A DNA stretch of 64,000 bases, from contig JALUUW010000003.1 of assembly GCA_027021195.1 (NCBI GenBank), positions 4,843 to 68,842 of the forward strand, in the 5' to 3' direction. This document shows positions 1 through 64,000 of this stretch, piece after piece. The DNA comes from Candidatus Pacearchaeota archaeon (GTDB lineage: Archaea > Nanobdellota > Nanobdellia > Pacearchaeales > GW2011-AR1). Numbering within the stretch: position 1 is the first letter of the stretch; each line of letters starts with the position of its first letter. Both the position numbers and the translations under genes were made by a program. The notes below the pieces were generated by a model, which was not told where the DNA came from, did not search any database, and was given only the letters and a program-made list of their open reading frames with translations.

Positions 1-587
1 CTGAAACTATTGAACCTGGGAAGATAGAAATCGCTATCTTTAATGATTTGAAAGAGTTTACAAAAAAATATGAATTTGAAAATAATAAATCTCTTCCTTT
101 TTTTGTTGTAGGATTTGCTGGAAAGAACGGCAGAATTTTTATCTTGGATAAAAAACTTTTTCCAAAACAAGGACACAGAGAAGAAGAATTTGAAAGAGTC
201 GTTGTTCATGAATTATGCCATGTATTTATCAGGAGAATGCTACACCCCAAACATACTTTCATTTGGATAGAGGAAGGGCTATGTGAATTTTTGTCTTTTG
301 GAGATTATCCTTTAAAAATAAAAAAAATAGTGGATTTTAGAGAGATTGAAACTTCTGAAGGATGGAGAAAGCATAATGCCTATCAACAAGCAAAAGGTTT
401 TTTTAAATATTTATCTAAAAATTATGGGGATAAAAAAATAGTGGAATTTATTAAAAAAATTAAAGTTACTTCTGAGAGAAAGGCATTTAAAGAGGTGTTT
501 GGAAAAGAAATAAATGAAATCCAAGAAAAGTTCTTTAACACCTTGAAAAATGAAAAAACTCTATCATCCGGGAATTCCTTGCAATGA
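1..587 (+). CDS. HExxH metallopeptidase-like protein (5' partial)
   Basis: The frame is open from nt 3 to the window edge, and the track start at 48 is a TTG. Motifs VVHELCHVF and downstream IEEGLCE fit a gluzincin-like HExxH+E. Overlaps the next gene by 38 nt. Confidence 0.5.
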   Translation, partial: ETIEPGKIEIAIFNDLKEFTKKYEFENNKSLPFFVVGFAGKNGRIFILDKKLFPKQGHREEEFERVVVHELCHVFIRRMLHPKHTFIWIEEGLCEFLSFGDYPLKIKKIVDFREIETSEGWRKHNAYQQAKGFFKYLSKNYGDKKIVEFIKKIKVTSERKAFKEVFGKEINEIQEKFFNTLKNEKTLSSGNSLQ

Positions 588-1716
588 GAATATAGTTCAA
601 AAAGATTTAGAAAAGAGTCTTATTAATTTTAGAAATAAGCGTATAGAGATTGTTGAATGTAATGAAGGGTTTGGAGTTTTTGATAAAGACTGGTTTTGGG
701 CAACAAAAGAAGAGTTAGATTCTCTTAAGAAATGCCCAGATATCTCAATAAGGTATTTTTTAGATAATGAAAAGTTCAATCATGAAGGATGGTTTTTTTA
801 TAACCCAATAGAACTTGGTATAGAATTAACAAGAGAATGTAATCAGCTGTGTATTCATTGTTGGAATGAATCTTCTTCAAGGGATACTAAAATGCCTTTG
901 AAGAAGGCAAAAGAAATTATTCAGGAATTTAGAAAAGGAGGAGGACAGAAAATAAAGATATCTGGTGGAGAACCATTATCATATTCTTCTTTAGATGAAT
1001 TTTTATTTTTTTCAAAAGAAGTTGGGATAAAAAAAGTAGATATGACATCTAATGGAGTGTTAATGAATAGGGAAAAAGCAAAATTTTTATCTACTCATCT
1101 AACAAATATATGTATAAGTATTCATGGTTCTAAATCAGATATACATGACGATATAACTTACAATAAAGGAAGTTTTGTAAAATCTATTAAAGCAATAGAG
1201 CATCTTCAGGAAGAAGGGTTAAACCCCATAATTAATTATACTGTTATGCAGAAAAACAAAAAGGACATTGCAGACATGATTGAATTAGGGAAAATTCTTA
1301 ATGTTAACGGGATAAAATTCAGTTGTTTAAAAAAGATTGGAAGAGCGAGAAATTTAGAGGTAATTTCTAAAGAAGAGGTAAATACATTAAGAAATTTAAT
1401 ATATACTAAATCGAAAGAGCTTGGAATTGAGTTAGAGAAGAGTGAATTGTATCCTGCAGGATATGTTCAAGGCATTAGTCAATCAAAATTTTATGGATGT
1501 AATGGATTAAGAACCCAACTATATATCTCTTCAGAAGGCAACGTTTACCCATGTAGTTTAATAAATGAAAGTATTGGAAACATTTACCAAGATTCTTTAT
1601 TTAATTTATGGAGAAGTAAAAAAGCTCAGGAATTTAGAAGATTGGATAATTGTATTAAAAATGATTGCAAAATAATTAGGGATTGTGGGAGAAAGTGTAG
1701 GGCAAGTTTGAAGTAA
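550..1716 (+). CDS. radical SAM / SPASM-domain enzyme (peptide-maturase-like)
   Basis: CNQLCIHC (CX3CX2C), SGGEPL, and a C-terminal Cys cluster: GCNG..YISSEGNVYPCS..CIKNDCKIIRDCGRKC. There is a ~95-aa N-terminal extension before the cluster motif. Confidence 0.85.
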   Translation: MKKLYHPGIPCNENIVQKDLEKSLINFRNKRIEIVECNEGFGVFDKDWFWATKEELDSLKKCPDISIRYFLDNEKFNHEGWFFYNPIELGIELTRECNQLCIHCWNESSSRDTKMPLKKAKEIIQEFRKGGGQKIKISGGEPLSYSSLDEFLFFSKEVGIKKVDMTSNGVLMNREKAKFLSTHLTNICISIHGSKSDIHDDITYNKGSFVKSIKAIEHLQEEGLNPIINYTVMQKNKKDIADMIELGKILNVNGIKFSCLKKIGRARNLEVISKEEVNTLRNLIYTKSKELGIELEKSELYPAGYVQGISQSKFYGCNGLRTQLYISSEGNVYPCSLINESIGNIYQDSLFNLWRSKKAQEFRRLDNCIKNDCKIIRDCGRKCRASLK

Positions 1717-1793
1717 CGAGGGAGAGTTAAATATAAAATATATTTTGACCATGGAAGAAAAATAGGGTATGGGAAGCTAAAAAAAGAGCAGAT

Positions 1794-2372
1794 ATGGAAG
1801 GTTATGAGAATATAAAATTTGTTAAAGCTGATATCAATTCCTTACCCTTTGACTCAGAAACGTTTGACGTTGTCATAGTAGGAAATGTCTTCTCTTTGAT
1901 AGAAAATAAAAAAATTGCATTAAAGGAATGCATGCGTGTTTCTAAAAAAAATGGATTTATTATTGTAATCCCTATGTATTACATAAAAGAACCTTCGAAG
2001 GAACTTATAAAGAGAGTTTCCAAAGCCCTTAAAGTCGACATTGCTCCTATGTATCGATCAGATTGGATAAATTTCTTCTCAATATCTGGATTAGAAATAT
2101 ATTGGTCAAAAGATTTCAAATTTGACCACATAGACAATAAAAAAATAATTTCCTTTTGTGAGGAGATTTTTAATAAAGAACATTTACGAAACTTGACTAA
2201 ATCGGCATATGAGAAACTATTTGAAGTTTATCAGAAATTTATGTTTCTATTTCGCGATAATTTATCTCATATGGGATATATCATACTTATTTTATCTAAA
2301 AGAAAGTTGTGGGAAGATCCAGAACTCTTTACATCCAGAGAAAATATCTCCCTTGGAAACTTTAGTCAATAG
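1794..2372 (+). CDS. class I SAM-methyltransferase, N-terminally truncated (motif I missing); possible pseudogene
   Basis: Starts at the post-motif-I region (KFVKADINSLPFDSETFDVVIVGNVF, KNGFIIV). No GxGxG motif is present. An in-frame TAA lies 5 codons upstream, and only 77 nt separate it from the previous gene. Confidence 0.5.
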   Translation: MEGYENIKFVKADINSLPFDSETFDVVIVGNVFSLIENKKIALKECMRVSKKNGFIIVIPMYYIKEPSKELIKRVSKALKVDIAPMYRSDWINFFSISGLEIYWSKDFKFDHIDNKKIISFCEEIFNKEHLRNLTKSAYEKLFEVYQKFMFLFRDNLSHMGYIILILSKRKLWEDPELFTSRENISLGNFSQ

Positions 2373-2390
2373 AATAAAATATGGTAATTC

Positions 2391-3416
2391 TTATTTGATT
2401 CCTTTTTCTAAGAACTCAAAATTGTTTGTTTCTGAGTCAATTACAACTTTTGTACCAATAGGGATAGTTAGCTGAGGATCGGTATGACCTATATCCACTC
2501 CAAACAAAATGGGAAAATTATATTCTTTTGTTCTCTCCAGTAACTTCTTTTTTAGCATTTCTATATCTTCTTCATTATATCTAAAAGGTCTGCCAAAAAT
2601 TAGCCCTCTGATTTGTTTAAATACTCCTAAAATGTTTAACTGCTCCAGATACCAGTCAACATAAGGAAGGGGTTCCCCTTCATCAAATGTCTGACCTTCT
2701 GGCAATTCTAAAAATAGAATCTTATCTGTATGATCTGGCCAGTATTTTGTACCTGGCAAATGGACTATTGATGTGAGACATCCTCCTATAATTTTACCTT
2801 CTGCTTTTCCTCCTCGCAACCATTCAAAACCTTTATTTTCTTTCAATTTTCTTGGCCTTGTAAGATCCAACTTTTTACTCCAATCTAAGAATTCATCAGT
2901 CCAGCTTTCAGAAGGAGATACTTTTCCTATGGGTTCATCTGATGCTACTGCCTTATTAAAATAATCTAAAGTATATTTAAGAGGATGAGGGTATTCTCCA
3001 AATTGAGTTATAATACATGGTCCATAAAAAGTTATAAGATTGGATTGCGTATGGAGTGCATAGTGCAAGATAGAGATATCTGAATAACCACAGAATATCT
3101 TTGGATTTTGTTTTATTTTCTCAAAATCTAAATAATTTAGAGTATGGGTTGCTACTGTTCCTCCAATTAAAGATATAATTGCTTTTATATCTTTGTCAAG
3201 AAAAGCGTCCATTATGTCTTTAGCCCTTTCTTCTGCAGGAGCAGATTCCCATCCGTTAACTTTTCTTGCTGTAGGAAACTCTTTAATTTTATAACCCTCA
3301 GATTTTAGAAATTTAACCGCATTGTCAAGTCTATGGGGAAAGTTCAATCCAGACGATGGAGCGATTATTGCTATTGTATCTCCTTTTCCAAGTCGTGGAG
3401 GCTTAATTAGTTCCAT
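2391..3416 (-). CDS. S66 family LD-carboxypeptidase / MccF-like serine peptidase
   Basis: GDTIAIIAPSSG, GYSDISIL (nucleophile Ser context) and DIGHTDP (His). Size is 341 aa. Confidence 0.8.
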   Translation of the reverse strand: MELIKPPRLGKGDTIAIIAPSSGLNFPHRLDNAVKFLKSEGYKIKEFPTARKVNGWESAPAEERAKDIMDAFLDKDIKAIISLIGGTVATHTLNYLDFEKIKQNPKIFCGYSDISILHYALHTQSNLITFYGPCIITQFGEYPHPLKYTLDYFNKAVASDEPIGKVSPSESWTDEFLDWSKKLDLTRPRKLKENKGFEWLRGGKAEGKIIGGCLTSIVHLPGTKYWPDHTDKILFLELPEGQTFDEGEPLPYVDWYLEQLNILGVFKQIRGLIFGRPFRYNEEDIEMLKKKLLERTKEYNFPILFGVDIGHTDPQLTIPIGTKVVIDSETNNFEFLEKGIK

Positions 3417-3623
3417 TAATTTTTAACAGAGGTAAAACTTTAAATATTTATTGGATTCCCTCTAACAACCCCTTCATTCAAAATAAAAGAAAAAGCCATT
3501 ACAGATATGACTATGATGCTAATTTGAATTAAGGACAAGCAAACCTTCGGCCCTTTTTTTGGGATGGGTTAATGAAAACAATGGCATTTATTCTTGTTTA
3601 TGGGTATTTACTAAGAATAATGG

Positions 3624-3839
3624 CTAAGGAAAACAGCCTAATTTTTCATGTGCTTTTATTAAAAAATCCCTGAAATCTTTTTTGCTTTCCCATACAGGAT
3701 TTAACTTGTTCCTGATTAAATCAAAATCTATCTTCTTTAATCTTCTAATCTCTGCTAATTCACTTATCATTCTTTCGTACTTTTCTTTTGATATTTTTGC
3801 CATTTCCATAATAGCTAAATGGGGCTGATATTTATACAA
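3624..3839 (-). CDS. hypothetical small protein (71 aa; TTG start, alternative ATG at 3809)
   Basis: Last ORF of the minus-strand rSAM operon, 23 nt after the HExxH gene. No recognisable motif. Confidence 0.4.
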   Translation of the reverse strand: MYKYQPHLAIMEMAKISKEKYERMISELAEIRRLKKIDFDLIRNKLNPVWESKKDFRDFLIKAHEKLGCFP

Positions 3840-3862
3840 TTTTCTAAATAAAACAGGGAATC

Positions 3863-4531
3863 TTATATCTTAATTCTTTTAACATATTCTATACATTCAT
3901 TAATTAGAGGAATTATATCTGGATTATGCTTCCACGTTTCCATTACTCTCTTTCTTAATTCTTTATGTTCAGCATAGCCTTTATCTTCAACAAACCATAG
4001 ATCTCTACACTCTAAATTTAAGATTGCAGTTAAAGACTCATTAACATACTCTATTTCTCTAAACCCTAGCTGATTTCTAATTAAAGGCAAATGTGTTTTT
4101 TCCATCTGTAAATGCATTAATTCATGTCCACATGTTCTTAAATTTTGCAACAGAGGTCTTCGAATTGAGACCATGAAAGAATCCTCCTCCACATTATAAG
4201 GACATCTTCCAGCAGTTGTAATATATGCATTAAATTCATTTGAATATATTTTGTGTTTGGTAATTTTTTCTAACCTTTCAAAAAACCTGTTATTTATTTT
4301 TCCCCAAGAGTTCTGCAATGTTTCTAAAAAGATGTCTAAATGGCCTGAAGAATATAATGGTTGAATATACTGTTCAATCTCTTCCCTACATTCTTCAAAT
4401 TTTCTATTTTTCCACCTCTGTAGGACTGACCCTCTTTCTAATTCATTCTCCCATGGATGCTCGTAGTTGCTAGTTTCCCATATATTCCAAAGGTCTTTTT
4501 CCTTATCAAACTTAAAAATTACTTTTGACAT
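3863..4531 (-). CDS. HExxH-motif protein (putative Zn peptidase)
   Basis: CGHELMHLQ motif. Lies 16 nt downstream of the methyltransferase gene. Confidence 0.5.
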   Translation of the reverse strand: MSKVIFKFDKEKDLWNIWETSNYEHPWENELERGSVLQRWKNRKFEECREEIEQYIQPLYSSGHLDIFLETLQNSWGKINNRFFERLEKITKHKIYSNEFNAYITTAGRCPYNVEEDSFMVSIRRPLLQNLRTCGHELMHLQMEKTHLPLIRNQLGFREIEYVNESLTAILNLECRDLWFVEDKGYAEHKELRKRVMETWKHNPDIIPLINECIEYVKRIKI

Positions 4532-4547
4532 ATTCTTTTTTTGAAGG

Positions 4548-5072
4548 TTAAGCTTTTTGTTTATTTTTTAATAGTAATAAAATAACATTATGTTTATGGG
4601 GGGGCAAATTATCATGCTCTTCAATGGGGGTCTCATACATTCCTTCCTTCATTATTTCCCAATCAGAATATAGGTTTTTTAATTGTTTTAATGAAGGATA
4701 AAACCTATTTTGTGCATTTCTTGCCATAGGGTCTTTATCTGAAAAACAGATGATAAAAGTATGTCCTTGCTCAGAGGTATGTGTTTGTATCTTTTTTAAA
4801 ATATTTTGTGCAGTTACCTTATCTAAAAAATGCAAAACTAACGAAGCAATTATTAAGTCATATTTCTCTTTGAATTCAAAATTTGTTATATCTTCATTAA
4901 AGAATTTAAAATTTTTCTGGGAGATTTCCATAGGTCTTTTATCTACTCCAAGAACTTTTACGCCTTGTTTGGCAAATCTGAGAGATTTATGCCCTTTCCC
5001 ACAACCCAGATCCAAAACATTTTGAGGCTGTAGTTCTTTAAGATATTCTTTGACTTTATCCCTTATTATCAT
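4548..5072 (-). CDS. class I SAM-dependent methyltransferase
   Basis: VLDLGCGKGHKSLRFAKQGVKVLGVD (motif I plus acidic loop) and DLIIASLVLHFL. Confidence 0.8.
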   Translation of the reverse strand: MIIRDKVKEYLKELQPQNVLDLGCGKGHKSLRFAKQGVKVLGVDKRPMEISQKNFKFFNEDITNFEFKEKYDLIIASLVLHFLDKVTAQNILKKIQTHTSEQGHTFIICFSDKDPMARNAQNRFYPSLKQLKNLYSDWEIMKEGMYETPIEEHDNLPPHKHNVILLLLKNKQKA

Positions 5073-5108
5073 TTATTAATTCTTTAAGTTTATTTTATTT
5101 AATTCTTT

Positions 5109-6170
5109 CTAATCTTGTGAGCTTCCCTGCACATATTCTTTAAAACACATAGGGTCTTTGGCCATATAATCTCCTGTTACTGCATAAGCAATTGCCCTAC
5201 ATCCTCTGCAGTGCACCACTTTATCACAAAGAGTATTCTCCCTCATTTTATTCAAATCTCTTAAATTTTGCATTACCTTGTTCTCTAAAATTAAATTACC
5301 TATTCCGTCACTTATGCGACCTATTTTAATAGGAAGTCTTCTACAAGGATAAACAGTTCCGTCCGATAATATTGAAAGCATTCTAAATCCTGCAGAACAC
5401 CCCCAAAGATATTTATTTTGCTCCTTTGCTGTTTTTATTACTTCGTTTTCTTTTTCCAATATTTGCCAAAGAACATCAGATTGAAGGACATTAATCTTAT
5501 CTCTATATTTTTCATTTAGTCTTTCAGTTTCTTTAACCATCTCGTAGATTTCTTTAGCATTAATAAATTCAGGATCTTTAATTCCTAAGTTTGAATCTGG
5601 ATTATAAGTTTTAAAACCCACTTTTTTAGCTCCTGCTAAAATTGCATTTTGGATAACATCCTCAAACTCTTTTTTATTAGACTGCATAAGAGTCATGGCT
5701 ACTGTAACATTTAAGCCTTCTTTTGAAGCATTTCTTATCCCTTCAATTGCCATATCATATGCAAAATCTTTTCTCCTAATTTTATTATGTGTGCGCTTAG
5801 ATCCATCAAGAGAAACTTGTATTGCTTCAACTTTTTGCTCCAAAAGTTCTCTAGCTTTTTTAGGAGTAATTAATGTGCCATTAGTTAACAAATTTGTTAT
5901 AACTTTTTTCTTACAAGCATATTCTAAAATTTCAAGATGATCTTCCCTCATTAAAGGATCTCCTCCCGAAATTGCGATTCTGGGTATCATCTCCCACCTT
6001 TTTGCTGTCTCTGCTAAATCATCTATCATTGATTTTACTTCATTTAAACTCATTAAATTATCATCTTGGATGTGGTCTACATTCCCTTCGTTGTTATGAT
6101 AACAATGGGAGCATTTAAGATTACAATCATTTGTGGAATCCCCTTGAATATATAAGTGTCTTTTAGCCAT
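5109..6170 (-). CDS. radical SAM / SPASM-domain enzyme (peptide-maturase-like)
   Basis: CNLKCSHC (CX3CX2C) at residues ~16-23, SGGDPL, and a C-terminal WGCSAG..LSDGTVYPCRR..CDKVVHCRGCRA..DPMC (SPASM-type auxiliary cluster cysteines). Confidence 0.85.
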   Translation of the reverse strand: MAKRHLYIQGDSTNDCNLKCSHCYHNNEGNVDHIQDDNLMSLNEVKSMIDDLAETAKRWEMIPRIAISGGDPLMREDHLEILEYACKKKVITNLLTNGTLITPKKARELLEQKVEAIQVSLDGSKRTHNKIRRKDFAYDMAIEGIRNASKEGLNVTVAMTLMQSNKKEFEDVIQNAILAGAKKVGFKTYNPDSNLGIKDPEFINAKEIYEMVKETERLNEKYRDKINVLQSDVLWQILEKENEVIKTAKEQNKYLWGCSAGFRMLSILSDGTVYPCRRLPIKIGRISDGIGNLILENKVMQNLRDLNKMRENTLCDKVVHCRGCRAIAYAVTGDYMAKDPMCFKEYVQGSSQD

Positions 6171-6212
6171 TACAAATTAAGAGCAGTTTTTCTAAATCTA
6201 TTTGGAATTTTT

Positions 6213-6338
6213 TTATTCTAAAGAATAGACATCATCTGCGTAACATGCATCTGGACCACAAGCATCGCAAGGGTCACAGTGATAACGATCTTTCTCTTGA
6301 GACGCTTTATTAGTTATATAAGAACTAATATCTAACAT
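6213..6338 (-). CDS. 41-aa Cys/Asp-rich peptide, candidate RiPP precursor (not in ORF track)
   Basis: Hand translation gives MLDISSYITNKASQEKDRYHCDPCDACGPDACYADDVYSLE*. It has an ATG start and a TAA stop, lies 42 nt upstream of the rSAM gene on the same strand, and has a TATA-like box ~80 nt upstream. Confidence 0.5.
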   Translation of the reverse strand: MLDISSYITNKASQEKDRYHCDPCDACGPDACYADDVYSLE

Positions 6339-6416
6339 ACCCTTAAGAAAAGCTTGTTCCTCAGCAGTTCTCTCCAGTTTATTTGTTTTTGCTATAAAAA
6401 GCCAACAACCTTAATA

Positions 6417-6424
6417 TATTTAAA
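6417..6424 (-). promoter_or_regulatory. TATA-box-like element (TTTAAATA on minus strand) upstream of the peptide/rSAM operon
   Basis: The plus strand reads tatttaaa, which matches the archaeal TATA consensus TTTAWATA. It sits 79 nt upstream of the peptide ATG. Confidence 0.35.
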
Positions 6425-6583
6425 TTTTATTGTAATGGATTTATTTTGTAGTGCCTAAGTAACTTAAAAAGTTATTTATTTGCAGATTTTTCAGAAGAAA
6501 CAACCTCAAACTCAGTTGAGCCTATATAATTTCCATCTACATTAAACACTGTTTTGCAAATCCCTAATTGTAATGATTTGTCA

Positions 6584-6615
6584 AAACAAAATCCTCTTCA
6601 TTTACATTTCTTGAA
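6584..6615. repeat. 32-nt exact copy of a segment of the 1247-aa gene (partner 11601..11632)
   Basis: aaacaaaatcctcttcatttacatttcttgaa is identical at both sites in the same orientation. The flanks are unrelated. Confidence 0.9.
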
Positions 6616-6644
6616 AACAAATTGTTTCATTTAATCCATATACC

Positions 6645-6661
6645 CCGCAGCTCTGCTGCGG
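6645..6661 (-). terminator. GC-rich hairpin (CCGCAGC-tct-GCTGCGG), terminator-like
   Basis: A 7-bp perfect GC-rich stem in AT-rich intergenic DNA, downstream of the 6802..7386 gene. On the minus strand it is followed by a T-rich tract (ttgtttt). Confidence 0.3.
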
Positions 6662-6801
6662 TTGGGAGCTTCACTTCAGAACGAGATGGGGCAGAAGTCA
6701 TGACTCCAGAATTAGCGGATGTGTCTTAACAGGAAGTCTTTCTCCTCTGGAAGAATACGTTCTTCTCTCAAAAACCCTTCCCTATCAGCTATTCTAAGGG
6801 T

Positions 6802-7386
6802 TCACTCAGATGTTCTGCTGATTTCATTCAGATATTCTGCTAATTGCCTCATATCATCAGGCTTCCCCTCTAATTCAGAATAATATTTATTGTCCATTTC
6901 AAAGTAAAACCTATTCACGAAATCAATAGTCTCTTTGTATTTGCTTATGCCTTTTTTCTCAACTAATTTATTAAAGCAGTCAATATATCTCATTAGGGCT
7001 TCAGTCAACTCCCTTGTTTCCTCGCTCTCCTTAAGCAGGGCTTTATCCATATTAGAATATGCTTTATCCAAAAATTCAATTACTTCTTTATAATTCTCAA
7101 CCCCTTTTTTTTCCACCAATTTGTAAAAAGCACACGCATATTCTGTTAAAGCCATAGTCAGGTCCCTGATTTCCGGGTCTTTGATTCTATGTATCTCTTT
7201 CTGGAATCTATCCATATCATCAAGTTCTTTTTCTATTGTCTCTTGGAAAGTTTGGTTTTTTATTTTTGACCGAAAAATGATTCCGTGTTCCACTAGACCT
7301 TTATGGAATCCTCTTAATCCTTTCAATATCTTTTCATTTAATTTAATTTTTTCTGCTTCTATCATTTTAATCTTACATAGTTCCAC
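6802..7386 (-). CDS. hypothetical protein with internal ~45-aa repeats (GTG start; alternative ATG at 7365)
   Basis: Two clear repeats: RDLTMALTEYACAFYKLVEKKGVENYKEVIEFLDKAY and RELTEALMRYIDCFNKLVEKKGISKYKETIDFVNRFY. Confidence 0.5.
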   Translation of the reverse strand: MELCKIKMIEAEKIKLNEKILKGLRGFHKGLVEHGIIFRSKIKNQTFQETIEKELDDMDRFQKEIHRIKDPEIRDLTMALTEYACAFYKLVEKKGVENYKEVIEFLDKAYSNMDKALLKESEETRELTEALMRYIDCFNKLVEKKGISKYKETIDFVNRFYFEMDNKYYSELEGKPDDMRQLAEYLNEISRTSE

Positions 7387-7438
7387 CTACCCTTATGCAT
7401 TAATAAAAAAGACAAAAAAAGAAATTATCTTTCAGGTC

Positions 7439-7564
7439 TTATTTCTTTTCAGATCCTTCAGTCATTTCTAAAACCTTCTCATTTGGCATAGAGGTTTCTA
7501 CAAGACCCAAATGGAAATTCTCAAGACCTTCCAACATTTCCCTGTTAAATCCACATAGGGGCAT
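7439..7564 (-). CDS. 41-aa small ORF with strong SD (not in ORF track)
   Basis: GGAGGAAAAGAAA precedes the ATG. Translation is MPLCGFNREMLEGLENFHLGLVETSMPNEKVLEMTEGSEKK*. Lies upstream of and co-directional with the 194-aa gene. Confidence 0.35.
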   Translation of the reverse strand: MPLCGFNREMLEGLENFHLGLVETSMPNEKVLEMTEGSEKK

Positions 7565-7672
7565 TTTCTTTTCCTCCTAATTTAGTTAACTATAATATAT
7601 AATTACTTTATATAAACTATTCTATTGGATAATTTTACAAAAAAGAAATATTTATATATTGGTACTTATTTT

Positions 7673-25381: not shown

Positions 25382-25921
25382 TTAAATATGTTTTTGAAGC
25401 TCTTTTAAAGCAACCTTCAGCCAATAAGAATAATTGCCGGGGTTTTCTTTAATGTCTTTTTTTAATTCTTTCATAGAAATCCATTTGTAATCTTTAACTT
25501 CAATAGGATTCGGAGATATCTTCTGGCTTTCATTGATTTTTCCTATAAAAACACAGTCATATTCATGCTCAATCAGCCCGTTGTCAAACTCTGTTTTATA
25601 AGTAAAACAGAATAATCTTTTAAGTTTGCAGCTAAATCCCATCTCTTCAATAAGTCTTCTATTGGCTGCATCATAATCGCTTTCACCAGGCCTTGGATGG
25701 CTGCAGCAGGTGTTTGACCAAAGCCCGCCTGAATGGTATTTTGCTTTTGCCCTTTTCTGCAGCAGCAGCTCATCCTTTGAATTAAAAACAAAAATTGAAA
25801 AAGCCCTGTGAAGCTTCCCTTCCTTATGAGCCTTTATTTTTTCCTCTTCCCCGATTTTCCTGTTGTTTTCATCAACAAGTATTACTTTTTCTTTAGCTTG
25901 ATTTTTCATTGTTTTTTCCAT
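25382..25921 (-). CDS. idi: isopentenyl-diphosphate delta-isomerase, type 1 (Nudix)
   Basis: LHRAFSIFVFNSKDELLLQKRA..K..SGGLWSNTCCSHP..EHEYDCVF, which are characteristic type-1 IDI motifs. Confidence 0.8.
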   Translation of the reverse strand: MEKTMKNQAKEKVILVDENNRKIGEEEKIKAHKEGKLHRAFSIFVFNSKDELLLQKRAKAKYHSGGLWSNTCCSHPRPGESDYDAANRRLIEEMGFSCKLKRLFCFTYKTEFDNGLIEHEYDCVFIGKINESQKISPNPIEVKDYKWISMKELKKDIKENPGNYSYWLKVALKELQKHI

Positions 25922-25968
25922 TATCCATCAATGATAATTCTTTTGTTTCGCAGCTATTAAAAATTGTT

Positions 25969-26394
25969 TCATTTTTTCCAGTACCTTTTAAATCCGTGGC
26001 TGTCCAGCTCTTTGTTTAAAAGCTCATCAGCCATCTGCTGGAATTTGTCCCATCTGCTTACATGCTTGTAGGCTATTTCTTTAAAGTTCTCCTGAAGCTT
26101 CTGGACTTTTAGAAATAATGGAAGCAATTTTGGGTCTCTGACTCTGTACTCTCCTAAAAGCTGCTTGACTATTAATTCTGAATCCAAAAAACACATTACC
26201 TTTTCCCTAGTATGCTTTGAAGCGAGCTGCAATGCTTTAATTAATGCCTCATATTCAGCCATATTGTTTGTGACTCTTCTTCCTATAAACTGGCTGTATC
26301 TGGTAAGTATCTCTTCATCTCTTCTTACTATAACTCCTATTGCACCAGGCCCTGGATTGCCTCTTGCCCCTCCGTCTGAATTTGTGTATATCAT
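25969..26394 (-). CDS. rnhA: ribonuclease HI
   Basis: SDGGARGNPGPGAIGVI, NNMAEYEALIKAL, LDSELIV and ADELLNK give the D-E-D-D catalytic pattern. Confidence 0.8.
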   Translation of the reverse strand: MIYTNSDGGARGNPGPGAIGVIVRRDEEILTRYSQFIGRRVTNNMAEYEALIKALQLASKHTREKVMCFLDSELIVKQLLGEYRVRDPKLLPLFLKVQKLQENFKEIAYKHVSRWDKFQQMADELLNKELDSHGFKRYWKK

Positions 26395-26427
26395 TTTATT
26401 TTTGCCATATATTTGGTTTTATCTGAT

Positions 26428-26703
26428 TCATATATGCAAAACCTTAAAGGCCTTAAATCCCTGAAATCTCTCAGGCTTAATCTGAACATTTTTTATCTGC
26501 GCATGGCGAGGGCCTTTTTTGCACAACTCAATCATCTTATTTACATCATTAACATCTCCTTCAAGAAAAACTTCAACTCTTCCGTCTTCTAAATTTCTTG
26601 TAAATCCTTTAACATTGTATCTTTCAGCATTTTCCTTTACAAATGCCCTAAAGAAGACTCCCTGAACAGTCCCGCTGATGTATAATCTTACAGACTTTTT
26701 CAT
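26428..26703 (-). CDS. acyP: acylphosphatase
   Basis: ISGTVQGVFFRAFV...VKGFTRNLEDGRVEV. Size is 91 aa. Confidence 0.85.
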   Translation of the reverse strand: MKKSVRLYISGTVQGVFFRAFVKENAERYNVKGFTRNLEDGRVEVFLEGDVNDVNKMIELCKKGPRHAQIKNVQIKPERFQGFKAFKVLHI

Positions 26704-26791
26704 AATAAAGGATATTGGCTTTGGTTTATTAATTTTGTTAAAATTATATGAAAGCAGAAATAATTATAAACTGGCTCTGGCAGGTTTTTTT

Positions 26792-27433
26792 ATGGATCTG
26801 TTTGAGCAAATAAAAGAAGAAGTAAGATACTTTTTTGAAGAGTCTAAAGGAAGCCATGATTGGGAGCATGTTGAAAGAGTCTATAATCTTGCACTTCATA
26901 TAGGGCAAAAAGAAAATGCGGATTTGGAGATTTTGAAGCTTGCTGTAATCTTGCACGATATTGGAAGAGCTGAGCAGGATAATTCTAAGGGAAAAATATG
27001 TCATGCAGAAATTGGGGCGGCACTTGCCAGACAGCTGTTGGAAAAATATGGATTGGAAAAAGAGAAGATTGACAAGATAGTTCACTGCATTGAAACTCAC
27101 AGATTCAGGAACAGCAAGGAGCCTAAGTCAAAAGAGGCCAAGATACTCTTTGATGCAGATAAATTAGATTCAATAGGGGCTGTTGGAGTAGGAAGGGCAT
27201 TTTTATTTGCAGGAGAGCATGGAAACAAGCTCCATAATTCTAAAGGAATAGATGTTGAAAAGACAGATGCTTATACGAGAGAAGATACTGCTTACAGGGA
27301 ATTTATAGTTAAGCTTAGGAAAATTAAAGACAAGATGCTTACACAAGAAGGAAAAAGAATTGCTGAAGAGAGGCACAAATTTATGGAGGAATTTTTTGAG
27401 AGGCTGAATAAGGAGGTTGAAGGGGAATTGTGA
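26792..27433 (+). CDS. HD-domain phosphohydrolase
   Basis: HDWEHVERV...ILHDIGR...DADKLDSIG. The track start at 26678 would overlap acyP, so the ATG at 26792 is preferred. Confidence 0.75.
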   Translation: MDLFEQIKEEVRYFFEESKGSHDWEHVERVYNLALHIGQKENADLEILKLAVILHDIGRAEQDNSKGKICHAEIGAALARQLLEKYGLEKEKIDKIVHCIETHRFRNSKEPKSKEAKILFDADKLDSIGAVGVGRAFLFAGEHGNKLHNSKGIDVEKTDAYTREDTAYREFIVKLRKIKDKMLTQEGKRIAEERHKFMEEFFERLNKEVEGEL

Positions 27434-27446
27434 TTTTTTGTTTTAA

Positions 27447-28043
27447 CTAAATTCCTCTCCTGTCCAGCTCGTTGTTCACAATGGCAACTGTCTGGCTGGC
27501 AAAATACATCTTAGGGCCAATGGAGATTTTCTTTGCAATTTTTTTCAGCCTTTTAAGCTCTTTGATAGGAAGCCCTTCGTGGTCCCCTAAAACAAAAACA
27601 CTTTCTTCAGGAATTTTTGCCTTTCTTATGTCTTCTCCCTTTCTGTCAAGAATGAATATTTCATTTCCATCCTCATAGAGCCCCTCAACAACTTTCAGAA
27701 AGCTCTTTTTCTCTATAAAGCATCCGGAAAGAGCTTCTGTTTTTTTGCCTTCCCTGTACTTGTAAAGGATTTTTTTAATTAAATTCCCTATGTCTTTCTT
27801 GCTTATGTCAAGCTCAGGAGTTACCTGCATTTCAATGTGTTTTGGAGCATCAGGAGGGCCGTAAAATACCAAGTGCATCTTAACATCCTTTCTGAATCCA
27901 TGGGAAAGAAAAAAAGCAGAGATGATTGTGTGTATTGCAATGTCCATTCTACCTGCTTTCATCAGGTTTCCTTTTCCTTTTTCTCCTGAAAGGGCCTTTC
28001 CAGATGTCGCTGCTTTGCTTGAAAAATATATGAAGTGCCTCAT
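27447..28043 (-). CDS. trmY: tRNA (pseudouridine54-N1)-methyltransferase TrmY-like (SPOUT)
   Basis: The N-terminus (MRHFIYFSSKAATSG) and GRMDIAIHTIISAFFLSHGFRKDV resemble Mj1640-type TrmY as I recall it. Confidence 0.6.
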   Translation of the reverse strand: MRHFIYFSSKAATSGKALSGEKGKGNLMKAGRMDIAIHTIISAFFLSHGFRKDVKMHLVFYGPPDAPKHIEMQVTPELDISKKDIGNLIKKILYKYREGKKTEALSGCFIEKKSFLKVVEGLYEDGNEIFILDRKGEDIRKAKIPEESVFVLGDHEGLPIKELKRLKKIAKKISIGPKMYFASQTVAIVNNELDRRGI

Positions 28044-28054
28044 GAAAAAATTAA

Positions 28055-28996
28055 TCAGGCATTCTTTTTAAAATTATACAGTGGCTGCAGAACAAATTCC
28101 GGCTTTGCAAAAATTTCATCTCTGTTTTTATCATAAGTGTTGATTACTTTATACATTCCGATAAACCTTTCTCCTGAAAAAACACATATAATTCTTCCTT
28201 TTTCAATCTCTTCCCCTTCATCCATCAAATCTTTAGTAAAAATTGGCTTTCCTGTTAAAAGCCTTTTAATCTCTTTTTCTTTGACCCGCACAACTGGATA
28301 AACTTCAGACACTATTTCAGCAGGGACTATAATGTCTTTCAATGGCTTTTCACTGCCTTTCCTGTATTCTTCAACAGCTTTTTCAAAATCATACAAATTT
28401 ACAGATGGATACTTGCAATTCTTGTTTCTGTATTCTGAGAAAATTCCTGCCCTTATCCTCCTTAATTCAAGCATGTGTGCTCCTATTCCAAGCTCTTTCC
28501 CCAAATCATCAATCAATTTCCTTATGTAAGTTCCTCCCTCGCACTCAACATGAAACAAAATATCTTTTCCATCTTCGCTTTTTTCAAGCAGCTCAAATTT
28601 TTTTATCTCTCTTTCTCTGAATTGCCTTTTAACTCTTGATTTCACAGGAGGCATCTGCATAATCCTGCCAATGAATTTTTCCCTTATTGTCTCTTTAATT
28701 TTTTCCATAGGAGTATCCTCATGAATTCTCATTATCCCAACATACTCTTTATCCTCTCCCAAAAAAAATCCAGTCAGCTTGCATGCTCTGTTTAATGCAA
28801 TGGGCAAAACTCCTGTAACTTTTGGGTCAAGTGTTCCAAAATGGCTTGTTTTCCTGATTCCAAAATCCTTCAAGGCTTTCCTGACAAAATCAGAAATATT
28901 GAATGATGTAGGTCCTGAAGGCTTGTCAATGTTTATAATCCCGAATTCCAAAAGCTCTTGAATGCTTTTCTTCACTTTTAGTTTTTCAATATCCAT
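28055..28996 (-). CDS. cbf5: H/ACA RNP pseudouridine synthase Cbf5 (TruB family) with PUA domain
   Basis: GIINIDKPSGPTSFNISDFV...HFGTLDPKVTGVLPIALNRACKL. Confidence 0.85.
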   Translation of the reverse strand: MDIEKLKVKKSIQELLEFGIINIDKPSGPTSFNISDFVRKALKDFGIRKTSHFGTLDPKVTGVLPIALNRACKLTGFFLGEDKEYVGIMRIHEDTPMEKIKETIREKFIGRIMQMPPVKSRVKRQFREREIKKFELLEKSEDGKDILFHVECEGGTYIRKLIDDLGKELGIGAHMLELRRIRAGIFSEYRNKNCKYPSVNLYDFEKAVEEYRKGSEKPLKDIIVPAEIVSEVYPVVRVKEKEIKRLLTGKPIFTKDLMDEGEEIEKGRIICVFSGERFIGMYKVINTYDKNRDEIFAKPEFVLQPLYNFKKNA

Positions 28997-29145
28997 AATA
29001 TCTCCTGTTAAATGCCTTTAAAAAGCATTAATTTACTACTGAAATATCTTTGCAACCTTTCTTTAAGAAATCTTCTGATTTTTATAATATTTCTGCAAGA
29101 GCCTGTTATGAAAATCTTTATAAAGTTTGTAATTCTTAATAAAAA

Positions 29146-29724
29146 ATGCTTGATAGGGATATTTCCCAAGGCCAAGGTGTTTTTGAGGTCAGAGGGGATT
29201 ACAGCATAAAATTCCCAATGGGGAAAGAGGAGAGGGAGATTATATCAGGAGATTATGCAGTATATTTCTATAATCAGATTTTAAATGCAGAAACTCCTTC
29301 TGAATGTTCTTTTTTTAGAATAGTGTTTGACGGGCTTAGATTTGAGGAACAACAAAGCCTGATACGCATTCATGAATGGTGTATGGGTGAAAAAGCAAAT
29401 CACTATATAGGGTATGGAAATGCTGCTCTTGATTTGTATGAAAGAATGGGAGTTGATGTAGGGAACTACATTGAGATAATAAAAAGGCTTGAGGATAAAA
29501 AATATGGTCATTGCAATGAGTGCGGATACCTGTTTGATGAAGAGTTTAAAAAAGAGAACAGGATAGGCTTTATTACGAAAAATCCGGGCAGAATATTTAA
29601 GCCATTTAACATATCTTCCAGCTATTGCGACGACTGCCTTGAAGAGGTTAGAGATAAAAATAAGAGGCTGAAGATAGCTGAAAGATTAAGCCATGATTTT
29701 AGGATTTTTACCACCCTTTTATGA
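29146..29724 (+). CDS. hypothetical protein with C-terminal Zn-ribbon-like CxxC pairs
   Basis: HCNECG....YCDDC. No other motif recognised. Confidence 0.4.
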   Translation: MLDRDISQGQGVFEVRGDYSIKFPMGKEEREIISGDYAVYFYNQILNAETPSECSFFRIVFDGLRFEEQQSLIRIHEWCMGEKANHYIGYGNAALDLYERMGVDVGNYIEIIKRLEDKKYGHCNECGYLFDEEFKKENRIGFITKNPGRIFKPFNISSSYCDDCLEEVRDKNKRLKIAERLSHDFRIFTTLL

Positions 29725-29745
29725 TTTCGGATTATAATTTAAGTT

Positions 29746-30390
29746 CTACTTCTTTAAGGCCTTTCTAAATTCATGCTTTGGCTTTTTTGCCTTCTCTTGA
29801 ACCTGATGTTTTGCTTTTTTATGAGCTTCTTTTTCAAGTTGCTTTCCTTCTTCAACAACTGAGGCCTTTTTTTCTTCCTCCTCTTTTTTTTCTTCTTTTG
29901 CCTCTTCCTTGATTCTTTTTTCTTCAGCCTCTTTTGCAGCTGCTTTTTTCTTTTCAGCAACTTCTGATGCAAGCTTCTCTCTTTTTTCTTCCCTTAATCT
30001 CTTAAACTTTAATTTTTCAGGAAGCTCAGCAAGCTCTGCAACAACTGTATCGCTTCCTGATTCTTTAACTGCTTTAACTCTTACTTTTACAGGAGGCTTT
30101 CTTATTCCTCTGCTCCAGACAAATTCATTCAGGTATTTGTCAATCTTGACTTTTCCCAAATCCCCGTCTCTTATTTTCATATGCCTTACTAAGAACTCTT
30201 TGATTGTTTTTACTGCTTTGTTTGCTTTTTTATATCTTGGAACAGCTTCAAGCTTTTTCCGAAGAGGAATAACATATTCTCTTTCAATGCCTTTTGGATT
30301 CTCTTTTTTTGATTTATTATCTCCAGAGGCTCCTTGCTTTTGAGGGCTTTCTTTTCCTTTGGTTTCTCTTGTTTCAGTTTTTTCTGTCAT
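29746..30390 (-). CDS. rpl31e: ribosomal protein L31e with long charged N- and C-terminal extensions
   Basis: The core (REYVIPLRKKLEAVPRYKKANKAVKTIKEFLVRHMK...VRVKAV) is L31e-like. At 214 aa it is far longer than the ~90 aa typical, and it has a K/E-rich tail. Confidence 0.75.
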   Translation of the reverse strand: MTEKTETRETKGKESPQKQGASGDNKSKKENPKGIEREYVIPLRKKLEAVPRYKKANKAVKTIKEFLVRHMKIRDGDLGKVKIDKYLNEFVWSRGIRKPPVKVRVKAVKESGSDTVVAELAELPEKLKFKRLREEKREKLASEVAEKKKAAAKEAEEKRIKEEAKEEKKEEEEKKASVVEEGKQLEKEAHKKAKHQVQEKAKKPKHEFRKALKK

Positions 30391-30400
30391 ATTATGGAAT

Positions 30401-30604
30401 TTAGCCGAAATGAGATTTTCTCTGTTTTCTTGGCTTGATATGCAATTTAGTTCTTCTCCATGAGCGCCTGTGTTTTGTTATGGCTGAAGGATGAATTCTT
30501 TTTCCCATTCCAAACTTTTTCAGGACAACCCACACAGGAGCCCACTTAGTCTGCCTTCCTTTTTTTGCAAGCTGCGCTTTTTTTTGCGGATTTTTTATTG
30601 GCAT
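30401..30604 (-). CDS. rpl39e: ribosomal protein L39e
   Basis: LAKKGRQTKWAPVWVVLK...HPSAITKHRRSWRRTKL. Confidence 0.8.
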   Translation of the reverse strand: MPIKNPQKKAQLAKKGRQTKWAPVWVVLKKFGMGKRIHPSAITKHRRSWRRTKLHIKPRKQRKSHFG

Positions 30605-30609
30605 TTTCC

Positions 30610-30861
30610 TTATCTACTCTCCTTTGCTTTAAATTTTCTCAGAATATTGTTCTTTTTTCCACACAAGATTTCTGCAGGGACAAATTCTTTTCCAGATTTT
30701 AGCAAAGCGTATACTCTTGTTTCTCCACCCCTTTGAGATATTAAAAAATCTCTCCTGTCTTCTTTGCAAGTGAATTTTTCTAACTTTCCTTCTTTAATCT
30801 CCCAAGGATAAGCTATTCGGTAAATTGTTCCTGAATACTTTCTTCCTGAATAATCCATCAT
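30610..30861 (-). CDS. hypothetical 83-aa protein in the r-protein operon
   Basis: ATGA overlap with the S19e stop. No motif recognised. Confidence 0.4.
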   Translation of the reverse strand: MMDYSGRKYSGTIYRIAYPWEIKEGKLEKFTCKEDRRDFLISQRGGETRVYALLKSGKEFVPAEILCGKKNNILRKFKAKESR

Positions 30862-31280
30862 TTTATTCCCTCCAAAAACTCTTTTCCTTTTTGAGTAAGC
30901 TTCCTTCCGGGCTTTCTTCCCTTTACTCCTTTGACAGCCTTTACAATCTCTGTAAAACCTGCCTTGTCTGATTGCTGAAGAATCGTCCTGATTATCTTTC
31001 CTCCGGCCTTTCTGAATTCTTCTGGCTTAAACCCTCTGTTTTTTTTGCTTCCATACTTTGTCCTGAGTCTGTTGACTCCTACACTGTTTTTTTTGTAAAT
31101 CTGCCTTAAAATGCTTGCAGCCCTCTTGTACCAAAAGTCAGGGTCATCTATTGGTCTTTCCTTTGCTGGCCCTGACTTGACAAATTCAGCCCACTCCGGC
31201 TGCTTAAATTCATCAACTTTCTTCAGCGCTTCAGCTAATTTTTTGTTGTATTCACTGGCATCAATGTCATAAACTCCCAT
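30858..31280 (-). CDS. rps19e: ribosomal protein S19e
   Basis: PEWAEFVKSGPAKERPIDDPDFWYKRAASILRQIY...GGKIIRTILQQ. Confidence 0.85.
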   Translation of the reverse strand: MGVYDIDASEYNKKLAEALKKVDEFKQPEWAEFVKSGPAKERPIDDPDFWYKRAASILRQIYKKNSVGVNRLRTKYGSKKNRGFKPEEFRKAGGKIIRTILQQSDKAGFTEIVKAVKGVKGRKPGRKLTQKGKEFLEGIK

Positions 31281-31478
31281 TTTATGTTTTCTTTGTCTGA
31301 AATTTAGCCACGCTTTGCAGCGTTAGATAAGTCTCCTTTTTTGGAGACCACTCAGCTAAAAATTATCAACAAAGTTAGTTTATAAATCTATCTGAAACAC
31401 CTGATTGGATGATGAAGTTTTTAAAAAGCCAACTCCTTAATTAATATCATGACTGGATAAAAAAAGACCATATAAAAA

Positions 31479-32957
31479 ATGCCACAAAATAAAACCAGAA
31501 GCTTCAAAACAAAAACAAAGAATTTTCAAATAAGCACTGCTATAGACTATCCTTCTGGAAAGTTTCATCTTGGCCACGCCTATGAAAAAATATGCACTGA
31601 CACTTTTGCAAGATGGAAGAGGCTAAAGGGGTATAATGTGCATTTTAGCACCGGAACTGATTGTCATGGATTAAAGATAGAGAGGATAGCAAAAAAACAT
31701 GGCAAAACACCTCTTGAATTTGTTAATGAAATATCAGGGGGATTTAAGGATCTGTCAAAATCACTCAATGTCTCTTATGATGATTTTATTATGACGACTG
31801 AAGAAAGGCACAAGAAGGTTGTAGCAAAGATACTAAATGGCCTGAAAAATAAAGGAGAAATTTACAAAGGGTATTACGAAGGGCTTTATTGTGTTGAATG
31901 TGAAACATATTATACTGAAAAAGATGCAGAAAATATGTGCTGCCCAATACATAAAAATGCTCTGGAAAAGATAAAAGAAGAAAGTTATTTCTTTAAATTA
32001 AGCAAATATCAGAACAGGCTCATTAAGGCAATTAAAGACAGAAATCTGGTTTGGCCTGAAAAGAAGAAAAAAGAGATTTTGAACAGGCTAAAAGAGCCTC
32101 TAAAAGATTTGAGCATTAGCAGAGAAAATGTATCCTGGGGAATTCCCCTCCCTTTTGATAAAAATAAAACCGCTTTTGTCTGGGTTGAAGCTCTGATGAA
32201 TTATCTGACAACTGTTGATTATCCTAATAAGATGTTCAGGGATTTTTGGCCGGCAACCCATTTTATCGGCCCTGACATTGTGTGGCATCATACAGTAATA
32301 TGGTATTCGCTGCTAATGGCTTTAGAGTTAGAGCTGCCAAGAGTGGTTGTTCACGGATTTATAAATCTTAAAGGAGAAAAACTAAGCAAGGCAAGAGGCA
32401 TTACAATTGACCCTCTGGAACTATCAGAAAAGTTTTCTTCAGACAGCCTAAGGTATTTTTTAATGAGAAATATCCCCTTTGGCCAGGATGGAGATTTTTC
32501 AGAAAAAGCATTAATTGACAGGCATAACAACGAGCTGGCAGACAAGCTTGGCAACCTTGTTTCAAGAGTTTCAGGCTTAATTGAGAAAACAGGAATTGAG
32601 AAGACTCAAAACACTATTGCAGGAAAATTAAACATTGAAAAAATTGAAAAGCTGTTTGAGAGTTATGAGTTTGACAAGGTGCTGAATGAAATTTTTGCCT
32701 TTATTGACATATGCAACGAGTATATTCAGGAAAAAAAGCCGTGGGAGACAAAAGATGTTAAAGTTTTATATGAGGTTGCTGACAGCATTAAAGCAGTAGC
32801 AATTCTTCTTTGGCCTTTTATTCCTTCATCATGCGAGAGAATTGCAGAGCAGTTCGGGTTTGAAGTGGGAGAAAGGACTTTTGATAAAATTAAAGAGCCT
32901 TTAAAAATAAGCAAGATTAAAAAAAGAGAGATACTTTTTAAGAAAAGTAGCATTTAG
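31479..32957 (+). CDS. metG: methionyl-tRNA synthetase, catalytic core (lacks the C-terminal tRNA-binding domain)
   Basis: YPSGKFHLGHAYE (HIGH-type), Zn knuckle CVECETYY..CCPIH, KLSKARG (KMSKS-type). Ends at a TAG at 32955-32957. Confidence 0.9.
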   Translation: MPQNKTRSFKTKTKNFQISTAIDYPSGKFHLGHAYEKICTDTFARWKRLKGYNVHFSTGTDCHGLKIERIAKKHGKTPLEFVNEISGGFKDLSKSLNVSYDDFIMTTEERHKKVVAKILNGLKNKGEIYKGYYEGLYCVECETYYTEKDAENMCCPIHKNALEKIKEESYFFKLSKYQNRLIKAIKDRNLVWPEKKKKEILNRLKEPLKDLSISRENVSWGIPLPFDKNKTAFVWVEALMNYLTTVDYPNKMFRDFWPATHFIGPDIVWHHTVIWYSLLMALELELPRVVVHGFINLKGEKLSKARGITIDPLELSEKFSSDSLRYFLMRNIPFGQDGDFSEKALIDRHNNELADKLGNLVSRVSGLIEKTGIEKTQNTIAGKLNIEKIEKLFESYEFDKVLNEIFAFIDICNEYIQEKKPWETKDVKVLYEVADSIKAVAILLWPFIPSSCERIAEQFGFEVGERTFDKIKEPLKISKIKKREILFKKSSI

Positions 32958-32960
32958 AAA

Positions 32961-33308
32961 ATGGAGGGAATATTAAGCTTCAGCGACTGGCAAAAGCTTG
33001 ACTTAAGAGTAGGGCAGATTGTTGAAGTTGAAGATATCCAAGGGGCTGACAGGCTTTACAAGCTTACAATTGATTTGGGAGAGGAATTGGGAAAAAGAAT
33101 TGTCTGCGCAGGATTAAAAGAGCATTATTCTAAAGAAGAGCTAAAAGATAAAAAAGTAATTCTCTTTGTCAACCTGGCTCCAAGAAAACTAAAAGGAATT
33201 GAAAGCAGAGGGATGATTCTTGCTGCTGTTTCTGAATCAGGAGGCAGAAAAAAAGTATGTTTGCTTCAGCCAGACAAAGACATTGAAGCTGGGAGCAAAG
33301 TAAGTTAA
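32961..33308 (+). CDS. Trbp111/MetRS-C-like tRNA-binding domain protein
   Basis: FSDWQKLDLRVGQIVEVEDIQGADRLYKLTIDLGEE..RIVCAGL...NLAPRKLKGIESRGMILAA. It is in the same reading frame as metG, separated only by TAG-AAA. Confidence 0.8.
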   Translation: MEGILSFSDWQKLDLRVGQIVEVEDIQGADRLYKLTIDLGEELGKRIVCAGLKEHYSKEELKDKKVILFVNLAPRKLKGIESRGMILAAVSESGGRKKVCLLQPDKDIEAGSKVS

Positions 33309-33358
33309 ACATATATTTCGTAATCTATATATTGAAAAGTATATATTATTGTTTCTAT

Positions 33359-34135
33359 TTAAGCCTTTAAGCCTAATTTTTTAAGAACTCTTTCAATCAT
33401 CCTCTCTCTGTCTTTGTTTGAATCATATTCCACTTCAAGAATTCTTGCAGCAATTTCTTTATATGCGCGGGAAGGCTTGCTCTTTGGATGAGTATGAACA
33501 ATTGCATCTTTCATGTTCAAAGATTCCTGCACAGTTATGTCCTCTGGAATCATTCCAAGGATTGGGGCCTCAAGCATCTCCTTAACAACTTCAGGATGCA
33601 TTTCTGTATGGTTTTTCCTTACTCTCGTGACAATAACCCCAAGGACAGGTTTTTTCATTTGTTCTGCAAGTTTTATTGTCTTTAGAGCGTCAGTTATTGC
33701 AGGCATCTCCGGGTTTGTTACAACTATCAGCTCATCTGCAATCTCTATTGAAGGCAGAACTTCGCTTCCAAGGCCTGCAGCGCTGTCAACAATTATGTAT
33801 TCAGAAATTTTCAGGAAGTCTTTTCTGAATCCCTTTATTTTCTCTGGCTTTGTCCTTCTTAATTCTTTTATTGACAGGGAGGAAGGAAGCACTTTCATCC
33901 CTGACTCATGCTCGTAAATTGCTTCAAATACGTCTGCTTTTCCAGAGAGAACCTGGTTTAAAGTTATAGGGACTTCAGGAGACCCAAGATGAATTCCTAC
34001 ATTCGGAGTTGTAAGATTTCCGTCAATTATAAGAACATCCTTTCCAAAATGATTCATTGCTGCCCCAAGATTTATTGCAGTAGTTGTCTTTCCAACCCCT
34101 CCTTTTCCAGATGTAATAACAATTATCTTTCTCAT
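33359..34135 (-). CDS. minD: MinD/ParA-family P-loop ATPase
   Basis: IIVITSGKGGVGKTTTAINLGAAM (deviant Walker A) and IIVDSAAG. Confidence 0.8.
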   Translation of the reverse strand: MRKIIVITSGKGGVGKTTTAINLGAAMNHFGKDVLIIDGNLTTPNVGIHLGSPEVPITLNQVLSGKADVFEAIYEHESGMKVLPSSLSIKELRRTKPEKIKGFRKDFLKISEYIIVDSAAGLGSEVLPSIEIADELIVVTNPEMPAITDALKTIKLAEQMKKPVLGVIVTRVRKNHTEMHPEVVKEMLEAPILGMIPEDITVQESLNMKDAIVHTHPKSKPSRAYKEIAARILEVEYDSNKDRERMIERVLKKLGLKA

Positions 34136-34189
34136 TTTTAATTATCTCTGAAATATCTGTTTGAATCGCAGATAAAGAAGCTTAACTTC

Positions 34190-34630
34190 TTATCGTAAAA
34201 GAAATTGTTTTGTAGTGCTTATAAACTTTTCCAACATGTCGGCATATTCCTTTAAACGCTCAAGATTGATATTAATCTCCTTCCCCCTGTAAAAAACCTT
34301 TAGTGTGACATTTTTTCTGAATTCACCGATTCTTTCCTTCCTTAAGTCCTCAACTTTTCTGAACATCTCATAAGCATCCATTACTGCCAGGAAGTTCTTG
34401 TCATTTCTAAACAGTTTTCTGACCTCTTCTATTTTTTTTAAAGGATTTGACGGCACTGAAGATATCTTTTTCTTTTTTTTGGCATGCTTTAGTATTTCAT
34501 CTATGCTTCTCTCAATCATTCTCCTCCATCTCAGGAGAAGATTCATTATCACATCGCAGGTTTTTGTATATTTCAGGCTTACATACAATAGATGGTCTGC
34601 GCTTATTTTTTCCTGAATAATCTCTTCCAT
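34190..34630 (-). CDS. hypothetical protein
   Basis: 146-aa helical-looking ORF with an ATG start. No motif recognised. Confidence 0.4.
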   Translation of the reverse strand: MEEIIQEKISADHLLYVSLKYTKTCDVIMNLLLRWRRMIERSIDEILKHAKKKKKISSVPSNPLKKIEEVRKLFRNDKNFLAVMDAYEMFRKVEDLRKERIGEFRKNVTLKVFYRGKEININLERLKEYADMLEKFISTTKQFLLR

Positions 34631-34735
34631 TATCGAACTCCTATAAAATCACCAATTAGAAGTATCTTTTACATATACACAAGGCTTTTTATATTTTTCT
34701 CAAAAATGAAATTTTCTTAATCTTGCCCTTAAATG

Positions 34736-35074
34736 CTATTTGCTTAGGTTCAAGATAGCTTCAGCGAGGTCATTTGTCTTTTCAAGAGCCTCTCTCGCTT
34801 CTTCATCAGTGCATCCTGTTTTTTCCATTACTGTTTTCACGTCTTCTTCTGAAATTCCTGGTTCAGCAGTTTCTTCTCTAACCTCTCCTGCAATTTGGAA
34901 TGTCTCCTGTCCCTGTATCTCTATTTTTGTCACAGAAGGATTTTCAATTATTATCTTTCCACTGCCTGAAGAATCAGCTTTTTCAATTACAACTCTTGAA
35001 GCCGGAATCTCCTCCTGAGACATTCCCATTTGCTTCATCAATGCCTGCATCTTTTTAGGGTTTAGGTTGAACAT
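34736..35074 (-). CDS. nac: nascent polypeptide-associated complex protein (NAC alpha, with UBA)
   Basis: NPKKMQALMKQMGM...VVIEKAD...IIIENPSVTKIEIQGQETFQI...EEDVKTVMEKTGCTDEEAREALEKTNDLAEAI. Confidence 0.8.
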   Translation of the reverse strand: MFNLNPKKMQALMKQMGMSQEEIPASRVVIEKADSSGSGKIIIENPSVTKIEIQGQETFQIAGEVREETAEPGISEEDVKTVMEKTGCTDEEAREALEKTNDLAEAILNLSK

Positions 35075-35178
35075 TTTATGTATCCTCTAAAATGTATCAT
35101 GTTGTTATTATTTATACTTTTCTATATCTAATATTAAGAATATAAAAGGATGGAAGAGTTATTTGCTCAGGAATTATT

Positions 35179-35340
35179 TCAGTAAATCAATCCTAAAAAA
35201 ATTCTGAAAGCAACAATAAGTCCTATGAATACAATTACATGAATTGGCTTTAAATTGAATCTGCTTGCATACTCCTCATTGAATCTCATCAATCCCCCAA
35301 ATCCTCCTGGAAGATTTACTGAGTTTCCTGCTTGTGCCAT
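35179..35340 (-). CDS. secG: preprotein translocase subunit Sec61beta (53 aa; not in ORF track)
   Basis: Hand translation gives MAQAGNSVNLPGGFGGLMRFNEEYASRFNLKPIHVIVFIGLIVAFRIFLGLIY*. It has the G-L-[MI]-R-[FY] motif followed by a single C-terminal TM helix. Confidence 0.65.
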   Translation of the reverse strand: MAQAGNSVNLPGGFGGLMRFNEEYASRFNLKPIHVIVFIGLIVAFRIFLGLIY

Positions 35341-35391
35341 GCTTTTCTGAATAAGGGATACTTTTTAAAAGTTTCCTGACTGCCCTTACCT

Positions 35392-37776
35392 ATGCCAAAA
35401 AACAAAATTGACATTAAGAAAACAGAAGATAAATGGAAGTCTTTTTGGGAGAAAGAAGGAATTTATAAGTTTGAAGGAAAGAAAAGAAAAAAAATCTACA
35501 GCATAGACACTCCTCCGCCTTATGTTTCAGGGGACATGCACATCGGCCATGCTTTCTCATATTCCCAGCAGGATTTTATTGCAAGATTCAGAAGAATGCT
35601 TCACATGAAGGATGGAGAGGTTTTTTACCCTTTTGGAACAGACGACAATGGATTGCCTACTGAAAGGTTTGTAGAAAAAAAGAATAGAATAAAAAGCAAA
35701 AGCATTTCAAGGGCCGAATTTATTGAGTTGTGCTTAAAAACACTGAAAGAGATAACTCCTGATTTTATTCAAGACTGGAAAGACCTGGGAATATCATGCG
35801 ATTACAGTCTTTACTACTCAACTATTGACAAACACTCGCAGAAAATATCGCAGAAGTCATTTATTGAGCTGTTTAAGCAGGGAGATATATACAGAAAGGA
35901 GTTTCCGACTTTATGGTGTACTGAATGCCAGACTACAATTGCTCAGGCAGAGCTTGAAGACATGGAAAAAGACAGCCTGTTTTCAACACTCAAATTTAAA
36001 GCAGATGGAAAAGACCTGCTGATTGCAACAACAAGGCCTGAGATGCTGAGAGCGTGTGTTGCTGTTTTTGTGAACCCAAAAGATACGAGATACAAAAGCC
36101 TTATAGGAAAAAAGGCAAAAGTTCCTTTATTTAATCATGAAGTTCCTATAATTGAGGATGAGTCAGCAGACATTGAAAAAGGGACAGGAGTCTTAATGAT
36201 TTGCTCCTACGGAGACAAGTTTGATGTTGAGGCAATTAACAGGCATGGCCTTAATCCAAAGATAATTCTGGGTAAAAACGGAACCATGAGCATTGAAGGT
36301 CATGAAAAGTATAATAGCTTAAGAGTAAAAGAGGCAAGAAAAAAAATTCTTGAAGATTTAAGAGAAAATGGCCTGATTGAAGAGCAGAAGCAAATCTCGC
36401 ATGTCGTGAATGTTCATGACAAGTGCGGAACTGAGATAGAGTTTGTTCCGACAGAGCAGTGGTTTATTAAAATTCTGGACAAAAAGAAAGAGCTTGTAAA
36501 GCAGGGAAAAAAGATTAACTGGCATCCTGAATTTATGTTTAAGAGGTATGAAAACTGGGTTAATGGCCTGGAGTGGGACTGGAGCATTTCAAGAGAGAGG
36601 CATTTCGGAGTTCCTATTCCTGTCTGGATTTGCAGGAAATGCAATGAAATTATTCTTCCTGAAGAAAAAGAGCTTCCAGTTGACCCTCTGCAAGAAAGAA
36701 AAAAATGCTCAAAATGCAATGAGCTTGCAGAAGGGGAAGAAAGGGTTTTAGACACCTGGGCAACCTCGTCATTAACTCCGCAGATTGCTTCCTCTCTGCC
36801 GGCTGTTAAAAAAACTGCAGAAGTAAAAATGCCTTTTTCATTAAGGCCCCAGGCTCATGACATAATAAGGACATGGGCATTTTATACTATTGTTAAATCA
36901 TATTTGCATGAAAAAGAGATTCCGTGGAAGGACATTATAATTTCAGGGTTTGTGACACACAAAGGAGAAAAAATGTCAAAAAGCAAAGGAACAGGAATCA
37001 GGCCAAGGCAACTCATGGAAACATACGGGACAGATGCATTAAGGTTCTGGGCTGCTGGCTCAAAACTCGGAGAGGACATGGACTATCATGAAAAGGATTT
37101 AATAACAGGAAAAAAATTCATAACAAAACTGGTTAATGCATCAAGGTTTGTTTTTATGAATCTTGAAGACTATTCCTCTGGAAAGAGGAAGCCGAAAAAA
37201 CTTGAAAAGCTTGATGAGTTATTCCTGAATAGGCTGAACGCTCTTATAAAGAGCTCTACAGAAAATTTTAAGAGATATGAATATTCAAAAGCAAAATCAG
37301 AAACAGAGCAGTTTTTCTGGCATGTTTTTTGCGATAATTATCTGGAGATAGTTAAAAAAAGAATCTACAATGAGAAAGGAGACAAAAAAATCTCAGCGCA
37401 ATACACTCTTTACACTTCCCTTCTTACAATCCTGAAGCTAATTGCACCTATAATGCCGTTTATCACAGAGGAAATTTACCAGACTTACTTTAAAAAATCA
37501 GAAAAAGAAAAAAGCATTCATATTTCTAAGTGGCCTGAGGAGATTAAAATACCAAAGCTAAGCAAGAAAGAAGAGGGAATTTTTGATATAATGATTGAAA
37601 TCATTGCCAAAGTAAGGCATGAAAAATCCATTGCAAAAAAATCCATGAACTCTGAGATAGTTTTAACCTTAGAGAGAGATTTTTTAGAGAAGTTAGAAGA
37701 AGTCATTGATGACTTAAAGGCTGTTGCAAACGCGAAAGAAATCAGGGAAGGAAAATTCAGTGTTGAGTTTGTTTAA
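35392..37776 (+). CDS. valS: valyl-tRNA synthetase
   Basis: IDTPPPYVSGDMHIGHAFSYSQQDFIARFRRM, FGTDDNGLPTE and GEKMSKSKG. At 794 aa it is shorter than archaeal Ile/Leu enzymes. Confidence 0.8.
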   Translation: MPKNKIDIKKTEDKWKSFWEKEGIYKFEGKKRKKIYSIDTPPPYVSGDMHIGHAFSYSQQDFIARFRRMLHMKDGEVFYPFGTDDNGLPTERFVEKKNRIKSKSISRAEFIELCLKTLKEITPDFIQDWKDLGISCDYSLYYSTIDKHSQKISQKSFIELFKQGDIYRKEFPTLWCTECQTTIAQAELEDMEKDSLFSTLKFKADGKDLLIATTRPEMLRACVAVFVNPKDTRYKSLIGKKAKVPLFNHEVPIIEDESADIEKGTGVLMICSYGDKFDVEAINRHGLNPKIILGKNGTMSIEGHEKYNSLRVKEARKKILEDLRENGLIEEQKQISHVVNVHDKCGTEIEFVPTEQWFIKILDKKKELVKQGKKINWHPEFMFKRYENWVNGLEWDWSISRERHFGVPIPVWICRKCNEIILPEEKELPVDPLQERKKCSKCNELAEGEERVLDTWATSSLTPQIASSLPAVKKTAEVKMPFSLRPQAHDIIRTWAFYTIVKSYLHEKEIPWKDIIISGFVTHKGEKMSKSKGTGIRPRQLMETYGTDALRFWAAGSKLGEDMDYHEKDLITGKKFITKLVNASRFVFMNLEDYSSGKRKPKKLEKLDELFLNRLNALIKSSTENFKRYEYSKAKSETEQFFWHVFCDNYLEIVKKRIYNEKGDKKISAQYTLYTSLLTILKLIAPIMPFITEEIYQTYFKKSEKEKSIHISKWPEEIKIPKLSKKEEGIFDIMIEIIAKVRHEKSIAKKSMNSEIVLTLERDFLEKLEEVIDDLKAVANAKEIREGKFSVEFV

Positions 37777-37841
37777 TCAATCCAATACGGCTTTGAACCT
37801 GTCATACTCAGTTTTATAAACATCTTTTTTCTTTTTAAAAT

Positions 37842-38930
37842 ATGACACAATTAACTAAAGCAGAACTTGAAGAAATTTTGGAAGAATTAGGAAAACACCG
37901 AGGAAGGGCAACAGAGCTTATCACAGTTTACATACCTTCAGGCCAGAATATTTATACTGTTTCAGACCAGCTTGAAGCAGAAAAATCAACTGCAAAAAAC
38001 ATAAAATCCACTTCAACACGAAAAAATGTAATTAATGCTTTGGAAAAGATAACAAGATACCTCAAAACCATGAAAAAGACTCCTGAGAACGGCCTTGCTG
38101 TTTTTTGCGGCAATGTAAGCAAGGTTGAAGGGCAGGAGGATCTGAAATTATGGGGTATTGAGCCTCCAATGCCCTTGAAAGTAAGAATGTACAGATGCGA
38201 CAAGGAATTTGTTCTTGAGCCTTTAAGAGAGCAGCTTGAAGTCTCAGAGGTTTTTGGCCTGCTTGTTATGGACAGAAAAGAGGCAACTATAGGCATGCTT
38301 GAAGGAAAAAGAATAGAGGTTTTGCAGCACATGACTTCAGGAATTCCAAGCAAAGTAAGGGCAGGAGGCCAGTCAAGCCAGAGGTTCCACAGAATTACTG
38401 AAGGATTAACAAAAGAATTTTACAAGAGAATTGCTGATGAGATGAAAAAGGTTTTTTTCGATATGCCGAAACTTAAGGGAATTCTTGTAGGAGGCCCTAT
38501 TCCTACAAAAGACGAGTTTCTTGACAATAAATATCTGGCCACAAAGCTTCAGGAAAAAGTGATAGGAAGAGTGGATATTGGAGATGCTGATGAATCAGGG
38601 CTAAAAGAGATTGTTGCAAAATCTCATGATATTTTGGAGAATCAGGAGATAATTCATGAAAAAAAGGTTCTTGAAAAGTTTTTTGAGACTCTTGGAGAAA
38701 AGCCTGATTTTGCTCTTTATAAAGAAGAAGATGTCAGAAAGGCTCTTGAATACGGAGCTGTAGATGTATTAATATTGTCAAAAGACCTTGATAAAAAACT
38801 CTCAAAAGAGCTGAAAAAAATGGCAGAGAGTATTTCATCAGAGGTTGAGGTTGTCTCCACAGAAACAGAAGAAGGAAAGCAGTTCAATAATCTCTCTGGA
38901 ATAGGGGCTTTGCTGAGGTTTAAGGTTTAA
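37842..38930 (+). CDS. prf1: peptide chain release factor aRF1
   Basis: Contains NIKS (TAKNIKSTSTRKNV) and GGQ (RAGGQSSQRF) motifs. Confidence 0.9.
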   Translation: MTQLTKAELEEILEELGKHRGRATELITVYIPSGQNIYTVSDQLEAEKSTAKNIKSTSTRKNVINALEKITRYLKTMKKTPENGLAVFCGNVSKVEGQEDLKLWGIEPPMPLKVRMYRCDKEFVLEPLREQLEVSEVFGLLVMDRKEATIGMLEGKRIEVLQHMTSGIPSKVRAGGQSSQRFHRITEGLTKEFYKRIADEMKKVFFDMPKLKGILVGGPIPTKDEFLDNKYLATKLQEKVIGRVDIGDADESGLKEIVAKSHDILENQEIIHEKKVLEKFFETLGEKPDFALYKEEDVRKALEYGAVDVLILSKDLDKKLSKELKKMAESISSEVEVVSTETEEGKQFNNLSGIGALLRFKV

Positions 38931-39051
38931 CAGTTTTTCAGGGTATTTTTGGGATGATTGCAAGAATATCTGGATTTGCTCCTGACTAAATTAACTGATT
39001 ATAACTAATTTTAAACACAATCTTTAAAATCCCATCCCATTTATTATAAAA

Positions 39052-39603
39052 ATGGAAATAAGCAGCAAGACAGCAGAGGAAATTGATGAGGCAAAAGAAA
39101 AAGAGGATCTGAAAAAGCTTGAAGCAGTCTTTTTTGTTTCAGGAAGATTTCTGAATATGCAGGAGCTGATATCCTTGACAGACTTAAATCCAATAATAAT
39201 CAGGGAGCTGATAGAAAAGCTTCAGGAAAAGTATGACAATGGAGATTCTGCAATTGAAATTGTTGAAAAAAATAATCTTTGGAAGATGGATGTAAGAAAA
39301 GAATACTCTTACATAATTAACAGATTAGCTACAGGCTCCTCAGAGTTTTCAAAAGCAGAGCAGGAAACTCTTGCAATTATTGCCTATAAACAGCCAGTTA
39401 AGCAATCAGTAATAATTAAAATAAGAGGAAATAAGGCTTATGACCACATAAAAAAATTTGTTGAGCTTGGGCTTTTAAAAAAGAAAAAATCAGGGCATAC
39501 TCATGAGCTGAGCTTAAGCGATGAATTTTATGATTACTTTAATCTGGAGGACAGGAAAAGCTTTGCGGAGAATCTCTCCGGCAATGAATCTTCAAGAGAA
39601 TAA
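39052..39603 (+). CDS. scpB: segregation and condensation protein B (ScpB)
   Basis: LEAVFFVSGRFLNMQEL...SKAEQETLAIIAYKQPVKQSVIIKIRGNKAYDHIKKFVELGLL. Confidence 0.75.
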   Translation: MEISSKTAEEIDEAKEKEDLKKLEAVFFVSGRFLNMQELISLTDLNPIIIRELIEKLQEKYDNGDSAIEIVEKNNLWKMDVRKEYSYIINRLATGSSEFSKAEQETLAIIAYKQPVKQSVIIKIRGNKAYDHIKKFVELGLLKKKKSGHTHELSLSDEFYDYFNLEDRKSFAENLSGNESSRE

Positions 39604-39604
39604 A

Positions 39605-40834
39605 ATGGAATCTCTGACTGTTATTTATCTTGCTTATACCTTTATTGCGCTTTATTTTTTAGTCTTATTTATCTTGATTTATATTCCAAACAGAAAGAAT
39701 CTCTTTTTTTATCCAAATCCGGACAGGAATTATTCTTTAAGCATTGTTGTTCCGTGCTACAATGAAGAAGAGAACATAGAGGGGACTATCCGGGCTTTGC
39801 TGGATTCAGATTATAAAGGCCTTAAAAAAGTAATTGTTGTGGATGACTGCAGCACTGACCGCTCTTATGACATAATAAAAAAGCTGTCAAAAAAATATCC
39901 TAAAGTTCTTGCCCTGAAAACTCCAAAAAATACAGGCAAGGCAAGCGGAGCAAAGAATTACGGAGCAAAGTTTGTGACTACTGAGCTGATAGGATTTACA
40001 GATGCGGACTCATACCCAAAAAAGGATGCAATAACAAAGATGGTTGGTTTTTTTAATGATAAAAATGTAGGGGCAGTTACTGCAAGGGTTCTTGTAAAAA
40101 AAAGGGATAATTTTATAGAGAGGCTGCAGTCAATAGAGTATAAGATAATCTCTTTCTCAAGAAAGCTTTTGGGATTTATAGGGGCAATATATGTAACTCC
40201 TGGCCCTCTGGCCATCTACAGAAGAAGCGCCTTTAATGAAATTAACGGGTTTGATGAAAAAAACATGACAGAGGATATAGAGATAACATGGCATCTTATC
40301 TCAAAAAAATACAGGGTGGAGATGAGCCTCTTATCAAGAGTTTACACAGTTGCTCCTGATAATTTTAAGGCATGGTTTAGGCAGAGAGTAAGATGGAATA
40401 TTGGAGGGATACAGACAATAAATAAGTATAAGAAAACATTTTTTAAGGTTGGAATGCTTGGAAGCTTCATTCTGCCTTTTTTTGTCTTCTCATGGATGCT
40501 TGGAATTTTTGGAATTTTAATCTTGTTTTACAGGATTGTTAGGAGGGCTGTTGTCCAGTATCTTTCAACAACTTACTCTGTGAAGGCCCAGACAGCAATT
40601 TTTACATTCAGGGAACTGAACCTTACTCCAAGCATTCTTGTTTTTTTTGGAATAGCAATGTTTATCCTAAGTTTCTCTTTTACATTGCTTGCCCTTCTCC
40701 ACTCAAGAGAAAAAGAATTTAAAAAGCATAAATTGCTTGATATTCTGGCTTATATGTTTGTATATTTGCTAAGTTATCCAGTAATCCTGATAACATCAAT
40801 ATATAAATTTTTTAAAGGGAAACACTCTTGGTAA
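39605..40834 (+). CDS. family 2 glycosyltransferase, membrane-bound (multi-TM C-terminus)
   Basis: SIVVPCYNEEENI, VVDDCSTD, FTDADS and QRVRWNIGG (Q/RxxRW). The ATG at 39605 directly follows the scpB stop. Confidence 0.8.
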   Translation: MESLTVIYLAYTFIALYFLVLFILIYIPNRKNLFFYPNPDRNYSLSIVVPCYNEEENIEGTIRALLDSDYKGLKKVIVVDDCSTDRSYDIIKKLSKKYPKVLALKTPKNTGKASGAKNYGAKFVTTELIGFTDADSYPKKDAITKMVGFFNDKNVGAVTARVLVKKRDNFIERLQSIEYKIISFSRKLLGFIGAIYVTPGPLAIYRRSAFNEINGFDEKNMTEDIEITWHLISKKYRVEMSLLSRVYTVAPDNFKAWFRQRVRWNIGGIQTINKYKKTFFKVGMLGSFILPFFVFSWMLGIFGILILFYRIVRRAVVQYLSTTYSVKAQTAIFTFRELNLTPSILVFFGIAMFILSFSFTLLALLHSREKEFKKHKLLDILAYMFVYLLSYPVILITSIYKFFKGKHSW

Positions 40835-40836
40835 AA

Positions 40837-41493
40837 ATGGCTGGAAATCCAAAGAACGTTTTTTTGCAGGCTTTTTTTTTAACTGCAGTTATATTTGTTT
40901 TTGGGCTTCTTCTCGGAGTTGCTTTTGAGGCATCTAGGATCGATAAGGTAAATGAGTATTACGCAAGATCAGAAATATCCTTAATAGATGCAGTTGCTCT
41001 GAACAGCCTGACTGACCTCTTTGATTCCAGCTGCGAATATCTAGTGGACGCAAATATTGATTTTGCAAACAGGATTTATGAGGAAGCCAAGCTTCTTGAC
41101 AGATATGAGGATGCTGGGAAAATTGATGACAATATTAAATTGGCTCATAAGAGGTATGACCTCTTGAGGACTTTTTTATGGATAAATGTGATAAAAACAA
41201 GGGAGAAGTGCAGCGAAGAGTTCTCTTCAGTCGTATATCTTTATGAATACGAGTCAAAAGATCTCGCAAAAAGAGCGACTCAGAATGTATGGTCAAAAGT
41301 CTTGTTTGACTTAAAGAAGGAAATGGGGAATGACATAATCCTTCTATCAATAGCTGCGAACAATAATATTGATTCTCTTGATTCTCTGAAAAGGAAATTT
41401 GGAATATCAAGGCTTCCGGCTGTTATTATAAATGAGAAATATGTAATACAGGAGCTTTCTTCTGTTGAAAGCTTGAAGAGATATCTTGTTTGA
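40837..41493 (+). CDS. hypothetical membrane-anchored protein
   Basis: N-terminal TM segment (VFLQAFFLTAVIFVFGLLLGVAF). The ATG is 3 nt after the GT2 stop. The track start at 40828 is a TTG. Confidence 0.4.
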   Translation: MAGNPKNVFLQAFFLTAVIFVFGLLLGVAFEASRIDKVNEYYARSEISLIDAVALNSLTDLFDSSCEYLVDANIDFANRIYEEAKLLDRYEDAGKIDDNIKLAHKRYDLLRTFLWINVIKTREKCSEEFSSVVYLYEYESKDLAKRATQNVWSKVLFDLKKEMGNDIILLSIAANNNIDSLDSLKRKFGISRLPAVIINEKYVIQELSSVESLKRYLV

Positions 41494-41537
41494 TTTTGTA
41501 TAGAAATATTAAAAAACAGGGTCAGCTCCATTGGTTT

Positions 41538-42365
41538 ATGGAAGAGTGCTTTAGCTGCGGAGTTTCTGAAAAAAAGACGCTTTTGTCTGACGCAATTTCA
41601 GAGAAGGGAATAGTAAAGATATGCAGGAAATGCTCCTTTAAAGAAGAGGTCCTGATTATTAAAAAACCTTCTTTTGACTTTGAAGAGCCTGAAAAAAGAG
41701 GGAGTGTTTATGAAAGGGTTTCAAAAATTGCAGGAATTGACCCTGAAAAAACAAAAGAGCCTGAAAAGAACCCTGAACTTGAAAAACAAGAAGATTCTCT
41801 TAAAAAAATTGTTGAAAAGAACTTTAGTATGAGTGTTGGTGGGCAAAGCAGTTTTACAAAGAAAGGGGAGGGCTTGATTGATAATTTTCACTGGGTTATT
41901 ATGAGGGGAAGAAGGGCAAAACACTTGACTAAAAAACAGCTTGCAGAAGCAATTGCAGAGCCGGAACTGGCTGTAAATCTTGCAGAAAAAGGGATTCTTC
42001 CTGAAAACAGCTCGAAAATCATTGCCAAGCTGGAGAATTATCTTGGGATAAGAATCAGAAAAAAAGGAATTAACGGGAATCAAGGAATGTTTGATGCTTC
42101 AAAGGCAGGAGATGATTTATTGCAGAAAAAAGAGATAACTGAAATCGATTTTGACCCCCTTATTTCCCGAAATTTAACAATAGCAGACTTGAGGGAGATG
42201 AAAAAGAAAAAAGAGGAAGAGATGCTTGGAAAGGACAATGGTAACTTTCAGAAAAAAGAATCTGAAACAACTGACAGCATAAACAAGAGCCATGAAAAAA
42301 GAGAATTGTCTCAGAATGAGATTAATGACCTGATTTTTGGGAAAAAGAAAACACAAGCTTTATAA
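41538..42365 (+). CDS. MBF1-like Zn-ribbon + HTH protein with long linker and charged tail
   Basis: CFSCG...ICRKCS ribbon. The HTH is RAKHLTKKQLAEAIAEPELAVNLAEKGILPENSSKIIAKLENYLGIRI. The track start at 41490 is a TTG. Confidence 0.45.
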   Translation: MEECFSCGVSEKKTLLSDAISEKGIVKICRKCSFKEEVLIIKKPSFDFEEPEKRGSVYERVSKIAGIDPEKTKEPEKNPELEKQEDSLKKIVEKNFSMSVGGQSSFTKKGEGLIDNFHWVIMRGRRAKHLTKKQLAEAIAEPELAVNLAEKGILPENSSKIIAKLENYLGIRIRKKGINGNQGMFDASKAGDDLLQKKEITEIDFDPLISRNLTIADLREMKKKKEEEMLGKDNGNFQKKESETTDSINKSHEKRELSQNEINDLIFGKKKTQAL

Positions 42366-42387
42366 ATAAACTTTTATCCATTTTAAT

Positions 42388-42651
42388 ATGGATATCAATA
42401 TTCTTAAAAGCTCAAAAGATGAAATTGAAGTCGAGGTTGAAAGCCTGACAATTGCTGAAATTTTAAGGGTTTACCTTAATAAGGATTCTTCAGTCTCATT
42501 TGCTGCATGGAAAAGGGAGCACCCCACTAAGAAGCCGGTCCTTGCAGTTAAAACAAAAGGAAAAACACCCAAAAAAGCAATAAGTGATGCAGTTGCCGCA
42601 ATAACCAGGGACTTGGAGAAAATCGAGGGTGATTTTAAAAAACTAAAATAA
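42388..42651 (+). CDS. rpoL: DNA-directed RNA polymerase subunit L (Rpo11)
   Basis: MDINILKSSKDEIEVEVESLTIAEILRVYLNKDSSVSFAAWKREHP. Size is 87 aa. Confidence 0.7.
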   Translation: MDINILKSSKDEIEVEVESLTIAEILRVYLNKDSSVSFAAWKREHPTKKPVLAVKTKGKTPKKAISDAVAAITRDLEKIEGDFKKLK

Positions 42652-42705
42652 TTCTTAAAAAGCTTATTCAGGCATTTTTACAGCAATTTATATAAATTGC
42701 CTTAA

Positions 42706-43449
42706 ATGTTCTTTAGCATGGCTAATAACAGAATATCTGCAGGAAGCTTTGACCTGAACAAGTGGCTCCATGGAGGTTATGAAAAAGATATAATTACAAT
42801 GATTGCAGGGCCTCCCGGATGCGGTAAAACAAACATGGCTGTTCTTGCTGCCTGCAGCCAGGCGAAAAAAGGAAACAAAGTTATTTTTATTGATACAGAA
42901 GGAGGGTTTTCAACAGAGAGGGTGAAGCAGATTGTTGGAGAGGGCTATGAAAGCATTCTGGGAAATATTCTTCTCCTCGAACCTTCAAATTTTGAGGAGC
43001 AGAAAAAGTGTTTTGTAAATCTTCTGAAAAGGCTCAAAAAAAACCATATAGGGCTTATAATTGTTGATGGCATGGCAATGCTTTACAGGCTTGAGCTTGG
43101 AGATGCGGCTAAGTCAAAAGACGGCTCCAAAATAAAAGGAGTGAATAAAGAGGTGGCAAAGCAGATGCAGATTCTCGCTGAAATCTCAAGAAAACAGAAG
43201 ATTCCAGTCATAATAACAAATCAGGTTTACAAAGAATTTCTTTCAGAAGATGATTTAAAAAAAGGGGTTAAGCCAGAGGCAAATATTGTCGGAGGGGATT
43301 TGTTTAAGTATTGGAGCAAGTGTATAATTGAGCTGAAAAATGAAAGGGGAAGGAGAAAGGCAATTCTTCATAAGCATAGAAGCCTTCCGAGGAAAGAGAT
43401 TGGGTTTGAAATAAAAGACAGGGGAATTTTTAAAAGAGGCTGGCTGTAA
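42706..43449 (+). CDS. radB: RadB-type recombinase paralogue (RecA/RadA family)
   Basis: GSFDLNKWLHGGYEKDIITMIAGPPGCGKTN (Walker A) and LIIVDGM (Walker B). Alternative ATG at 42718. Confidence 0.7.
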   Translation: MFFSMANNRISAGSFDLNKWLHGGYEKDIITMIAGPPGCGKTNMAVLAACSQAKKGNKVIFIDTEGGFSTERVKQIVGEGYESILGNILLLEPSNFEEQKKCFVNLLKRLKKNHIGLIIVDGMAMLYRLELGDAAKSKDGSKIKGVNKEVAKQMQILAEISRKQKIPVIITNQVYKEFLSEDDLKKGVKPEANIVGGDLFKYWSKCIIELKNERGRRKAILHKHRSLPRKEIGFEIKDRGIFKRGWL

Positions 43450-43549
43450 TTGCTCCGGATTATTGAATTCTGCAGCAAATAAATATTTAAAAACATAAAT
43501 GACTGAAGTCTTATTCAGTAAATATATGTGATTTTATTGAATAGCTGGC

Positions 43550-44200
43550 ATGGAAAGCAGATTATTGTCTCTTGAAGAAATAAGCAGAGATTATCCTTTT
43601 GTTATTCTGGATACAAGCGCCTTGCTTTATCCAATAGGAAGGAAAAGAATTCAGACGCTCAAAGACAAAATACACCTTTCCAGAGTTGAGAGAGATTCTG
43701 CGGTTTTCTTTAAAAAAAGCCTTCCGCAGTTAAATATTTATGTCACTGACCTTATTTTAAAAGAGTATTTCAGCGAGAAGAGGCGGCCCTGCAAAGGTAT
43801 GCCTTATTTTACAACAAGAAAAAAAGAAGTAATGAAGTTAAGGAGCATGAGGATGGATGCGCACAGAAAAAAGAGAAAATTAGCAGAAGCATTTGGCATA
43901 AACAACAGGGTTATCTCTGAGAGCTGTCTGAGTGAAGAGGAAAGGTCCAATTATGAAATTTTGCTGGAAGAGCATTCTTATTTCGAAGAAAAATACGGGC
44001 TCAGCTATCCTGATTTGGATTTTCTTGTTTTGGGATCAGCAATTTCGCAAAGCAGAGAGAGCGTATCTTTGATATCCAATGACAGCGGGATTATTAATGC
44101 ATGGAATGAGATGTTAAAAAAATATAAAAGCAGTCCGGAAAGGCTCGGCTTTTTCAGGAGAGAAAAGCTTAATGGATTTAGAAAGCTGAGAGTTACTTGA
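43550..44200 (+). CDS. hypothetical protein, weak PIN-domain-like pattern
   Basis: FVILDTSAL near the N-terminus and DLDFLVLGSAI...LISNDSG later resemble the PIN acidic residue spacing. The call is weak. Confidence 0.3.
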   Translation: MESRLLSLEEISRDYPFVILDTSALLYPIGRKRIQTLKDKIHLSRVERDSAVFFKKSLPQLNIYVTDLILKEYFSEKRRPCKGMPYFTTRKKEVMKLRSMRMDAHRKKRKLAEAFGINNRVISESCLSEEERSNYEILLEEHSYFEEKYGLSYPDLDFLVLGSAISQSRESVSLISNDSGIINAWNEMLKKYKSSPERLGFFRREKLNGFRKLRVT

Positions 44201-44317
44201 TAAAGAATAAAAATCCCTTTCTGCTATAGTTCTCTTTAGAAGCCATGCAGGGAATTCTGCAGGACAATTAAGTTCTTGCAACTATAAAAATATAAACTTC
44301 CATGCATCTGTCTTTTT

Positions 44318-45541
44318 ATGGATGGATTGGTTAAGGAAAAAATAAGGTTTGAGGCAATAAAAAAAATAGCTGAGACTGGTTTTAAATATCGGAGTTTGAA
44401 GAAGATATCAAATCTTGACACTAATTCTCCTCCAAGCGTTTTCATAGGCTCCAGGCTGAGATATCCTCTTGTGAATGTTGGGATTTTAAGCCCTCTTGAA
44501 AGAGATGAAAATTCCTGGATTTATGATGATGCAAAGTATTGGGCAGAAAATGATTTTAAAATCAATGATGTTCTTAAGTTTAGAAACAGCCTTGTAAATT
44601 CAAGATTCCAGTCAAAAGTCCATGGAAGCTCCAGCTTAAATAAGAGATTAGTCCTGATTGCACAGGAGATTGCCCTTGCTTCAAAGCCTGTTGATGTGGA
44701 AATTGAGCTGAGAAGAAGGCTGAATATTGACAGGAGAAGAGATAGAGTGACAATGCCTCAGGGATTCAAAGCCCCTTTAAAAAAAGCAAAAATAACCAGT
44801 AATGTAAAAATTCACAGAAAGGTTGACAAAGTAATAAATGATGAGATAAAGGCTTCTGAAGGAGTGAGATATCTTCATAAAAGCGGTTTCAGCGAGTATG
44901 CTTTGAGCAAGATTTTAAGTGTGGGTGTTCTCGGGCTGAAAAAAGATAAGAAGCTTGTTCCCACAAGATGGTCAATTACAGCCACTGACGATATTATTGG
45001 AAAAAGCCTTCTAAAAAAGATAAGGGATTATAAATGGATTGAGAATTATGAATTGTTTTTTGGAGAGTTTATGGGAAACCAATACATGATAATGCTTTTT
45101 CCGAATGTCTGGAGTTATGAGCTTTTTGAGCTTTACCTGCCTGGAAGCTCATGGAACCCCTCTCATGAAATAAAAGCCTCTACAGATTACGAGTCATACG
45201 CTGGAAGAAAAAGCTATGCTTTAGACACTGCCGGAGGGTATTATGCTGCAAGGCTTCCTGTTTTGGAGTATCTTGAGAAAATAAAAAGGCAGGCAAGCGC
45301 ATTAGTAATCAGAATTGAAACTCCAAGCTACTGGGCTGCTTTAGGGGTATGGGTGTGCAGAGAGGCATGCAGAAAGACTCTCAGATATAGGAAACTGGAG
45401 TTTGATAGTTTTGAAGAGGCAGTTAATAGCCTTCAAAACATCGGAAAAGCAAGATTCAATTTTGCCCCTTCAGGAATATTGAAGAAAAGCAGGCTGATAG
45501 AAGCTATAAAAACTCAAAAGAGCCTGAGAGAGTGGTTTTAA
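44318..45541 (+). CDS. Nre-family-like (DUF650/651-type) protein with C-terminal PIP box
   Basis: Archaeal protein of ~400 aa. The extreme C-terminus QKSLREWF fits Qxx[LIM]xx[FWY][FWY]. The family call is from memory of size and architecture only. Confidence 0.4.
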   Translation: MDGLVKEKIRFEAIKKIAETGFKYRSLKKISNLDTNSPPSVFIGSRLRYPLVNVGILSPLERDENSWIYDDAKYWAENDFKINDVLKFRNSLVNSRFQSKVHGSSSLNKRLVLIAQEIALASKPVDVEIELRRRLNIDRRRDRVTMPQGFKAPLKKAKITSNVKIHRKVDKVINDEIKASEGVRYLHKSGFSEYALSKILSVGVLGLKKDKKLVPTRWSITATDDIIGKSLLKKIRDYKWIENYELFFGEFMGNQYMIMLFPNVWSYELFELYLPGSSWNPSHEIKASTDYESYAGRKSYALDTAGGYYAARLPVLEYLEKIKRQASALVIRIETPSYWAALGVWVCREACRKTLRYRKLEFDSFEEAVNSLQNIGKARFNFAPSGILKKSRLIEAIKTQKSLREWF

Positions 45542-45648
45542 TCCTCTGGGCTTAAAATGGCTCTGAGAAGATTATTTGGAGGAATGGAGGCTGGTTAGTT
45601 CTTCTTAAGAATATAAATCTTTATAAGAAATGTTAAAAAATAATCTCT

Positions 45649-46227
45649 ATGGAACAGAATAGAGCTATTAACAAAATCAAGTATGCAATTAAAAACAGGC
45701 TTCCGTCTTCTTTTGAATGCTACTCCCATGCCTGTAGCAACTATGCTATGTCAGAGATGATCGATCTTTCAGAGAAATCAATTTCTATGGTTATAAACTC
45801 CTATGACCCTGGACGCTATAATGATCCTTGCCTTATATACTCTTTTTTGAAATTTATAGATAAAACAGAAGGAAATGGAAGAATAAAGATAATCTTTGGA
45901 GAGGGGATTGGGAATATTGAAGAAAAAGGCCTTGTAGTAAGGATGAGAGCGCACTACAGAAGAAAAAACAAGGAAGATTCTCTGGAAGCCTACTCTCTTA
46001 GAGATAATGAGAAAGTAAGGTTTAGCAGATTTGCCCCCTCTCTTCTTTTCACAGCAGACTTAATGTCTCTTTGCGAGACTACAAAAAGAAATCTTTCTTC
46101 TGGAGAGGTGTTCTCTGTTTGGGCAAGCTTTAAGGGGTATGAGCCTGTTTTTTATATTGAGGGCCATCCTATCAGAGTGAGCAGTTTGATTAATCTTTAT
46201 TTAAATAATTCAGACAGGATTATCTAG
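45649..46227 (+). CDS. hypothetical protein
   Basis: 192-aa ORF with an ATG start. No motif recognised. Confidence 0.4.
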   Translation: MEQNRAINKIKYAIKNRLPSSFECYSHACSNYAMSEMIDLSEKSISMVINSYDPGRYNDPCLIYSFLKFIDKTEGNGRIKIIFGEGIGNIEEKGLVVRMRAHYRRKNKEDSLEAYSLRDNEKVRFSRFAPSLLFTADLMSLCETTKRNLSSGEVFSVWASFKGYEPVFYIEGHPIRVSSLINLYLNNSDRII

Positions 46228-46244
46228 TAGGATTTAAATTCAGT

Positions 46245-48653
46245 TTATTCTCCTTTCTCCTCTTTCTTCTTTCTGTATTCCTCCAGCCTTTCTTTGTTTG
46301 TCTCACATTCTGGATTAAAGCAGAAAGTCCATGGCCTTTTTCCTTTTCTTAGAGATATCAGCATTGGAAAATTGCATTTTTCGCAATTTTTTAAGGGAGT
46401 TGTTTTTTTTATTGTTCCGTTTGGTGGGAGAGAGTATGTTTTCGTGCATTCCGGATAGCTGTCACAGGCAATAAAATTTCTTTTAGTCTTTTTTGAGTAT
46501 GTTATTGCAAGGTTCCCCTTTCCGCATTCCGGACATGCGCAGAGAGTATTTTCTGCTTTTTGCTGCTCTCTTAATTTGATGTTTGCCTGCAAAAGTTCTT
46601 TTCCTATTTCTTTCTCATTTTTTTCAAACTGCTTTGCTATTTTTGTTATGGCCTCTTTTGCCTCGCTGATTATTCTCTTTTCATGCTCCATAAACCCCTC
46701 TTTTTCTTCCTGAATCTTATCCATTTCTTTTTCAAAGTGCCTTGTCAGCTCTTCATCTATTATTATTGGAGAGTATTTTTCCAGAGTTTCAATTAAAGAG
46801 ATTCCAAGCGGTGTTGCCTCTATGCTTTTCTCTTTTATGTAATTTCTTTCATAAAGAGTCTCCAGGATTGAGCTTCTTGTTGCTTTGGTTCCGAGATTTC
46901 TTTTTTCCAGTTCAGAAACAATTGATGCCGGAGAATACCTTTTAGGAGGCTGCGTTTCTTTTTCCTCTATCCTTGAGTCTGTTATTTTCACCTCCCCTTT
47001 CATGTCAGGAATTTCATTTTCTTTCATTTTAACAGGATAGATTTCCATCCATGCTTTTTTTCTGACTGATAATCCTTTTGCTGAAAATTTTAATTCATCA
47101 ACACTTGCTGTAATCTTCTTGTTGTCTATTATTGCATCTTCGCAGAAAAGAGAGAGAAATCTTTTTACAATCAGGTTGTAAATTTTTTCTTCGTCTCCTG
47201 AGAGTATTATGGAGTCATTTTGTCCTGTTGGGTATATTGAAGGGTGCGCAGGGTCTGTTTTCTTTCCTTCTACTGGCTTTTCCCTTTTTATGAGGTGTTC
47301 TGCATTATATTTTTTGGCAAGCCTTTTAAGAATCTCTCTGTATCCTATGGAATCAGGAAGCTTCTGGCTTGAAGTTCTTGGATAGGATATGAGGCCTGAA
47401 AGATAGAGGGATTGGGCTGCCCTCAGAGTGTTTGAAGGAGTAATTCCGTGAAGCTTGTATGCTTCTGTCTGAAGGGTTGTTAAATTGAAAGGCGGTGAAG
47501 GAGGGATTATCTGTTCTGTTTTTTTTGTTTCTGCAGTTGCGGTTTTTCCAATGAGATTCTCAAATTTTTTAAGTTCCTTTTTCTCAAAAATATCTTTGTT
47601 ATGCTTCAGCTCCAGGCTGTTTTTTCCGTCATTTGCTTCAATAAAAACCTGCCAGTATGGCGTTGGCTTGAATGACTGGATTTCTCTTTCTTTTTGGACT
47701 ATCAGGTTCAATGCAGGGCCCTGCACGCGCCCTATAGACATAATCCTGAATTTTCCTGTTGTTTTAATTGCATTCATCAGTGCTCTTGAAAGATTTATAC
47801 CGTAAAACCAGTCCAGATAATGCCTTGTCTCTCCTGCAATTGCCTGCCCCCAGTTCACGCTTGAGGATTTTTCCTCGTATGCTTTGTTCAGCTCTTTTTC
47901 TGTCAGTGTGGAGAATTTCATTCTTTTTGCATCCTTCTGGTTGCAGATAAATCTTACAACATTCAGCCCAATGAGCTCCCCTTCAATGTCGTAATCTGTT
48001 GCAACTGTAATGCTTCCGGCATTTTTTGCAAGTTTCAGAAGAGTGTCATGATATCTCTTTGTAAAATCATTCTTTCTAGCCATATAATTTGGGATCCAGC
48101 TTATATCAAAAACAGGAACTTCTGATCCAGGAGTGTTCTGTTTAAGAGTGAATAAATGGCCTACAGCGCATGCCACTATTATTTTTTTGCCGTCTCTCTC
48201 AACCTCATAGTATGGGACACTTCCGGAGTTTTTTTTAGTTGATTTTCCAAGTGCAGAGGATATTTTCAGGGCAGCCTGTGGCTTTTCAGTAATAATAAGC
48301 TCATATCCGTTTTTCTTTAATTCTGTTTTCGGGGGAGAGTACTTCTCCATGCTTTTTGCTTTTTTCTTTCTTGCCTGTTTCTTTTTTTTCCCGACTTTTA
48401 TTACTTTTTCAAGAGACTTTCTGTCAGGCTTGAGATACTCTTTTTCAACCGCTCCCTTCAATATCTCCTCTTTTGGAAGAGGGTCTTTTATCGGTATTTC
48501 AACAGACTTTTTTGCAAGGTCGTGCTCACTAAGAACTATTTTCTTTTCTGCTTTCTCAATTTTCTCAGTAGCATATTCAACATCACTCTTATCTACTGGG
48601 AAATAACTTTCAGCTACTTTCTCTTCATGTGTTTTTCTTGGTTTTCTTGGCAT
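46245..48653 (-). CDS. topA: type IA DNA topoisomerase (TopA/Topo III-like) with Lys-rich N-terminal extension and C-terminal Zn ribbons
   Basis: Toprim region (LIITEKPQAA...ACAVGHL...ATDYDIEGE), active-site region (GLISYPRTSS) and C-terminal CPECG...CDSYPEC...CEKC...CFNPEC. Confidence 0.85.
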   Translation of the reverse strand: MPRKPRKTHEEKVAESYFPVDKSDVEYATEKIEKAEKKIVLSEHDLAKKSVEIPIKDPLPKEEILKGAVEKEYLKPDRKSLEKVIKVGKKKKQARKKKAKSMEKYSPPKTELKKNGYELIITEKPQAALKISSALGKSTKKNSGSVPYYEVERDGKKIIVACAVGHLFTLKQNTPGSEVPVFDISWIPNYMARKNDFTKRYHDTLLKLAKNAGSITVATDYDIEGELIGLNVVRFICNQKDAKRMKFSTLTEKELNKAYEEKSSSVNWGQAIAGETRHYLDWFYGINLSRALMNAIKTTGKFRIMSIGRVQGPALNLIVQKEREIQSFKPTPYWQVFIEANDGKNSLELKHNKDIFEKKELKKFENLIGKTATAETKKTEQIIPPSPPFNLTTLQTEAYKLHGITPSNTLRAAQSLYLSGLISYPRTSSQKLPDSIGYREILKRLAKKYNAEHLIKREKPVEGKKTDPAHPSIYPTGQNDSIILSGDEEKIYNLIVKRFLSLFCEDAIIDNKKITASVDELKFSAKGLSVRKKAWMEIYPVKMKENEIPDMKGEVKITDSRIEEKETQPPKRYSPASIVSELEKRNLGTKATRSSILETLYERNYIKEKSIEATPLGISLIETLEKYSPIIIDEELTRHFEKEMDKIQEEKEGFMEHEKRIISEAKEAITKIAKQFEKNEKEIGKELLQANIKLREQQKAENTLCACPECGKGNLAITYSKKTKRNFIACDSYPECTKTYSLPPNGTIKKTTPLKNCEKCNFPMLISLRKGKRPWTFCFNPECETNKERLEEYRKKKEEKGE

Positions 48654-48703
48654 TTTCTATAAATCATATAAACATAGTGTAGAAAAAGGGTTTTTATAGG
48701 TTT

Positions 48704-49543
48704 TTAAAAAATCTTATTCATCTCCTGAAGCCTTTTTCCCGAGCCTATTGAGCTGTTGAACATTTTCCAGAATATTCTCGTCATCCACTCTGTCCATTCC
48801 CTGTTTTTGATTGTATAGAACACAAAGAGCCTTTTATTCAGCTCTTTTTCTTTTCCTGTCGGCTCTTTCATTTCCTTCATGTTAAAGAGCTTATTGTCTA
48901 TTATTGTGGCTCTTAATGGCTGTTCTCTGTGCCTTATTTCCACTAATTCTTTTCCATGCTTGAAATTTAAAGACAGCATTTTTTCTATGTTCTTCTTGCC
49001 TGCTAAATCAACCCTGCAGACGACCTTAATGCTTATTCCATTTTTCACAAGCCTGTCAAGAATATCAAAGATGTCTGTTTTTCTGTCTTTGTAATTTATA
49101 AGCGAAAGGTTTCCTGAAAAAAACAGGATTTGCTTTTTTGCGCTTAACAGGATGTCTTTAAACTCCTTTAGCCTTCCTGATTTCATCTCGCTTTCCCCCT
49201 TTTTCATCCATGCCTCCTTGTCTTTGTCCGCGACATGCTGAAAAATGTCAAATGCAGAAAAGTCCCCCTTGTTTTTGCCCTGCATTATCTGCTCCTCCAG
49301 CTTCTCCTGAAAAACAGAGTGGTTCGCCTTTTCTACTGAAGCCCAGTAAACGATTTTCAGTGCTCCGCGAGTCCCTTCCCTGAAGGTTCTTGTTGCCAGT
49401 GTTCCGAATTCTTTTTCAATTTCCTGAACATACCTGTCAGCAGTTCTCCAGTTTTTTCCCAGGTGCTTGGCTATCTCCTGTATGCTTCTTGGCTTTGAAT
49501 AGGCAAAATCCTCTATTTTTTTTATTGTTTTAGTGTCAAGCAT
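48704..49543 (-). CDS. wHTH transcriptional regulator with TrmB/PLD-like C-terminal domain
   Basis: N-terminus is KPRSIQEIAKHLGKNWRTADRYVQEIEKEFG. The C-terminal segment is LRATIIDNKLF. Confidence 0.4.
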   Translation of the reverse strand: MLDTKTIKKIEDFAYSKPRSIQEIAKHLGKNWRTADRYVQEIEKEFGTLATRTFREGTRGALKIVYWASVEKANHSVFQEKLEEQIMQGKNKGDFSAFDIFQHVADKDKEAWMKKGESEMKSGRLKEFKDILLSAKKQILFFSGNLSLINYKDRKTDIFDILDRLVKNGISIKVVCRVDLAGKKNIEKMLSLNFKHGKELVEIRHREQPLRATIIDNKLFNMKEMKEPTGKEKELNKRLFVFYTIKNREWTEWMTRIFWKMFNSSIGSGKRLQEMNKIF

Positions 49544-49648
49544 AGTGTTTCAACCATTTTGTGATATTTAAGCATTTCTACAATATACAACACTTTTGAC
49601 AAAATATGTACAGTAAAATGTATCTAATCTGCAAGTCTTTGTTAGAAT

Positions 49649-50224
49649 ATGAGAAAATACGTCTTGACAGGAGGGCCGTGCTCTGGAAAAACAACACTTA
49701 TTAATGAACTTAGAAAAAACGGCTTTTCTGTTTTAGATGAAACTGCAAGAGAGGTGTTAAGCTCTGCCCTAATCTCTGATAAGGTTATTAATAATAAAGA
49801 GAATTATGAAAAACTGGAGATTGAGATATTTCAAAGGCAGCTGAAAAAGGAAAGCAGCCTTTGCAAAAAAACCTTGCTTTATTTTCTTGACAGAGGAACT
49901 ATTGACTGCCTTGCTTATTCAGAGGTGTTTCTTGGATATGTTCCTGAAGAAATTGCAATCCACACTCATTCCGGAAGGTATGACAAAGTCTTTGCTTTAG
50001 AAAGATTGCCTTTTGTTAATGACGGAGTAAGAGTTGAGGGCACAGAAGAGGAAGCTAAAAAAATTCACGATTTTCTGATTAAGACCTATCTTGATTACGG
50101 ATATGAGCTGATACATGTTCCTGTTATGTCAGTAGAAGAAAGGATGGAATTTATTCTAAGATGCATTAAATCATGCTGTCTCAATAGATATCCTTCCCAA
50201 CAAGGATGTTTATCTGGAGATTGA
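49649..50224 (+). CDS. P-loop ATPase (AAA_28/NadR-like)
   Basis: YVLTGGPCSGKTTLINELRKNGFSVLDETAREV. The 3' end overlaps a gene remnant in another frame. Confidence 0.6.
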   Translation: MRKYVLTGGPCSGKTTLINELRKNGFSVLDETAREVLSSALISDKVINNKENYEKLEIEIFQRQLKKESSLCKKTLLYFLDRGTIDCLAYSEVFLGYVPEEIAIHTHSGRYDKVFALERLPFVNDGVRVEGTEEEAKKIHDFLIKTYLDYGYELIHVPVMSVEERMEFILRCIKSCCLNRYPSQQGCLSGD

Positions 50225-50324
50225 AGGAGACAAAAAATCAATCTTAAAGTGCCTGAGGGATTTTGGGCTGAAGCTTGAGGATATTGAAAAAAGGCCCTAT
50301 CAGGAGATAATCAAAAATGCATAA
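50160..50324 (+). pseudogene. start-less 54-codon frame resembling the C-terminus of a CYTH-domain protein
   Basis: DALNHAVSIDILPNKDVYLEIEGDKKSILKCLRDFGLKLEDIEKRPYQEIIKNA*. The hydrophobic-x-LEIEG...GL....SY.E pattern is typical of CYTH tails. There is no start codon, and the frame overlaps both neighbouring genes. Confidence 0.3.
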
Positions 50325-51624
50325 AAACATAATAAGAATAAAAAAGGAAAAGAGCAATTACCTGATTTTCAGCTCTGAAGGAATGCTCCTCTCCCTGACT
50401 CGGGAGGAATTTGAGGCTTTTGAAAAACACGGAAAAAAGAAAAAAATCAATCCTGAATATAAGGAAATACTTTCAAGGCTTGCATCTTATGGCATTCTGG
50501 AATTTGAGGATTTTAAGCCAGATGATGAAAGAAAGACTTATGACCTGTCTCTTTTAAGGCACAACTCTTCTGAGCCTCTTTATCCTGCTCCTGTTCTTGC
50601 TCATTTGTCTGTAACCAATAAATGCAATATGTCCTGCGAGTATTGCTCTGTCAGGGAACTGCACTGCTCTAATGCTGAAAAAGAACTGACAACAGAGCAA
50701 TGGAAAAAAATAATTTCCGGGCTTGCAGAATGGGGTGTTTTTCAGATAGGGTTCACAGGAGGAGAGCCGACACTGAGAAAGGATTTGCCTGAGCTTGCAA
50801 ACCATGTTCATGAAAAAGGATGCGTATTTAACCTGACAACAAACGGCTGGCTTTTAGATGAAAAGCTTGTTAGCAAGCTTGCAGAATCAGGAATGAAGCA
50901 GTGCCAGGTTTCCTTAGACTCCCACATTAAAGAGACTCATGAAAAGCTGAGGGGAAAAGGCTCTTATGAGAGAGCCATAAAATCCATAAGGCTGTTAAAG
51001 GACAAGGGAGTTGCTGTTGGAATAGACTGCGTTGTTTCTAGAAATAATATCGGCTCAATTCCTGAATTTATAAAGTGGATTGAAAAAGAAGGGATTCCTT
51101 ATCTGACTTTAATAAAGCTGAAAAAAGGGGATTTAAGCAGAGAGTATTATAATTACCTAATGCCTGATTACCATGCATATTCTAGATTGATAAAAGATAT
51201 ATGCTGCAGGGAAAAAAACAAAAACCCCAATATAACTCTTGACTGCGGAAGCGTTTCAAACCTTCAGGCAGTTGCTGATAAAAATAAATTTCATAATCTT
51301 CCTGTTGCAGGATGCCCTTTAGGCCATCATTTAATATGCATCTCTCCTTCTGGAAATATTTTCAGCTGCGCTGCCCTTCTTGATAAAAGGCTTTGTCTTG
51401 GAAATGCCTTAAAAGATGATATTAAGGAAGTCTGGGAAAACAATTCTCTTTTAAGGGAATTTAGATTAATAAAACAAAAAATCTCAGGAAAGTGCAGGAA
51501 TTGCGAAAGGCTTGACATATGCAGGGGAGGGTGCAGGGGAATTTCTTATTCAATAAACAATGGGTTGTTTGGCTCTGACTCAACATGTAAATTTCAGGAG
51601 GTGAAAAATGGAAATACGGGTTGA
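50317..51624 (+). CDS. radical SAM / SPASM-domain enzyme (peptide-maturase-like), third copy
   Basis: CNMSCEYC (CX3CX2C), TGGEPTL and a C-terminal GCPLG..ISPSGNIFSCA..CRNCERLDICRGGCRG..DSTC. The N-terminal ~100 aa look like a substrate-recognition extension. Confidence 0.85.
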   Translation: MHKNIIRIKKEKSNYLIFSSEGMLLSLTREEFEAFEKHGKKKKINPEYKEILSRLASYGILEFEDFKPDDERKTYDLSLLRHNSSEPLYPAPVLAHLSVTNKCNMSCEYCSVRELHCSNAEKELTTEQWKKIISGLAEWGVFQIGFTGGEPTLRKDLPELANHVHEKGCVFNLTTNGWLLDEKLVSKLAESGMKQCQVSLDSHIKETHEKLRGKGSYERAIKSIRLLKDKGVAVGIDCVVSRNNIGSIPEFIKWIEKEGIPYLTLIKLKKGDLSREYYNYLMPDYHAYSRLIKDICCREKNKNPNITLDCGSVSNLQAVADKNKFHNLPVAGCPLGHHLICISPSGNIFSCAALLDKRLCLGNALKDDIKEVWENNSLLREFRLIKQKISGKCRNCERLDICRGGCRGISYSINNGLFGSDSTCKFQEVKNGNTG

Positions 51625-51842
51625 CAAGCTTCAGGGCGGGCATTATGCTTTTTTAAGCGAGCTGCCTCATCTTGCAGAAAAGAGCAAACAGCTTTCTGAA
51701 AAGCTTGCTTTTGAAAAAAATGAAAAGAAGCTTATTTGAGGTGGCATGGGAAATAACAGATGGGTGCAATCTTGAGTGCATCCACTGTTACAACCCCCAA
51801 AAAAAGAAGATATTTTTTAGGCCAGTTAAAGACCTTTGTTGA
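51608..51842 (+). pseudogene. frameshifted and 3'-truncated radical SAM paralogue
   Basis: ORF a (51608-51739) has AGGAGGTGA upstream. ORF b (51720-51842) encodes MKRSLFEVAWEITDGCNLECIHCYNPQKKK.. The two frames join if one A is removed from the A7 run at 51714-51720. The sequence stops ~25 aa after the CX3CX2C motif. Confidence 0.45.
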
Positions 51843-51854
51843 ATAACCCATAAA

Positions 51855-52475
51855 TCAAATGTCAAAAATCTTCTCTTTTCTTGAGACATTAATGATTTTT
51901 GTTTTTCCCATTTTTTCCTCAATCCCTTCAGCCTCATGAATGTGCGCGCTGATTAAGATGTCTGGCTTGAATTCTTTTACTGCCTTTTTTATTGCCTTGC
52001 TTCCTTTAAATCCTGAGAATTCCGCCTTGCTTCCATTGTGATGCATATGGGTTACCATAATTTTTTTATTGACTTTTTTAAGGGCATTGTTTCCTTTTTT
52101 CAGAGCATCAAAAATCTCTTTTTCTGTTGTATTAAACTCCAGTGCCCCTCCTGCCCCGAAAATACCCACTTTGTCTTTTACAAAAGAGTATCCATGAATG
52201 TTCTTGGTGTTTGGATACATTTCTGCAAGAAAATCCACTGTAGCAATAGATTCGTGGTTTCCATGAAGCAATAAAACCGGTTTTTCTGCTTTTGTGAAAG
52301 GGCCTACAATGTTTTTTACTGAGCTTTCTGCCAGAGTCAGGTCTCCTGCAAGTATTACTAAGTCAACATTTTCTTTTTTTGCCTTTTCAGCCAGCTTTTT
52401 CACTAGCCCAGTGTCTCCATGAATGTCTCCAACTGCAAGTATTCTTGTTTTTTTTCTGTTTCCTGGATGTTTCAT
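51855..52475 (-). CDS. calcineurin-like metallophosphoesterase
   Basis: ILAVGDIHGD, LAGDLT, GNHE, and GGA...HMH/SAHIHE. Confidence 0.8.
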   Translation of the reverse strand: MKHPGNRKKTRILAVGDIHGDTGLVKKLAEKAKKENVDLVILAGDLTLAESSVKNIVGPFTKAEKPVLLLHGNHESIATVDFLAEMYPNTKNIHGYSFVKDKVGIFGAGGALEFNTTEKEIFDALKKGNNALKKVNKKIMVTHMHHNGSKAEFSGFKGSKAIKKAVKEFKPDILISAHIHEAEGIEEKMGKTKIINVSRKEKIFDI

Positions 52476-52584
52476 GATATTAAATTAAAATTTTGATTAA
52501 TAAAGATTATTAATTTATTTTTTGGCTATTTTATAGAAGGTATTATTTTTTAAATGTTTTGGCAGATATATCCTTCCCAAAAGA

Positions 52585-52633
52585 TTTAAAAGGACTATAC
52601 TGTCTGGATATATACATTAAACTATACATATCC
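52585..52633 (+). promoter_or_regulatory. TATA-like box (52585-52592) plus imperfect inverted repeat GGATATATACAT-taaa-CTATACATATCC (52606-52633)
   Basis: Read directly from the sequence. The arms match 9/12. The element lies between the TATA box and the ATG of the wHTH gene. A third GGATATAT copy is at 52566-52573 on the minus strand. Confidence 0.35.
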
Positions 52634-52643
52634 GAGTATCAAA

Positions 52644-52910
52644 ATGAAAGACAATTTTGATATCTTTTTCAGGAGAAAGCCAGCTCTGATGCTGGTATCT
52701 CTTAAAAAGAATACAAGGATGAGGTATGGTAGTGTTTTGGCTAAGGAAGTTGACTGCACCTACAGCCATGCAGTGAAGATTTTGCAGACACTTGAAGACC
52801 TTAAGTTAGTTGTTTTTGAAAAAAAGGGGCGGATAAAAATTATACAGCTAACGAAGAAGGGAAGAGAAGTTGCAGATGCAATTGAAAACATTCAAAAGCT
52901 GATTAAATGA
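52644..52910 (+). CDS. small winged-helix transcriptional regulator
   Basis: RYGSVLAKEVDCTYSHAVKILQTLEDLKLVVFEKKGRIKIIQLTKKGREVA. Confidence 0.55.
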   Translation: MKDNFDIFFRRKPALMLVSLKKNTRMRYGSVLAKEVDCTYSHAVKILQTLEDLKLVVFEKKGRIKIIQLTKKGREVADAIENIQKLIK

Positions 52911-53052
52911 AAGCTTTTGGCTACCACGCCCCTGAAAGAGCCTTATGGGCAGAAGACAATAGCAGGCAGTATTTAGTTTAGGATTAGCCTGGATGCTTTA
53001 AGATATTTTTTATCCTATGCAATGCTTTTCTGTGTTTGGGATTTTATAAGCA

Positions 53053-53127
53053 TGGCCCTGGAGGGATTTGAACCCCCGACACCCAGATTAAGAGTCTGGT
53101 GCTCTAACCAGGCTGAGCTACAGAGCC
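53053..53127 (-). tRNA. tRNA-Lys (anticodon CUU)
   Basis: The reverse complement is GGCTCTGTAGCTCAGCCTGGTTAGAGCACCAGACTCTTAATCTGGGTGTCGGGGGTTCAAATCCCTCCAGGGCCA. It has a 7-bp acceptor stem, anticodon loop CTCTTAA and T-loop GGTTCAAAT. No CCA is encoded. Confidence 0.85.
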
Positions 53128-53150
53128 ATAATTCAATATCAGAGAAGAAG

Positions 53151-53158
53151 TTTAAAAA
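53151..53158 (-). promoter_or_regulatory. TATA-like box (TTTTTAAA on minus strand) ~24 nt upstream of the tRNA 5' end
   Basis: Position and sequence fit an archaeal tRNA promoter. Confidence 0.4.
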
Positions 53159-53169
53159 TCTTTACTAGC

Positions 53170-63132: not shown

Positions 63133-63462
63133 TCAATACCTAAATCTTCTTTCATAATCTTTATGGCTCATCCATTCAAGGATAATTGACAGTATTGTAA
63201 TTTCCCCATTAGCCACAGAATAAATCAATCGCCAACCTTTTGGCAAATCATATTTCCAGATATTATCAATTCCATATTTCTCAATGTAAGCTTTTGGAAT
63301 TAATCTTTTTTGTATCCTTATTCCACAAAAGGCGTTTTCCTCTAAATCTTCAAAAGCTCTACAAATCCATTTGTATAATTTTTGATCTTCTGTTTTTGAT
63401 TCTTTTAAAGCCTCAAAACTCTTCTGAATCTTCTCGTCAGCAAATTTGATTTCAGATTTCAT
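63133..63462 (-). CDS. RelE/ParE-superfamily toxin
   Basis: IWKYDLPKGWRLIYSVANGEITILSIILEWMSHKDYERRF. The ATG at 63462 forms an ATGA overlap with the antitoxin stop. The track start at 63471 is a TTG. Confidence 0.6.
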   Translation of the reverse strand: MKSEIKFADEKIQKSFEALKESKTEDQKLYKWICRAFEDLEENAFCGIRIQKRLIPKAYIEKYGIDNIWKYDLPKGWRLIYSVANGEITILSIILEWMSHKDYERRFRY

Positions 63463-63743
63463 TTTCTCCAACTTAGATGAGGCTTAGACAGGTATTTTTT
63501 TACAAGTTCCGGATTCCAAATCCAGACAACCCATCCTTCTTTGTCTTGTGCTATTTTTCCAGACTCCAACAAATAGTCAAAAATTACACAGAAAGTTTGG
63601 TAAATCATTTTTTTAGGCAGTGCTTCCCAAAGAGATTTTTTCTTGTATTCCCCGGAATTTTCTCTAATAAACTCCTCTACCATCAGAATAGTATCTAATT
63701 GTGGATAGTGCAAAATATTTCTTTTTGATATTTCTTGTGGCAT
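63459..63743 (-). CDS. putative antitoxin (94 aa, wHTH-like)
   Basis: Lies upstream of and is translationally coupled to the toxin. The ATG at 63743 is chosen because the longer track ORF (to 63923) runs through the right direct repeat and looks non-coding. Confidence 0.45.
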   Translation of the reverse strand: MPQEISKRNILHYPQLDTILMVEEFIRENSGEYKKKSLWEALPKKMIYQTFCVIFDYLLESGKIAQDKEGWVVWIWNPELVKKYLSKPHLSWRK

Positions 63744-63898
63744 GGTTATACATACTTGTATAACTATTAAAATCTTTCGGTTTTCAAAAAATCCTTCTTT
63801 CTCCAAAAAAGAAACAAAAAACCCTTTCTCAGATATACTGGAACGTTTCACGTGCCAGCTTGCTCTCTTTTTTAGAATTTCATCCTTGCAACATGGCT

Positions 63899-63917
63899 GT
63901 TTATGCTCTGCCTGCAG
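63899..63917. repeat. 19-bp direct repeat, right copy (gtttatgctctgcctgcag)
   Basis: See 62894..62912. It lies 2 nt downstream of the stop of the partial gene at the window edge. Confidence 0.8.
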
Positions 63918-63919
63918 GC

Positions 63920-64000
63920 TCAAAAGTCCCCAAGAGTCATCTGCCTTTTTCCTTCAATAATCTCTTTTATGTCCAGACCAAAAACCTGAAAAATGTTTTC
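63920..64000 (-). CDS. 3' end of an unidentified gene (partial, continues beyond window)
   Basis: The minus-strand frame open from the window edge reads ..ENIFQVFGLDIKEIIEGKRQMTLGDF* with a TGA at 63920-63922. Confidence 0.3.
   Translation of the reverse strand, partial: ENIFQVFGLDIKEIIEGKRQMTLGDF

What the first reader, a model, noticed from the sequence alone, without database searches (positions are those of the whole stretch)
1..2372. Second, mirror-image module (HExxH protein, rSAM/SPASM, methyltransferase) that looks partly decayed
Seen in sequence: the plus strand carries a HELCH protein (5' partial), an overlapping rSAM/SPASM gene (CNQLCIHC) and a methyltransferase. That methyltransferase begins after motif I: it has no GxGxG, and a stop lies 5 codons upstream of its ATG. 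This trio converges on the same S66 peptidase gene as the minus-strand operon, so the locus holds two sets of the same three enzyme classes.

Inference: this is either a duplicated or diverged maturation module whose precursor lies upstream of the window, or a degenerating copy. The truncated MTase argues for decay.
Basis: partly seen in the sequence, partly recalled or inferred. Interest (0 to 1): 0.5.

Follow-up and report, generated by a model that had tools for sequence, protein, structure and literature searches.

The report
RiPP cassette abutting a truncated mccD-like gene
The supposed decaying second module is two unrelated things side by side in a DPANN archaeon: an intact four-gene radical-SAM peptide cassette that starts upstream of the window, and the headless stub of a microcin-C-type (MccD-like) enzyme gene left next to its intact MccF-like peptidase partner.

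Summary
Plus strand: HELCH protein (3..587, 5'-partial), overlapping rSAM/SPASM gene (550..1716), and a 192-codon "methyltransferase" ORF (1794..2372) without motif I. The in-frame stop lies 15 codons upstream of the ATG, not 5.

- The precursor predicted upstream exists. It is a 59-aa ORF ending ...YSCDAVCDNCHCATF, preceded by a further rSAM/SPASM gene.
- The unit rSAM-A / precursor / HExxH / rSAM-B recurs elsewhere, ends at rSAM-B and never includes a methyltransferase. It is intact here.
- The truncated gene belongs to a different system. Its 271-285-aa homologues are MccD-like (PDB 5fcd, E 7.7e-37). In every context examined they sit in clusters holding a class II aaRS-like paralogue and an S66 peptidase, which is convergent in the DPANN loci and co-directional in Xenorhabdus. 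The window's S66 is MccF-like.
- Here the first ~81 codons and all upstream cluster genes are gone.
- The two "modules" are not duplicates. The MTases and the HExxH proteins show no similarity, and the rSAMs are 25-27% identical, which is background level.
- Decay is limited to the truncation. The stub keeps 29/29 family-invariant residues.

Verdict: an uncharacterised rSAM RiPP cassette next to a relic of a microcin-C-like cluster. Moderately interesting.

The parts
1..587 (+). 3' 194 codons of a 226-aa gluzincin-type HExxH peptidase (HELCH, with Glu 18 residues after the second His, in WIEEG). The gene starts 94 nt upstream of the window (L001 2963..3643). It is the third gene of the RiPP cassette and the presumed leader peptidase.
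   Evidence: Pfam BSP 29 bits against cut-off 23.8. Alignment A5 shows invariant H101, E102, H105, E123 and G124. 54-56% identical to the cassette orthologues in L013 and L014.
550..1716 (+). rSAM-B: a 388-aa radical SAM/SPASM enzyme and the last gene of the cassette. It has the CX3CX2C motif (C97, C101, C104), six conserved SPASM-region Cys, and a conserved ~85-aa N-terminal extension (MKxxHHPGxPC) at the position of the N-terminal domain of SkfB and AlbA.
   Evidence: Its family has only 18 relatives at 38-48% identity. 42-46% identical to L013 and L014, where it is the terminal gene.
1717..1762 (.). Junction between the cassette and the gene stub. The 46 nt have no detectable homology to mccD-like genes or to any fetched locus. 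The stretch is AT-rich and contains a TATA-like TTAAATATAAAATATATTTT.
   Evidence: The nhmmer alignment starts at 1763 and tblastn at 1773. blastn-short finds only chance 11-15-mers. Identical in L001 and L002.
1763..2372 (+). 5'-truncated mccD-like gene (class I SAM-dependent transferase fold). Homology covers positions 243-829 of an 845-nt profile. The open frame runs 1749..2372 and the first ATG is at 1794 (192 aa). The N-terminal helices, beta1 (motif I LEIGTSTG), alphaA, beta2 and half of alphaB are missing.
   Evidence: AF2 model of the full-length P0002; the stub's best PDB hit is MccD 5fcd residues 96-247, E 1e-8; family vs MccD, TM 0.88 and E 7.7e-37.
2391..3416 (-). Intact MccF-like S66 serine peptidase (341 aa) with GYSD, E and GHT triad motifs. 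It is the conserved convergent partner of the mccD-like gene in relatives and is not a conserved component of either rSAM module.
   Evidence: B. anthracis MccF-type 5f5x 2.3e-62; E. coli MccF 3tla 8.4e-45; LdcA-type 1e-12 to 5e-5; 79% identical to the S66 of L008/L009 and 71% to that of L007, with the same convergent geometry; no S66 in 28 HELMH/rSAM loci.
3863..6338 (-). Comparator only: the minus-strand module. It comprises a 41-aa Cys/Asp-rich ORF (6213..6338), rSAM-C (5109..6170), a TehB-like MTase (4548..5072) and a HELMH protein (3863..4531).
   Evidence: The HELMH family was found in 28 DPANN loci; 19 of these show an rSAM/SPASM hit within the fetched flank (adjacent to the HELMH gene in most), and 17 have a Cys-rich small ORF next to the module. 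None has a TehB-like MTase or an S66.

Best explanation
Window 1-2372 contains two unrelated genetic units that abut at about position 1717-1762.

(1) Positions 1-1716 are the distal half of an intact four-gene RiPP cassette, whose first genes lie just upstream of the window.
- rSAM-A: 435 aa, window -1585..-278.
- Precursor: 59 aa, ending ...LAEYSCDAVCDNCHCATF.
- HExxH gluzincin: 226 aa.
- rSAM-B: 388 aa.
Inferred mechanism: the two radical SAM/SPASM enzymes each install cross-links on the four-Cys core, most likely Cys-derived thioether links of the sactionine or ranthionine type. The zinc peptidase then removes the leader.

(2) Positions 1763-2372 are the 3' two-thirds of an mccD-like gene.
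- Intact homologues are 271-285 aa. In all DPANN contexts examined they lie downstream of class II aaRS-like paralogues and face an MccF-like S66 peptidase.
- In this genome the aaRS-like genes and the first ~81 codons of the mccD-like gene are gone. The lost codons encode the SAM-binding beta1/motif I and beta2. The RiPP cassette now occupies that side.
- The MccF-like gene (2391..3416) is intact. I read it as an immunity or detoxification gene retained after loss of the biosynthetic genes, with the stub as a non-functional relic of a recent rearrangement.

Shown: gene content, homology, synteny, breakpoint position, and absence of duplication.
Inferred: the cross-link chemistry, the leader-peptidase role, the immunity role of S66, the non-function of the stub, and the idea that cassette arrival and truncation were one event.
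For: - Contig extension and ORFs reveal rSAM-A and the 59-aa Cys-rich ORF. The ORF is translationally coupled to rSAM-A (ATGA overlap at L001 2775-2778).
- The same four-gene order occurs in L013 and L014 and ends at rSAM-B. Downstream genes there are unrelated and on the opposite strand.
- Orthologue identities are 45-57% (rSAM-A), 54-56% (HExxH) and 42-46% (rSAM-B).
- Precursor cores align: YSCDAVCDNCHCATF, YSCDAGCKNCHCASY, YSCDAGGPCQCHCATY, YACDANCDNCHCATF.
- Of the 51 other mccD-like family hits, all but four short contig fragments are 259-285 aa. Alignment A1 shows the window copy lacks the first ~83 residues.
- The DNA profile places the onset of homology at 1763, which is profile position 243 of 845.
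- Seven DPANN loci from four distinct lineages (L003-L009) and one Xenorhabdus locus (L047) carry a class II aaRS-like paralogue, the mccD-like gene and an S66 together. This excludes L009, which is too short to show the upstream genes. The S66 is convergent in the DPANN loci and co-directional in Xenorhabdus.
- The window's S66 is 79% identical to that of L008, and the spacing to the convergent gene is similar, 18 vs 23 nt.
- Family vs MccD: profile E 7.7e-37 over positions 3-224, against 4e-19 for the next hit. Foldseek E 4.6e-21 with TM 0.88, against 0.6 for the next hit.
- Published functions of MccD and MccF: PMC8323819.
- No aaRS-like genes and no N-terminal mccD fragment occur anywhere in the 64-kb window or the 3.2 kb upstream.
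- No S66, mccD-like gene or TehB-like MTase occurs in 28 loci carrying the other HExxH/rSAM module type.
Against: - The stub has no lesion beyond the truncation. It is an open 192-codon frame that keeps 29/29 residues invariant in 23 full-length homologues, and relative-rate tests are non-significant. Either the truncation is recent or the fragment is still constrained.
- An independent lineage (P0011, L017/L018) is truncated within ~8 codons of the same point. It also begins with Met just before the EGY motif and sits next to an intact S66. I cannot explain this coincidence.
- No insertion scars, flanking repeats or GC shift mark the cassette. That cassette arrival caused the deletion is therefore conjecture.
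- The cross-link chemistry is untested, and no rSAM here reaches the cut-off of any named maturase family.
Confidence: 0.82

Rival explanations
1. The plus-strand trio is a duplicated or diverged copy of the minus-strand maturation module (HExxH + rSAM + MTase), it is degenerating, and the truncated MTase is its decaying tailoring enzyme.
For: The same three enzyme classes sit on both strands and converge on one S66 gene. Both precursors have Cys/Asp-rich cores that begin Y-x-C-D. DPANN genomes hold many such HExxH + rSAM + Cys/Asp-peptide modules, so the two are broadly the same kind of system.
Against: MTase pair E 0.5 (MccD-like vs TehB-like). HExxH pair E 0.36 (BSP/MA-type vs an unassigned family). 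rSAM-B vs rSAM-C is 27% identical, equal to every other rSAM pair on the contig, including an unlinked one 45 kb away. Cassette orthologues lack any MTase. All four cassette genes are full length.
Confidence: 0.04
2. The 192-aa C-terminal fragment is a functional, selectively retained protein. It might act as a non-catalytic partner of the MccF-like peptidase or of the RiPP machinery, translated from the new ATG at 1794 and possibly transcribed from the TATA-like junction or by read-through from rSAM-B.
For: The ORF is intact in 30%-GC DNA. 29/29 invariant residues are kept and there is no rate acceleration. An independent truncation in L017/L018 at nearly the same codon also starts Met-(Gly)-EGY and sits beside an intact S66. 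A K/S/E-to-Met substitution inside the homologous sequence creates the start.
Against: The fragment starts in the middle of helix alphaB of a single Rossmann-type domain and lacks two core strands and the SAM-binding loop, so autonomous folding is doubtful. No Shine-Dalgarno-like sequence precedes the ATG (sequence). P0011 already differs at 3 of the 29 invariant residues. Two events are too few to exclude coincidence; a rough chance estimate is 16/280 codons, about 6%.
Confidence: 0.1
3. The junction is an assembly chimera that joins two different genomic regions or strains, and the real genome has a full-length gene.
For: The contigs L017 and L018 of another population both break ~105 nt upstream of their truncated copy. 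That shows this neighbourhood is hard to assemble or varies between strains.
Against: Three assemblies made by different pipelines are identical through 1700-1795 and differ at only 1-2 positions over 6.6-11.7 kb. GC content is uniform across the junction.
Confidence: 0.02

Closest known systems
MccD, the SAM-dependent 3-amino-3-carboxypropyl transferase of E. coli microcin C biosynthesis (PDB 5fcd)
   Same: The full-length family of the truncated gene matches MccD far better than any other solved class I transferase. The match includes the N-terminal Y-N...N-x-PPGG region and the C-terminal P-M-Y-Y...V-S-x-A-I segment. The stub alone also hits MccD best. As in mcc clusters, it is paired with an MccF-type S66 gene.
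   Different: Only ~23% identical. The neighbours are class II aaRS-like paralogues rather than MccA/MccB/MccE. The window copy lacks the SAM-binding half and cannot be an active enzyme. Aminocarboxypropyl transfer as opposed to methyl transfer is untested for this family.
MccF, the S66 self-immunity peptidase of microcin C, and stand-alone MccF orthologues such as those of B. anthracis
   Same: The window's S66 scores 2.3e-62 against B. anthracis MccF-type proteins and 8.4e-45 against E. coli MccF. True LD-carboxypeptidases score 5e-28 to 5e-5. The Ser/Glu/His motifs are present. Stand-alone MccF genes without a biosynthetic cluster are common in bacteria (PMC8323819).
   Different: The host is archaeal (DPANN). 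The substrate is unknown and no mccABC genes are present.
Sactipeptide and ranthipeptide maturation systems (AlbA, SkfB, StsB, PapB, CteB): rSAM/SPASM enzymes acting on Cys-rich precursors
   Same: CX3CX2C plus a SPASM domain. rSAM-B has an N-terminal extension where SkfB and AlbA carry their N-terminal domain; the best PDB hit is SkfB at 2.7e-15. The precursor is short with a C-terminal Cys-rich core, and its Cys/Asp content recalls the Cys-X3-Asp sites of PapB substrates (from memory, a lead only).
   Different: All scores are far below family cut-offs: AlbA 92 vs 850, StsB 91 vs 625, SkfB 76 vs 300, PapB 54 vs 340. The cassette has two different rSAMs and a BSP/MA-type gluzincin. No RRE was detectable with Pfam. 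It is archaeal, and the chemistry is unknown.
ACGX-repeat peptide system (NCBIfam TIGR04340 rSAM_ACGX)
   Same: It is the best NCBIfam hit for rSAM-C of the minus-strand module (172 bits). The DPANN precursors have short Cys-containing repeats such as GCYS and CD.
   Different: The score is below the cut-off of 400. It is not the best hit for rSAM-A or rSAM-B. No ACGX repeats occur in the plus-strand precursor.

Membership tests
MccD-like class I SAM-dependent transferase (the family of the truncated gene) | Full-length sequence and fold similarity to MccD beyond the generic MTase core | tested here: met
   Profile A3 vs 5fcd gives E 7.7e-37 over profile positions 3-224 of 276, against 4e-19 for the next hit. 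Foldseek gives TM 0.88 and E 4.6e-21, against TM ~0.6 for the next hit.
MccD-like class I SAM-dependent transferase (the window copy) | Presence of the SAM-binding motif I (beta1, LEIGTSTG) and of beta2 | tested here: not met
   The Pfam match starts at profile position 44 of 95. Alignment A1 starts at homologue residue ~84. The AF2 model places residues 49-76 (beta1, alphaA, beta2) in the missing part.
MccD-like class I SAM-dependent transferase | 3-amino-3-carboxypropyl transfer from SAM to a phosphoramidate or nucleotide substrate | not testable with these tools
   This needs an enzymatic assay. The function is taken from PMC8323819 for E. coli MccD only.
MccF-type S66 peptidase (neighbour gene 2391..3416) | Both S66 domains with the Ser-Glu-His triad, and closer to MccF than to LdcA | tested here: met
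   Pfam S66 1.3e-35 and S66C 4.5e-29. The GYSD, LELPE and GHT motifs align to 5f5x. MccF-type hits score 2e-62 to 8e-45 and LdcA-type hits 1e-12 to 5e-5.
MccF-type S66 peptidase | Hydrolysis of aminoacyl- or peptidyl-nucleotides, conferring resistance | not testable with these tools
   Requires biochemistry or a resistance assay.
Radical SAM/SPASM peptide maturase (generic) | CX3CX2C radical SAM cluster motif plus a C-terminal SPASM Cys-rich domain, encoded next to a short precursor | tested here: met
   rSAM-B: Radical_SAM 4.9e-22 and SPASM 6e-11. rSAM-A: 2.7e-26 and 1.6e-6. A conserved 57-64-aa Cys-rich ORF lies between rSAM-A and the HExxH gene in three loci.
Named sactipeptide or ranthipeptide maturase families (AlbA, SkfB, StsB, PapB, CcpM, ACGX) | Score at or above the NCBIfam curated cut-off | tested here: not met
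   rSAM-B: AlbA 92.5 vs 850, StsB 90.7 vs 625, SkfB 76.4 vs 300. rSAM-A: PapB 54 vs 340. rSAM-C: ACGX 171.8 vs 400 and PapB 94.8 vs 340.
Gluzincin / BSP (PF04450) peptidase (HELCH protein) | HExxH with a third ligand Glu ~18 residues downstream, and a Pfam score above the gathering threshold | tested here: met
   BSP scores 29.0-29.1 bits against 23.8. H101, E102, H105 and E123 are invariant in A5. Peptidase_MA_2 is below threshold (24.8 vs 32.4).
Recent paralogous duplicate of the minus-strand module | Each enzyme pair more similar to each other than to unrelated members of its class | tested here: not met
   MTases E 0.5 and HExxH proteins E 0.36. rSAM pairs B-C 78 bits, A-B 81, A-C 74, A-D 84 and C-D 79, all 24-27% identical.
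RRE (PqqD-like) leader-recognition domain in rSAM-A C-terminus or rSAM-B N-terminus | Detectable PqqD/RRE domain | tested here: inconclusive
   No Pfam hit at E <= 10 for either extension. RREs are often missed by Pfam, and no structure prediction was run.

The most novel reading that the evidence does not exclude
The stub and its S66 neighbour may be what remains of a previously undescribed route to aminoacyl-nucleotide (microcin-C-warhead-like) antibiotics that does not use MccB. The route would be built from stand-alone class II aaRS catalytic-core paralogues, an MccD-like aminocarboxypropyl transferase and MccF-like immunity. The core set is shared by DPANN archaea (L003-L009) and gamma-proteobacteria. 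In Xenorhabdus bovienii (L047) it comes with an Mtn-like nucleosidase, an extra class I aaRS copy and an MFS exporter. On this reading the window records loss of production with retention of immunity, and replacement by a rSAM RiPP cassette. The repeated truncation of the mccD-like gene at the same helix in two lineages could then reflect a selected outcome rather than chance.
Probability: 0.3. Interest if true: 0.7.

Novelty: new variant of a known kind. Interest (0 to 1): 0.45.

Why it matters
- It corrects a plausible annotation error. Enzyme classes that look like a matching RiPP trio in fact belong to two unrelated systems. The "tailoring methyltransferase" is a dead fragment of an MccD-type gene.
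- It defines a small, uncharacterised archaeal RiPP cassette with a sharply conserved four-Cys core, CDAxCxNCHCA[TS][FY]. The cassette has two rSAM/SPASM enzymes, a gluzincin and the precursor. It could be tested directly by heterologous expression. DPANN archaea are rarely credited with secondary metabolism.
- It points to a conserved cluster of aaRS paralogues, an MccD-like gene and an MccF-like gene. The cluster is shared between DPANN archaea and insect- or nematode-associated gamma-proteobacteria. If it is biosynthetic, it would broaden the microcin-C paradigm beyond ThiF-like MccB enzymes.
- It gives an example of an orphan immunity gene that persists after the loss of the producer genes.

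Tried and rejected
- By eye, window 1727-1762 (GTTAAATATAAAATA...) looked like frame-shifted homology to the VKCRIT region of L003. The nhmmer profile alignment starts only at 1763, with the envelope from 1742, so I do not claim this.
- I searched for the missing N-terminal 83 codons and for the aaRS-like genes elsewhere in the window and in the 3.2 kb upstream. Nothing was found.
- I searched for repeats or att-like sites flanking the cassette. Only short AT-rich chance matches appeared, plus a 44-nt promoter-like repeat upstream of the NYN gene and of rSAM-A.
- GC profile: 29-34% throughout L001 1-11400, with no island signature.
- Bacterial promoter and terminator scan: promoter-like sites were fewer than in shuffles (38 vs 45). 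Terminator-like sites were not clearly enriched (9 vs 5.0 +/- 2.6), and none lies in the junction. The scan is uninformative for an archaeon.
- Pfam search for RRE/PqqD in the rSAM extensions: no hit.
- The upstream 103 nt of L017/L018 compared with the window junction and all loci: no similarity.
- Literature searches for DPANN rSAM RiPPs and for MccD/MccF in archaea or Xenorhabdus returned nothing specific.
- dN/dS was not attempted, because synonymous sites are saturated at ~70% amino-acid identity. Conservation of invariant residues and Tajima relative-rate tests were used instead.
Full report
**1. What is in the sequence**

The plus strand of window 1-2372 carries three features.
- A 5'-partial ORF with HELCH at 3..587. 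Pfam BSP scores 29.1 bits against a cut-off of 23.8.
- A 388-aa radical SAM/SPASM gene at 550..1716 that overlaps the first ORF by 38 nt. It has CNQLCIHC, Radical_SAM 4.9e-22 and SPASM 6e-11.
- A 192-codon ORF at 1794..2372 that matches only positions 44-95 of the 95-position Methyltransf_11 profile. It therefore has no motif I.

Its stop lies 18 nt from the stop of the convergent S66 gene at 2391..3416. One detail in the finding is wrong. The nearest in-frame stop is TGA 1746-1748, which is 15 codons upstream of the ATG and not 5.

**2. Extending the contig**

An exact-protein look-up of the rSAM returned two further assemblies, L001 (ENA ERZ27262676) and L002 (Logan SRR8439019).
- They differ from the window at only 1-2 positions over 11.7 and 6.6 kb.
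- They are identical across 1700-1795. The junction is therefore not an assembler artefact, although I did not check whether the samples are independent.

L001 adds 3,056 nt upstream of the window. That stretch holds another rSAM/SPASM gene, here called rSAM-A (435 aa, L001 1471..2778). It is translationally coupled to a 59-aa ORF, MIKDIESVASEGALDTKNIGVLRIRNYCLTDRDYKKPDASDLAEYSCDAVCDNCHCATF. The full 226-aa HExxH gene follows.

**3. The cassette is a conserved, complete unit without a methyltransferase**

- The rSAM-B family is small, with 18 relatives at 38-48% identity, all from metagenomes.
- Two relatives with enough flank, L013 and L014, show the same order: rSAM-A (436/437 aa), peptide (57/64 aa), BSP-type HExxH (215/219 aa), rSAM-B (374/376 aa). 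After that come unrelated genes on the opposite strand.
- Identities to the window genes are 45-57%, 54-56% and 42-46% respectively.
- All window genes are full length in the alignments. They keep the invariant HExxH...E (+18) gluzincin motif, the CX3CX2C motif and the SPASM cysteines.
- The peptide cores align as YSCDAVCDNCHCATF, YSCDAGCKNCHCASY, YSCDAGGPCQCHCATY and YACDANCDNCHCATF.
- None of the rSAMs reaches the cut-off of any named maturase family. The best solved relative of rSAM-B is the sactipeptide enzyme SkfB, at 2.7e-15.

I therefore read this as an uncharacterised rSAM/SPASM RiPP cassette. The thioether-type cross-linking and the leader removal by the gluzincin are inferred, not shown.

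**4. The truncated gene belongs to a different system**

Its homologues number 51 apart from itself. The nearest are 64-72% identical and come from Nanoarchaeota and Woesearchaeota MAGs. Apart from four short contig fragments, they are 259-285 aa long.
- Alignment shows the window copy lacks the first ~83 residues, including LEIGTSTGF. The in-frame codons upstream of the ATG (EAKKRAD) still align.
- tblastn puts the start of homology at 1773 and a DNA profile puts it at 1763, which is profile position 243 of 845.
- An AF2 model of the intact homologue P0002 (pLDDT 92) shows that the lost part contains the N-terminal helices, beta1 (motif I), alphaA, beta2 and half of alphaB. The break falls inside a single domain, not at a domain boundary.
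- The model's best structural match is MccD (5fcd; E 4.6e-21, TM 0.88, against ~0.6 for the next hit).
- The family profile hits MccD at 7.7e-37 over nearly its full length. The stub alone also hits MccD best.
- MccD is the SAM-dependent 3-amino-3-carboxypropyl transferase of microcin C (PMC8323819).

*Context.* Every full-length homologue context I examined contains the same partners.
- Upstream lies a stand-alone class II aaRS-like paralogue: tRNA-synt_2 type in L003-L007, and a weak HisRS-like match in L008.
- Many contexts also contain a tRNA-synt_2b-like paralogue or a second methyltransferase.
- All contain an S66 peptidase. It is convergent in the DPANN loci L003-L009 and co-directional in Xenorhabdus.
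- L009 is too short to show the upstream genes.
- In Xenorhabdus bovienii the set also includes a PNP_UDP_1-family (Mtn-like) nucleosidase, an extra class I aaRS and an MFS transporter.

*The S66 neighbour.*
- The window's S66 is 79% identical to that of L008, whose mccD-like gene is the stub's closest relative. The convergent spacing is similar.
- It resembles MccF-type enzymes (2.3e-62 and 8.4e-45) far more than LD-carboxypeptidases.
- MccF is the S66 self-immunity peptidase of microcin C, and stand-alone MccF genes are common (PMC8323819).

*What is missing.* No aaRS-like gene and no N-terminal fragment exists in the 64-kb window or upstream of it. The stub and S66 therefore look like the remains of a microcin-C-like cluster, with only the putative immunity gene left intact.

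**5. The two modules are not duplicates**

- The two MTases (MccD-like vs TehB-like) give E 0.5.
- The two HExxH proteins (BSP/MA-type vs an unassigned HELMH family) give E 0.36.
- rSAM-B vs rSAM-C is 27% identical. That equals A-B (27%), A-C (25%), and A or C vs a fourth, unlinked rSAM/SPASM at 50317..51624 (24-25%).
- The HELMH family occurs in 28 DPANN loci. An rSAM/SPASM gene lies within the fetched flank in 19 of them, adjacent to the HELMH gene in most, and a Cys-rich small ORF sits next to the module in 17. None has an S66, a TehB-like MTase or an mccD-like gene.

The only shared theme is the broad kind: HExxH protein, rSAM/SPASM enzyme and Cys/Asp-rich peptide. Neither methyltransferase nor the S66 is a conserved part of it.

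**6. How decayed is the stub?**

Apart from the truncation, it is not decayed.
- It keeps 29/29 residues that are invariant in 23 full-length homologues.
- It deviates at 3 of 52 positions that are at least 90% conserved, where intact members deviate at 0-4.
- It shows no significant acceleration in ten Tajima relative-rate tests.

Either the truncation is recent or the fragment is still constrained.

An unexplained coincidence favours keeping the second possibility open. An independent lineage (P0011 in L017/L018) has full-length relatives P0006 and P0009 at 72-74% identity and is only 61% identical to the window. It is truncated within ~8 codons of the same point, again begins Met-Gly-EGY, and again faces an intact S66. 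P0011 has lost 3 of the 29 invariant residues. Because the fragment lacks two core strands and the SAM loop, I still rate a functional fragment as unlikely (~0.1).

**7. What I could not establish**

- No repeats, GC shift or scars show how the cassette came to abut the stub.
- No RRE was detectable by Pfam.
- The bacterial promoter scan is uninformative for an archaeon.
- The 46-nt junction contains a TATA-like AT run, which is unremarkable in 30%-GC DNA.
- Literature searches found nothing on these archaeal modules or on the aaRS/MccD/MccF cluster type.

The contig is archaeal. It carries a fused PriS-PriL primase, two CDC48 genes and Lrp-type regulators, and its relatives are labelled Nanoarchaeota, Woesearchaeota or Pacearchaeota.

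**8. Verdict**

The precursor does lie upstream and the MTase is truncated. However, this is not a duplicated module, the module is not decaying, and the MTase is not part of it.

The region is an intact, uncharacterised two-rSAM RiPP cassette abutting the relic of an MccD/MccF-type cluster. Interest is moderate. The cassette is a new variant of a known kind, the stub is ordinary gene erosion, and the more novel lead (the aaRS-paralogue/MccD/MccF cluster) lies mostly outside this window.

Noticed in passing
L003 7620-12750; L005 5964-10973; L007 5677-10772; L008 3-3961; L047 6833-16828: A conserved cluster: stand-alone class II aaRS catalytic-core paralogue (tRNA-synt_2, 359-397 aa), tRNA-synt_2b-like paralogue, MccD-like transferase and MccF-like S66. 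It occurs in DPANN archaea and in Xenorhabdus bovienii. In Xenorhabdus it also has a PNP_UDP_1 (Mtn-like) gene, two glyoxalases, an 821-aa class I aaRS and an MFS transporter. The components are homologous across domains (27-44% identity). It looks like an undescribed aminoacyl-nucleotide antibiotic and immunity cluster.
   Followed up: partly
L017 1-661 and L018 1-665: A second, independent 5' truncation of the mccD-like gene (P0011, 185 aa, starting MGEGY). It lies within ~8 codons of the window's breakpoint. The upstream sequence is non-homologous and full of stops, and an intact convergent S66 follows. Both contigs end ~105 nt upstream. The coincidence of breakpoints is unexplained.
   Followed up: partly
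window 50317-51624 (+): A fourth radical SAM/SPASM gene (435 aa) with a ~95-aa N-terminal extension. It is 24-25% identical to rSAM-A and rSAM-C. It lies next to an AAA_28 gene (49649..50224) and a metallophosphoesterase gene (51855..52475). I did not look for a precursor.
   Followed up: no
L019-L045 (28 DPANN genome loci): The HELMH protein of the minus-strand module defines a family. An rSAM/SPASM gene is detected in 19 of the 28 loci, adjacent to the HELMH gene in most. In seven loci it is an rSAM-A-like enzyme at 33-37% identity. In 17 loci a Cys-rich small ORF lies beside the module, for example ...YMCDCDSFGGGDAPCDCNR, ...YASDCCYGADCGDCDCGGYCIDD and ...GCYSTGCYSPSSCIDCYSVD, with conserved MVKTLEPL or MVETLLDKV leaders. 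This is a sizeable mix-and-match RiPP-like superfamily in DPANN archaea.
   Followed up: partly
L003 11747-12750: The S66 gene is split into two ORFs (159 + 177 aa) although the adjacent mccD-like gene is intact. This is the opposite erosion pattern to the window.
   Followed up: no
L007 2419-4051: Fragmentary rSAM (79 aa) and SPASM (135 aa) ORFs lie beside a transglutaminase-core gene, just upstream of the aaRS/MccD/S66 cluster. They may be a decayed rSAM module in another lineage.
   Followed up: no
L011 680-1514: A precursor homologue (...YACDANCDNCHCATF) and the HExxH gene occur without any rSAM in the 3.9-kb contig. The HExxH match is split across two frames (877-1416 and 1413-1514), which suggests a frameshift.
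   Followed up: no
window 550-587; L014 2319-2353; L015 892-926: The 3' end of the HExxH gene and the 5' end of rSAM-B overlap by 35-38 nt in different frames in three loci. Both the encoded C-terminus (NEK..SSGN.L) and the encoded N-terminus (MKxxHHPGxPC) are conserved.
   Followed up: no
L001 265-308 and 1389-1432 (window -2792..-2749 and -1668..-1625): A 44-nt direct repeat (73% identical) containing a TTTAAATC/TTTATAAATC TATA-like element. One copy lies upstream of the NYN gene and the other ~40 nt upstream of rSAM-A. It is a likely shared archaeal promoter motif.
   Followed up: no
window 8690-14769 (-): Two very Cys-rich predicted secreted or membrane proteins (495 and 1247 aa) share N-terminal Cys-rich repeats. 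The 495-aa gene has a distinctly higher GC content (~45% against ~31% nearby).
   Followed up: no
window 16589-18202 (+): A single 537-aa ORF matches both the small (PriS) and large (PriL) primase subunit domains, so it appears to be a fused primase.
   Followed up: no

What the first reader, a model, noticed from the sequence alone, without database searches (positions are those of the whole stretch)
2391..6424. Compact RiPP-like operon in a DPANN-type archaeon: Cys/Asp-rich peptide, rSAM/SPASM, methyltransferase, HExxH protein, small ORF, MccF-like peptidase
Seen in sequence, on the minus strand in order:
- TATA-like TTTAAATA (6424-6417).
- A 41-aa ORF (6338-6213).
- A 42-nt gap, then a radical SAM gene with CNLKCSHC and a full C-terminal SPASM-type Cys set (6170-5109).
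- A 36-nt gap, then a class I methyltransferase (5072-4548).
- A 16-nt gap, then a HELMH protein (4531-3863).
- A 23-nt gap, then a 71-aa ORF (3839-3624).
- 207 nt further on, an S66 peptidase gene (3416-2391).

Established knowledge: a SPASM rSAM enzyme encoded next to a short Cys-rich peptide is the hallmark of sactipeptide, ranthipeptide and SCIFF-type maturation. A methyltransferase, a protease and an immunity-type peptidase are common accessory functions in such clusters.

Inference: this is a ribosomal-peptide natural-product locus. Archaeal RiPPs are barely described, and I know of none from DPANN-type genomes, so both the chemistry and the biology (for example symbiont-host interaction) would be new.
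Basis: partly seen in the sequence, partly recalled or inferred. Interest (0 to 1): 0.85.

Follow-up and report, generated by a model that had tools for sequence, protein, structure and literature searches.

The report
Conserved DPANN cysteine-rich peptide maturation operon
This is a real four-gene operon (cysteine-rich precursor peptide, radical SAM/SPASM enzyme, methyltransferase, zinc peptidase) shared by about 30 tiny DPANN archaea in the species-level genome scan and in no curated family, but here the peptide has lost its normal start codon.

Summary

**Conserved unit.** It is smaller than claimed: TATA box, precursor peptide, rSAM/SPASM, TehB-like methyltransferase and HExxH protein (window 3863-6424, minus strand).
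- 26-27 of 29 DPANN loci have a same-strand Cys-rich short frame just upstream of the rSAM. About 0.02 is expected by chance.
- The methyltransferase is adjacent in about 28 of 30 loci. The HExxH protein occurs only in the window's clade.
- rSAM clades match the peptide core types exactly, so enzyme and peptide co-diversify.
- The HExxH protein models confidently as a gluzincin zinc peptidase, a likely leader peptidase.

**Not part of it.** The 71-aa ORF is never found in relatives. The S66 peptidase is found in 1 of 30.

**Caveats.**
- The 41-aa ORF is the 3' part of an ancestral ~60-codon precursor. In this genome the start position reads ATA instead of ATG, in three assemblies, so the peptide may be truncated or not made.
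- The SPASM domain has 6 conserved Cys, not the canonical 7.
- No curated family threshold is met (ACGX, PapB, SbtM, AhbD/NirJ).

**Context.** A second Cys-rich peptide/rSAM cluster lies convergently at and beyond the window's left edge.

**Verdict.** This is a new variant of rSAM-modified Cys-rich RiPPs. The chemistry and the biological role are unknown.

The parts
6417..6424 (-). TATA-box promoter element (TTTAAATA) of the precursor gene
   Evidence: Present in the sequence. Equivalent boxes (TTTAAATA, CTTAAATAG, TTTATATAG) end about 21-23 nt before the precursor ATG in 12 of the 13 relatives inspected; L026 has no clear box. This spacing suggests a leaderless or near-leaderless mRNA (inference).
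6213..6395 (-). Precursor peptide frame: leader (KLERTAEEQAFLKGM...) plus Cys/Asp-rich core (YHCDPCDACGPDACYADDVYSLE). ATA at 6395-6393 occupies the ancestral start. The first ATG is at 6338 and gives the 41-aa ORF 6338-6213.
   Evidence: Frame read. The 62-aa relative P0241 aligns end to end with it at 64% identity. It aligns with 24 other precursors. The sequence is identical in three assemblies. No Pfam or NCBIfam hit.
5109..6170 (-). Radical SAM/SPASM peptide maturase (353 aa). CxxxCxxC at residues 16-23, no N-terminal RRE-type extension, 6 conserved C-terminal Cys.
   Evidence: PF04055 at 87.5 bits and PF13186 at 29.3 bits, both above their cutoffs. Best NCBIfam hit is ACGX at 171.8 against a cutoff of 400. 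More than 120 homologues at 50-77% identity, named Pacearchaeota or Nanoarchaeota where a source names them. Best PDB sequence hits are CteB and SkfB. Best fold hits are SkfB, SuiB, PqqE and anSME.
4548..5072 (-). TehB-like class I SAM methyltransferase (174 aa)
   Evidence: PF03848 TehB at 71.7 bits. A homologue is adjacent to the rSAM in about 28 of 30 DPANN loci: directly downstream in most, divergently upstream in L005 and L030.
3863..4531 (-). DPANN-specific HExxH protein with a gluzincin zinc-peptidase fold, the candidate leader peptidase (222 aa)
3624..3839 (-). 71-aa ORF. Not a conserved component and possibly not a gene.
   Evidence: No family hit. No tblastn hit in any of 80 loci. 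Absent from the closest relative's operon.
2391..3416 (-). Peptidase S66 (LD-carboxypeptidase/MccF family) gene. A neighbour, not a conserved member of the operon.
   Evidence: PF02016 plus PF17676. Near the rSAM in only L021. Absent in the closest relative. It lies between two convergent clusters.
1..2372 (+). 3' part of a second, convergent Cys-rich peptide cluster: HExxH_B (window 1-587, whose start lies 94 nt left of the window), rSAM/SPASM_B (550-1716) and an N-terminally truncated methyltransferase MT_B (1794-2372). Its candidate precursor (59 aa) and a third rSAM/SPASM (435 aa) lie just left of the window.
   Evidence: The precursor on L081 14634-14813(-) ends ...EYSCDAVCDNCHCATF.

Best explanation
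Window 3863-6424 (minus strand) is a four-gene operon that matures a ribosomally made, leader-guided, cysteine-rich peptide. It is an rSAM-dependent RiPP pathway.

**Shown**
- A TATA box sits about 22 nt before the ancestral start of a ~60-codon precursor.
- The precursor has a conserved leader motif, roughly L-T/S-x-x-E-x-x-[FYL]-L-x-S-[MI]. A Tyr-preceded core follows and always contains CxxCxxC.
- The next genes are a SPASM radical SAM enzyme, a TehB-like SAM methyltransferase and a gluzincin-fold HExxH protein.
- Peptide, rSAM and methyltransferase travel together across about 30 DPANN genomes, and the rSAM tree mirrors the peptide core types.

**Inferred mechanism**
1. The rSAM binds the leader. 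It has no RRE domain, so the binding surface is unknown.
2. It uses 5'-deoxyadenosyl radical chemistry to cross-link core cysteines to carbon atoms of neighbouring residues. These would be sactionine- or ranthionine-type thioethers.
3. One auxiliary cluster may have an open coordination site that takes a substrate Cys, as in CteB. This idea rests on the missing SPASM Cys.
4. The methyltransferase then methylates the modified peptide, at a remaining thiol or at the conserved acidic/amide C-terminal tail.
5. The gluzincin removes the leader.

**In this genome**
The ancestral start codon reads ATA. Either a 41-aa peptide lacking the leader motif is made from the internal ATG, or the precursor is silent.

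The S66 peptidase and the 71-aa ORF are bystanders.
For: - ORFs and motifs are present as listed.
- Domains: rSAM plus SPASM, and TehB-like methyltransferase.
- The rSAM family is large and, where named, DPANN.
- There are 30 DPANN loci at 41-70% identity.
- The methyltransferase is adjacent in about 28 of 30.
- An upstream precursor with a leader motif and a Cys-rich core occurs in 26-27 of 29 loci, against 0.022 expected by chance.
- Independent gene calls for 54-79 aa precursors exist.
- The NJ tree of the rSAMs is fully concordant with four peptide core types.
- The closest relative has exactly peptide-rSAM-methyltransferase-HExxH and nothing else.
- The bacterial sister group at about 32% identity is also paired with a short precursor, here with in-frame TGA codons and a hairpin, in 38 of about 48 loci.
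- The best sequence and fold matches among solved structures are peptide maturases: CteB, SkfB and SuiB.
- HExxH_A has a gluzincin fold and the HExxH...E ligand set.
- The TATA box sits at a conserved distance from the start.
- Accessory genes vary by clade (APH-like, DUF3419), as is typical of RiPP tailoring.
Against: - No curated family threshold is met: ACGX 171.8/400, NirJ2 170/500, AhbD 153/500, SbtM 106/350, PapB 95/340. The chemistry therefore cannot be transferred by homology.
- No precursor hits any peptide model.
- The rSAM lacks an RRE domain, and none is encoded nearby.
- One canonical SPASM Cys is missing.
- No transporter or immunity gene is conserved, so a secreted antibiotic role is unsupported.
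- In this genome the leader motif has no canonical start codon.
- CxxCxxC is also a metal or Fe-S binding motif, so the peptide could act as a ligand rather than a cross-linked product.
- There is no expression or mass-spectrometry evidence.
Confidence: 0.68

Rival explanations
1. Same operon, different chemistry and role. The rSAM converts cysteines into heterocycles or other non-thioether products, as in SbtM-type thio(seleno)oxazole formation. Alternatively, the matured CxxCxxC peptide works inside the cell as a metal-binding, redox or cofactor-like molecule (in the manner of SCIFF, mycofactocin or PQQ) rather than as a secreted natural product.
For: - The wider clade includes SbtM. rSAM_A scores 105.6 bits, and the Pacearchaeota paralogue L031 scores 215 bits to SbtM and 281 bits to ACGX.
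- The sister group has precursors that appear to contain selenocysteine. SbtM acts on such peptides (PMC11002830).
- No exporter or immunity gene is conserved.
- The CxxCxxC motif is universal.
- The rSAM is strongly conserved, at 50-77% identity.
Against: - The SbtM score is far below its cutoff of 350, and SbtM's ~200-aa N-terminal region is absent.
- The DPANN precursors have no in-frame TGA.
- A dedicated peptidase and variable tailoring genes are more typical of RiPP natural products.
- The system is found in only about 30 of the top 80 loci, from a scan of 185,579 species genomes. That patchiness argues against a housekeeping cofactor.
Confidence: 0.2
2. In this particular genome the cluster is decaying and non-functional. 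The precursor lost its start codon (ATG to ATA) and no mature product is made. The neighbouring cluster B also carries a truncated methyltransferase.
For: - ATA sits exactly where 12 relatives have ATG, about 22 nt after the conserved TATA box.
- The ATA is identical in three independent assemblies.
- The internal ATG would remove the conserved leader motif.
- MT_B lacks SAM-binding motif I, and no remnant lies upstream.
- Two other relatives have disrupted precursors. L003 and L022 carry a frameshift and L004 an in-frame TAG.
Against: - The rSAM, methyltransferase and HExxH ORFs are intact and well conserved.
- The precursor frame is otherwise open and 64% identical to P0241.
- Initiation at ATA, or at the internal Met, cannot be excluded.
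- L006 also lacks an upstream ATG although it has the leader motif.
Confidence: 0.35
3. The rSAM is a cofactor or heme-type enzyme (AhbD/NirJ-like), or another non-peptide radical SAM enzyme. The small upstream ORF is then a coincidental or unrelated small protein.
For: NirJ2 (170 bits) and AhbD (153 bits) score nearly as high as ACGX. Some source annotations call homologues 'AdoMet-dependent heme synthase'.
Against: - All these scores are a third or less of the family cutoffs.
- The upstream Cys-rich ORF is conserved in 26-27 of 29 loci and co-diversifies with the enzyme.
- No heme or siroheme genes are nearby.
- The outgroup is also peptide-linked.
Confidence: 0.03
4. The HExxH protein is not a leader peptidase. 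It is instead an alpha-ketoglutarate/Fe(II)-dependent HExxH oxygenase that hydroxylates or oxidatively cleaves the peptide, as ChlH, BpmH and PflC do in bacterial RiPP clusters.
Against: - The invariant Glu 24 residues after HExxH fits the gluzincin third zinc ligand.
- The curated HExxH-modification family gives no hit even at E = 10.
- An O2-dependent enzyme is an odd partner for an O2-sensitive rSAM in mostly anaerobic DPANN archaea (inference).
Confidence: 0.12

Closest known systems
ACGX system (NCBIfam TIGR04340 rSAM/SPASM with TIGR04341 ACGX-repeat peptide). It is defined only bioinformatically.
   Same: It is the top-scoring curated model for the rSAM (171.8 bits, full-length alignment 11-345). 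Like the window enzyme, it is a short SPASM enzyme with the CxxxCxxC near the N-terminus (its 341-position model aligns from position 8). The window core contains one 'ACGP'.
   Different: The score is far below the cutoff of 400. No precursor matches any peptide model. The core has CxxCxxC units rather than ACGX repeats. An obligatory TehB-like methyltransferase and a gluzincin partner are not part of the ACGX definition as I recall it (own knowledge).
Ranthipeptides and SCIFF (PapB/freyrasin; CteB/SCIFF)
   Same: A SPASM rSAM sits next to a short Cys-rich precursor. CteB is the best PDB sequence hit (E 6e-14). The PapB family is likewise short, with no N-terminal extension (model alignment). 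The Cys/Asp-rich type-1 core recalls Cys-Asp thioethers (own knowledge of freyrasin and QhpC).
   Different: PapB scores 94.8 against a cutoff of 340. CteB's N-terminal ~100-aa domain is absent, since the alignment starts at CteB residue 104. The leader motif is different. One SPASM Cys is missing. Thioether formation is untested.
SbtM thio(seleno)oxazole RiPPs (TIGR04082)
   Same: It belongs to the same broad rSAM clade. The bacterial sister group of the DPANN enzymes has precursors with in-frame TGA plus a hairpin, as described for SbtM clusters (PMC11002830).
   Different: The score is 105.6 against a cutoff of 350. SbtM's ~200-aa N-terminal region is absent. The DPANN precursors have no Sec codon or SECIS-like hairpin.
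Sactipeptide maturases (AlbA, SkfB, StsB)
   Same: SkfB is the top fold match (Foldseek E 1e-16) and the second-best PDB sequence hit. Multiple Cys donors lie in a short core.
   Different: All NCBIfam scores are far below cutoff. There is no N-terminal RRE, and the precursor architecture differs.
Gluzincin metallopeptidases (clan MA: M1 aminopeptidases, thermolysin), for the HExxH protein
   Different: It is a stand-alone 222-aa domain with no sequence-level family hit. All source-given names are DPANN. Its substrate and cleavage site are unknown.

Membership tests
SPASM-domain radical SAM enzymes (PF04055 + PF13186) | CxxxCxxC radical SAM cluster motif, with the Radical_SAM domain above its gathering score | tested here: met
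   C16-x3-C20-x2-C23, invariant across 18 homologues. PF04055 scores 87.5 bits against 29.5.
SPASM-domain radical SAM enzymes (PF04055 + PF13186) | SPASM domain above its gathering score | tested here: met
   PF13186 scores 29.3 bits against 21.5.
SPASM-domain radical SAM enzymes (PF04055 + PF13186) | Canonical seven-Cys motif CX9-15GX4C...CX2CX5CX3C...C (recalled from Haft and Basu 2011) | tested here: not met
   Only six conserved Cys are present. C258-x12-G-x4-C276 is intact. The second block is C315-x5-C321-x2-C324, followed by C342. V318 replaces the Cys seen in the bacterial outgroup's CxxCx5CxxC.
ACGX system (TIGR04340/TIGR04341) | rSAM scores at or above the curated cutoff of 400 bits | tested here: not met
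   171.8 bits.
ACGX system (TIGR04340/TIGR04341) | Adjacent peptide matches the ACGX-repeat peptide model | tested here: not met
   No NCBIfam hit at E up to 10 for the window peptide or for 7 relatives.
PapB-type ranthipeptide maturases (NF047865) | Score at or above the 340-bit cutoff | tested here: not met
   94.8 bits.
Ranthipeptides and sactipeptides (chemical classes) | Cys sulfur linked to the beta/gamma carbon (ranthionine) or alpha carbon (sactionine) of an acceptor residue | not testable with these tools
   This needs MS/MS and NMR of the modified peptide.
SCIFF/CteB system | Maturase with an N-terminal peptide-binding domain, and a SCIFF-type precursor | tested here: not met
   The alignment to CteB starts at CteB residue 104 and query residue 13. 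No SCIFF peptide model hit.
SbtM thio(seleno)oxazole system (TIGR04082) | Score at or above 350 bits, and a precursor with a Sec codon plus SECIS | tested here: not met
   105.6 bits, matching only model positions 202-516. The window precursor has no in-frame TGA.
AhbD/NirJ heme-type radical SAM enzymes | Score at or above 500 bits, and a tetrapyrrole-pathway gene context | tested here: not met
   NirJ2 scores 170.2 and AhbD 153.5. No heme genes are present in the neighbourhoods.
RiPP biosynthetic cluster (generic definition) | Short precursor with a conserved leader and a variable core, encoded next to its modifying enzyme, conserved across genomes | tested here: met
RiPP biosynthetic cluster (generic definition) | RiPP recognition element (PqqD-like RRE), fused or stand-alone | tested here: not met
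   The rSAM has no N-terminal extension. No PqqD-like Pfam or NCBIfam hit was found in any operon protein. RRE-independent recognition is known, so this does not exclude a RiPP.
Gluzincin zinc metallopeptidases (clan MA), for HExxH_A | HExxH plus a downstream Glu ligand, on a thermolysin-like fold | tested here: met
Alpha-KG-dependent HExxH oxygenases (IPR026337) | Sequence membership in the curated HExxH-modification family | tested here: not met
MccF-type immunity peptidase as a cluster member (S66) | S66 domains present | tested here: met
   PF02016 scores 122.6 bits and PF17676 101.9 bits. The LdcA equivalog scores 96.7 against 378, so that threshold is not met.
MccF-type immunity peptidase as a cluster member (S66) | Conserved linkage with the biosynthetic genes | tested here: not met
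   Adjacent only in L021 among 30 DPANN loci. Absent in the closest relative.

The most novel reading that the evidence does not exclude
This may be a previously undescribed RiPP class that, in these searches, occurs only in DPANN archaea (Pacearchaeota, Woesearchaeota, Nanoarchaeota). Its features are:
- its own rSAM/SPASM clade, with no RRE and with one SPASM Cys replaced;
- an obligatory TehB-like methyltransferase;
- a dedicated stand-alone gluzincin;
- leaderless precursor mRNAs;
- four co-evolving CxxCxxC core types.

The product would carry chemistry not seen in sactipeptides or ranthipeptides, for example methylated Cys-derived cross-links or a metal-binding scaffold. It might act in the episymbiont-host relationship. 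The enzyme clade's bacterial sister group would then make related selenocysteine-containing peptides.
Probability: 0.3. Interest if true: 0.8.

Novelty: new variant of a known kind. Interest (0 to 1): 0.58.

Why it matters
DPANN archaea have tiny genomes and reportedly very few biosynthetic clusters (bioRxiv 10.64898/2026.04.17.719132). No DPANN RiPP has been characterised in the papers I could search. A compact four-gene module retained in about 30 such genomes, and co-evolving with its peptide, implies a function worth its cost.

The module is a tractable target for heterologous reconstitution. It has four small genes, many natural precursor variants and a defined leader motif. If it is active, it would give the first chemistry for a DPANN peptide product. 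It would also provide a new SPASM enzyme clade that recognises its substrate without an RRE, and a new stand-alone leader peptidase.

If the product turns out to be an ordinary thioether peptide, the finding is a useful but incremental addition to the ranthipeptide/sactipeptide family.

Tried and rejected
- **Peptide family models.** NCBIfam at E up to 10 on the window peptide, its extended frame and 7 relatives gave nothing.
- **Exact look-up of the window rSAM.** Not on record under that exact sequence. The parent contig was reached through the HExxH protein instead.
- **Leader homology between the DPANN and bacterial (Sec-type) precursors.** hhalign aligned the same motif (LTxxExxFL against ALxKEAAFW), but with P = 0.05 and probability 1%. 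This is not significant and I make no claim from it.
- **A shared methyltransferase theme.** Some outgroup loci have a PEMT/ICMT-like membrane methyltransferase after the rSAM, but only 6 of about 48 do. I do not use it as evidence.
- **S66 as an immunity gene, and the 71-aa ORF as an RRE or component.** Rejected because neither is conserved.
- **Additional precursor copies in the window.** None found.
- **Source organism name.** Cluster look-up gave no names. The DPANN assignment rests on the named relatives and on archaeal chromosomal genes in the window.
- **Literature.** Searches for ACGX, for DPANN with RiPP, and for archaeal ranthipeptides found only survey-level counts.
- **afdb50 fold library.** Unavailable.

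Full report
**1. Observation**

- TTTAAATA at 6424-6417;
- a 41-aa ATG ORF at 6338-6213;
- after 42 nt, a 353-aa radical SAM gene (6170-5109) with DCNLKCSHCYH;
- after 36 nt, a 174-aa methyltransferase (5072-4548);
- after 16 nt, a 222-aa protein with HELMH (4531-3863);
- after 23 nt, a 71-aa TTG ORF (3839-3624);
- after 207 nt, a 341-aa S66 peptidase (3416-2391).

Pfam confirms Radical_SAM (87.5 bits) and SPASM (29.3 bits, cutoff 21.5). It also confirms TehB-like and other class I methyltransferase domains, and both S66 domains. The peptide, the HExxH protein and the 71-aa ORF hit nothing.

One detail is wrong. The SPASM region has six conserved cysteines (C258, C276, C315, C321, C324, C342), not the canonical seven. 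The near-invariant V318 sits where the bacterial relatives have CxxCx5CxxC.

**2. Is the peptide-enzyme pair real?**

The rSAM belongs to a large family. More than 120 proteins share 50-77% identity with it, and the few named ones are Pacearchaeota or Nanoarchaeota. A scan of one genome per species returned 30 DPANN loci at 41-70% identity. Identity then drops sharply to about 32% in Nitrospirota and Deltaproteobacteria.

In the DPANN loci:
- The methyltransferase homologue is adjacent in about 28 of 30. It lies directly downstream in most and divergently upstream in L005 and L030.
- The HExxH homologue follows in eight loci of the window's clade.
- S66 appears once (L021).
- The 71-aa ORF never appears.

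Reading the 500 nt upstream of each rSAM shows a 52-86 aa ORF with a Cys-rich C-terminus in nearly every locus. A stop-to-stop frame with four closely spaced Cys ends within 200 nt upstream, on the same strand, in 26 of 29 loci. L004 has one too, but the regular expression missed it. The background rate is 0.022 per such position.

The aligned precursors share a leader motif, roughly L-[TS]-x-x-E-x-x-[FYL]-L-x-S-[MI]. Most have a Tyr shortly before the first Cys. All have a core containing CxxCxxC. There are four core types:
- type 1, CDPCDACGPDAC;
- type 2, YTCVSGCSxCVSCGGND;
- type 3, CDSCNSCGSGDCNSCC;
- type 4, CNTCKQCPGCGCMCNND.

A neighbour-joining tree of the rSAMs groups them exactly by core type, so enzyme and peptide co-diversify.

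An HMMER search of 1.84 billion representative proteins with the window's extended frame found 12 independently called small proteins of 54-79 aa from the same family.

The closest relative (rSAM P0002 at 77% identity, precursor P0241 at 64%; four contigs) has exactly peptide, rSAM, methyltransferase and HExxH, followed by an unrelated convergent gene. The conserved unit is therefore these four genes. The S66 gene and the 71-aa ORF are not part of it.

**3. The precursor in this genome**

The frame containing the 41-aa ORF is open from 6410. It reads ...IAKTNKLERTAEEQAFLKGM-LDISS..., so the conserved leader motif lies upstream of the ATG at 6338. No in-frame ATG, GTG or TTG precedes it.

P0241 (MEKVNQLELTVNEQAFLGSM...) aligns from its second residue with this frame. 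That places the window's ATA (6395-6393) where relatives have ATG.

The sequence is identical in the window and in two independent assemblies (ENA and Logan contigs), so this is not a read error.

In 12 of the 13 relatives inspected, a TTTAAATA-like box ends about 21-23 nt before the ATG. The window has the same box at the same distance from the ATA. It also suggests leaderless mRNAs, for which a 5'-terminal AUG normally matters (established knowledge, applied by inference).

The window's precursor is therefore one of three things:
- initiated abnormally at the ATA;
- made as a 41-aa peptide lacking the leader motif;
- silent.

Other relatives show disruptions too. L003 and L022 have a homopolymer frameshift, and L004 has an in-frame TAG. 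P0254 shows the intact version of the L003/L022 precursor.

**4. What the enzymes are**

*The rSAM.* It meets no curated family threshold:

| Model | Score (bits) | Cutoff (bits) |
|---|---|---|
| ACGX | 171.8 | 400 |
| NirJ2 | 170.2 | 500 |
| AhbD | 153.5 | 500 |
| SbtM | 105.6 | 350 |
| PapB | 94.8 | 340 |

It has no N-terminal extension, hence no fused RRE. The best solved-structure sequence hits are the thioether-forming peptide maturases CteB (E 6e-14) and SkfB. The AF2 model (pLDDT 84.7) best matches SkfB, SuiB, BlsE, PqqE, TigE and anSME.

The bacterial sister group also has a conserved upstream peptide, MKK..L.KEAAFW..LKK...NPGKVC[HR]K. It is followed by TGA-AAG-GGN-TGA-AAG and a hairpin, which looks like a selenocysteine-containing precursor. 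It occurs in 38 of about 48 loci. This resembles what is described for SbtM clusters (PMC11002830).

The whole clade is therefore peptide-directed.

I therefore favour a zinc leader peptidase. The oxygenase alternative known from bacterial RiPPs (PMC12636437) stays as a minor rival.

**5. Mechanism (inferred)**

1. A near-leaderless transcript starts after the TATA box.
2. The precursor is translated.
3. The rSAM recognises the leader on an unknown surface.
4. 5'-deoxyadenosyl radical chemistry cross-links core Cys to carbons of neighbouring residues. The missing SPASM Cys may leave an auxiliary-cluster site open for a substrate thiolate, as in CteB (own knowledge).
5. The TehB-like methyltransferase adds a methyl group, either to a thiol or to the conserved acidic/amide C-terminal tail.
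6. The gluzincin removes the leader.

The gene content, its conservation and the folds are shown. Every chemical step is inference.

No exporter or immunity gene recurs. A secreted antibiotic or a symbiont-host role is therefore unsupported, and an intracellular metal-binding or redox role is a live alternative.

**6. Surroundings**

The parent contig shows a second, convergent cluster that straddles the window's left edge. In order it contains:
- a 435-aa rSAM/SPASM;
- a 59-aa ORF ending EYSCDAVCDNCHCATF;
- HExxH_B (BSP/Peptidase_MA_2-like, window 1-587);
- rSAM/SPASM_B (550-1716, with a ~90-aa N-terminal extension);
- a methyltransferase lacking its N-terminal SAM motif (1794-2372).

The S66 gene sits between the two clusters. 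GC content is 30.8% over 1-6500, against 36.8% for the whole window. The rest of the window is ordinary archaeal chromosome: two CDC48 genes, aminoacyl-tRNA synthetases, a topoisomerase and an Lrp/AsnC regulator.

**7. Novelty**

An antiSMASH survey of archaea counts 221 BGCs in Nanoarchaeota. It predicts ranthipeptide- and sactipeptide-type clusters across DPANN (PMC12144867). Another atlas reports that DPANN encode very few BGCs. I found no description of this family, its leader motif, its methyltransferase and peptidase partners or its product. No curated model covers its peptide or its peptidase.

I classify it as a new variant of rSAM-modified Cys-rich RiPPs. Interest is moderate to high. 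It is reduced by the lack of any chemical or expression evidence, and by the start-codon lesion in this particular genome.

Noticed in passing
window 1-2372 (+) and L081 13945-16117 (-), beyond the window's left edge: A second, convergent RiPP-like cluster. In order: rSAM/SPASM (435 aa), a 59-aa Cys/Asp-rich ORF (...EYSCDAVCDNCHCATF), the HExxH_B peptidase-like protein, rSAM/SPASM_B (388 aa, with a ~90-aa N-terminal extension) and the methyltransferase MT_B. It has two rSAMs for one small peptide.
   Followed up: partly
window 6393-6395 (-): ATA occupies the position of the precursor's ancestral ATG start, about 22 nt after the conserved TATA box. It is identical in three independent assemblies. 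This is either a possible non-canonical or leaderless initiation, or a start-codon loss.
   Followed up: partly
window 1794-2372 (+): MT_B matches only the C-terminal half of class I methyltransferase models (Pfam profile positions 44-95). No motif-I remnant lies in any upstream frame. Its homologue in L029 is 280 aa, so MT_B is a probable truncated gene.
   Followed up: partly
L032-L080 (for example L041 7765-7900, L035 7732-7870): Nitrospirota and Deltaproteobacteria relatives of the rSAM (about 32% identity) have a 34-aa upstream ORF ending ...NPGKVC[HR]K. It is followed by TGA-AAG-GGN-TGA-AAG-AG and a GC-rich hairpin. This looks like a precursor ending CHK-U-K-G-U-K-S with two selenocysteines. 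The rSAM meets no NCBIfam threshold. A PEMT/ICMT-like membrane methyltransferase follows in 6 loci.
   Followed up: partly
rSAM_A residue 318 (window ~5217-5219): The DPANN clade has a near-invariant Val where the bacterial sister group has the second Cys of the SPASM CxxCx5CxxC block. This leaves six Cys for two auxiliary clusters, so one cluster may have an open coordination site.
   Followed up: partly
L003 1790-1950, L022 7751-7910, L004 1276-1509: In these relatives the precursor is interrupted. L003 and L022 have a frameshift in G/A homopolymers, and L004 has an in-frame TAG between leader and core. These could be assembly errors, pseudogenes or recoding. P0254 shows an intact version of the L003/L022 precursor.
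   Followed up: partly
L009-L014, L016, L020 (about 1.6-3.3 kb downstream of the rSAM start): The clade with YTCVSGC-type precursors lacks the HExxH protein. Instead it carries a ~245-aa protein with a weak APH phosphotransferase match (HGDLxxxN...YYFDFE). Four of these loci also carry a 292-aa DUF3419 protein. These look like clade-specific tailoring genes.
   Followed up: partly
window 8690-10177 (-) and 11026-14769 (-): Two large Cys-rich proteins of 495 and 1247 aa have no Pfam hit for the one scanned. Homologues lie close to the rSAM cluster in L006 and L023, with three copies in each.
   Followed up: no
window 1-6500: GC content is 30.8%, against 36.8% for the whole window and 39.2% for 6500-20000. 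The two-cluster island is compositionally distinct.
   Followed up: no
window 55104-57398 (+) and 57805-59988 (+): Two CDC48-type double-AAA ATPase genes in tandem, separated by a 127-aa ORF.
   Followed up: no
window 2391-3416 (-): An S66 (LD-carboxypeptidase/MccF family) peptidase in an archaeon that presumably lacks murein. It scores far below the LdcA equivalog cutoff (96.7 against 378), so its substrate is unclear.
   Followed up: partly

What the first reader, a model, noticed from the sequence alone, without database searches (positions are those of the whole stretch)
2391..3416. S66 LD-carboxypeptidase/MccF-like peptidase in an organism that should lack murein
Seen in sequence: the Ser and His contexts are clear (GYSDISIL, GHTDP).

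Established knowledge: S66 enzymes are either LdcA, which recycles murein tetrapeptide, or MccF, which gives self-immunity by cleaving microcin C-type peptidyl or aminoacyl adenylates. Archaea have no murein substrate.

Inference: because the gene sits where two rSAM modules converge, a role in processing or immunity for the locus product is more attractive than cell-wall recycling. Scavenging of host (bacterial) muropeptides is an alternative.
Basis: partly seen in the sequence, partly recalled or inferred. Interest (0 to 1): 0.5.

Follow-up and report, generated by a model that had tools for sequence, protein, structure and literature searches.

The report
Orphan MccF-type hydrolase in an archaeon
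The gene is a real, intact MccF-type S66 hydrolase, but its conserved partner in related archaea is a small gene cassette resembling the core of the bacterial agrocin 84 antibiotic pathway, not the neighbouring radical-SAM genes; here that cassette has been lost except for a truncated methyltransferase.

Summary
ORF 2391-3416 (-) encodes a 341-aa two-domain S66 peptidase with a Ser112/Glu237/His311 triad.

By sequence, predicted fold and tree it belongs to the MccF clade, not LdcA. It has the MccF-specific loop and the adenine-stacking Trp (W179, equivalent to EcMccF W186).

S66 is common in DPANN archaea. In 15 of 19 informative lineages it sits beside a cassette of three genes:
- an AsnRS/AsnA-like adenylating enzyme;
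- a UbiE-type methyltransferase;
- a ProRS-like protein, sometimes with an extra ProRS or LysRS-like gene.

A SPASM radical-SAM gene lies nearby in only 3 of 19.

The cassette genes are homologues of AgnA, AgnB1, AgnC0/C1 and AgnC5 of the agrocin 84 plasmid pAgK84. Similar clusters occur in Xenorhabdus, Peribacillus, Streptomyces and Microcystis, next to LeuRS, AlaRS or MetRS-like genes.

In this window only S66 and an N-terminally truncated AgnB1-like methyltransferase (1773-2372) remain. A radical-SAM module sits where the rest of the cassette would be.

Best reading: an orphan self-protection or detoxifying hydrolase for aminoacyl-nucleotide-type tRNA-synthetase inhibitors. The link to the radical-SAM loci is not supported, and murein recycling is unlikely.

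The parts
2391..3416 (-). S66 serine hydrolase of the MccF clade (341 aa). Catalytic Ser112 (GYSD), Glu237 and His311 (GHTDP). MccF-type loop with Trp179. No N-terminal signal-like sequence, so presumably cytoplasmic.
   Evidence: ORF. Pfam S66 N- and C-domains. PDB phmmer: BA3275 2e-62, E. coli MccF 8e-45, LdcA 1e-12 to 2e-5. Alignment. AF2 model pLDDT 95.7. Foldseek TM 0.93 to BA3275, 0.90-0.91 to MccF, 0.72-0.77 to LdcA.
1773..2372 (+). N-terminally truncated remnant of the AgnB1-type (UbiE-like) methyltransferase that is the conserved convergent neighbour of S66 in relatives. The ORF runs 1794-2372 (192 aa) and homology starts at 1773. Residues 1-82 of the full-length 273-282 aa protein are missing, including SAM-binding motif I (ILEIGTSTGFT). 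It is probably inactive.
   Evidence: The Pfam Methyltransf_11 match starts at profile position 44 of 95. phmmer to the cassette methyltransferase gives 1e-76. tblastn aligns residues 83-272 of the full-length protein to window 1773-2342 at 61.6% identity. The alignment shows the missing N-terminus.
1717..1772 (.). Junction between the end of rSAM/SPASM gene 550-1716 and the start of methyltransferase homology. This is the inferred breakpoint where the AsnRS-like and ProRS-like part of the cassette was lost or displaced.
   Evidence: The closest relatives (79% identical S66) keep a full-length methyltransferase, a 382-aa protein and the AsnRS-like gene at this position. The breakpoint itself is an inference.
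3438..3452 (-). AT-rich TATA-box-like element (AATAAATATTTAAAG) about 29 nt upstream of the S66 ATG, inside a 207-bp gap. It suggests S66 has its own promoter. A hairpin followed by a T-run at 3638-3622 ends the upstream small ORF.
   Evidence: Sequence and the terminator-like site. This is inference only. The sigma-70 scan is not applicable to archaea and was at background (11 found, 10.5 expected).

Best explanation
The gene encodes a cytoplasmic MccF-type S66 serine hydrolase. Its ancestral genomic partner is a compact cassette found in many DPANN archaea. The cassette holds an AsnRS/AsnA-like adenylate-forming enzyme (AgnA-like), a UbiE-type methyltransferase (AgnB1-like) and a ProRS-like protein (AgnC1 type), often with an additional full-length ProRS or a LysRS-like gene. 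It is homologous to the core of the agrocin 84 (agn) cluster and to similar bacterial clusters that sit next to LeuRS, AlaRS or MetRS-like genes. By analogy with MccF, the enzyme most likely binds the nucleotide moiety through the loop Trp179. It would then cleave the acyl/aminoacyl carboxamide bond of an aminoacyl-adenylate-mimicking tRNA-synthetase inhibitor, protecting the cell from its own or its neighbours' product. In this genome the biosynthetic part of the cassette has been lost. Only a truncated methyltransferase remains and a radical-SAM module occupies the site, so S66 is retained as an orphan detoxification or immunity gene with its own promoter. It is not functionally coupled to the rSAM modules. 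Shown here: family membership, MccF-type architecture, the conserved cassette, its homology to agn genes, and the decay of the cassette in the window. Inferred: the substrate, and the immunity rather than biosynthetic role.
For: 1. MccF clade. PDB phmmer favours BA3275 and MccF by many orders of magnitude over LdcA. The NCBIfam LdcA equivalog scores 96.7 bits against a cutoff of 378. Foldseek TM is 0.93 and 0.91 against MccF-type structures and 0.72-0.77 against LdcA; the top hit includes the BA3275 structure with AMP bound. In the NJ tree the DPANN clade has 98% support, joins BA3275 at 99% and AgnC5 at 75%, with LdcA outside.
2. The MccF-specific loop that LdcA lacks is present. W179 aligns with EcMccF W186, which stacks on adenine (PMC8323819, Fig. 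7 legend), and is invariant in 29 homologues.
3. Conserved partner. 15 of 19 informative archaeal S66 lineages have the AsnRS-like, methyltransferase and ProRS-like cassette within 8 kb, mostly convergent. In the reverse look-up from the methyltransferase, 4 of 4 loci contain S66, including the four-gene operon L056 and the operon L057.
4. Homology to agn. AgnB1 matches the DPANN methyltransferase at 3e-72, AgnA matches the AsnRS-like gene at 6e-25, and AgnC5 matches S66 at 7e-69. L057 has homologues of AgnC0 (4.6e-8) and AgnC1 (3.3e-24). The plasmid is identified as pAgK84.
5. Bacterial clusters with the same core plus LeuRS, AlaRS or MetRS-like genes and MFS pumps. The DPANN ProRS-like protein matches the Xenorhabdus 'aaRS-related' protein at 2.6e-67.
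6. The AsnRS-like protein keeps class II motifs 2 and 3.
7. MccF cleaves the carboxamide bond of intact and processed McC, and stand-alone homologues confer resistance (PMC9239234, PMC8323819).
8. S66 outlives the cassette. It is intact beside remnants in the window and in a CPR bacterium (L010), and stands alone in L006, L016 and L024.
9. mccF is likewise convergent with mccB-E.
Against: No biochemical data exist for any archaeal member, for AgnC5 or for BA3275's natural substrate. The agrocin 84 pathway itself is unresolved. The review names only AgnB2 and AgnG as immunity genes and does not assign AgnC5 (PMC8323819, section 18). In several bacterial clusters and in L056/L057, S66 sits inside the operon and is translationally coupled to biosynthetic genes, which fits a biosynthetic step equally well. 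EcMccF residues N220, R246 and K247 are not conserved (T215, G247 and E248 in the window), so the acyl specificity is unknown. N220 and K247 are named in an active-site mutant PDB title; their role in aspartate recognition is recalled from memory, not verified here. The cassette is so widespread in DPANN that a housekeeping metabolite rather than an antibiotic cannot be excluded. One bacterial cluster (Exiguobacterium) lacks S66. Only about 67 kb of this genome was examined, so the cassette might exist elsewhere in it.
Confidence: 0.55

Rival explanations
1. S66 is a biosynthetic (tailoring or maturation) hydrolase of the agn-like pathway. For example, it might remove an amino acid from an aminoacyl-nucleotide intermediate or release a phosphoramidate nucleotide for re-acylation. 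In this window it would be a relic without its pathway.
For: S66 is nearly a core gene of the cassette: 15 of 19 loci from the S66 side and 4 of 4 from the methyltransferase side. It is often inside the operon with overlapping stop and start codons, as in L056, L057, Streptomyces L049 and pAgK84. In pAgK84 it lies in the agnC block of presumed biosynthetic genes, and the review lists only AgnB2 and AgnG as immunity genes (PMC8323819).
Against: The gene stays intact, with every family-invariant residue, where the cassette is decayed or absent: the window, L010, L006, L016 and L024. That is unexpected for a step with no pathway. It is dispensable in the Exiguobacterium cluster. All characterised close relatives (EcMccF, BaMccF) are resistance enzymes.
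Confidence: 0.25
2. One reading: S66 processes, or gives immunity to, the product of the flanking radical-SAM/SPASM (RiPP-like) modules.
For: S66 lies at the convergence point of the two modules and is co-directional with module B. A homologous rSAM/SPASM plus TehB-type methyltransferase pair lies 3 kb from S66 in L021/L022. L024 has a TehB-like methyltransferase and a small ORF directly upstream of S66.
Against: Only 3 of 19 lineages have any SPASM-type rSAM within 8 kb, and the closest relatives (79% identical S66) have none. The 'module A' methyltransferase is really the truncated cassette gene. A 207-bp gap with a TATA-like element and a terminator-like hairpin separates S66 from module B. 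rSAM/SPASM genes are frequent in this genome: four in about 70 kb, including 50317-51624, so adjacency is cheap. No known S66 enzyme acts on RiPPs other than the peptidyl-nucleotide McC.
Confidence: 0.06
3. An LdcA-like L,D-carboxypeptidase that recycles or scavenges murein, pseudomurein or host muropeptides.
For: Some sources annotate homologues as 'muramoyltetrapeptide carboxypeptidase'. DPANN organisms depend on hosts and could import peptides. From memory, and not tested here, some DPANN genomes encode murein-related enzymes.
Against: The LdcA equivalog model is far below its cutoff (96.7 against 378 bits). The MccF-specific nucleotide-binding loop and Trp are present where LdcA has a deletion. 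The structural match is better to MccF than to LdcA. No Mur or cell-wall genes appear in any of about 25 neighbourhoods, where the conserved neighbours are tRNA-synthetase-like enzymes. [quoted passage not shown]
Confidence: 0.05

Closest known systems
AgnC5, the S66 peptidase of the agrocin 84 cluster on pAgK84 (Rhizobium rhizogenes K84)
   Same: It is the best plasmid-borne homologue of the window protein (37.4% identity over 99% of the length; phmmer 1.4e-61). It has the same MccF-type loop and Trp. It is embedded with homologues of the same partners that flank the archaeal S66: AgnA, AgnB1, AgnC0/C1 and an extra tRNA synthetase.
   Different: The function of AgnC5 is itself unknown. The agn cluster has 17 genes, including sugar-phosphate and deoxy-nucleoside tailoring genes and a LeuRS. 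The archaeal cassettes have 4-6 genes with ProRS or LysRS-like partners. The window has lost everything except S66 and a methyltransferase stub.
MccF of E. coli (microcin C7 self-immunity) and BaMccF of Bacillus anthracis
   Same: Same fold (TM 0.90-0.91), catalytic Ser/Glu/His triad, loop insertion and adenine-stacking Trp. The gene is convergent with the biosynthetic operon, as in mcc.
   Different: About 29-31% identity. EcMccF residues N220, R246 and K247 are replaced by T215, G247 and E248. There is an extra insertion after the catalytic Glu. No MccA or MccB (ThiF-type) genes lie nearby.
BA3275 of Bacillus anthracis (PDB 5f9m, 5f5x; 'member of MccF family', crystallised with AMP)
   Same: It is the closest solved structure (2e-62, 35% identity, TM 0.93) and sister to the DPANN/CPR clade in the tree (99% bootstrap). 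It shares the insertion after the catalytic Glu.
   Different: A bacterial stand-alone gene. No physiological substrate was found in the literature held here.
LdcA (murein tetrapeptide L,D-carboxypeptidase; E. coli, P. aeruginosa PA5198)
   Same: Same S66 family and the same catalytic triad.
   Different: Only about 21% identity (E 1e-12 to 2e-5; TM 0.72-0.77). It lacks the roughly 30-residue MccF loop. The window protein fails the NCBIfam LdcA equivalog cutoff.

Membership tests
Peptidase family S66 (Pfam PF02016 + PF17676) | Both the N-terminal and the C-terminal S66 domains score above their gathering thresholds | tested here: met
   122.6 bits (cutoff 25) and 101.9 bits (cutoff 23.7).
Peptidase family S66 (Pfam PF02016 + PF17676) | Ser-Glu-His catalytic triad | tested here: met
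   S112, E237 and H311 align with EcMccF S118, E243 and H311 and with E. coli LdcA. They are conserved in 29 homologues.
MccF clade of S66 | Closer in sequence and fold to MccF-type proteins than to LdcA | tested here: met
MccF clade of S66 | Loop insertion over the active site carrying the adenine-stacking Trp (EcMccF W186, BaMccF W180) | tested here: met
   The loop is present and W179 aligns with W186. The role of the Trp is taken from PMC8323819 (Fig. 7 legend) and from the PDB titles of the W186F and W180A mutants. This rests on alignment only; the geometry in the model was not inspected.
MccF clade of S66 | Conservation of EcMccF residues N220 and K247 (named in the title of active-site mutant 3tly; their role in aspartate recognition is recalled from memory, not verified here) | tested here: not met
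   T215 and E248 in the window, with G247 at the position of R246. A different acyl specificity is therefore expected.
MccF clade of S66 | Hydrolysis of aminoacyl- or peptidyl-nucleotides and resistance to them | not testable with these tools
   This needs enzymology or a resistance assay.
mcc (microcin C) gene cluster | Neighbouring MccB (ThiF-type adenylyltransferase) and MccA precursor | tested here: not met
   None of the ten neighbouring proteins matches ThiF. Only the immediate neighbourhood was scanned.
LdcA (muramoyltetrapeptide carboxypeptidase) | Score above the NCBIfam equivalog cutoff (NF008424) | tested here: not met
   96.7 bits against a cutoff of 378.
LdcA (muramoyltetrapeptide carboxypeptidase) | Compact active site without the MccF loop, and a genomic link to murein metabolism | tested here: not met
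   The loop is present. No cell-wall genes occur in about 25 neighbourhoods.
agn-like (agrocin 84-type) cassette | AgnC5-type S66 gene | tested here: met
   phmmer 1.4e-61 to AgnC5. AgnC5 groups with the DPANN/BA3275 clade at 75% bootstrap.
agn-like (agrocin 84-type) cassette | AgnB1-type methyltransferase adjacent to S66 | tested here: inconclusive
   It is present only as an N-terminally truncated fragment lacking SAM motif I (window 1773-2372). It is full length in relatives.
agn-like (agrocin 84-type) cassette | AgnA-type (AsnRS/AsnA-like) and AgnC1/ProRS-like genes adjacent to S66 | tested here: not met
   Both are absent from the window and from the 3 kb beyond its left end. They are present in 15 of 19 related lineages. 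The window is therefore a remnant, not a complete member.
agn-like (agrocin 84-type) cassette | Production of a nucleotide antibiotic that inhibits a tRNA synthetase | not testable with these tools
   No product is known for any archaeal cassette.
rSAM/SPASM RiPP cluster accessory gene | Conserved co-occurrence of S66 with the rSAM/SPASM maturase across relatives | tested here: not met
   3 of 19 lineages.

The most novel reading that the evidence does not exclude
DPANN archaea (and some CPR bacteria) widely carry a minimal agrocin-84-type pathway. An AsnRS-like and a ProRS-like adenylating enzyme plus a methyltransferase would build an aminoacyl-adenylate-mimicking inhibitor of ProRS, LysRS or another synthetase, used against hosts or competitors. 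A bacterial-type extra synthetase would provide target-replacement immunity and the S66 enzyme would be the hydrolytic self-protection factor. The window would then show an orphan immunity gene kept after loss of production. These would be the first archaeal members of a compound class currently represented by a single characterised molecule.
Probability: 0.35. Interest if true: 0.8.

Novelty: new member of a known kind. Interest (0 to 1): 0.55.

Why it matters
On its own, the window gene is one more MccF-family hydrolase. What matters is what its relatives reveal. S66 is a near-constant member of a compact gene cassette found in both archaea and bacteria. [quoted passage not shown]

The four-gene archaeal operons (for example L056) are a much simpler system than the 17-gene agn cluster. 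They could be used to work out how the N-acyl phosphoramidate warhead is made and what AgnC5 does.

If the products are tRNA-synthetase inhibitors, they would give DPANN symbionts a previously unrecognised chemical weapon or host-control tool. They would also point to new synthetase-targeting scaffolds. The window itself illustrates that the hydrolase can persist after the cassette decays, as orphan immunity genes would.

Tried and rejected
- Direct profile comparison of the DPANN ProRS-like, unk387 and unk403 families with AgnC1 was not significant (hhalign probability below 5%). The link was made only later, through the L057 404-aa protein, which hits AgnC1 at 3e-24 and the ProRS-like family at 1e-5. 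unk387 and unk403 remain unassigned.
- A relaxed-selection test on the methyltransferase remnant was inconclusive. The divergence ratio of methyltransferase to S66 was 1.39-1.68 for window pairs and 0.99-1.69 for other pairs.
- The sigma-70 promoter scan was uninformative (11 sites found, 10.5 expected) and does not apply to archaea.
- Literature searches for MccF or LD-carboxypeptidase in archaea/DPANN, for agrocin with DPANN, and for agrocin 84 with Xenorhabdus found nothing relevant.
- Kim et al. 2006 (PNAS, pAgK84 sequence) and Tikhonov et al. 2010 (JBC, MccF mechanism) are not held. The original authors' view of AgnC5 could not be checked.
- The idea that the cassette is merely a cluster of housekeeping tRNA synthetases was considered and rejected. 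The AsnRS-like gene lacks the anticodon-binding domain. The ProRS-like and LysRS-like genes fall below their equivalog cutoffs. The same set recurs on bacterial plasmids together with exporters.
- Only the immediate neighbours of S66 and ten large ORFs were family-scanned, not every ORF of the 64 kb. phmmer with all cassette proteins found no AgnA-like or ProRS-like gene anywhere in the window.
Full report
**Observation.** The ORF at 2391-3416 (minus strand, 341 aa, ATG start) is real and contains the quoted GYSDISIL and GHTDP motifs. Pfam matches both S66 domains over their full lengths, at 1.3e-35 and 4.5e-29. Alignment with E. coli MccF and LdcA places the catalytic triad at Ser112, Glu237 and His311. 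These positions are conserved in 29 archaeal homologues. The window is archaeal: it has an archaeal-type topoisomerase I (666 bits, cutoff 458) and two CDC48 genes. The closest S66 relatives come from Micrarchaeota, Woesearchaeota and Pacearchaeota MAGs.

**Which kind of S66.**
- Against all PDB sequences the best matches are B. anthracis BA3275 (2e-62), BA5613 (1e-54) and E. coli MccF (8e-45). LdcA-type proteins score 5e-28 to 2e-5.
- The NCBIfam LdcA equivalog scores 96.7 bits against a cutoff of 378.
- An AlphaFold model (pLDDT 95.7) superposes on BA3275 with TM 0.93 and on MccF proteins with TM 0.90-0.91. It superposes on LdcA with only TM 0.72-0.77.
- In an NJ tree with 200 bootstraps the DPANN sequences form one clade (98%). 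They join two CPR-like sequences (88%), then BA3275 (99%), then AgnC5 (75%). E. coli LdcA and three LdcA-like bacterial sequences fall outside.
- The roughly 30-residue loop that MccF has and LdcA lacks is present. Trp179 aligns with EcMccF Trp186, which stacks on the adenine of processed microcin C (PMC8323819, Fig. 7 legend).
- EcMccF residues N220, R246 and K247 are not conserved, so a different acyl group is expected.

**Anatomy in the window.**
- S66 ends 18 bp from the stop codon of a convergent 192-aa 'methyltransferase' (1794-2372).
- Upstream of S66 on the same strand lies a 207-bp gap. It contains a TATA-like element about 29 nt before the ATG, and a hairpin with a T-run follows the preceding small ORF.
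- Beyond the gap come a small ORF, an HExxH protein, a TehB-type methyltransferase and an rSAM/SPASM gene.
- On the other side are an rSAM/SPASM gene and a BSP-type metallopeptidase. Beyond the window edge lie a further small ORF and a third rSAM gene.
- A fourth rSAM/SPASM gene sits at 50317-51624, so such genes are frequent in this genome.
- The first 8 kb has 29-33% GC, against 35-43% elsewhere.

**Comparative context, the key result.** I collected S66 loci in three ways: by exact-protein look-up, from GTDB genomes and from metagenomes. I then searched their ORFs with the window's module proteins and with neighbours found in relatives.
- The archaeal loci fall into 26 distinct S66 lineages, of which 19 have at least 3 kb of sequence downstream.
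- Of those 19, 15 carry a conserved cassette within 8 kb. It is usually convergent with S66. It holds a 376-379 aa AsnRS/AsnA-like protein without an anticodon-binding domain, directly followed by a 273-282 aa UbiE-type methyltransferase.
- The third component varies. It is a 375-393 aa ProRS-like paralogue, or a 387-aa or 403-aa protein of unknown family. Some cassettes add a bacterial-type ProRS (402-425 aa) or a LysRS-like protein with an RlmN-like rSAM.
- Only 3 of 19 lineages (window, L021, L024) have a SPASM-type rSAM gene within 8 kb.
- The closest relatives of the window protein (79% identity) have the cassette and no rSAM.
- The window's 192-aa methyltransferase is the homologue of the cassette methyltransferase (1e-76). 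It begins at residue 83 of the full-length protein and lacks SAM motif I. No AsnRS-like or ProRS-like gene is present in the window or in the 3 kb to its left.
- A CPR (Colwellbacteria) locus likewise has an intact S66 between fragments of the AsnRS-like and 387-aa genes.
- I also searched in the opposite direction, starting from methyltransferase homologues. All four loci examined contain S66. Two are fully co-directional archaeal operons: L056 (AsnRS-like, methyltransferase, ProRS-like, S66) and L057.

**Link to agrocin 84.** The best plasmid hits of the window S66 (37.4% identity over 99% of its length) are 44,420-bp Agrobacterium plasmids. They are identified as pAgK84 by accessions NC_006277 and CP000632 and by the annotation 'agnA: Agrocin84-synthetase'. 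On that plasmid the S66 gene (AgnC5 by gene order) lies in a cluster with the following genes:
- an AsnA-like gene (AgnA);
- a methyltransferase (AgnB1);
- LeuRS (AgnB2);
- two hypothetical proteins (AgnC0 and AgnC1);
- SAM-dependent enzymes.

The homology to the archaeal cassette is direct:
- AgnB1 matches the DPANN methyltransferase at 3e-72.
- AgnA matches the AsnRS-like protein at 6e-25.
- AgnC5 matches S66 at 7e-69.
- The archaeal operon L057 also contains homologues of AgnC0 (4.6e-8) and AgnC1 (3.3e-24).

The same core recurs in bacteria:
- On the Xenorhabdus bovienii CS03 megaplasmid the gene order is AsnA-like, methyltransferase, S66, other genes, LeuRS, an 'aaRS-related' gene and an MFS pump.
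- A Peribacillus plasmid carries it with AlaRS.
- Streptomyces sp. NBC_01707 carries it.
- Microcystis aeruginosa carries it with a MetRS-like gene.
- A 3.4-Mb bacterial genome carries it with LeuRS, a MetRS-like gene, a TyrRS/TrpRS-like gene and two S66 genes.

The Xenorhabdus 'aaRS-related' protein matches the DPANN ProRS-like protein at 2.6e-67. One related cluster, in Exiguobacterium, lacks S66. The AsnRS-like protein keeps class II motifs 2 and 3.

The 2021 review states several points (PMC8323819, sections 18-19):
- The agn pathway is unknown.
- AgnA was proposed to form the phosphoramide bond.
- AgnC1 is remotely ProRS-like.
- Immunity is provided by the AgnB2 LeuRS and the AgnG pump.
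- agn-like clusters were known only from Ensifer and some Actinobacteria.

**Mechanism.** The following points are shown:
- The enzyme is an MccF-type hydrolase with a nucleotide-binding loop.
- It is genomically tied, across two domains of life, to adenylate-forming tRNA-synthetase-like enzymes, a methyltransferase and extra tRNA-synthetase genes.
- MccF enzymes cleave the carboxamide bond between the aminoacyl or peptidyl part and the phosphoramidate nucleotide, and they confer resistance, including as stand-alone genes (PMC9239234, PMC8323819).

The following points are inferred:
- The archaeal cassette makes an aminoacyl-adenylate mimic.
- S66 hydrolyses that mimic to protect the cell.
- The window gene is an orphan of that system, kept because detoxification is useful without production.

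Persistence of an intact S66 where the cassette has decayed favours protection over a purely biosynthetic role. On the other hand, S66 is almost always present in the cassette and often sits inside its operon, which keeps the biosynthetic alternative alive.

**Rivals.** Coupling to the rSAM modules is disfavoured by the comparative data, by the identity of the methyltransferase fragment and by the likely separate promoter. Murein or muropeptide recycling is disfavoured by the LdcA model score, by the loop, and by the absence of any cell-wall genes in the neighbourhoods.

**Novelty and limits.** The gene itself is a new, archaeal member of the MccF clade. The conserved DPANN cassette homologous to the agn core was not found in any paper in the library available here. 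That library does not include most subscription journals. No substrate was tested. Only about 67 kb of this genome was seen. The tree is a distance tree. The promoter call is by eye.

Noticed in passing
window 48-1716 and 3624-6170; L001 11701-15002: Three rSAM/SPASM genes lie within about 10 kb. Each is paired with an HExxH-type metallopeptidase-like protein (BSP-like 48-587; 222 aa with HELMH at 3863-4531), a methyltransferase and small ORFs of 59-71 aa. They look like RiPP-type modules. A homologous rSAM plus TehB-type methyltransferase pair occurs in L021/L022.
   Followed up: partly
window 50317-51624: A fourth rSAM/SPASM gene (435 aa; mycofactocin/PqqE/WgkB-like scores, all below cutoffs), far from the S66 locus.
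   Followed up: no
window 1-8000 compared with 8001-64000: A compositional step: 29-33% GC in the first 8 kb against 35-43% elsewhere. This fits the S66/rSAM region being a variable or acquired island.
   Followed up: no
window 8690-10177 and 11026-14769: Two large Cys-rich proteins (495 and 1247 aa) share similar Cys-rich N-terminal regions. The longer one has hydrophobic segments. They have no family match in relatives' annotations (L001) and sit in the highest-GC stretch of the window.
   Followed up: no
L047 (Xenorhabdus bovienii CS03 megaplasmid NZ_FO818638.1, record 12025-20675): An apparently undescribed agrocin-84-like cluster: AsnA-like, methyltransferase, S66, nucleoside phosphorylase, VOC, GloA, LeuRS, aaRS-related protein and MFS pump. 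It lies next to a XyeA/XyeB RiPP locus and recombinases.
   Followed up: partly
L059 (3.4-Mb bacterial genome, locus 7803-19673): A cassette with AgnA-like, S66, methyltransferase, LeuRS, ProRS-like and MetRS-like genes, a second S66 and a TyrRS/TrpRS-like gene. That is several tRNA-synthetase genes in one cluster, flanked by toxin-antitoxin and IS66 elements.
   Followed up: no
L058 (Microcystis aeruginosa, 3905-7408): A minimal trio of methyltransferase, MetRS-like gene (513 aa) and S66 without an AgnA-like gene, next to a YcaO-domain gene and transposases.
   Followed up: no
L010 1570-3236 (CPR Colwellbacteria MAG): An intact S66 (46% identity to the window protein) is flanked by a 102-residue N-terminal fragment of the AsnRS-like gene and an 87-residue C-terminal fragment of the 387-aa cassette gene. 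This is a second case of cassette decay with S66 retained.
   Followed up: partly
L051 6850-7662: In one strain with an S66 protein identical to L052/L053, the cassette methyltransferase is called as 201 aa, although tblastn aligns it over the full 271 residues. This could be a premature stop or an assembly error.
   Followed up: no
L023 8091-10489; L020 9717-10982: The cassette-linked ProRS is of the bacterial type without the INS domain (TIGR00409 473 bits against 150 bits for the archaeal-type model). The cassette-linked LysRS-like protein scores only 280 bits (cutoff 468) and is 31% identical to the window's housekeeping LysRS (23875-25359, 559 bits). Both look like divergent second copies, as expected for resistance or biosynthetic paralogues.
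   Followed up: partly
window 55104-57398 and 57805-59988: Two tandem CDC48-family AAA ATPase genes, separated by a 127-aa ORF.
   Followed up: no

What the first reader, a model, noticed from the sequence alone, without database searches (positions are those of the whole stretch)
6213..6338. Unannotated 41-aa ORF with a C-terminal C/D-rich core (CDPCDACGPDACYADD)
Seen in sequence: hand translation of the minus strand gives MLDISSYITNKASQEKDRYH-CDPCDACGPDACYADDVYSLE. The ORF has an ATG and a TAA, and at 41 aa it is too short for the 60-aa ORF track. It carries four Cys and six Asp within 16 residues. CxxxD spacing occurs at C21-D25 and C32-D36, and CxxD spacing at C27-D30 and C32-D35.

Established knowledge: the ranthipeptide maturase PapB makes Cys-S to Asp-C-beta thioethers at CX3D motifs (freyrasin).

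Inference: the N-terminal 20 residues would be a leader and the Cys/Asp block a core for thioether formation. The reading frame is open for 24 more codons upstream but contains no ATG, GTG or TTG, so the 41-aa form is the most conservative call.
Basis: partly seen in the sequence, partly recalled or inferred. Interest (0 to 1): 0.75.

Follow-up and report, generated by a model that had tools for sequence, protein, structure and literature searches.

The report
Archaeal radical-SAM peptide precursor gene
The small Cys/Asp-rich reading frame is a real, conserved gene: the substrate peptide of a previously undescribed peptide-modification cassette (radical-SAM enzyme plus methyltransferase) found in DPANN archaea. 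In this genome its normal start codon has mutated from ATG to ATA.

Summary
The 41-aa ORF is at 6338..6213(-) exactly as described, apart from one miscount: the 16-residue block has 5 Asp, not 6. It lies 42 nt upstream of a radical-SAM/SPASM gene, followed by a TehB-like methyltransferase and an HExxH protein.

In 68 of 71 related loci from Pacearchaeota/Woesearchaeota genomes and metagenomes, a small Cys-rich ORF sits just upstream of the orthologous rSAM. These ORFs share a leader (M..LE…E..FL.SM) and an invariant C-x2-C-x2-C(G) core. No Pfam or NCBIfam model and no paper describes them.

Relatives start 19 codons upstream, and a TATA box lies at -29 of that position, which is this genome's leaderless-mRNA geometry. 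In the window that codon is ATA (6395).

The best reading is a RiPP-type precursor, probably thioether-cross-linked and methylated. The PapB-like Cys-to-Asp chemistry is possible, because CX3[D/N] is enriched. It is unproven: the enzyme scores far below the PapB, ACGX and SCIFF cut-offs, and Asp is conserved only within subfamilies. A ferredoxin-like metal-binding role is a live rival.

The parts
6417..6424 (-). Archaeal TATA-box-like element TTTAAATA, preceded by the A-rich stretch ATAAAA. It ends 21 nt before codon 6395.
   Evidence: Read directly. The same box with the same 21-nt spacing precedes the ATG of the homologous genes in L004, L005, L006, L021 and L036. Within the window, a codon 29 nt after the start of a TATA-like box that opens a frame of at least 40 codons is ATG in 15 cases. 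At offsets 28 and 30 the count is 3 each.
6213..6395 (-). Full-length precursor frame of 60 codons plus stop: (I)AKTNKLERTAEEQAFLKGMLDISSYITNKASQEKDRYHCDPCDACGPDACYADDVYSLE. The ancestral start position holds ATA (6395..6393) instead of ATG.
   Evidence: It aligns end to end with the called 62-aa gene of L018 (MGKVNQLELTVNEQAFLGSMLDIGPY…HCDPCDACGPDACYSDDVYFLN) and the 68-aa gene of L021. The same sequence is present in a separately deposited public contig, L017.
6213..6338 (-). The 41-aa ATG-initiated ORF of the finding. Its Met is the conserved Met of the leader motif FL.SM.
   Evidence: In L003, L031 and L032 an in-frame stop in the leader leaves an ORF that starts at this same Met.
6243..6278 (-). 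Core motif C21-D-P-C24-D-A-C27-G-P-D-A-C32. C21, C24 and C27 are invariant in the family, and G28 is present in 43 of 51 sequences.
5109..6170 (-). Radical-SAM/SPASM enzyme of 353 aa, the presumed maturase. It has CX3CX2C at C16/C20/C23, six invariant C-terminal Cys and no N-terminal extra domain.
   Evidence: Pfam PF04055 scores 87.5 bits and PF13186 29.3 bits, both above their cut-offs. Invariant residues are listed. The AF2 model has pLDDT 88.6. Its best structural matches are SkfB, PqqE, SuiB, TigE and anSME. The best PDB sequence match is CteB, E=6e-14.
4548..5072 (-). Class-I SAM-dependent methyltransferase of 174 aa, TehB-like. It is a conserved partner of the rSAM.
   Evidence: Pfam TehB scores 71.7 bits. 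It sits directly downstream of the rSAM in nearly all loci that have room for it.
3863..4531 (-). 222-aa HExxH protein, a putative zinc metallopeptidase and candidate leader peptidase. It is specific to the window's precursor subfamily.
   Evidence: H136, E137, H140 and E165 are invariant in 10 homologues. Two of the 10 members give weak SprT-like Pfam hits, best E=4.9e-4. It follows the methyltransferase in most subfamily-A loci only. The peptidase function is inferred, not shown.

Best explanation
The ORF is the precursor (substrate) peptide gene of an uncharacterised RiPP-type cassette. So far the cassette is seen only in DPANN archaea (Pacearchaeota/Woesearchaeota).

The cassette is one operon:
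- the precursor;
- a compact radical-SAM/SPASM enzyme without an RRE domain;
- a TehB-like SAM methyltransferase;
- in this subfamily, an HExxH protein.

The precursor has a conserved leader (M..LE…TA.E..FL.SM) and a C-terminal core built on C-x2-C-x2-C-G.

Inferred mechanism:
1. The rSAM enzyme binds the peptide, with a core Cys thiolate at an auxiliary Fe-S cluster.
2. It abstracts a hydrogen from a nearby core residue and forms intramolecular thioether bridge(s). An Asp or Asn three or four residues downstream of a Cys is the most likely acceptor in this subfamily.
3. The methyltransferase then methylates the product, at a thiol or a carboxylate.
4. The HExxH protein removes the leader.

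In this genome the gene is normally transcribed as a leaderless mRNA starting at about 6395. The start codon there has become ATA. The peptide is therefore made inefficiently from ATA, made as the 41-aa short-leader form from ATG 6338, or not made at all.

Step-wise confidence:
- real conserved peptide gene functionally tied to the rSAM and methyltransferase: about 0.9;
- the peptide is the covalently modified substrate: about 0.65;
- the modification is a thioether: about 0.45;
- the thioether is specifically Cys-to-Asp at the beta-carbon, as in PapB: about 0.2.
For: Shown:
- The ORF and its sequence.
- The rSAM/SPASM, methyltransferase and HExxH genes follow on the same strand, separated by gaps of 42, 36 and 16 nt.
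- A homologous Cys-rich small ORF lies within 63 nt upstream of the orthologous rSAM (43-77% identical), and 150 nt upstream in one locus. This holds for 68 of 71 loci. It is absent upstream of a different rSAM family that is 31-34% identical.
- The alignment shows a conserved leader motif and invariant C-x2-C-x2-C.
- The core is under purifying selection against L018: 7 synonymous and 4 non-synonymous codon changes in the last 24 codons.
- The methyltransferase is adjacent in nearly all loci, and the HExxH protein in most subfamily-A loci.
- The TATA box sits at -29 of the start codon in relatives and of the ATA in the window.
- The rSAM's nearest solved relatives by sequence are the thioether-forming peptide maturases CteB and SkfB. 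By predicted fold they are SkfB, PqqE, SuiB, TigE and anSME, nearly all peptide- or protein-modifying enzymes.
- Cys followed by Asp at +4 occurs 63 times, against 26.6±4.3 in shuffled cores.

From the literature:
- PapB makes Cys-to-Asp/Glu thioethers at CX3D/E and tolerates Cys-Xn-Asp with n=0-6 (PMC9413430).
Against: - No expression or mass-spectrometry data exist, so the chemistry is inferred only.
- The rSAM is far below the curated cut-off of every named NCBIfam family: ACGX 171.8 against 400, NirJ2 170.2 against 500, PapB 94.8 against 340.
- No acceptor residue is conserved across the whole family.
- The +4 Asp enrichment is not corrected for phylogeny. It is also entangled with the C-x2-C periodicity.
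- The conserved cassette holds no transporter or immunity gene.
- The cores of subfamilies B and C are unusually conserved for an antimicrobial RiPP.
- The window copy lacks a canonical start at the conserved position. Leader-disrupting lesions (a stop or frameshifts) also occur in L002, L016, L003/L031/L032, L050 and L060 while the rSAM stays intact.
- The HExxH protein has no confident family or fold assignment.
Confidence: 0.62

Rival explanations
1. Metal- or Fe-S-binding micro-protein rather than a covalently modified substrate. The invariant C-x2-C-x2-C heptad plus a fourth Cys would ligate a [4Fe-4S] cluster or another metal centre. The peptide would then serve as a cluster or electron carrier, a scaffold, or a small subunit for the rSAM enzyme.
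For: The only invariant residues are the three Cys of C-x2-C-x2-C. This is the ferredoxin [4Fe-4S]-binding heptapeptide (PMC3320576, PMC9059760). Subfamily B cores (YTCVSGCSECISCGGN) have the same C-x3-C-x2-C-x2-C-G-G spacing as the synthetic ferredoxin maquette KLCEGGCIACGACGGW (PMC6374738, PMC10946529). The cassette has no exporter. The B and C cores are highly conserved.
Against: - The strict linkage to a peptide-maturase-like rSAM/SPASM, a methyltransferase and, in places, an HExxH protein is typical of post-translational tailoring.
- The layout of a conserved N-terminal leader and a variable C-terminal tail is that of a RiPP precursor.
- The fourth-Cys spacing (2,2,4) differs from the ferredoxin CxxCxxCxxxCP.
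- Some members lack the fourth Cys (L030, L003).
Confidence: 0.13
2. Precursor of a peptide-derived cofactor or small intracellular metabolite, in the manner of PQQ or mycofactocin, rather than a secreted bioactive peptide. The rSAM, methyltransferase and peptidase would carve a small modified fragment out of the conserved core.
For: - The conserved cassette has no transporter or immunity gene.
- It is widely retained in small DPANN genomes: at least 480 metagenome stretches encode a relative of the rSAM.
- Cores are near-invariant within subfamilies B and C.
- A Tyr two residues before the first core Cys is common, in 21 of 51 sequences.
- The rSAM resembles PqqE and the mycofactocin maturase about as much as it resembles thioether formers.
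- Sister cassettes add DUF3419 and APH-like kinase genes.
Against: The core differs strongly between subfamilies A, B, C and D, which is unusual for a cofactor. No cofactor-dependent enzyme is linked to the cassette. One MAG carries two loci (L005 and L009).
Confidence: 0.1
3. In this particular genome the gene is a recent pseudogene or is silent. The ATG-to-ATA change abolishes initiation on the leaderless mRNA, and the 41-aa ORF is not productively translated or processed.
For: - ATA sits exactly where relatives have ATG, and where this genome's promoter geometry puts start codons.
- The 41-aa form lacks the conserved LE..E..FL leader segment.
- No well-placed Shine-Dalgarno sequence precedes ATG 6338.
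- About six independent leader lesions are seen in other loci, so precursor decay recurs.
- The gene caller skipped the ORF in L017.
Against: - The core and all downstream genes are intact.
- The 19 upstream codons are still open. They are about as similar to L018 (11 of 20 residues) as L018 is to L021 (12 of 20), so there has been no accelerated decay.
- The L003 group also begins at the same internal Met.
- At least one rSAM maturase can modify peptides independently of a leader (PMC12715619, title and abstract only).
- A sequencing error cannot be excluded, although two deposited assemblies agree.
Confidence: 0.3
4. One reading: a PapB-family ranthipeptide (freyrasin-like), with Cys sulfur linked to the Asp beta-carbon at CX3D motifs.
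For: The window core has two CX3D and two CX2D pairs. Cys followed by Asp at +4 is enriched family-wide, and every major subfamily has a CX3[D/N]. PapB accepts Cys-Xn-Asp/Glu with n=0-6 (PMC9413430).
Against: - The PapB model scores 94.8 bits against a cut-off of 340. Eleven other rSAM families score higher.
- There is no RRE-type N-terminal domain.
- Asp positions are not conserved across subfamilies. For example, position -2 relative to the third invariant Cys is Asp in subfamily A, Val or Ile in B and Asn in C.
- The precursor has 2 such motifs rather than the six repeats of PapA.
- An obligatory methyltransferase is not part of the PapA/PapB substrate-enzyme pair as described in PMC9413430.
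Confidence: 0.2
5. Chance ORF in AT-rich intergenic DNA, or a regulatory upstream ORF or RNA element for the rSAM gene.
For: The ORF is short, it was not called by the gene finder in L017, and the genome is about 33% G+C.
Against: Amino-acid-level conservation extends across rSAM orthologues that are only 43-77% identical, with synonymous substitutions in the core. A profile search returns only 54-79-aa proteins of the same kind. The region has no Rfam match.
Confidence: 0.02

Closest known systems
SCIFF peptides and their maturase CteB/ScfB (ranthipeptides of Clostridia)
   Same: Both are short Cys-rich precursors encoded directly upstream of a radical-SAM/SPASM enzyme. CteB is the best PDB sequence match of the window rSAM (5wgg, E=6e-14). 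From my own knowledge, SCIFF is also widely conserved in its lineage without a dedicated exporter.
   Different: - The window enzyme is about 100 residues shorter and has no N-terminal RRE domain.
- No SCIFF precursor model matches any of the 38 precursors.
- The core motif is C-x2-C-x2-C-G.
- An adjacent methyltransferase is nearly universal.
- The host lineage is DPANN archaea.
PapA/PapB (freyrasin), Cys-to-Asp beta-carbon thioethers at CX3D
   Same: The core is rich in Cys and Asp with CX3D spacing, and the maturase is of the rSAM/SPASM type (PMC9413430).
   Different: The PapB model scores 94.8 bits against a cut-off of 340. There are two motifs rather than six. Asp is not conserved family-wide. 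The leader is different.
ACGX system radical-SAM/SPASM protein (NCBIfam TIGR04340)
   Same: It is the best-scoring NCBIfam model for the rSAM (171.8 bits, E=2e-50). The window core contains one 'ACGP' unit.
   Different: The score is far below the cut-off of 400 and essentially tied with NirJ2 (170.2). The precursors match no NCBIfam model and do not carry tandem ACGX repeats. No paper on that system could be found.
Sactipeptide-type thioether maturases such as SkfB
   Same: SkfB is the top structural match of the predicted fold (6efn, E=5e-16, TM 0.65) and the second-best PDB sequence match. It is a Cys-donor thioether-forming peptide maturase.
   Different: SkfB is about 21% identical. It has a different precursor and a different auxiliary domain architecture.
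Ferredoxin CxxCxxC [4Fe-4S] motif and the synthetic ferredoxin maquette KLCEGGCIACGACGGW
   Same: The Cys spacing is identical: C-x2-C-x2-C family-wide, and C-x3-C-x2-C-x2-C-G-G in subfamily B.
   Different: Those are cluster-binding sites of unmodified proteins or synthetic peptides. Here the peptide is genetically tied to tailoring enzymes. Cluster binding has not been tested.

Membership tests
Radical SAM / SPASM superfamily (the enzyme next to the ORF) | Pfam PF04055 and PF13186 above their gathering scores, and a CX3CX2C cluster motif | tested here: met
   PF04055 scores 87.5 bits against a cut-off of 29.5, and PF13186 scores 29.3 against 21.5. C16, C20 and C23 are invariant, as are six C-terminal Cys.
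RiPP precursor peptide (generic) | A small gene adjacent to and co-oriented with its tailoring enzyme across many genomes | tested here: met
   68 of 71 loci have it upstream, within 63 nt in all but one locus (150 nt).
RiPP precursor peptide (generic) | A conserved N-terminal leader and a more variable C-terminal core | tested here: met
   The leader is M..LE…E..FL.SM. The cores fall into subfamilies A to D around C-x2-C-x2-C-G.
RiPP precursor peptide (generic) | The peptide is covalently modified and the leader is removed | not testable with these tools
   This needs mass spectrometry of the native or heterologous product.
PapB-family ranthipeptide (NCBIfam NF047865) | The maturase scores at or above the curated cut-off of 340 bits | tested here: not met
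   It scores 94.8 bits.
PapB-family ranthipeptide (NCBIfam NF047865) | The precursor carries repeated Cys-X3-Asp/Glu motifs (six in PapA; PMC9413430) | tested here: inconclusive
   The window core has two CX3D pairs. CX3D is enriched across the family, but the Asp positions are subfamily-specific.
PapB-family ranthipeptide (NCBIfam NF047865) | A thioether between Cys sulfur and the Asp beta-carbon | not testable with these tools
   This needs MS/MS or NMR.
PapB-family ranthipeptide (NCBIfam NF047865) | A leader-binding RRE domain in the maturase, as expected for PapB (PMC9413430) | tested here: not met
   The rSAM cluster motif starts at residue 16. The AF2 model shows strand 1 at residues 5-11 and no N-terminal domain.
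ACGX system (TIGR04340 rSAM plus ACGX-repeat peptide) | The rSAM scores at or above the cut-off of 400 bits | tested here: not met
   It scores 171.8 bits.
ACGX system (TIGR04340 rSAM plus ACGX-repeat peptide) | The precursor carries tandem ACGX repeats (recalled from the family description, not read here) | tested here: not met
   There is a single ACGP unit. None of 38 precursors matches any NCBIfam peptide model at E<=1.
SCIFF / ScfB-CteB ranthipeptide system | The precursor or the maturase matches the curated SCIFF or ScfB models | tested here: not met
   No SCIFF-type model appears among the precursor hits. The ScfB-related model NF040492 scores 75 bits against a cut-off of 855.
Heme synthase AhbD / NirJ2 (the name some sources give to homologues) | A score at or above the equivalog cut-off of 500 bits | tested here: not met
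   AhbD scores 153.5 bits and NirJ2 170.2 bits. The JGI label 'AdoMet-dependent heme synthase' on homologues is therefore not supported.

The most novel reading that the evidence does not exclude
These DPANN peptides are natural minimal ferredoxin-like or metal-binding peptides, or precursors of a peptide-derived redox cofactor. The invariant C-x2-C-x2-C(G) heptad would bind an Fe-S cluster or metal. The rSAM and methyltransferase would lock or tune that site rather than make an antibiotic-type RiPP. This would be a roughly 20-residue natural counterpart of the synthetic ferredoxin maquette, conserved in genome-reduced symbiotic archaea.
Probability: 0.12. Interest if true: 0.85.

Novelty: new variant of a known kind. 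Interest (0 to 1): 0.55.

Why it matters
The paper on archaeal RiPPs read here (PMC12144867) reports lanthipeptides as the only experimentally validated archaeal RiPP products. rSAM-type clusters in DPANN appear there only as antiSMASH counts.

This cassette is compact, at three or four genes. It is abundant: at least 480 metagenome stretches encode a relative of the enzyme. It also has a clearly alignable precursor family that no Pfam or NCBIfam model covers.

It is therefore a well-defined, directly testable entry point into peptide chemistry in Pacearchaeota and Woesearchaeota, organisms with very small genomes and presumed symbiotic lifestyles. The enzyme lacks an RRE yet faces a conserved leader, which raises a recognition question. 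The ferredoxin-like Cys spacing raises the possibility of a metal-binding product.

For annotation, the result shows two things. Homologues named 'AdoMet-dependent heme synthase' are probably misnamed. The precursor is also missed by gene callers when its start codon is non-canonical.

Tried and rejected
- A word-indexed search with the 41-aa peptide alone found nothing. Only the profile of locus-derived precursors worked.
- An exact-sequence look-up of the window-derived rSAM sequence found nothing on record. A look-up with the database copy P0001 (100% identity) worked.
- NCBIfam, Pfam and PADLOC scans of the peptide and of 38 precursors gave only noise.
- A single-sequence AlphaFold model of the HExxH protein was unusable (pLDDT 38.6), so no fold search was run on it.
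- A profile search of the HExxH family against the PDB gave nothing significant.
- The bacterial-type promoter and terminator scan is uninformative for an archaeon. It was replaced by my own TATA-box offset analysis.
- Rfam has no match in the region.
- Literature searches for 'ACGX' with 'radical SAM', DPANN/Woesearchaeota/Pacearchaeota with ranthipeptide or radical SAM, and archaeal SPASM precursors found no description of this system.
- The S66 peptidase, the 71-aa ORF, the 194-aa ORF and the Lrp-like regulator were considered as cassette members. They were rejected because they are not syntenic elsewhere.
Full report
**1. Observation**

The minus strand of 6338..6213 translates to MLDISSYITNKASQEKDRYHCDPCDACGPDACYADDVYSLE*. 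The start is ATG and the stop is TAA. The four Cys are C21, C24, C27 and C32. The CX3D pairs (C21-D25, C32-D36) and CX2D pairs (C27-D30, C32-D35) are as stated.

The 16-residue block has five Asp, not six. The frame is open for 24 further codons upstream with no ATG, GTG or TTG. This is the only in-ORF C..C..CG peptide in the six frames of the window.

**2. Surroundings**

Several genes follow on the same strand:
- After a 42-nt gap comes a 353-aa radical-SAM/SPASM protein at 6170..5109. Pfam PF04055 and PF13186 score above their cut-offs, and the CX3CX2C motif is at C16/C20/C23.
- Next is a 174-aa TehB-like class-I methyltransferase at 5072..4548.
- Next is a 222-aa protein with an HExxH motif and no Pfam or NCBIfam family at 4531..3863.
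- A 71-aa ORF and an S66 LD-carboxypeptidase follow.

No NCBIfam equivalog claims the rSAM. The best scores are the ACGX-system rSAM (171.8 bits, cut-off 400), NirJ2 (170.2, cut-off 500), AhbD (153.5, cut-off 500) and, lower down, PapB (94.8, cut-off 340).

The best PDB sequence matches are the thioether-forming peptide maturases CteB (E=6e-14) and SkfB. An AlphaFold model built on 29 homologues has pLDDT 88.6. It best matches SkfB, PqqE, SuiB, BlsE, TigE and anSME, nearly all of which modify peptides or proteins. The protein has no N-terminal domain ahead of the rSAM core.

**3. Comparative evidence**

Homologues of the rSAM that are 50-77% identical are numerous. Those that carry names come from Pacearchaeota, Woesearchaeota or Nanoarchaeota. 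I fetched 16 loci from species-representative genomes, 80 from metagenomes out of at least 480 confirmed stretches, and the contigs of the three closest proteins.

In 68 of the 71 loci with an rSAM at least 43% identical, a Cys-rich small ORF lies upstream of the rSAM, within 63 nt in all but one locus (150 nt). Loci of a different rSAM family (31-34% identical) have none. Some of these loci are the same contig retrieved from two collections.

The closest relatives carry called genes of 62 and 68 aa:
- L018: MGKVNQLELTVNEQAFLGSMLDIGPYTASKNGETPKKDSSHCDPCDACGPDACYSDDVYFLN
- L021: …KDKYHCDPCEACGPDACYSDNSGFLN

The alignment of 52 precursors (subsets A2 and A3) shows:
- an N-terminal M..LE;
- a leader motif (T/S)A.E..(F/Y/L)L.SM;
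- an invariant C-x2-C-x2-C, followed by Gly in 43 of 51 sequences.

The cores fall into subfamilies:
- A: KYGCDPCDACGP(D/S).C…, which includes the window;
- B: EGYTCVSGC..C.SCGGNDY;
- C: Y.C.TCNNCGSGDC.SCC..SDD;
- a few others.

Against L018, the last 24 codons differ by 7 synonymous and 4 non-synonymous codons. The ORF is therefore a real gene under selection and a member of a sizeable family.

A profile search of 5.8 billion proteins returned 22 members. All are unnamed or 'hypothetical' and none has a Pfam domain. An exhaustive HMMER search of 1.84 billion cluster representatives returned 35 hits, all 54-79 aa long. None of 38 precursors matches any NCBIfam or Pfam model meaningfully.

**4. 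The gene is longer than the 41-aa call**

The conserved leader motif of the window peptide (…KTNKLERTAEEQAFLKG-M…) lies in the 19 codons upstream of ATG 6338. It aligns residue for residue with the N-termini of L018, L021 and L001. Where they have ATG, the window has ATA at 6395..6393.

A TATA-box-like TTTAAATA at 6424..6417 ends exactly 21 nt before that ATA. The same box at the same spacing precedes the ATG of the homologues in L004, L005, L006, L021 and L036.

Inside the window, a codon 29 nt after the start of a TATA-like box that opens a frame of at least 40 codons is ATG in 15 cases. At offsets 28 and 30 the count is 3 each. This genome therefore uses leaderless mRNAs with that geometry, and the precursor's designed start is 6395.

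A separately deposited public contig carries the same ATA (L017). No gene was called there.

The upstream 19 codons show no accelerated decay. Eleven of 20 residues are identical to L018, against 12 of 20 between L018 and L021.

What happens in this organism is open. The possibilities are weak initiation at ATA, use of ATG 6338 to give the 41-aa short-leader form, or silencing.

Leader lesions recur elsewhere while the rSAM stays intact:
- L003, L031 and L032 have an in-frame TAG, and the ORF resumes at the very same conserved Met.
- L002 and L016 have different indels.
- L050 and L060 have frameshifts.

It affects only a minority of loci, and in most of them only the leader; in L003/L031/L032 the fourth core Cys is also replaced by Tyr.

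**5. Cassette composition**

The methyltransferase directly follows the rSAM in nearly all loci that extend far enough. The HExxH protein follows the methyltransferase in most subfamily-A loci only.

Ten HExxH homologues share invariant H136, E137, H140 and E165. Two of them give weak SprT-like zinc-protease hits. A leader-peptidase role is a reasonable inference, nothing more.

The S66 peptidase, the 71-aa and 194-aa ORFs and the Lrp-type regulator are not syntenic elsewhere. No transporter or immunity gene is conserved. Subfamily-B cassettes add a DUF3419 protein and an APH-like kinase.

**6. Mechanism**

Shown: there is a conserved peptide with a leader and core, genetically locked to a peptide-maturase-like rSAM/SPASM enzyme and a SAM methyltransferase.

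Inferred: the rSAM cross-links the core through Cys sulfur, forming a thioether. The methyltransferase adds a methyl group. The HExxH protein trims the leader.

- Cys followed by Asp at +4 occurs 63 times, against 26.6±4.3 in shuffled cores.
- Every major subfamily keeps a CX3[D/N]. In subfamily A it is the first invariant Cys to Asp. In B and C it is the third invariant Cys to Asp or Asn.
- PapB is known to link Cys to Asp/Glu at CX3D/E and to tolerate n=0-6 (PMC9413430).

The support is limited. The statistic is not corrected for phylogeny and is entangled with the C-x2-C period. The Asp positions differ between subfamilies. The enzyme is not a PapB-family member by the curated threshold.

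A serious rival is metal or Fe-S binding. C-x2-C-x2-C is the ferredoxin cluster heptapeptide (PMC3320576, PMC9059760). Subfamily B reproduces the spacing of the ferredoxin maquette KLCEGGCIACGACGGW (PMC6374738, PMC10946529).

A peptide-derived cofactor is a further possibility, given the lack of an exporter and the conserved cores.

**7. Comparison with known systems, and novelty**

The system works most like the SCIFF/CteB and PapA/PapB ranthipeptide systems and like sactipeptide maturases. It fails the membership thresholds of all of them, and those of the ACGX system and of the AhbD/NirJ2 heme enzymes. The label 'AdoMet-dependent heme synthase' that some sources give to homologues is therefore not supported.

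No paper in the searchable library describes it. The archaeal RiPP survey PMC12144867 only counts antiSMASH rSAM-RiPP clusters in archaea, and its experimental work is on lanthipeptides.

I rate it a new variant of a known kind. It is an rSAM/SPASM RiPP-type system with its own precursor family, an obligatory methyltransferase, no RRE, and a restriction to DPANN archaea.

**8. Verdict**

Interest is 0.55. This is a clean, testable and undescribed archaeal peptide-modification system, but it belongs to a class that genome mining turns up regularly.

Noticed in passing
window 550..1716 (+), with 48..587 (+) and 1794..2372 (+): A second radical-SAM/SPASM gene (388 aa, only about 27% identical to the first) has a roughly 90-residue N-terminal extension. 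It is preceded by a 179-aa ORF with a weak HExxH/flagellinolysin-like hit and followed by another methyltransferase. This may be a second peptide-modification cassette. Its precursor, if any, may lie off the window's edge.
   Followed up: no
window 2391..3416 (-): An S66 LD-carboxypeptidase (the MccF/LdcA family) lies just downstream of the cassette in a DPANN archaeon. It is not syntenic with the cassette in any other locus, so it is probably unrelated. It is still an odd enzyme for such an organism.
   Followed up: partly
window-wide, e.g. 18214, 29146, 37842, 41538 (+); 10967, 15601, 28043, 49543, 60974 (-): This genome has a strikingly fixed promoter geometry. A TATA-like box starts exactly 29 nt before the ATG of 15 ORFs, which implies mostly leaderless mRNAs.
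   Followed up: partly
L003/L031/L032, L002, L016, L050, L060 (leader regions upstream of the rSAM): Independent in-frame stop or frameshift lesions occur in the leader part of the precursor gene while the rSAM stays intact. The L003 group also has the fourth core Cys replaced by Tyr. The cause could be decay, assembly error at homopolymers, or use of an internal start.
   Followed up: partly
L008 7584..8462 and 8455..9192; likewise L006, L010, L005: Subfamily-B cassettes carry two more co-oriented, overlapping genes after the methyltransferase. One is a DUF3419 protein (described from memory as the BtaA-like SAM-dependent transferase family). The other is an APH-like kinase. This suggests more elaborate tailoring in sister systems.
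   Followed up: partly
window 8690..10177 (-); L002 8300..8740: A 495-aa, extremely Cys-rich protein with an N-terminal hydrophobic segment lies near the cassette. A 32%-identical relative lies a few kb from the cassette in L002.
   Followed up: no
window 7625..8668 (+): A 347-aa protein with two Lrp/AsnC-type HTH modules lies upstream of the cassette region on the opposite strand. It is not conserved next to the cassette elsewhere, apart from a weak hit in L010.
   Followed up: no
L012 11119..12096 (-); L014 2007..2825 (-): Some loci carry a second, distant rSAM/SPASM gene (about 28% identical) within a few kb of the cassette.
   Followed up: no
window 61025 (+): There is one other case of an ATA codon exactly 29 nt after the start of a TATA-like box that opens a 98-codon frame. 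It is probably chance, because it lies antisense to called ORFs. It is worth a look if ATA initiation is ever suspected in this organism.
   Followed up: no
L069 3335..3871 (+): In a divergent locus (rSAM 50% identical) the gene directly after the rSAM is a different 178-aa protein that also carries HExxH (VHELIH). It has no Pfam match. Unrelated-looking HExxH proteins may have been recruited repeatedly.
   Followed up: no

What the first reader, a model, noticed from the sequence alone, without database searches (positions are those of the whole stretch)
50317..51842. Orphan third rSAM/SPASM gene followed by a frameshifted, truncated fourth copy; four rSAM/SPASM loci in 64 kb of a reduced genome
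Seen in sequence: an intact 435-aa SPASM enzyme (CNMSCEYC) is followed by two short ORFs. AGGAGGTGA precedes the first. The second encodes ..EITDGCNLECIHCY.. The two join into one frame if one A is removed from the A7 run at 51714-51720. The sequence then ends ~25 aa after the cluster motif, abutting the convergent phosphoesterase gene. I could find no Cys-rich small ORF next to this pair.

Inference: this is a decaying tandem maturase locus.

Speculative alternative: with several SPASM enzymes and a very large Cys-rich exported proteome in the same window, some of these enzymes might modify the surface proteins, for example with thioether or formylglycine-type modifications, rather than small peptides.
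Basis: partly seen in the sequence, partly recalled or inferred. Interest (0 to 1): 0.5.

Follow-up and report, generated by a model that had tools for sequence, protein, structure and literature searches.

The report
Hidden peptide gene; partner maturase deleted
The "orphan" radical-SAM enzyme has its own small, highly conserved substrate-peptide gene hidden in the first short ORF, and the second short ORF is the 29-codon stump of an obligate partner enzyme lost by deletion, not by a frameshift.

Summary

- **Enzyme A (50317..51624):** intact. It has a peptide-binding domain (RRE), a radical-SAM core and a SPASM domain. It belongs to a tight family found mostly in DPANN archaea, and also in MAGs labelled CPR and gut Clostridia.
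- **43-aa ORF (51608..51739):** not the N-terminus of a frameshifted gene. Its first 22 residues (MEIRVDKLQGGHYAFLSELPHL) match a small-peptide family encoded beside A in every ortholog locus with enough flank. The core is under strong purifying selection (pN/pS about 0.1). It has no Pfam or NCBIfam model and no literature hit. It is the likely precursor peptide, and AGGAGGTGA is its ribosome-binding site.
- **Partner gene B:** starts at ATG 51720, as all 16 full-length orthologs do (M-x-R-x-L-x-E-V-A-W-E). No frameshift in the A7 run is needed. Homology stops after 29 codons. About 860 nt are missing, up to the convergent phosphoesterase gene. An independent assembly gives the same sequence.
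- **Partner presence elsewhere:** 54 of 55 related loci keep an intact second rSAM/SPASM gene next to A. The one exception is cut by a contig end.

"Decaying locus" is therefore right in essence. The cassette itself appears undescribed. A second deletion remnant (CYTH-like) lies just upstream of A.

The parts
50317..51624 (+). Enzyme A: intact 435-aa maturase with an RRE-like N-terminal domain (about aa 1-66), a radical-SAM core (CNMSCEYC, C103/C107/C110) and a SPASM domain (C310, C333, C351, C393, C396, C402, C406, C424).
   Evidence: Pfam Radical_SAM, Fer4_12 and SPASM. About 80 full-length orthologs at 40-70% identity. All 48 columns invariant across the 52 aligned family members, the window's own A included, are occupied in A, including all 11 conserved Cys listed here. 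AF2 model pLDDT 90.9; its N-terminus folds as three strands followed by two helices. Best PDB fold match is SuiB over the full length, TM 0.69.
51596..51604 (+). AGGAGGTGA, a Shine-Dalgarno-like site for the peptide gene. It lies inside A's C-terminal codons (..QEVKNG..).
   Evidence: GGAGGT followed by 5-6 nt and ATG is invariant in the window and five close relatives. The QEVKNG-type C-terminus recurs in A orthologs.
51608..51739 (+). Putative precursor peptide gene (43 aa). The conserved part is codons 1-22 (51608..51673), MEIRVDKLQGGHYAFLSELPHL. The 21-aa tail is not conserved and results from loss of a stop codon (TAA in L004 and L006 is GAA here).
   Evidence: A peptide HMM hits all 44 first-round sources (31-58 bits) and 10 of 13 metagenome loci; the other three are contig-truncated. 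There is no hit above 10.6 bits in 1.03 Mb of loci carrying more distant rSAM/SPASM genes. pN/pS is 0.11-0.16 with pS about 0.87. No Pfam or NCBIfam match.
51720..51842 (+). Stub of partner maturase B. It has an intact ATG, and 29 codons (51720..51806) are homologous to the N-terminus plus CxxxCxxC motif of 316-344-aa rSAM/SPASM orthologs. The next 11 codons and the stop have no homology.
   Evidence: 75% identity to residues 3-30 of L002 B. Profile positions 1-28/33 only, 44-45 bits. DNA similarity ends at about 51808. No other B fragment exists in the window.
51807..51854 (.). Deletion junction. About 860 nt or more of B (residues about 30 to the end, including the whole SPASM domain) are missing between here and the stop of the convergent gene.
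   Evidence: In L002 and L004, B ends overlapping the 3' end of the Metallophos gene. No frame here matches a B C-terminus.
50160..50324 (+). Second remnant: the C-terminal 51-54 codons of a CYTH-like gene, with no in-frame ATG, GTG or TTG. Its stop overlaps A's ATG (ATGCATAA).
   Evidence: 41% identity over 51 aa to residues 171-220 of the 224-aa ORF at the same position in L006. That ORF weakly matches CyaB/CYTH.
48704..49543 (-). Conserved, divergently transcribed 279-aa protein with an N-terminal HTH. It is a putative regulator of the cassette (inferred).
   Evidence: Present upstream of A in about 20 archaeal loci and in L082. 26 columns are invariant. Only weak HTH_11 and PLDc_2 hits.
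51855..52475 (-). Convergent calcineurin-like phosphoesterase. It is intact and marks the right edge of the deletion. It is a syntenic neighbour in close relatives only.
   Evidence: Pfam Metallophos 1e-18. Same position in L002 to L005.

Best explanation
The region is a three-gene peptide-modification cassette of the RiPP type, with one enzyme deleted.

Normal layout in relatives:
- Enzyme A (RRE, radical-SAM, SPASM).
- A peptide gene of about 22 codons that starts a few bases before A's stop and has its own GGAGGT site.
- A second rSAM/SPASM enzyme. It is type B directly downstream, or type C or D directly upstream.

Inferred mechanism:
- A's N-terminal RRE-like domain binds the peptide's N-terminal strand (M-x-[IVL]-[RIV]-[VAI]-D-K-[LF]).
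- The two radical-SAM enzymes then install modifications in the invariant G-H-x-x-[FY]-[FLY]-x-x-L-P segment, most plausibly C-C or C-N/O cross-links.
- The two enzymes may act one after the other or as a complex.

State in this genome:
- The peptide core and A are intact.
- B has lost everything after codon 29 through a deletion of about 860 nt that stops just short of the convergent phosphoesterase gene.
- A CYTH-like gene just upstream of A has also been cut down to its last ~50 codons.
- The module is therefore most likely inactive or only half-functional, caught early in decay.

Shown: gene identities, conservation, co-occurrence, the deletion, and the absence of a frameshift.
Inferred: that the peptide is the substrate, the kind of chemistry, and the loss of function.
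For: - **B start and extent.** All 16 full-length orthologs begin M-x-R-x-L-x-E-V-A-[WYF]-E, as the window does at 51720. Homology covers profile positions 1-28 only. The DNA alignment loses similarity at about 51808.
- **Synteny.** The order HTH, A, peptide, B, Metallophos is seen in L002, L003 and L004.
- **Peptide is a real gene.** It is found in 44 of 44 and 10 of 13 ortholog sources. It is absent from 1.03 Mb of control loci. pN/pS is 0.11-0.16. The SD-like site is invariant.
- **Partner is needed.** 54 of 55 related loci have at least one intact partner rSAM/SPASM adjacent to A. The exception, L018, ends 164 nt after A.
- **A modifies peptides.** The best fold match is full-length SuiB, including its RRE. 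The nearest solved sequences are PqqE, SuiB, anSME, SkfB and CteB.
- **Precedent.** TrnC and TrnD of thuricin CD are an obligate rSAM pair in which neither enzyme works alone (PMC12093266).
- **Not an assembly artefact.** The independent assembly L001 is identical here.
- **The deletion looks recent.** The stub is 73-75% identical to intact B N-termini, which is as similar as intact orthologs are to each other over those codons.
Against: - There is no biochemical or expression evidence. "Substrate" is inferred from co-occurrence and the RRE-like domain.
- No protease or exporter is conserved in the cassette.
- Only 64 kb of the genome was examined, so a partner gene could lie elsewhere.
- Two other rSAM/SPASM genes in the window (550..1716; 5109..6170, minus strand) are 25-29% identical to B, C and D. 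They cannot be strictly excluded as substitutes, although B, C and D are only about 30% identical to each other.
- A and the peptide show no sign of decay, which would also fit continued function.
- L001 may derive from the same or a related sample, so the two assemblies are not fully independent evidence.
Confidence: 0.75

Rival explanations
1. The two short ORFs are one gene split by a +1 error or slippage in the A7 run, and enzyme A is an orphan without a precursor.
For: Removing one A does fuse the frames. Homopolymer runs are error-prone.
Against: Orthologous B genes start at the Met that immediately follows the run, and none has an N-terminal extension. The upstream ORF's first 22 aa form an independent, conserved peptide that ends with its own stop before B in relatives. 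The peptide also occurs in loci where no gene follows it, such as L005 and L084. An independent assembly has the same A7 run.
Confidence: 0.03
2. The cassette is still functional. Either A alone performs a sufficient modification of the peptide, or it works with a partner encoded in trans (win_388, win_353, or a gene outside the window).
For: A retains all invariant residues and the peptide core is identical to that of L002, which has an intact B. Partner type has been swapped during evolution: L005 lacks B but has a type C gene upstream. Two more rSAM/SPASM genes lie in the window.
Against: No other locus, out of 54 informative ones, has A without an adjacent partner. win_388 and win_353 are not orthologs of B, C or D (25-29% identity). 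win_353 belongs to its own cassette with a different, Cys-rich peptide.
Confidence: 0.2
3. Assembly or binning artefact. The real genome has a full-length B, and the contig is chimeric or collapsed at 51807..51854.
For: The source is a metagenome-assembled sequence. A- and T-rich runs flank the junction.
Against: Two assemblies that differ by 5 SNPs agree base for base across the junction. Synteny continues normally on both sides, with the same Metallophos, TFS and signal peptidase neighbours. A loss of about 860 nt is not a homopolymer error.
Confidence: 0.04
4. A acts on proteins or small molecules rather than on the small peptide. Options are Cys-rich surface proteins in an anSME-like way, or a nucleotide-derived metabolite suggested by the neighbouring AAA_28, CYTH, Nudix/NrtR and phosphoesterase genes. 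In this reading the small ORF would be a regulatory or accessory peptide.
For: anSME is among the closest solved relatives. Nucleotide-metabolism genes recur near the pair. No protease or exporter is present.
Against: anSME lacks an RRE, whereas A has one and aligns over its full length with SuiB. The nucleotide-related neighbours vary between loci, whereas the peptide and the second rSAM are constant. No curated cutoff for anSME, AhbC/D, NirJ or MoaA is reached.
Confidence: 0.08

Closest known systems
Streptide system SuiA/SuiB (KxxxW rSAM/SPASM maturase with N-terminal RRE)
   Same: Same three-domain architecture: RRE, radical-SAM core and a SPASM domain with two auxiliary clusters. It is the best structural match over the full length (TM 0.69). 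Both have a small precursor encoded next to the enzyme.
   Different: About 19% sequence identity. The NCBIfam KxxxW model scores 87 bits against a cutoff of 500. The peptide has no K-x3-W motif. The streptide system needs one rSAM enzyme, whereas a second is always present here.
PQQ (PqqA/PqqD/PqqE) and mycofactocin (MftA/MftB/MftC) cofactor pathways
   Same: PqqE is the best PDB sequence hit, and MftC and PqqE are among the top NCBIfam hits. The precursor is very short (22-24 aa) and its sequence is strongly conserved across distant taxa, like PqqA and MftA and unlike typical hypervariable bacteriocin cores. It contains His, Tyr and Glu.
   Different: Scores are well below the cutoffs (150 vs 381; 162 vs 265). 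The RRE is fused rather than a separate PqqD or MftB protein. There is no E-x3-Y motif or C-terminal VY. No pqqB/C/F or mftD/E/F genes are present. A second rSAM enzyme takes their place.
Thuricin CD TrnC/TrnD (two synergistic rSAM/SPASM enzymes)
   Same: Two adjacent rSAM/SPASM maturases that are always inherited together. In thuricin CD, neither enzyme modifies the precursor alone (PMC12093266). This gives a rationale for expecting that loss of B disables the cassette.
   Different: Thuricin CD is a sactipeptide with Cys-to-C-alpha thioether links and two precursors. The window's peptide core has no Cys, and there is one precursor.
Dynobactin/darobactin and triceptide-type cross-linking rSAM/SPASM enzymes (DynA, DarE, 3-residue cyclophane synthases)
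   Same: These are rSAM/SPASM enzymes that cross-link aromatic or His side chains in short cores. The invariant G-H-x-x-[FY]-[FLY] motif here would suit such chemistry (my inference from general knowledge).
   Different: DynA scores 96 bits against a cutoff of 450. The motif differs. The chemistry here is entirely untested.

Membership tests
Radical SAM / SPASM peptide maturase (generic class) | CxxxCxxC radical-SAM cluster motif in a Radical_SAM domain | tested here: met
   CNMSCEYC at aa 103-110. PF04055 E = 4e-28.
Radical SAM / SPASM peptide maturase (generic class) | C-terminal SPASM domain with the Cys set for two auxiliary 4Fe-4S clusters | tested here: met
   PF13186 E = 2e-8. Eight further invariant Cys: 310, 333, 351, 393, 396, 402, 406, 424.
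Radical SAM / SPASM peptide maturase (generic class) | RiPP recognition element (PqqD-like) fused or adjacent | tested here: inconclusive
   The model shows three strands followed by two helices at aa 5-57, and the full-length alignment to SuiB includes SuiB's RRE. No Pfam PqqD hit was obtained, and the domain was not compared on its own.
Radical SAM / SPASM peptide maturase (generic class) | Co-encoded precursor peptide | tested here: met
   A conserved peptide lies next to A in every locus with enough flank and is absent from control loci.
Radical SAM / SPASM peptide maturase (generic class) | Enzyme modifies the peptide | not testable with these tools
   Needs co-expression and mass spectrometry.
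PqqE (TIGR02109) | Score at or above the curated cutoff; PqqA with E-x3-Y; pqqBCD neighbours | tested here: not met
   150 bits against a cutoff of 381. The peptide lacks E-x3-Y. No pqq genes appear in the neighbourhoods.
Mycofactocin maturase MftC (TIGR03962) | Score at or above the curated cutoff; precursor ending in ..GVY; MftB, D, E and F present | tested here: not met
   162 bits against a cutoff of 265. Peptide C-termini vary and none ends in VY.
Anaerobic sulfatase-maturating enzyme (anSME) | No RRE; acts on the C/S-x-P-x-R motif of sulfatases; TIGR03942 cutoff reached | tested here: not met
   A carries an N-terminal extra domain and a dedicated peptide. TIGR03942 is not among A's best 25 families. 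Sulfatase genes were not searched for.
Sactipeptide / ranthipeptide maturases | Cys residues in the core peptide as thioether donors | tested here: not met
   The window peptide has no Cys, and Cys is not conserved across the family. AlbA, SkfB, PapB, StsB and SCIFF models are all far below their cutoffs.
   Sequence upstream of ATG 51720 has no counterpart in any B ortholog. It belongs to a different, conserved peptide gene.
Deletion-truncated pseudogene (partner B) | Syntenic position, significant homology to one end of a full-length ortholog, the rest absent | tested here: met
   Same position as B in L002, L004 and L006. Profile positions 1-28 of 321 only, E = 1.5e-12. No other fragment in the window.

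The most novel reading that the evidence does not exclude
The G-H-x-x-[FY]-[FLY]-x-x-L-P peptide and its obligate pair of rSAM/SPASM enzymes may form an undescribed class of modified peptide. Because the roughly 20-residue sequence is conserved from DPANN archaea to MAGs labelled CPR and gut Clostridia, and the cassette has no protease or exporter, the product may be a peptide-derived cofactor or signal in the manner of PQQ or mycofactocin, rather than a bacteriocin. The window would then show a natural enzyme-B knockout of that pathway.
Probability: 0.4. Interest if true: 0.7.

Novelty: new member of a known kind. Interest (0 to 1): 0.5.

Why it matters
- **For this genome.** The region turns from "an orphan enzyme plus a frameshifted copy" into a defined three-gene cassette caught in the act of being dismantled by deletions. 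This is a concrete snapshot of gene loss in a reduced DPANN genome.
- **More generally.** The comparison exposes a small peptide gene that gene callers almost never annotate. Only two database entries were found. It is strictly linked to a specific pair of radical-SAM enzymes in MAGs labelled as archaea and as bacteria.
- **What can be tested.** The result gives a testable substrate for about 80 unannotated "radical SAM protein" genes. It also gives a simple experimental system: peptide, A and B from an intact relative.
- **A caution for annotation.** Short ORFs next to maturases should be compared across relatives before being read as gene fragments.

Tried and rejected
- **Frameshift join at the A7 run.** Rejected after comparing 16 B orthologs.
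- **Homology continuing past the A8 run (51801..51808) in another frame.** "KKEDIF*AS*RPLL" looked faintly like "KRRDISTKQAKRTLL". Neither the profile search of all three frames nor the DNA alignment supports it.
- **Relocated B sequence.** Looked for the rest of B elsewhere in the window and found none.
- **win_388 or win_353 as the missing partner.** In an NJ tree built without outgroups, both fall outside the B, C and D clades, which is inconclusive. They share only 25-29% identity with the partners.
- **Curated families.** No NCBIfam cutoff is reached for A, B, C or D. Nothing in Pfam or NCBIfam matches the peptide.
- **PADLOC.** Only generic radical-SAM similarity to pVip. A defence-system reading was not pursued.
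- **Literature.** Five peptide motif strings and several keyword sets (SPASM/DPANN, RiPP/DPANN/radical SAM, Woesearchaeota/precursor peptide) turned up nothing describing this system.
- **A nucleotide or small-molecule pathway.** Suggested by the AAA_28, CYTH, Nudix/NrtR and Metallophos neighbours. These neighbours are not constant across loci, so they were treated as context only.
- **Structure of the 279-aa HTH protein.** The single-sequence model is unusable, with pLDDT 40. Profile searches against PDB and Pfam gave only weak HTH and PLD-like hints.
- **Rfam.** Only the tRNA-Lys was found in 48000..53500.
Full report
**What is in the sequence.**
- The window is AT-rich (about 37% GC). It carries archaeal markers: TFS/RPB9-type zinc ribbon, Nre and topoisomerase I.
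- The closest relatives of its genes are labelled Woesearchaeota, Nanoarchaeota or DPANN.
- At 50317..51624 there is an intact 435-aa ORF with CNMSCEYC and Pfam matches to Radical_SAM, Fer4_12 and SPASM.
- Two short ORFs follow: 51608..51739 (43 aa) and 51672..51842 (containing EITDGCNLECIHCY).
- A convergent calcineurin-like phosphoesterase gene ends at 51855.
- A six-frame scan finds four CxxxCxxC loci of the rSAM type: 550..1716, 5109..6170 (minus strand), 50317..51624 and the fragment.
- The raw observation is therefore correct.

**The fragment is a deletion stub, not a frameshifted gene.**
- Contigs encoding the closest homologues of the 435-aa protein ("A") show the order topoisomerase I (-), a 278-281-aa protein (-), [AAA_28], A (+), a 316-318-aa rSAM/SPASM gene "B" (+), phosphoesterase (-).
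- B begins MNRNLFEVAWEVTDRCNLNCIHCYNPRKRR in L002 and MERRLVEIAWEITDTCNYNCIHCYNPRKRK in L004.
- The window reads MKRSLFEVAWEITDGCNLECIHCYNPQKKK from ATG 51720..51722.
- All 16 B orthologs that I extracted start at this Met.
- The last A of the "A7 run" is the A of that start codon, so no frameshift is needed or indicated.
- A profile of the 16 orthologs matches the window only over positions 1-28 (44-45 bits, E = 1.5e-12). No other frame and no other place in the window holds more of B.
- DNA similarity to four relatives stops at about 51808.
- About 287 or more codons (about 860 nt), including the whole SPASM domain, are missing. Only about 45 nt separate the end of homology from the convergent gene's stop.
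- An independent Logan assembly (L001) differs from the window by 5 SNPs in 13.6 kb and is identical here. An assembly or homopolymer artefact is therefore unlikely.

**The first short ORF is a conserved peptide gene.**
- I clustered all small ORFs within ±3.5 kb of A across 43 related loci. One family was present in every locus.
- In close relatives it is 22-23 aa long, for example MKIRVDKLQGGHYAFLSELPQL. It starts a few bases before A's stop.
- The window's 43-aa ORF begins MEIRVDKLQGGHYAFLSELPHL.
- An HMM of the 22 residues hits all 44 sources at 31-58 bits. It also hits 10 of 13 further metagenome loci, and the three misses are contigs cut at the relevant side.
- In 112 control loci (1.03 Mb) carrying more distant rSAM/SPASM genes, the best hit is 10.6 bits.
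- Codon comparisons give pS of about 0.87 and pN of 0.09-0.13, so pN/pS is 0.11-0.16. The peptide sequence, not the DNA, is what is conserved.
- GGAGGT followed by 5-6 nt and ATG is invariant in the six closest sequences.
- The motif is [MV]-x-[IVL]-[RIVL]-[VAI]-[DST]-x-[LFM]-x-x-G-H-[Y/L/M/I]-x-[FY]-[FLY]-x-x-L-P. G-H, the aromatic pair and L are invariant.
- Tails after the motif range from 0 to about 40 aa and are not conserved.
- In the window, the stop codon used by L004 and L006 (TAA) is GAA, which adds 21 residues.
- The peptide has no Pfam or NCBIfam model. It has only two entries in the 5.8-billion-protein collection. Its motif strings do not occur in the searchable literature in any relevant paper.

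**What A is.**
- A belongs to a sharply bounded family. About 80 full-length proteins score 344 bits or more, and the next full-length relatives score about 150 bits. The proteins scoring between are fragments of 260-270 aa.
- 48 columns are invariant, including three rSAM Cys and eight further Cys that fit a full SPASM domain.
- No curated NCBIfam family is reached. The best are WgkB (163 bits, cutoff 650), MftC (162, cutoff 265) and PqqE (150, cutoff 381).
- The nearest solved sequences are PqqE, SuiB, anSME, SkfB and CteB.
- The AlphaFold model has pLDDT 90.9. Its N-terminal domain has three strands followed by two helices.
- The best fold match is SuiB over the full length, including SuiB's RRE (TM 0.69).
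- This supports a peptide-binding maturase. The RRE assignment is structural inference, because no PqqD-type Pfam hit was obtained.

**A never occurs without a partner.**
- Across 55 related loci, A is flanked by a second rSAM/SPASM gene in 54. The partner is type B (316-344 aa, downstream), type C (about 330-352 aa) or type D (about 416-421 aa with its own N-terminal extension, upstream). Two loci have two partners.
- The remaining locus, L018, ends 164 nt after A.
- The loci come from Woesearchaeota/Nanoarchaeota MAGs. Some MAGs are labelled Portnoybacteria, Clostridia, Eubacteriales or Ca. Scatovivens, including a 507-kb contig.
- The window and its twin L001 are the only case with the partner reduced to a stub.
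- The thuricin CD enzymes TrnC and TrnD are a documented rSAM pair in which neither works alone (PMC12093266).
- My best reading is that loss of B has disabled, or at least halved, the pathway.
- The stub is as similar to intact B N-termini (73-75%) as those are to each other (about 70%). This suggests the deletion is recent, and it would explain why A and the peptide are still pristine.
- The alternatives cannot be excluded with 64 kb of sequence. These are that A suffices alone, or that a partner acts in trans. I give them about 0.2.

**Surroundings.**
- A 279-aa protein with an N-terminal HTH is divergently transcribed upstream of A in about 20 archaeal loci and in L082. It is probably the cassette's regulator. 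Evidence for its fold is weak.
- In some type D loci, a Nudix/NrtR-type regulator takes this place.
- Immediately upstream of A lies an open frame without any ATG, GTG or TTG (50160..50324). Its stop overlaps A's ATG.
- This frame is 41% identical over 51 aa to the C-terminus of a 224-aa CYTH-like ORF that occupies the same position in L006; L018 carries a 31%-identical full-length homologue of that ORF at the same position.
- A second gene next to A has therefore also been truncated by deletion. The AAA_28 ORF now reads into the remnant, giving it a 17-aa unaligned tail.

**The other rSAM/SPASM genes.**
- They are not copies of A or B (22-29% identity).
- The 353-aa enzyme (5109..6170, minus strand) belongs to a large DPANN family.
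- It sits in its own conserved cassette: a small Cys-rich peptide, the rSAM/SPASM gene and a TehB-like methyltransferase.
- The window's version of that peptide is 6213..6338 (minus strand), ..YHCDPCDACGPDACY...
- "Four SPASM loci" therefore means at least two or three different peptide-modification systems, not a tandemly amplified family.
- The idea that these enzymes decorate Cys-rich surface proteins is not supported for A or for the 353-aa enzyme. The 388-aa enzyme was not resolved.

**Verdict.**
- The pseudogene itself is an ordinary product of genome reduction.
- The unexpected result is the unannotated peptide family, strictly coupled to a pair of radical-SAM enzymes.
- I file it as a new member of the known kind "rSAM/SPASM-modified peptide cassette". 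Its chemistry and role are unknown.

Noticed in passing
window 50160..50324 (+): An open frame with no start codon. It is 41% identical over 51 aa to the C-terminus of a 224-aa CYTH-like gene found full-length between AAA_28 and A in L006 (a 31%-identical homologue sits there in L018), and its stop overlaps A's ATG. It is a second deletion remnant flanking A. The AAA_28 ORF (49649..50224) reads into it, giving that ORF a 17-aa unaligned tail.
   Followed up: partly
window 3863..6420 (-): The 353-aa rSAM/SPASM gene (5109..6170) sits in a conserved cassette. It is preceded by a small Cys-rich peptide (6213..6338, ..DRYHCDPCDACGPDACYADD..) and followed by a TehB-like methyltransferase (4548..5072) and a 222-aa ORF. 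The same order occurs in L085 to L088. The conserved leader motif (..TAEEQAFLKGM) lies in frame upstream of the window's ATG but has no canonical start codon, so the peptide may be N-terminally shortened here.
   Followed up: partly
window 48..2372 (+): The 388-aa rSAM/SPASM gene (550..1716) has an N-terminal extension of about 85 aa. It overlaps a 179-aa peptidase-MA-like ORF (48..587) and is followed by a methyltransferase fragment (1794..2372). No family, peptide or context was established.
   Followed up: no
L079 5289..5948, L080 64..723, L084 6020..6721: In type D loci, a Nudix plus winged-helix (NrtR-like) regulator directly precedes the rSAM pair. AAA_28 (NadR-kinase-like), CYTH, Nudix and phosphoesterase genes recur near the cassette in other loci. 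A link to nucleotide or ADP-ribose signalling is possible but unexplained.
   Followed up: partly
L021 to L037, L079 to L084, L093 to L099: Full-length orthologs of A, with the peptide variant MVKLIISAMACGHYCYYSRLPKR and a type D partner, occur in MAGs labelled Clostridia, Eubacteriales, Ca. Scatovivens (gut) and Portnoybacteria. This suggests transfer of the cassette between DPANN archaea and bacteria, or mislabelled bins.
   Followed up: partly
L026 about 2903 and about 7296; L031 384; L099 103; L015 1135; L082 6655: L026 carries a second, divergent peptide copy (..TGHCCCFSGLPRR) about 4 kb upstream of the first. In L015, L031, L082 and L099 the peptide gene lies upstream of the enzyme genes rather than after A. 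L031 and L099 have three rSAM/SPASM genes in a row.
   Followed up: no
window 48704..49543 (-): The conserved 279-aa protein has invariant FSGN, R177 and H205-x3-P-x-R-x4-D motifs behind its HTH. It may be a degenerate PLD-like ligand-binding domain, as in TrmB-type regulators. Only weak Pfam hints were found, and the single-sequence AF2 model failed (pLDDT 40).
   Followed up: partly

What the first reader, a model, noticed from the sequence alone, without database searches (positions are those of the whole stretch)
52564..52633. Shared TATA(TA)C palindromic motifs downstream of the TATA boxes of the wHTH gene and the Cdc48/sHsp operon
Seen in sequence upstream of the 88-aa wHTH gene:
- TATA-like tttaaaag (52585-92).
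- GGATATATACAT-taaa-CTATACATATCC (52606-33, arms matching 9/12).
- A third GGATATAT on the other strand at 52566-73.

Seen in sequence upstream of the operon at 54452:
- TTTAAATA (54334-41).
- ATACATGTAT, TGTATATACA and GTATATAC (54344-77).

The heptamer TATATAC occurs once in the first region and twice in the second. TATACAT occurs twice in each.

Established knowledge: archaeal repressors commonly bind palindromes overlapping the TSS. In Pyrococcus, Phr represses exactly an hsp20 gene and an AAA+ (cdc48-type) gene plus itself.

Inference: a small heat-shock-type regulon controlled by the wHTH and/or the AbrB-like protein.

Caveat: the motifs are AT-rich in AT-rich DNA.
Basis: partly seen in the sequence, partly recalled or inferred. 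Interest (0 to 1): 0.5.

Follow-up and report, generated by a model that had tools for sequence, protein, structure and literature searches.

The report
Conserved start-site operators, Pacearchaeota Cdc48 operon
The repeated TATAC-type motifs are real, evolutionarily conserved control sites sitting on the transcription start of two gene units in tiny uncultivated (DPANN) archaea, one a small DNA-binding protein gene and the other a protein-quality-control operon that also carries a previously undescribed structured RNA leader; whether one regulator serves both is not shown.

Summary
All coordinates are correct, and the two regions are the only TATAC-rich intergenic regions of 41 in the window.

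Both elements are conserved in related Pacearchaeota/Nanoarchaeota genomes:
- Operon promoter, 79 of 80 loci: TTTAAATA-GTATAT-N6-TGTGTATACACA-N5-(A)GGTATA(TA)C.
- wHTH promoter, about 42 of 43 loci: TTTAAAAG-N12-TGAATATATACA, often with a second copy 42 bp upstream.

Both main boxes are 12-bp near-palindromes centred 18.5 nt after the TATA box. That places them on the start site, which lies at +22 in these largely leaderless genomes. This is classical repressor-operator geometry.

The "shared motif / one regulon" reading is only partly supported:
- The two family motifs differ consistently, and cross-scoring with position weight matrices is at chance level.
- The wHTH box travels with the wHTH gene even where no Cdc48 operon is nearby.

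I favour two autoregulated units that work like Phr/HSR1 but use unrelated proteins and motifs.

New here: about 60 of 82 operon leaders carry a structured RNA. Its 7-bp hairpin is 98.8% paired, with 79 compensatory changes. It has no Rfam match.

The parts
51855..52475 (-). Metallophosphoesterase gene (MPE), divergent partner of the wHTH gene
   Evidence: Pfam Metallophos, E = 1e-18. It is adjacent and divergent to the wHTH gene in all loci that have enough flank, including L082 where the operon is far away.
52564..52577 (+). Upstream box of the wHTH promoter. In the window it reads agATATATCCttcc; the family consensus is GAATATATAyrTT. It lies about 42 bp upstream of the start-site box, between the two divergent TATA boxes.
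   Evidence: TATA-anchored alignment of 38 promoters gives the consensus aAtATaTat.tT.C directly 5' of the BRE. It is less conserved than the start-site box.
52578..52592 (+). BRE plus TATA box of the wHTH gene (CAAAAGA-TTTAAAAG)
   Evidence: Near-invariant in 38 loci.
52605..52616 (+). wHTH start-site box TGGATATATACA. The family consensus TGAATATATACA is a 10/12 palindrome. The predicted transcription start is at about 52614-52616.
   Evidence: It is the most conserved non-TATA block in 38 promoters. In L007 and L039 the ATG follows the box directly. In 62 other promoters the ATG starts at +22 after the TATA box.
52622..52633 (+).
   Evidence: Only weakly conserved (ACAYAT in a subset) and absent from leaderless orthologues. 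The inverted repeat is not conserved.
52644..52910 (+). 88-aa winged-helix protein, AF1382-like, with a conserved DCTYSHAVKILQ stretch (taken here as the recognition helix; inference)
   Evidence: Profile against PDB hits 2qvo (AF1382) at E = 4e-8. Foldseek TM-score is 0.78 to AF1382, followed by AspA, SmtB and MarR. Median identity to orthologues is 91%.
54327..54341 (+). BRE plus TATA box of the operon (cgcaaag-TTTAAATA)
   Evidence: Consensus AcCgAAAtaTTTAAATAGT in 79 loci.
54342..54347 (+). Box 1, GTATAC, abutting the TATA box (GTATAT in most orthologues)
54353..54364 (+). Box 2, TGTGTATATACA, with core GTATATAC at 54356-63. The family consensus is the perfect 12-bp palindrome TGTGTATACACA. 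The predicted transcription start is at about 54363-54364.
   Evidence: Present in 79 of 79 promoters: GTATAC 65 times, GTATATAC 14 times. Its 3' C lies +19 to +22 after the TATA box. In L074, L032 and L020 the ATG follows within 1-3 nt of the box.
54368..54377 (+). Box 3, AGGTATATAC, 13-15 nt after box 2. It is also the 5' arm of leader hairpin P1.
   Evidence: Present in most loci, including short-leader variants that lack the structured leader.
54367..54392 (+). Predicted 5'-terminal hairpin P1: AAGGU.AUAUAC-UUUUU-GUAUAACCUU. Box 3 pairs with box 4 (GTATAA, 54383-88).
   Evidence: Minimum-free-energy folds of 47 leaders. The support is weak, because two copies of a palindromic box pair automatically.
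54393..54409 (+). Conserved single-stranded linker (family consensus CUCUUUUCAACCCA). Together with the preceding ACCUU it forms the block ACCUCUUUUCAACC.
   Evidence: Alignments A3 and A4.
54410..54432 (+). Leader hairpin P2 (GACCGUGUC-AUUCC-GGCACGGUU)
   Evidence: 7 consensus pairs, 98.4-98.8% of cells paired, 57-79 compensatory cells, 0 of 500 shuffles as good, and collapse when partners are slid. The covariance model hits the window at 54387-54451 with E = 3e-5. There is no Rfam match.
54452..54829 (+). 125-aa zinc-ribbon protein with a weak AbrB/MazE-like C-terminal half, the first gene of the operon. The true start is probably the ATG at 54458 (MADIF...), as in orthologues.
   Evidence: Four Cys in two CxxC pairs, and the block VKMRLVGNSYAVSIPKEIV is invariant. 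Pfam MazE_antitoxin scores 19.8 bits against a cut-off of 24.7. TIGR02609 scores 24 bits against 55.9.
54826..55107 (+). 93-aa ORF with no family and patchy occurrence in orthologous loci
55104..57398 (+). CDC48-family AAA ATPase (copy a)
   Evidence: TIGR01243 at 1070 bits against a cut-off of 803.
57425..57808 (+). Small heat-shock protein (Hsp20)
   Evidence: Pfam HSP20 at 33.8 bits against a cut-off of 20.8. Only 26 homologue clusters exist. Where its context was seen (7 of the 80 loci and the one extra locus looked up, L081) it lies inside this operon.
57805..59988 (+). CDC48-family AAA ATPase (copy b)
   Evidence: TIGR01243 at 942 bits.

Best explanation
There are two separately conserved transcription units in Pacearchaeota-type DPANN archaea. 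Each carries its own operator-type near-palindrome on the transcription start site.

Unit 1 is the divergent MPE / wHTH gene pair.
- TGAATATATACA is centred 18.5 nt after the TATA box, so it spans about -10 to +2.
- A second copy usually lies 42 bp upstream, between the two divergent TATA boxes.
- The most likely binder is the 88-aa AF1382-like winged-helix dimer itself. It would repress its own promoter, and perhaps the MPE promoter, by blocking RNA polymerase recruitment after TBP/TFB binding.

Unit 2 is the operon zinc-ribbon/AbrB-like protein - (orphan ORF) - Cdc48 - sHsp - Cdc48.
- It has three GTATA(TA)C boxes at about 14-bp spacing: box 1 abutting the TATA box, the 12-bp palindrome TGTGTATACACA on the start site, and box 3 at about +5 to +15.
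- These are probably bound cooperatively by the product of the operon's first gene. That arrangement is the same as HSR1-cdc48-hsp20 in Archaeoglobus.
- In three quarters of genomes there is a second control layer: a 75-100-nt structured leader RNA made of a 5' hairpin, the single-stranded block ACCUCUUUUCAACC, and a covarying hairpin.

The AT-rich TATA-like core common to both operators is most simply explained by both having to sit in the obligatorily AT-rich -10 region of these promoters.

Shown: the elements, their positions, their specificity, their conservation, and the RNA hairpin. Inferred: repression, which protein binds which box, and a stress or heat signal.
For: Conservation and position.
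- Operon box 2 is present in 79 of 79 promoters, with its 3' C +19 to +22 after the TATA box.
- The wHTH box is conserved without indels in 38 loci.
- Sequence between the boxes is not conserved (information profiles).

Start-site geometry.
- 62 other BRE/TATA promoters have A/T/G at +22/+23/+24 after the TATA box, so leaderless mRNAs are the norm.
- In leaderless orthologues of both genes the ATG follows within 1-3 nt of the box.

Specificity.
- In 954 kb, clusters of 2 or more boxes occur only at operon promoters.
- Of 138 TATA+N10-18+TATAC arrangements, 109 are these two promoters.
- TATAC sits at that position in only 3 of 62 other promoters.

Two distinct motifs.
- Cross-matrix scores are at chance level.
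- The wHTH box stays with the MPE-wHTH pair when the operon is more than 8 kb away.
- Orthologues listed among representatives of 50%-identity clusters keep an ATATATA(C/T) box 13-17 nt after the TATA box, with a 14-bp repeat and no Cdc48 operon nearby.

Proteins.
- The wHTH has a dimeric-repressor-type fold, closest to AF1382, AspA, SmtB and MarR.
- The Cdc48 and Hsp20 assignments are above curated cut-offs.

Leader RNA.
-.
- G-U wobble pairs occur only if the + strand is read as RNA.

Precedent.
- Phr and HSR1 repress hsp20 and cdc48/VAT genes and themselves from sites overlapping the start site (PMC9133787, PMC10746257, PMC5852551).
Against: - There is no binding, expression or start-site data for any of these organisms. 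Every mechanistic step is inferred.
- In this window the two start-site boxes are 10/12 identical and sit at the same distance from the TATA box. Both families fit TG-NN-TATA-NN-CA. One regulator for both therefore remains possible.
- DNA binding by the 125-aa protein is not established. Its AbrB/MazE similarity is sub-threshold and the structure model is poor.
- Box 2 tolerates a 2-bp change of length at its centre (6 or 8 bp, scattered across genomes). This is unusual for a strict palindrome reader.
- Box 3 and box 4 may owe part of their conservation to RNA pairing.
- The 91% identity of the wHTH fits a global or architectural DNA-binding protein better than a one-promoter autoregulator.
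Confidence: 0.5

Rival explanations
1. One regulator, the highly conserved 88-aa wHTH, binds TG-NN-TATA-NN-CA operators on both promoters and forms a small proteostasis (heat-shock-type) regulon: itself, perhaps MPE, and the Cdc48/sHsp operon. The 125-aa protein is then a cofactor or an unrelated first gene.
For: - The operators have the same position: both palindrome centres lie 18.5 nt after the TATA box.
- Centre-aligned consensus 12-mers match 9/12, and the two window boxes match 10/12.
- Both promoters show about 14-bp phasing of boxes, as do distant wHTH promoters.
- The two units are near each other in most loci.
- The wHTH is the most conserved protein in the neighbourhood, as expected for a regulator with several constrained targets.
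- The wHTH fold is a proven sequence-specific reader of palindromes, whereas DNA binding by the 125-aa protein is unproven.
Against: - Cross-matrix scores are not above chance.
- The positions that differ are each strongly conserved within their own family: G versus A before TATAC, the TCTGAA flank, and box length.
- The wHTH gene and its box occur without the operon nearby.
- No wHTH-type box with at most 2 mismatches occurs in any other promoter-like context in 954 kb.
Confidence: 0.3
2. No dedicated regulator is involved. The boxes are unusually strong core-promoter elements, namely an AT-rich -10 proximal promoter element plus a C(-1)/A(+1) initiator. Downstream copies are conserved because they form RNA hairpins in the leader.
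For: - The -10 region of 62 other promoters is 85-90% A+T.
- The positionally anchored part of both boxes is TATAC|A ending exactly at the start site.
- Box 3 and box 4 pair in predicted leader folds.
Against: - TATAC occurs at that place in only 3 of 62 other promoters, and C at +21 has a frequency of only 0.15.
- The conserved G/C flanks (TGTG...CACA, TCTGAA) and the 12-bp dyad symmetry have no role in a core-promoter model.
- Box 1 abutting the TATA box and the wHTH upstream box lie outside any initiator.
- Box 3 is kept in loci that lack box 4 and the structured leader.
Confidence: 0.12
3. The similarity is chance similarity of AT-rich sequence in AT-rich intergenic DNA.
For: The window is 29-43% G+C, and the motifs are A/T-rich.
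Against: - Dinucleotide shuffles and the intergenic Markov simulation exclude it.
- So does conservation in 79 of 80 and about 42 of 43 orthologous promoters, against unconserved spacers.
Confidence: 0.02

Closest known systems
Phr heat-shock regulon of Pyrococcus furiosus
   Same: A repressor site overlaps the start site and blocks RNA polymerase recruitment. The targets are an hsp20 gene, a VAT/Cdc48-type AAA+ ATPase gene and the regulator's own gene (PMC9133787, PMC10746257).
   Different: - Phr is a larger winged-helix protein of arCOG01684. Neither the 88-aa wHTH nor the 125-aa protein is detectably related to it.
- Phr's site is described as TTTA / TGGTAA / AAAA within 29 bp. The sites here are TGTGTATACACA and TGAATATATACA.
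- The Phr targets are separate genes, each with its own site. Here they form one operon.
HSR1 (AF1298)-cdc48-hsp20 operon of Archaeoglobus fulgidus
   Same: The operon architecture is regulator first, then Cdc48, then Hsp20. There is an autoregulatory palindrome in the operon's own promoter (PMC9133787, PMC5852551).
   Different: - HSR1 is a Phr-family wHTH that binds CTAAC-N5-GTTAG.
- Here the first gene encodes a zinc-ribbon protein with a doubtful AbrB-like half, and the boxes are GTATA(TA)C repeats.
- Here there is also a structured leader RNA.
Bacterial first-gene stress repressors (my own knowledge, not tested here): CtsR with clpC, HrcA with CIRCE, and MraZ with its repeats
   Same: The repressor is encoded as the first gene of a chaperone/protease operon. 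It binds repeated boxes that overlap the core promoter and start site. MraZ is an AbrB-fold protein that binds a series of direct repeats.
   Different: These belong to a different domain of life, with different protein families, motifs and promoter machinery.
AF1382 / AspA / SmtB-ArsR / MarR small winged-helix dimers
   Same: The fold and size of the 88-aa protein match (TM-score 0.78 to AF1382; profile E = 4e-8). AspA and MarR-type proteins read palindromes as dimers, and AspA spreads from its site.
   Different: AF1382 has no known function. Sequence identity is only 24-29%. No metal- or ligand-binding residues were identified here.

Membership tests
Phr/HSR1 heat-shock regulators (arCOG01684) | Regulator protein homologous to Phr/HSR1 | tested here: not met
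   - A profile of the 88-aa family searched against all PDB sequences at E <= 10 lists 14 sequences (AF1382, AspA, SmtB, eS19 and others), none named Phr.
- No entry named Phr appears among the top 50 Foldseek PDB matches.
- A profile of the 125-aa family finds no wHTH protein at all.
Phr/HSR1 heat-shock regulators (arCOG01684) | Known operator sequence: Phr TTTA..TGGTAA..AAAA, or HSR1 CTAAC-N5-GTTAG | tested here: not met
   The conserved blocks in both promoter families are TGTGTATACACA / GGTATATAC and TCTGAATATATACATTAAA. Neither published motif (PMC9133787) is part of them.
Phr/HSR1 heat-shock regulators (arCOG01684) | Operator overlapping the transcription start site of hsp20 / cdc48 genes and of the regulator gene | tested here: met
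   Geometry only. Box centres lie 18.5 nt after the TATA box, and the start is at +22 judged from 62 leaderless promoters and from leaderless orthologues. Gene content is Cdc48 twice plus Hsp20. This is met as a way of working, not as membership.
Phr/HSR1 heat-shock regulators (arCOG01684) | Heat-inducible derepression | not testable with these tools
   No expression data exist for these uncultivated organisms.
AbrB/MazE/SpoVT swapped-hairpin DNA-binding domain (for the 125-aa protein) | Significant match to the family profile or fold | tested here: inconclusive
   - Pfam PF04014: 19.8 bits against a cut-off of 24.7, covering only 16 residues.
- TIGR02609: 24 bits against a cut-off of 55.9.
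- hhalign against B. subtilis AbrB (sequence typed in from memory): probability 0.1%.
- AlphaFold monomer: pLDDT 67, with no beta3-beta4 strands.
- Foldseek: no match with E <= 0.001.
AF1382-like small winged-helix proteins (for the 88-aa protein) | Sequence-profile and fold similarity over the whole length | tested here: met
   E = 4.4e-8 to 2qvo. Foldseek E = 8e-5 with TM-score 0.78. Pfam and NCBIfam wHTH families match only below their cut-offs.
Any described RNA family (Rfam 15), for the operon leader | Match to a curated covariance model | tested here: not met
   The best non-tRNA match is 26.7 bits against a gathering score of 50 (a nematode snoRNA model). Nothing is credible.
RNA thermometers (ROSE, fourU type), for the operon leader | Temperature-labile helix that sequesters the ribosome-binding site or the start codon | tested here: not met
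   The covarying hairpin P2 ends 12-25 nt before the ATG and does not include it. No Shine-Dalgarno sequence is evident. Temperature dependence itself is not testable here.

The most novel reading that the evidence does not exclude
Pacearchaeota have replaced the ancestral Phr/HSR1 heat-shock repressor by a new system. In it, the near-invariant 88-aa AF1382-like winged-helix protein is the master proteostasis regulator and reads TG-NN-TATA-NN-CA operators on its own promoter and the Cdc48/sHsp operon promoter. The operon's structured leader is a new class of archaeal cis-regulatory RNA that senses temperature or the operon's own zinc-ribbon protein. This would be the first stress-response circuit defined for DPANN archaea.
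Probability: 0.2. Interest if true: 0.7.

Novelty: new variant of a known kind. Interest (0 to 1): 0.55.

Why it matters
- Nothing is known about gene regulation in DPANN archaea. They have very few transcription factors and cannot be cultured alone.
- Two sharply defined operators, two candidate regulators and a leader RNA are conserved across about 80 genomes. This gives a testable regulatory circuit for which recombinant proteins and oligonucleotides suffice.
- It suggests that the ancient pairing of a regulator with Cdc48 and Hsp20 was kept while the regulator itself was exchanged.
- The leader RNA is unusual because these genomes are otherwise dominated by leaderless mRNAs.

Tried and rejected
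- Metagenome scan for further targets. I scanned metagenome contigs for the wHTH-type 14-mer TCTGAATATATACA. It was uninformative.
- Stand-alone sHsp genes as a regulon test. Only 26 homologue clusters exist. In the 7 of the 80 loci that carry the sHsp and in the one extra locus looked up (L081) it sits inside the same operon.
- Association between box-2 length (6 or 8 bp) and residues of either protein. Nothing survives multiple testing: the minimum p is 0.008 over 277 tests.
- Fold of the 125-aa protein. The model is poor (pLDDT 67), Foldseek finds only zinc-ribbon look-alikes, and hhalign against AbrB is negative.
- Rfam search of the region. Only tRNA-Lys was found.
- GTATAC avoidance, as would result from a restriction system. 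Rejected: 3 observed against 2.6 expected.
Rejected, because it is not conserved.
- Literature searches for Pacearchaeota/DPANN regulators, AbrB-Cdc48 links or AF1382 function. Nothing relevant was found.

Full report
**Observation**

- Upstream of the 88-aa gene: tttaaaag at 52585-92, GGATATATACAT at 52606-17, CTATACATATCC at 52622-33 (9/12 complementary), and ATATATCC at 52566-73.
- Upstream of the operon: TTTAAATA at 54334-41, ATACATGTAT at 54344-53, TGTATATACA at 54355-64 and GTATATAC at 54370-77.
- The heptamer counts are right.

The AT-richness caveat does not explain the motifs away.
- TATATAC and TATACAT exceed all dinucleotide shuffles: 11 against 2.6 expected, and 15 against 4.3.
- Of 41 intergenic regions, these two hold 7 and 3 TATAC words, and every other region holds at most one.
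- An order-2 Markov model of the intergenic DNA gives 4 or more hits within 60 bp in 0.9% of runs and never 6.
- The 12-mer TGWRTATAYACA with at most 1 mismatch hits only these two promoters in 64 kb.

**Organism and genes**

Homologues of both small proteins come from Pacearchaeota, Nanoarchaeota and 'Woesearchaeota' metagenome-assembled genomes.
- The operon is: 125-aa zinc-ribbon protein (probable start 54458), 93-aa orphan ORF, CDC48 (1070 bits), Hsp20, CDC48 (942 bits).
- Eighty genome loci show the same gene order: MPE(-) wHTH(+) ... TFS(-) signal peptidase(-) | zinc-ribbon protein(+) Cdc48(+). The sHsp and second Cdc48 follow in a subset.

**Operon promoter**

In 79 of 80 loci (the 80th is N-masked) the promoter reads ccgAAAyA-TTTAAATA-GTATAT-N~6-TGTGTATACACA-N4-6-(A)GGTATA(TA)C, often followed by tGTATAAcc.
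- Box 2 is GTATAC in 65 loci and GTATATAC in 14, including the window.
- Its 3' C lies 19-22 nt after the TATA box in both variants.
- Box 3 follows 13-15 nt later.
- In 954 kb of held sequence, clusters of two or more such boxes occur only at these promoters.

**wHTH promoter**

Thirty-eight promoters align on the TATA box without indels as [GAATATATAyrTT]-cCAAAAcA-TTTAAAAG-N9-T.TCTGAATATATACATTAAA. Four more show the same by eye.
It sits between the wHTH TATA box and the TATA box of the divergent MPE gene.

**Position relative to the start site**

- Sixty-two other BRE/TATA promoters in these loci have A, T, G enriched at +22, +23, +24 after the TATA box (0.68, 0.58, 0.45). Leaderless mRNAs are therefore the norm, and the start is at +22.
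- In L074, L032 and L020 the operon's ATG follows within 1-3 nt of box 2. In L007 and L039 the wHTH ATG directly follows ATATATACA.
- Both 12-bp near-palindromes are centred 18.5 nt after the TATA box, so they span about -10 to +2.
- The -10 region of ordinary promoters is 85-90% A+T, but only 3 of 62 carry TATAC there. The boxes are therefore not a general initiator.
- Only 29 of 138 TATA+N10-18+TATAC arrangements lie outside the two promoters, and some of those 29 are the same promoters missed by my tagging.

**One motif or two**

In the window the boxes TGGATATATACA and TGTGTATATACA are 10/12 identical. This is because the window has the rarer 8-bp variant of box 2.

Across the family the motifs differ at positions that are each conserved.
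- The wHTH matrix scores 16.4 bits on its own sites and 4.9 on the best operon site. That value is reached by chance in about 10% of 50-nt windows.
- The operon matrix scores 13.8 on its own sites and 1.0 on wHTH promoters, a value reached in 52% of windows.

The MPE-wHTH pair keeps its box when the operon is elsewhere (L082).

More distant orthologues, taken from representatives of 50%-identity clusters, were also examined (L085-L087).
- They keep the stretch DCTYSHAVKILQ (taken as the recognition helix; inference).
- They keep an ATATATA(C/T) box 13-17 nt after the TATA box, with a 14-bp repeat.
- Their gene neighbourhoods are different and contain no Cdc48.

The box therefore belongs to the wHTH gene, which is the signature of autoregulation. 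I conclude that two autoregulated units are more likely than one regulon. The shared TG-NN-TATA-NN-CA outline, identical placement and similar 14-bp phasing keep the single-regulator model alive.

**Proteins**

The 88-aa protein:
- It is an AF1382-like winged-helix protein (profile E = 4e-8; Foldseek TM-score 0.78), followed by AspA, SmtB and MarR.
- It is not Phr-like.
- It is strikingly conserved: median 91% identity, against 65-80% for Cdc48, TFS, signal peptidase and MPE in the same loci.
- A tight group of 12 clusters sits within a wider family of about 1,200 clusters.

The 125-aa protein:
- It has two CxxC pairs and an invariant block VKMRLVGNSYAVSIPKEIV.
- AbrB/MazE similarity is below every cut-off, and the structure model is poor. 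DNA binding is therefore plausible but unproven.

In about three quarters of loci the operon has a 75-100-nt leader, which is unusual in these leaderless genomes. It consists of:
- a 5' hairpin built from box 3 and box 4 with AGG/CCU extensions (weak evidence);
- the conserved single-stranded block ACCUCUUUUCAACC(C)A;
- a 7-bp hairpin;
- UAUAAUCA and then the ATG.

Evidence for the hairpin:
- All 7 pairs covary.
- 98.4% of cells are paired, with 57 compensatory cells. None of 500 shuffles does as well, and sliding the partners collapses pairing to 25-49%.
- A covariance model finds exactly one copy per locus, always here and always on the + strand. There are 60 hits with E < 0.01 in 82 sources, including 12 loci not in the seed alignment.
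- On that larger alignment, 98.8% of cells are paired with 79 compensatory cells.
- Frequent G-U pairs fit only + strand RNA.
- Rfam has nothing similar.
- The hairpin does not cover the start codon, so it is not a classical RNA thermometer. Its function is unknown.

**Comparison with known systems**

- The circuit works like Phr in Pyrococcus and HSR1 in Archaeoglobus. Those are repressors on the start site of hsp20 and cdc48/VAT genes and of their own gene, and HSR1 is the first gene of an hsr1-cdc48-hsp20 operon (PMC9133787, PMC10746257, PMC5852551).
- It is not a member of that family. The proteins and the motifs are different.

**Verdict**

- The cis-elements are real, specific and conserved.
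- This is a new variant of a known kind of circuit, with a new leader RNA attached.
- All mechanistic steps (repression, binder identity, stress signal) remain inferences.

Noticed in passing
window 54364-54451 (P2 hairpin 54410-54432); one copy per locus in 60 of 82 sources: A conserved structured 5' leader sits upstream of the zinc-ribbon/Cdc48 operon. It has the single-stranded block ACCUCUUUUCAACC followed by a 7-bp hairpin with compensatory changes in all pairs. It has no Rfam match and occurs only in this leader. Its function is unknown.
   Followed up: yes
window 52644-52910 and orthologues in L001-L080: The 88-aa winged-helix protein is far more conserved (median 91% identity) than neighbouring core genes: Cdc48 80%, TFS 72%, signal peptidase 65%, MPE 68%. 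This is unusual for a local repressor and suggests many constrained contacts.
   Followed up: partly
62 BRE/TATA promoters across L001-L081 and the window: ATG is enriched exactly at +22 to +24 after the TATA box, so leaderless mRNAs appear to be the norm in these genomes. The region from +11 to +21 is 85-90% A+T.
   Followed up: partly
L015, L030, L032, L033, L044, L048, L054, L063, L064, L080: about 25-50 nt upstream of the wHTH TATA box (not present in the window): A second conserved inverted repeat, TTCACT-N10-12-AGTGAA, has its right arm running into the upstream GAATATATA box. It is seen in roughly a quarter to a third of wHTH promoters and is unexplained.
   Followed up: no
L001, L002, L005, L010, L015, L027, L030, L031, L034, L036, L037, L062: between the leader and the zinc-ribbon gene: In these loci an extra small ORF, often hydrophobic, is inserted directly after the leader RNA and ahead of the zinc-ribbon gene. 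The leader therefore precedes different first genes.
   Followed up: no
window 54826-55107: A 93-aa ORF overlaps both neighbours by 4 nt. It has no Pfam or NCBIfam match and only weak, patchy tblastn matches in six other loci, mostly upstream of the zinc-ribbon gene.
   Followed up: partly
L085/L086 about 40-70 nt upstream of the wHTH ATG; L087 7940-7975: Distant wHTH orthologues have tandem 14-bp repeats after the TATA box: ATATATATTGCA-AT-ATACATATTGCA in L085/L086, and ATATATAC-N6-ATATATAT in L087. They also have a G-rich Shine-Dalgarno-like run before the start codon, unlike the Pacearchaeota group.
   Followed up: partly
L013 (DATKUW010000039.1) and L078 (JBAZBJ010000020.1): These contigs carry the full archaeal gene order (TFS, signal peptidase, zinc-ribbon protein; the Cdc48 gene was seen only in L013, as L078 ends just after the zinc-ribbon gene). 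They are filed under a 'Bacillota bacterium' and a 'Parcubacteria group bacterium' genome bin, so they are probably binning contaminants.
   Followed up: no
window 53052-53128 (-): A tRNA-Lys(CTT) gene lies between the wHTH gene and TFS. The stretch between the two conserved units varies in content and length (0.2-4.5 kb) among loci.
   Followed up: no
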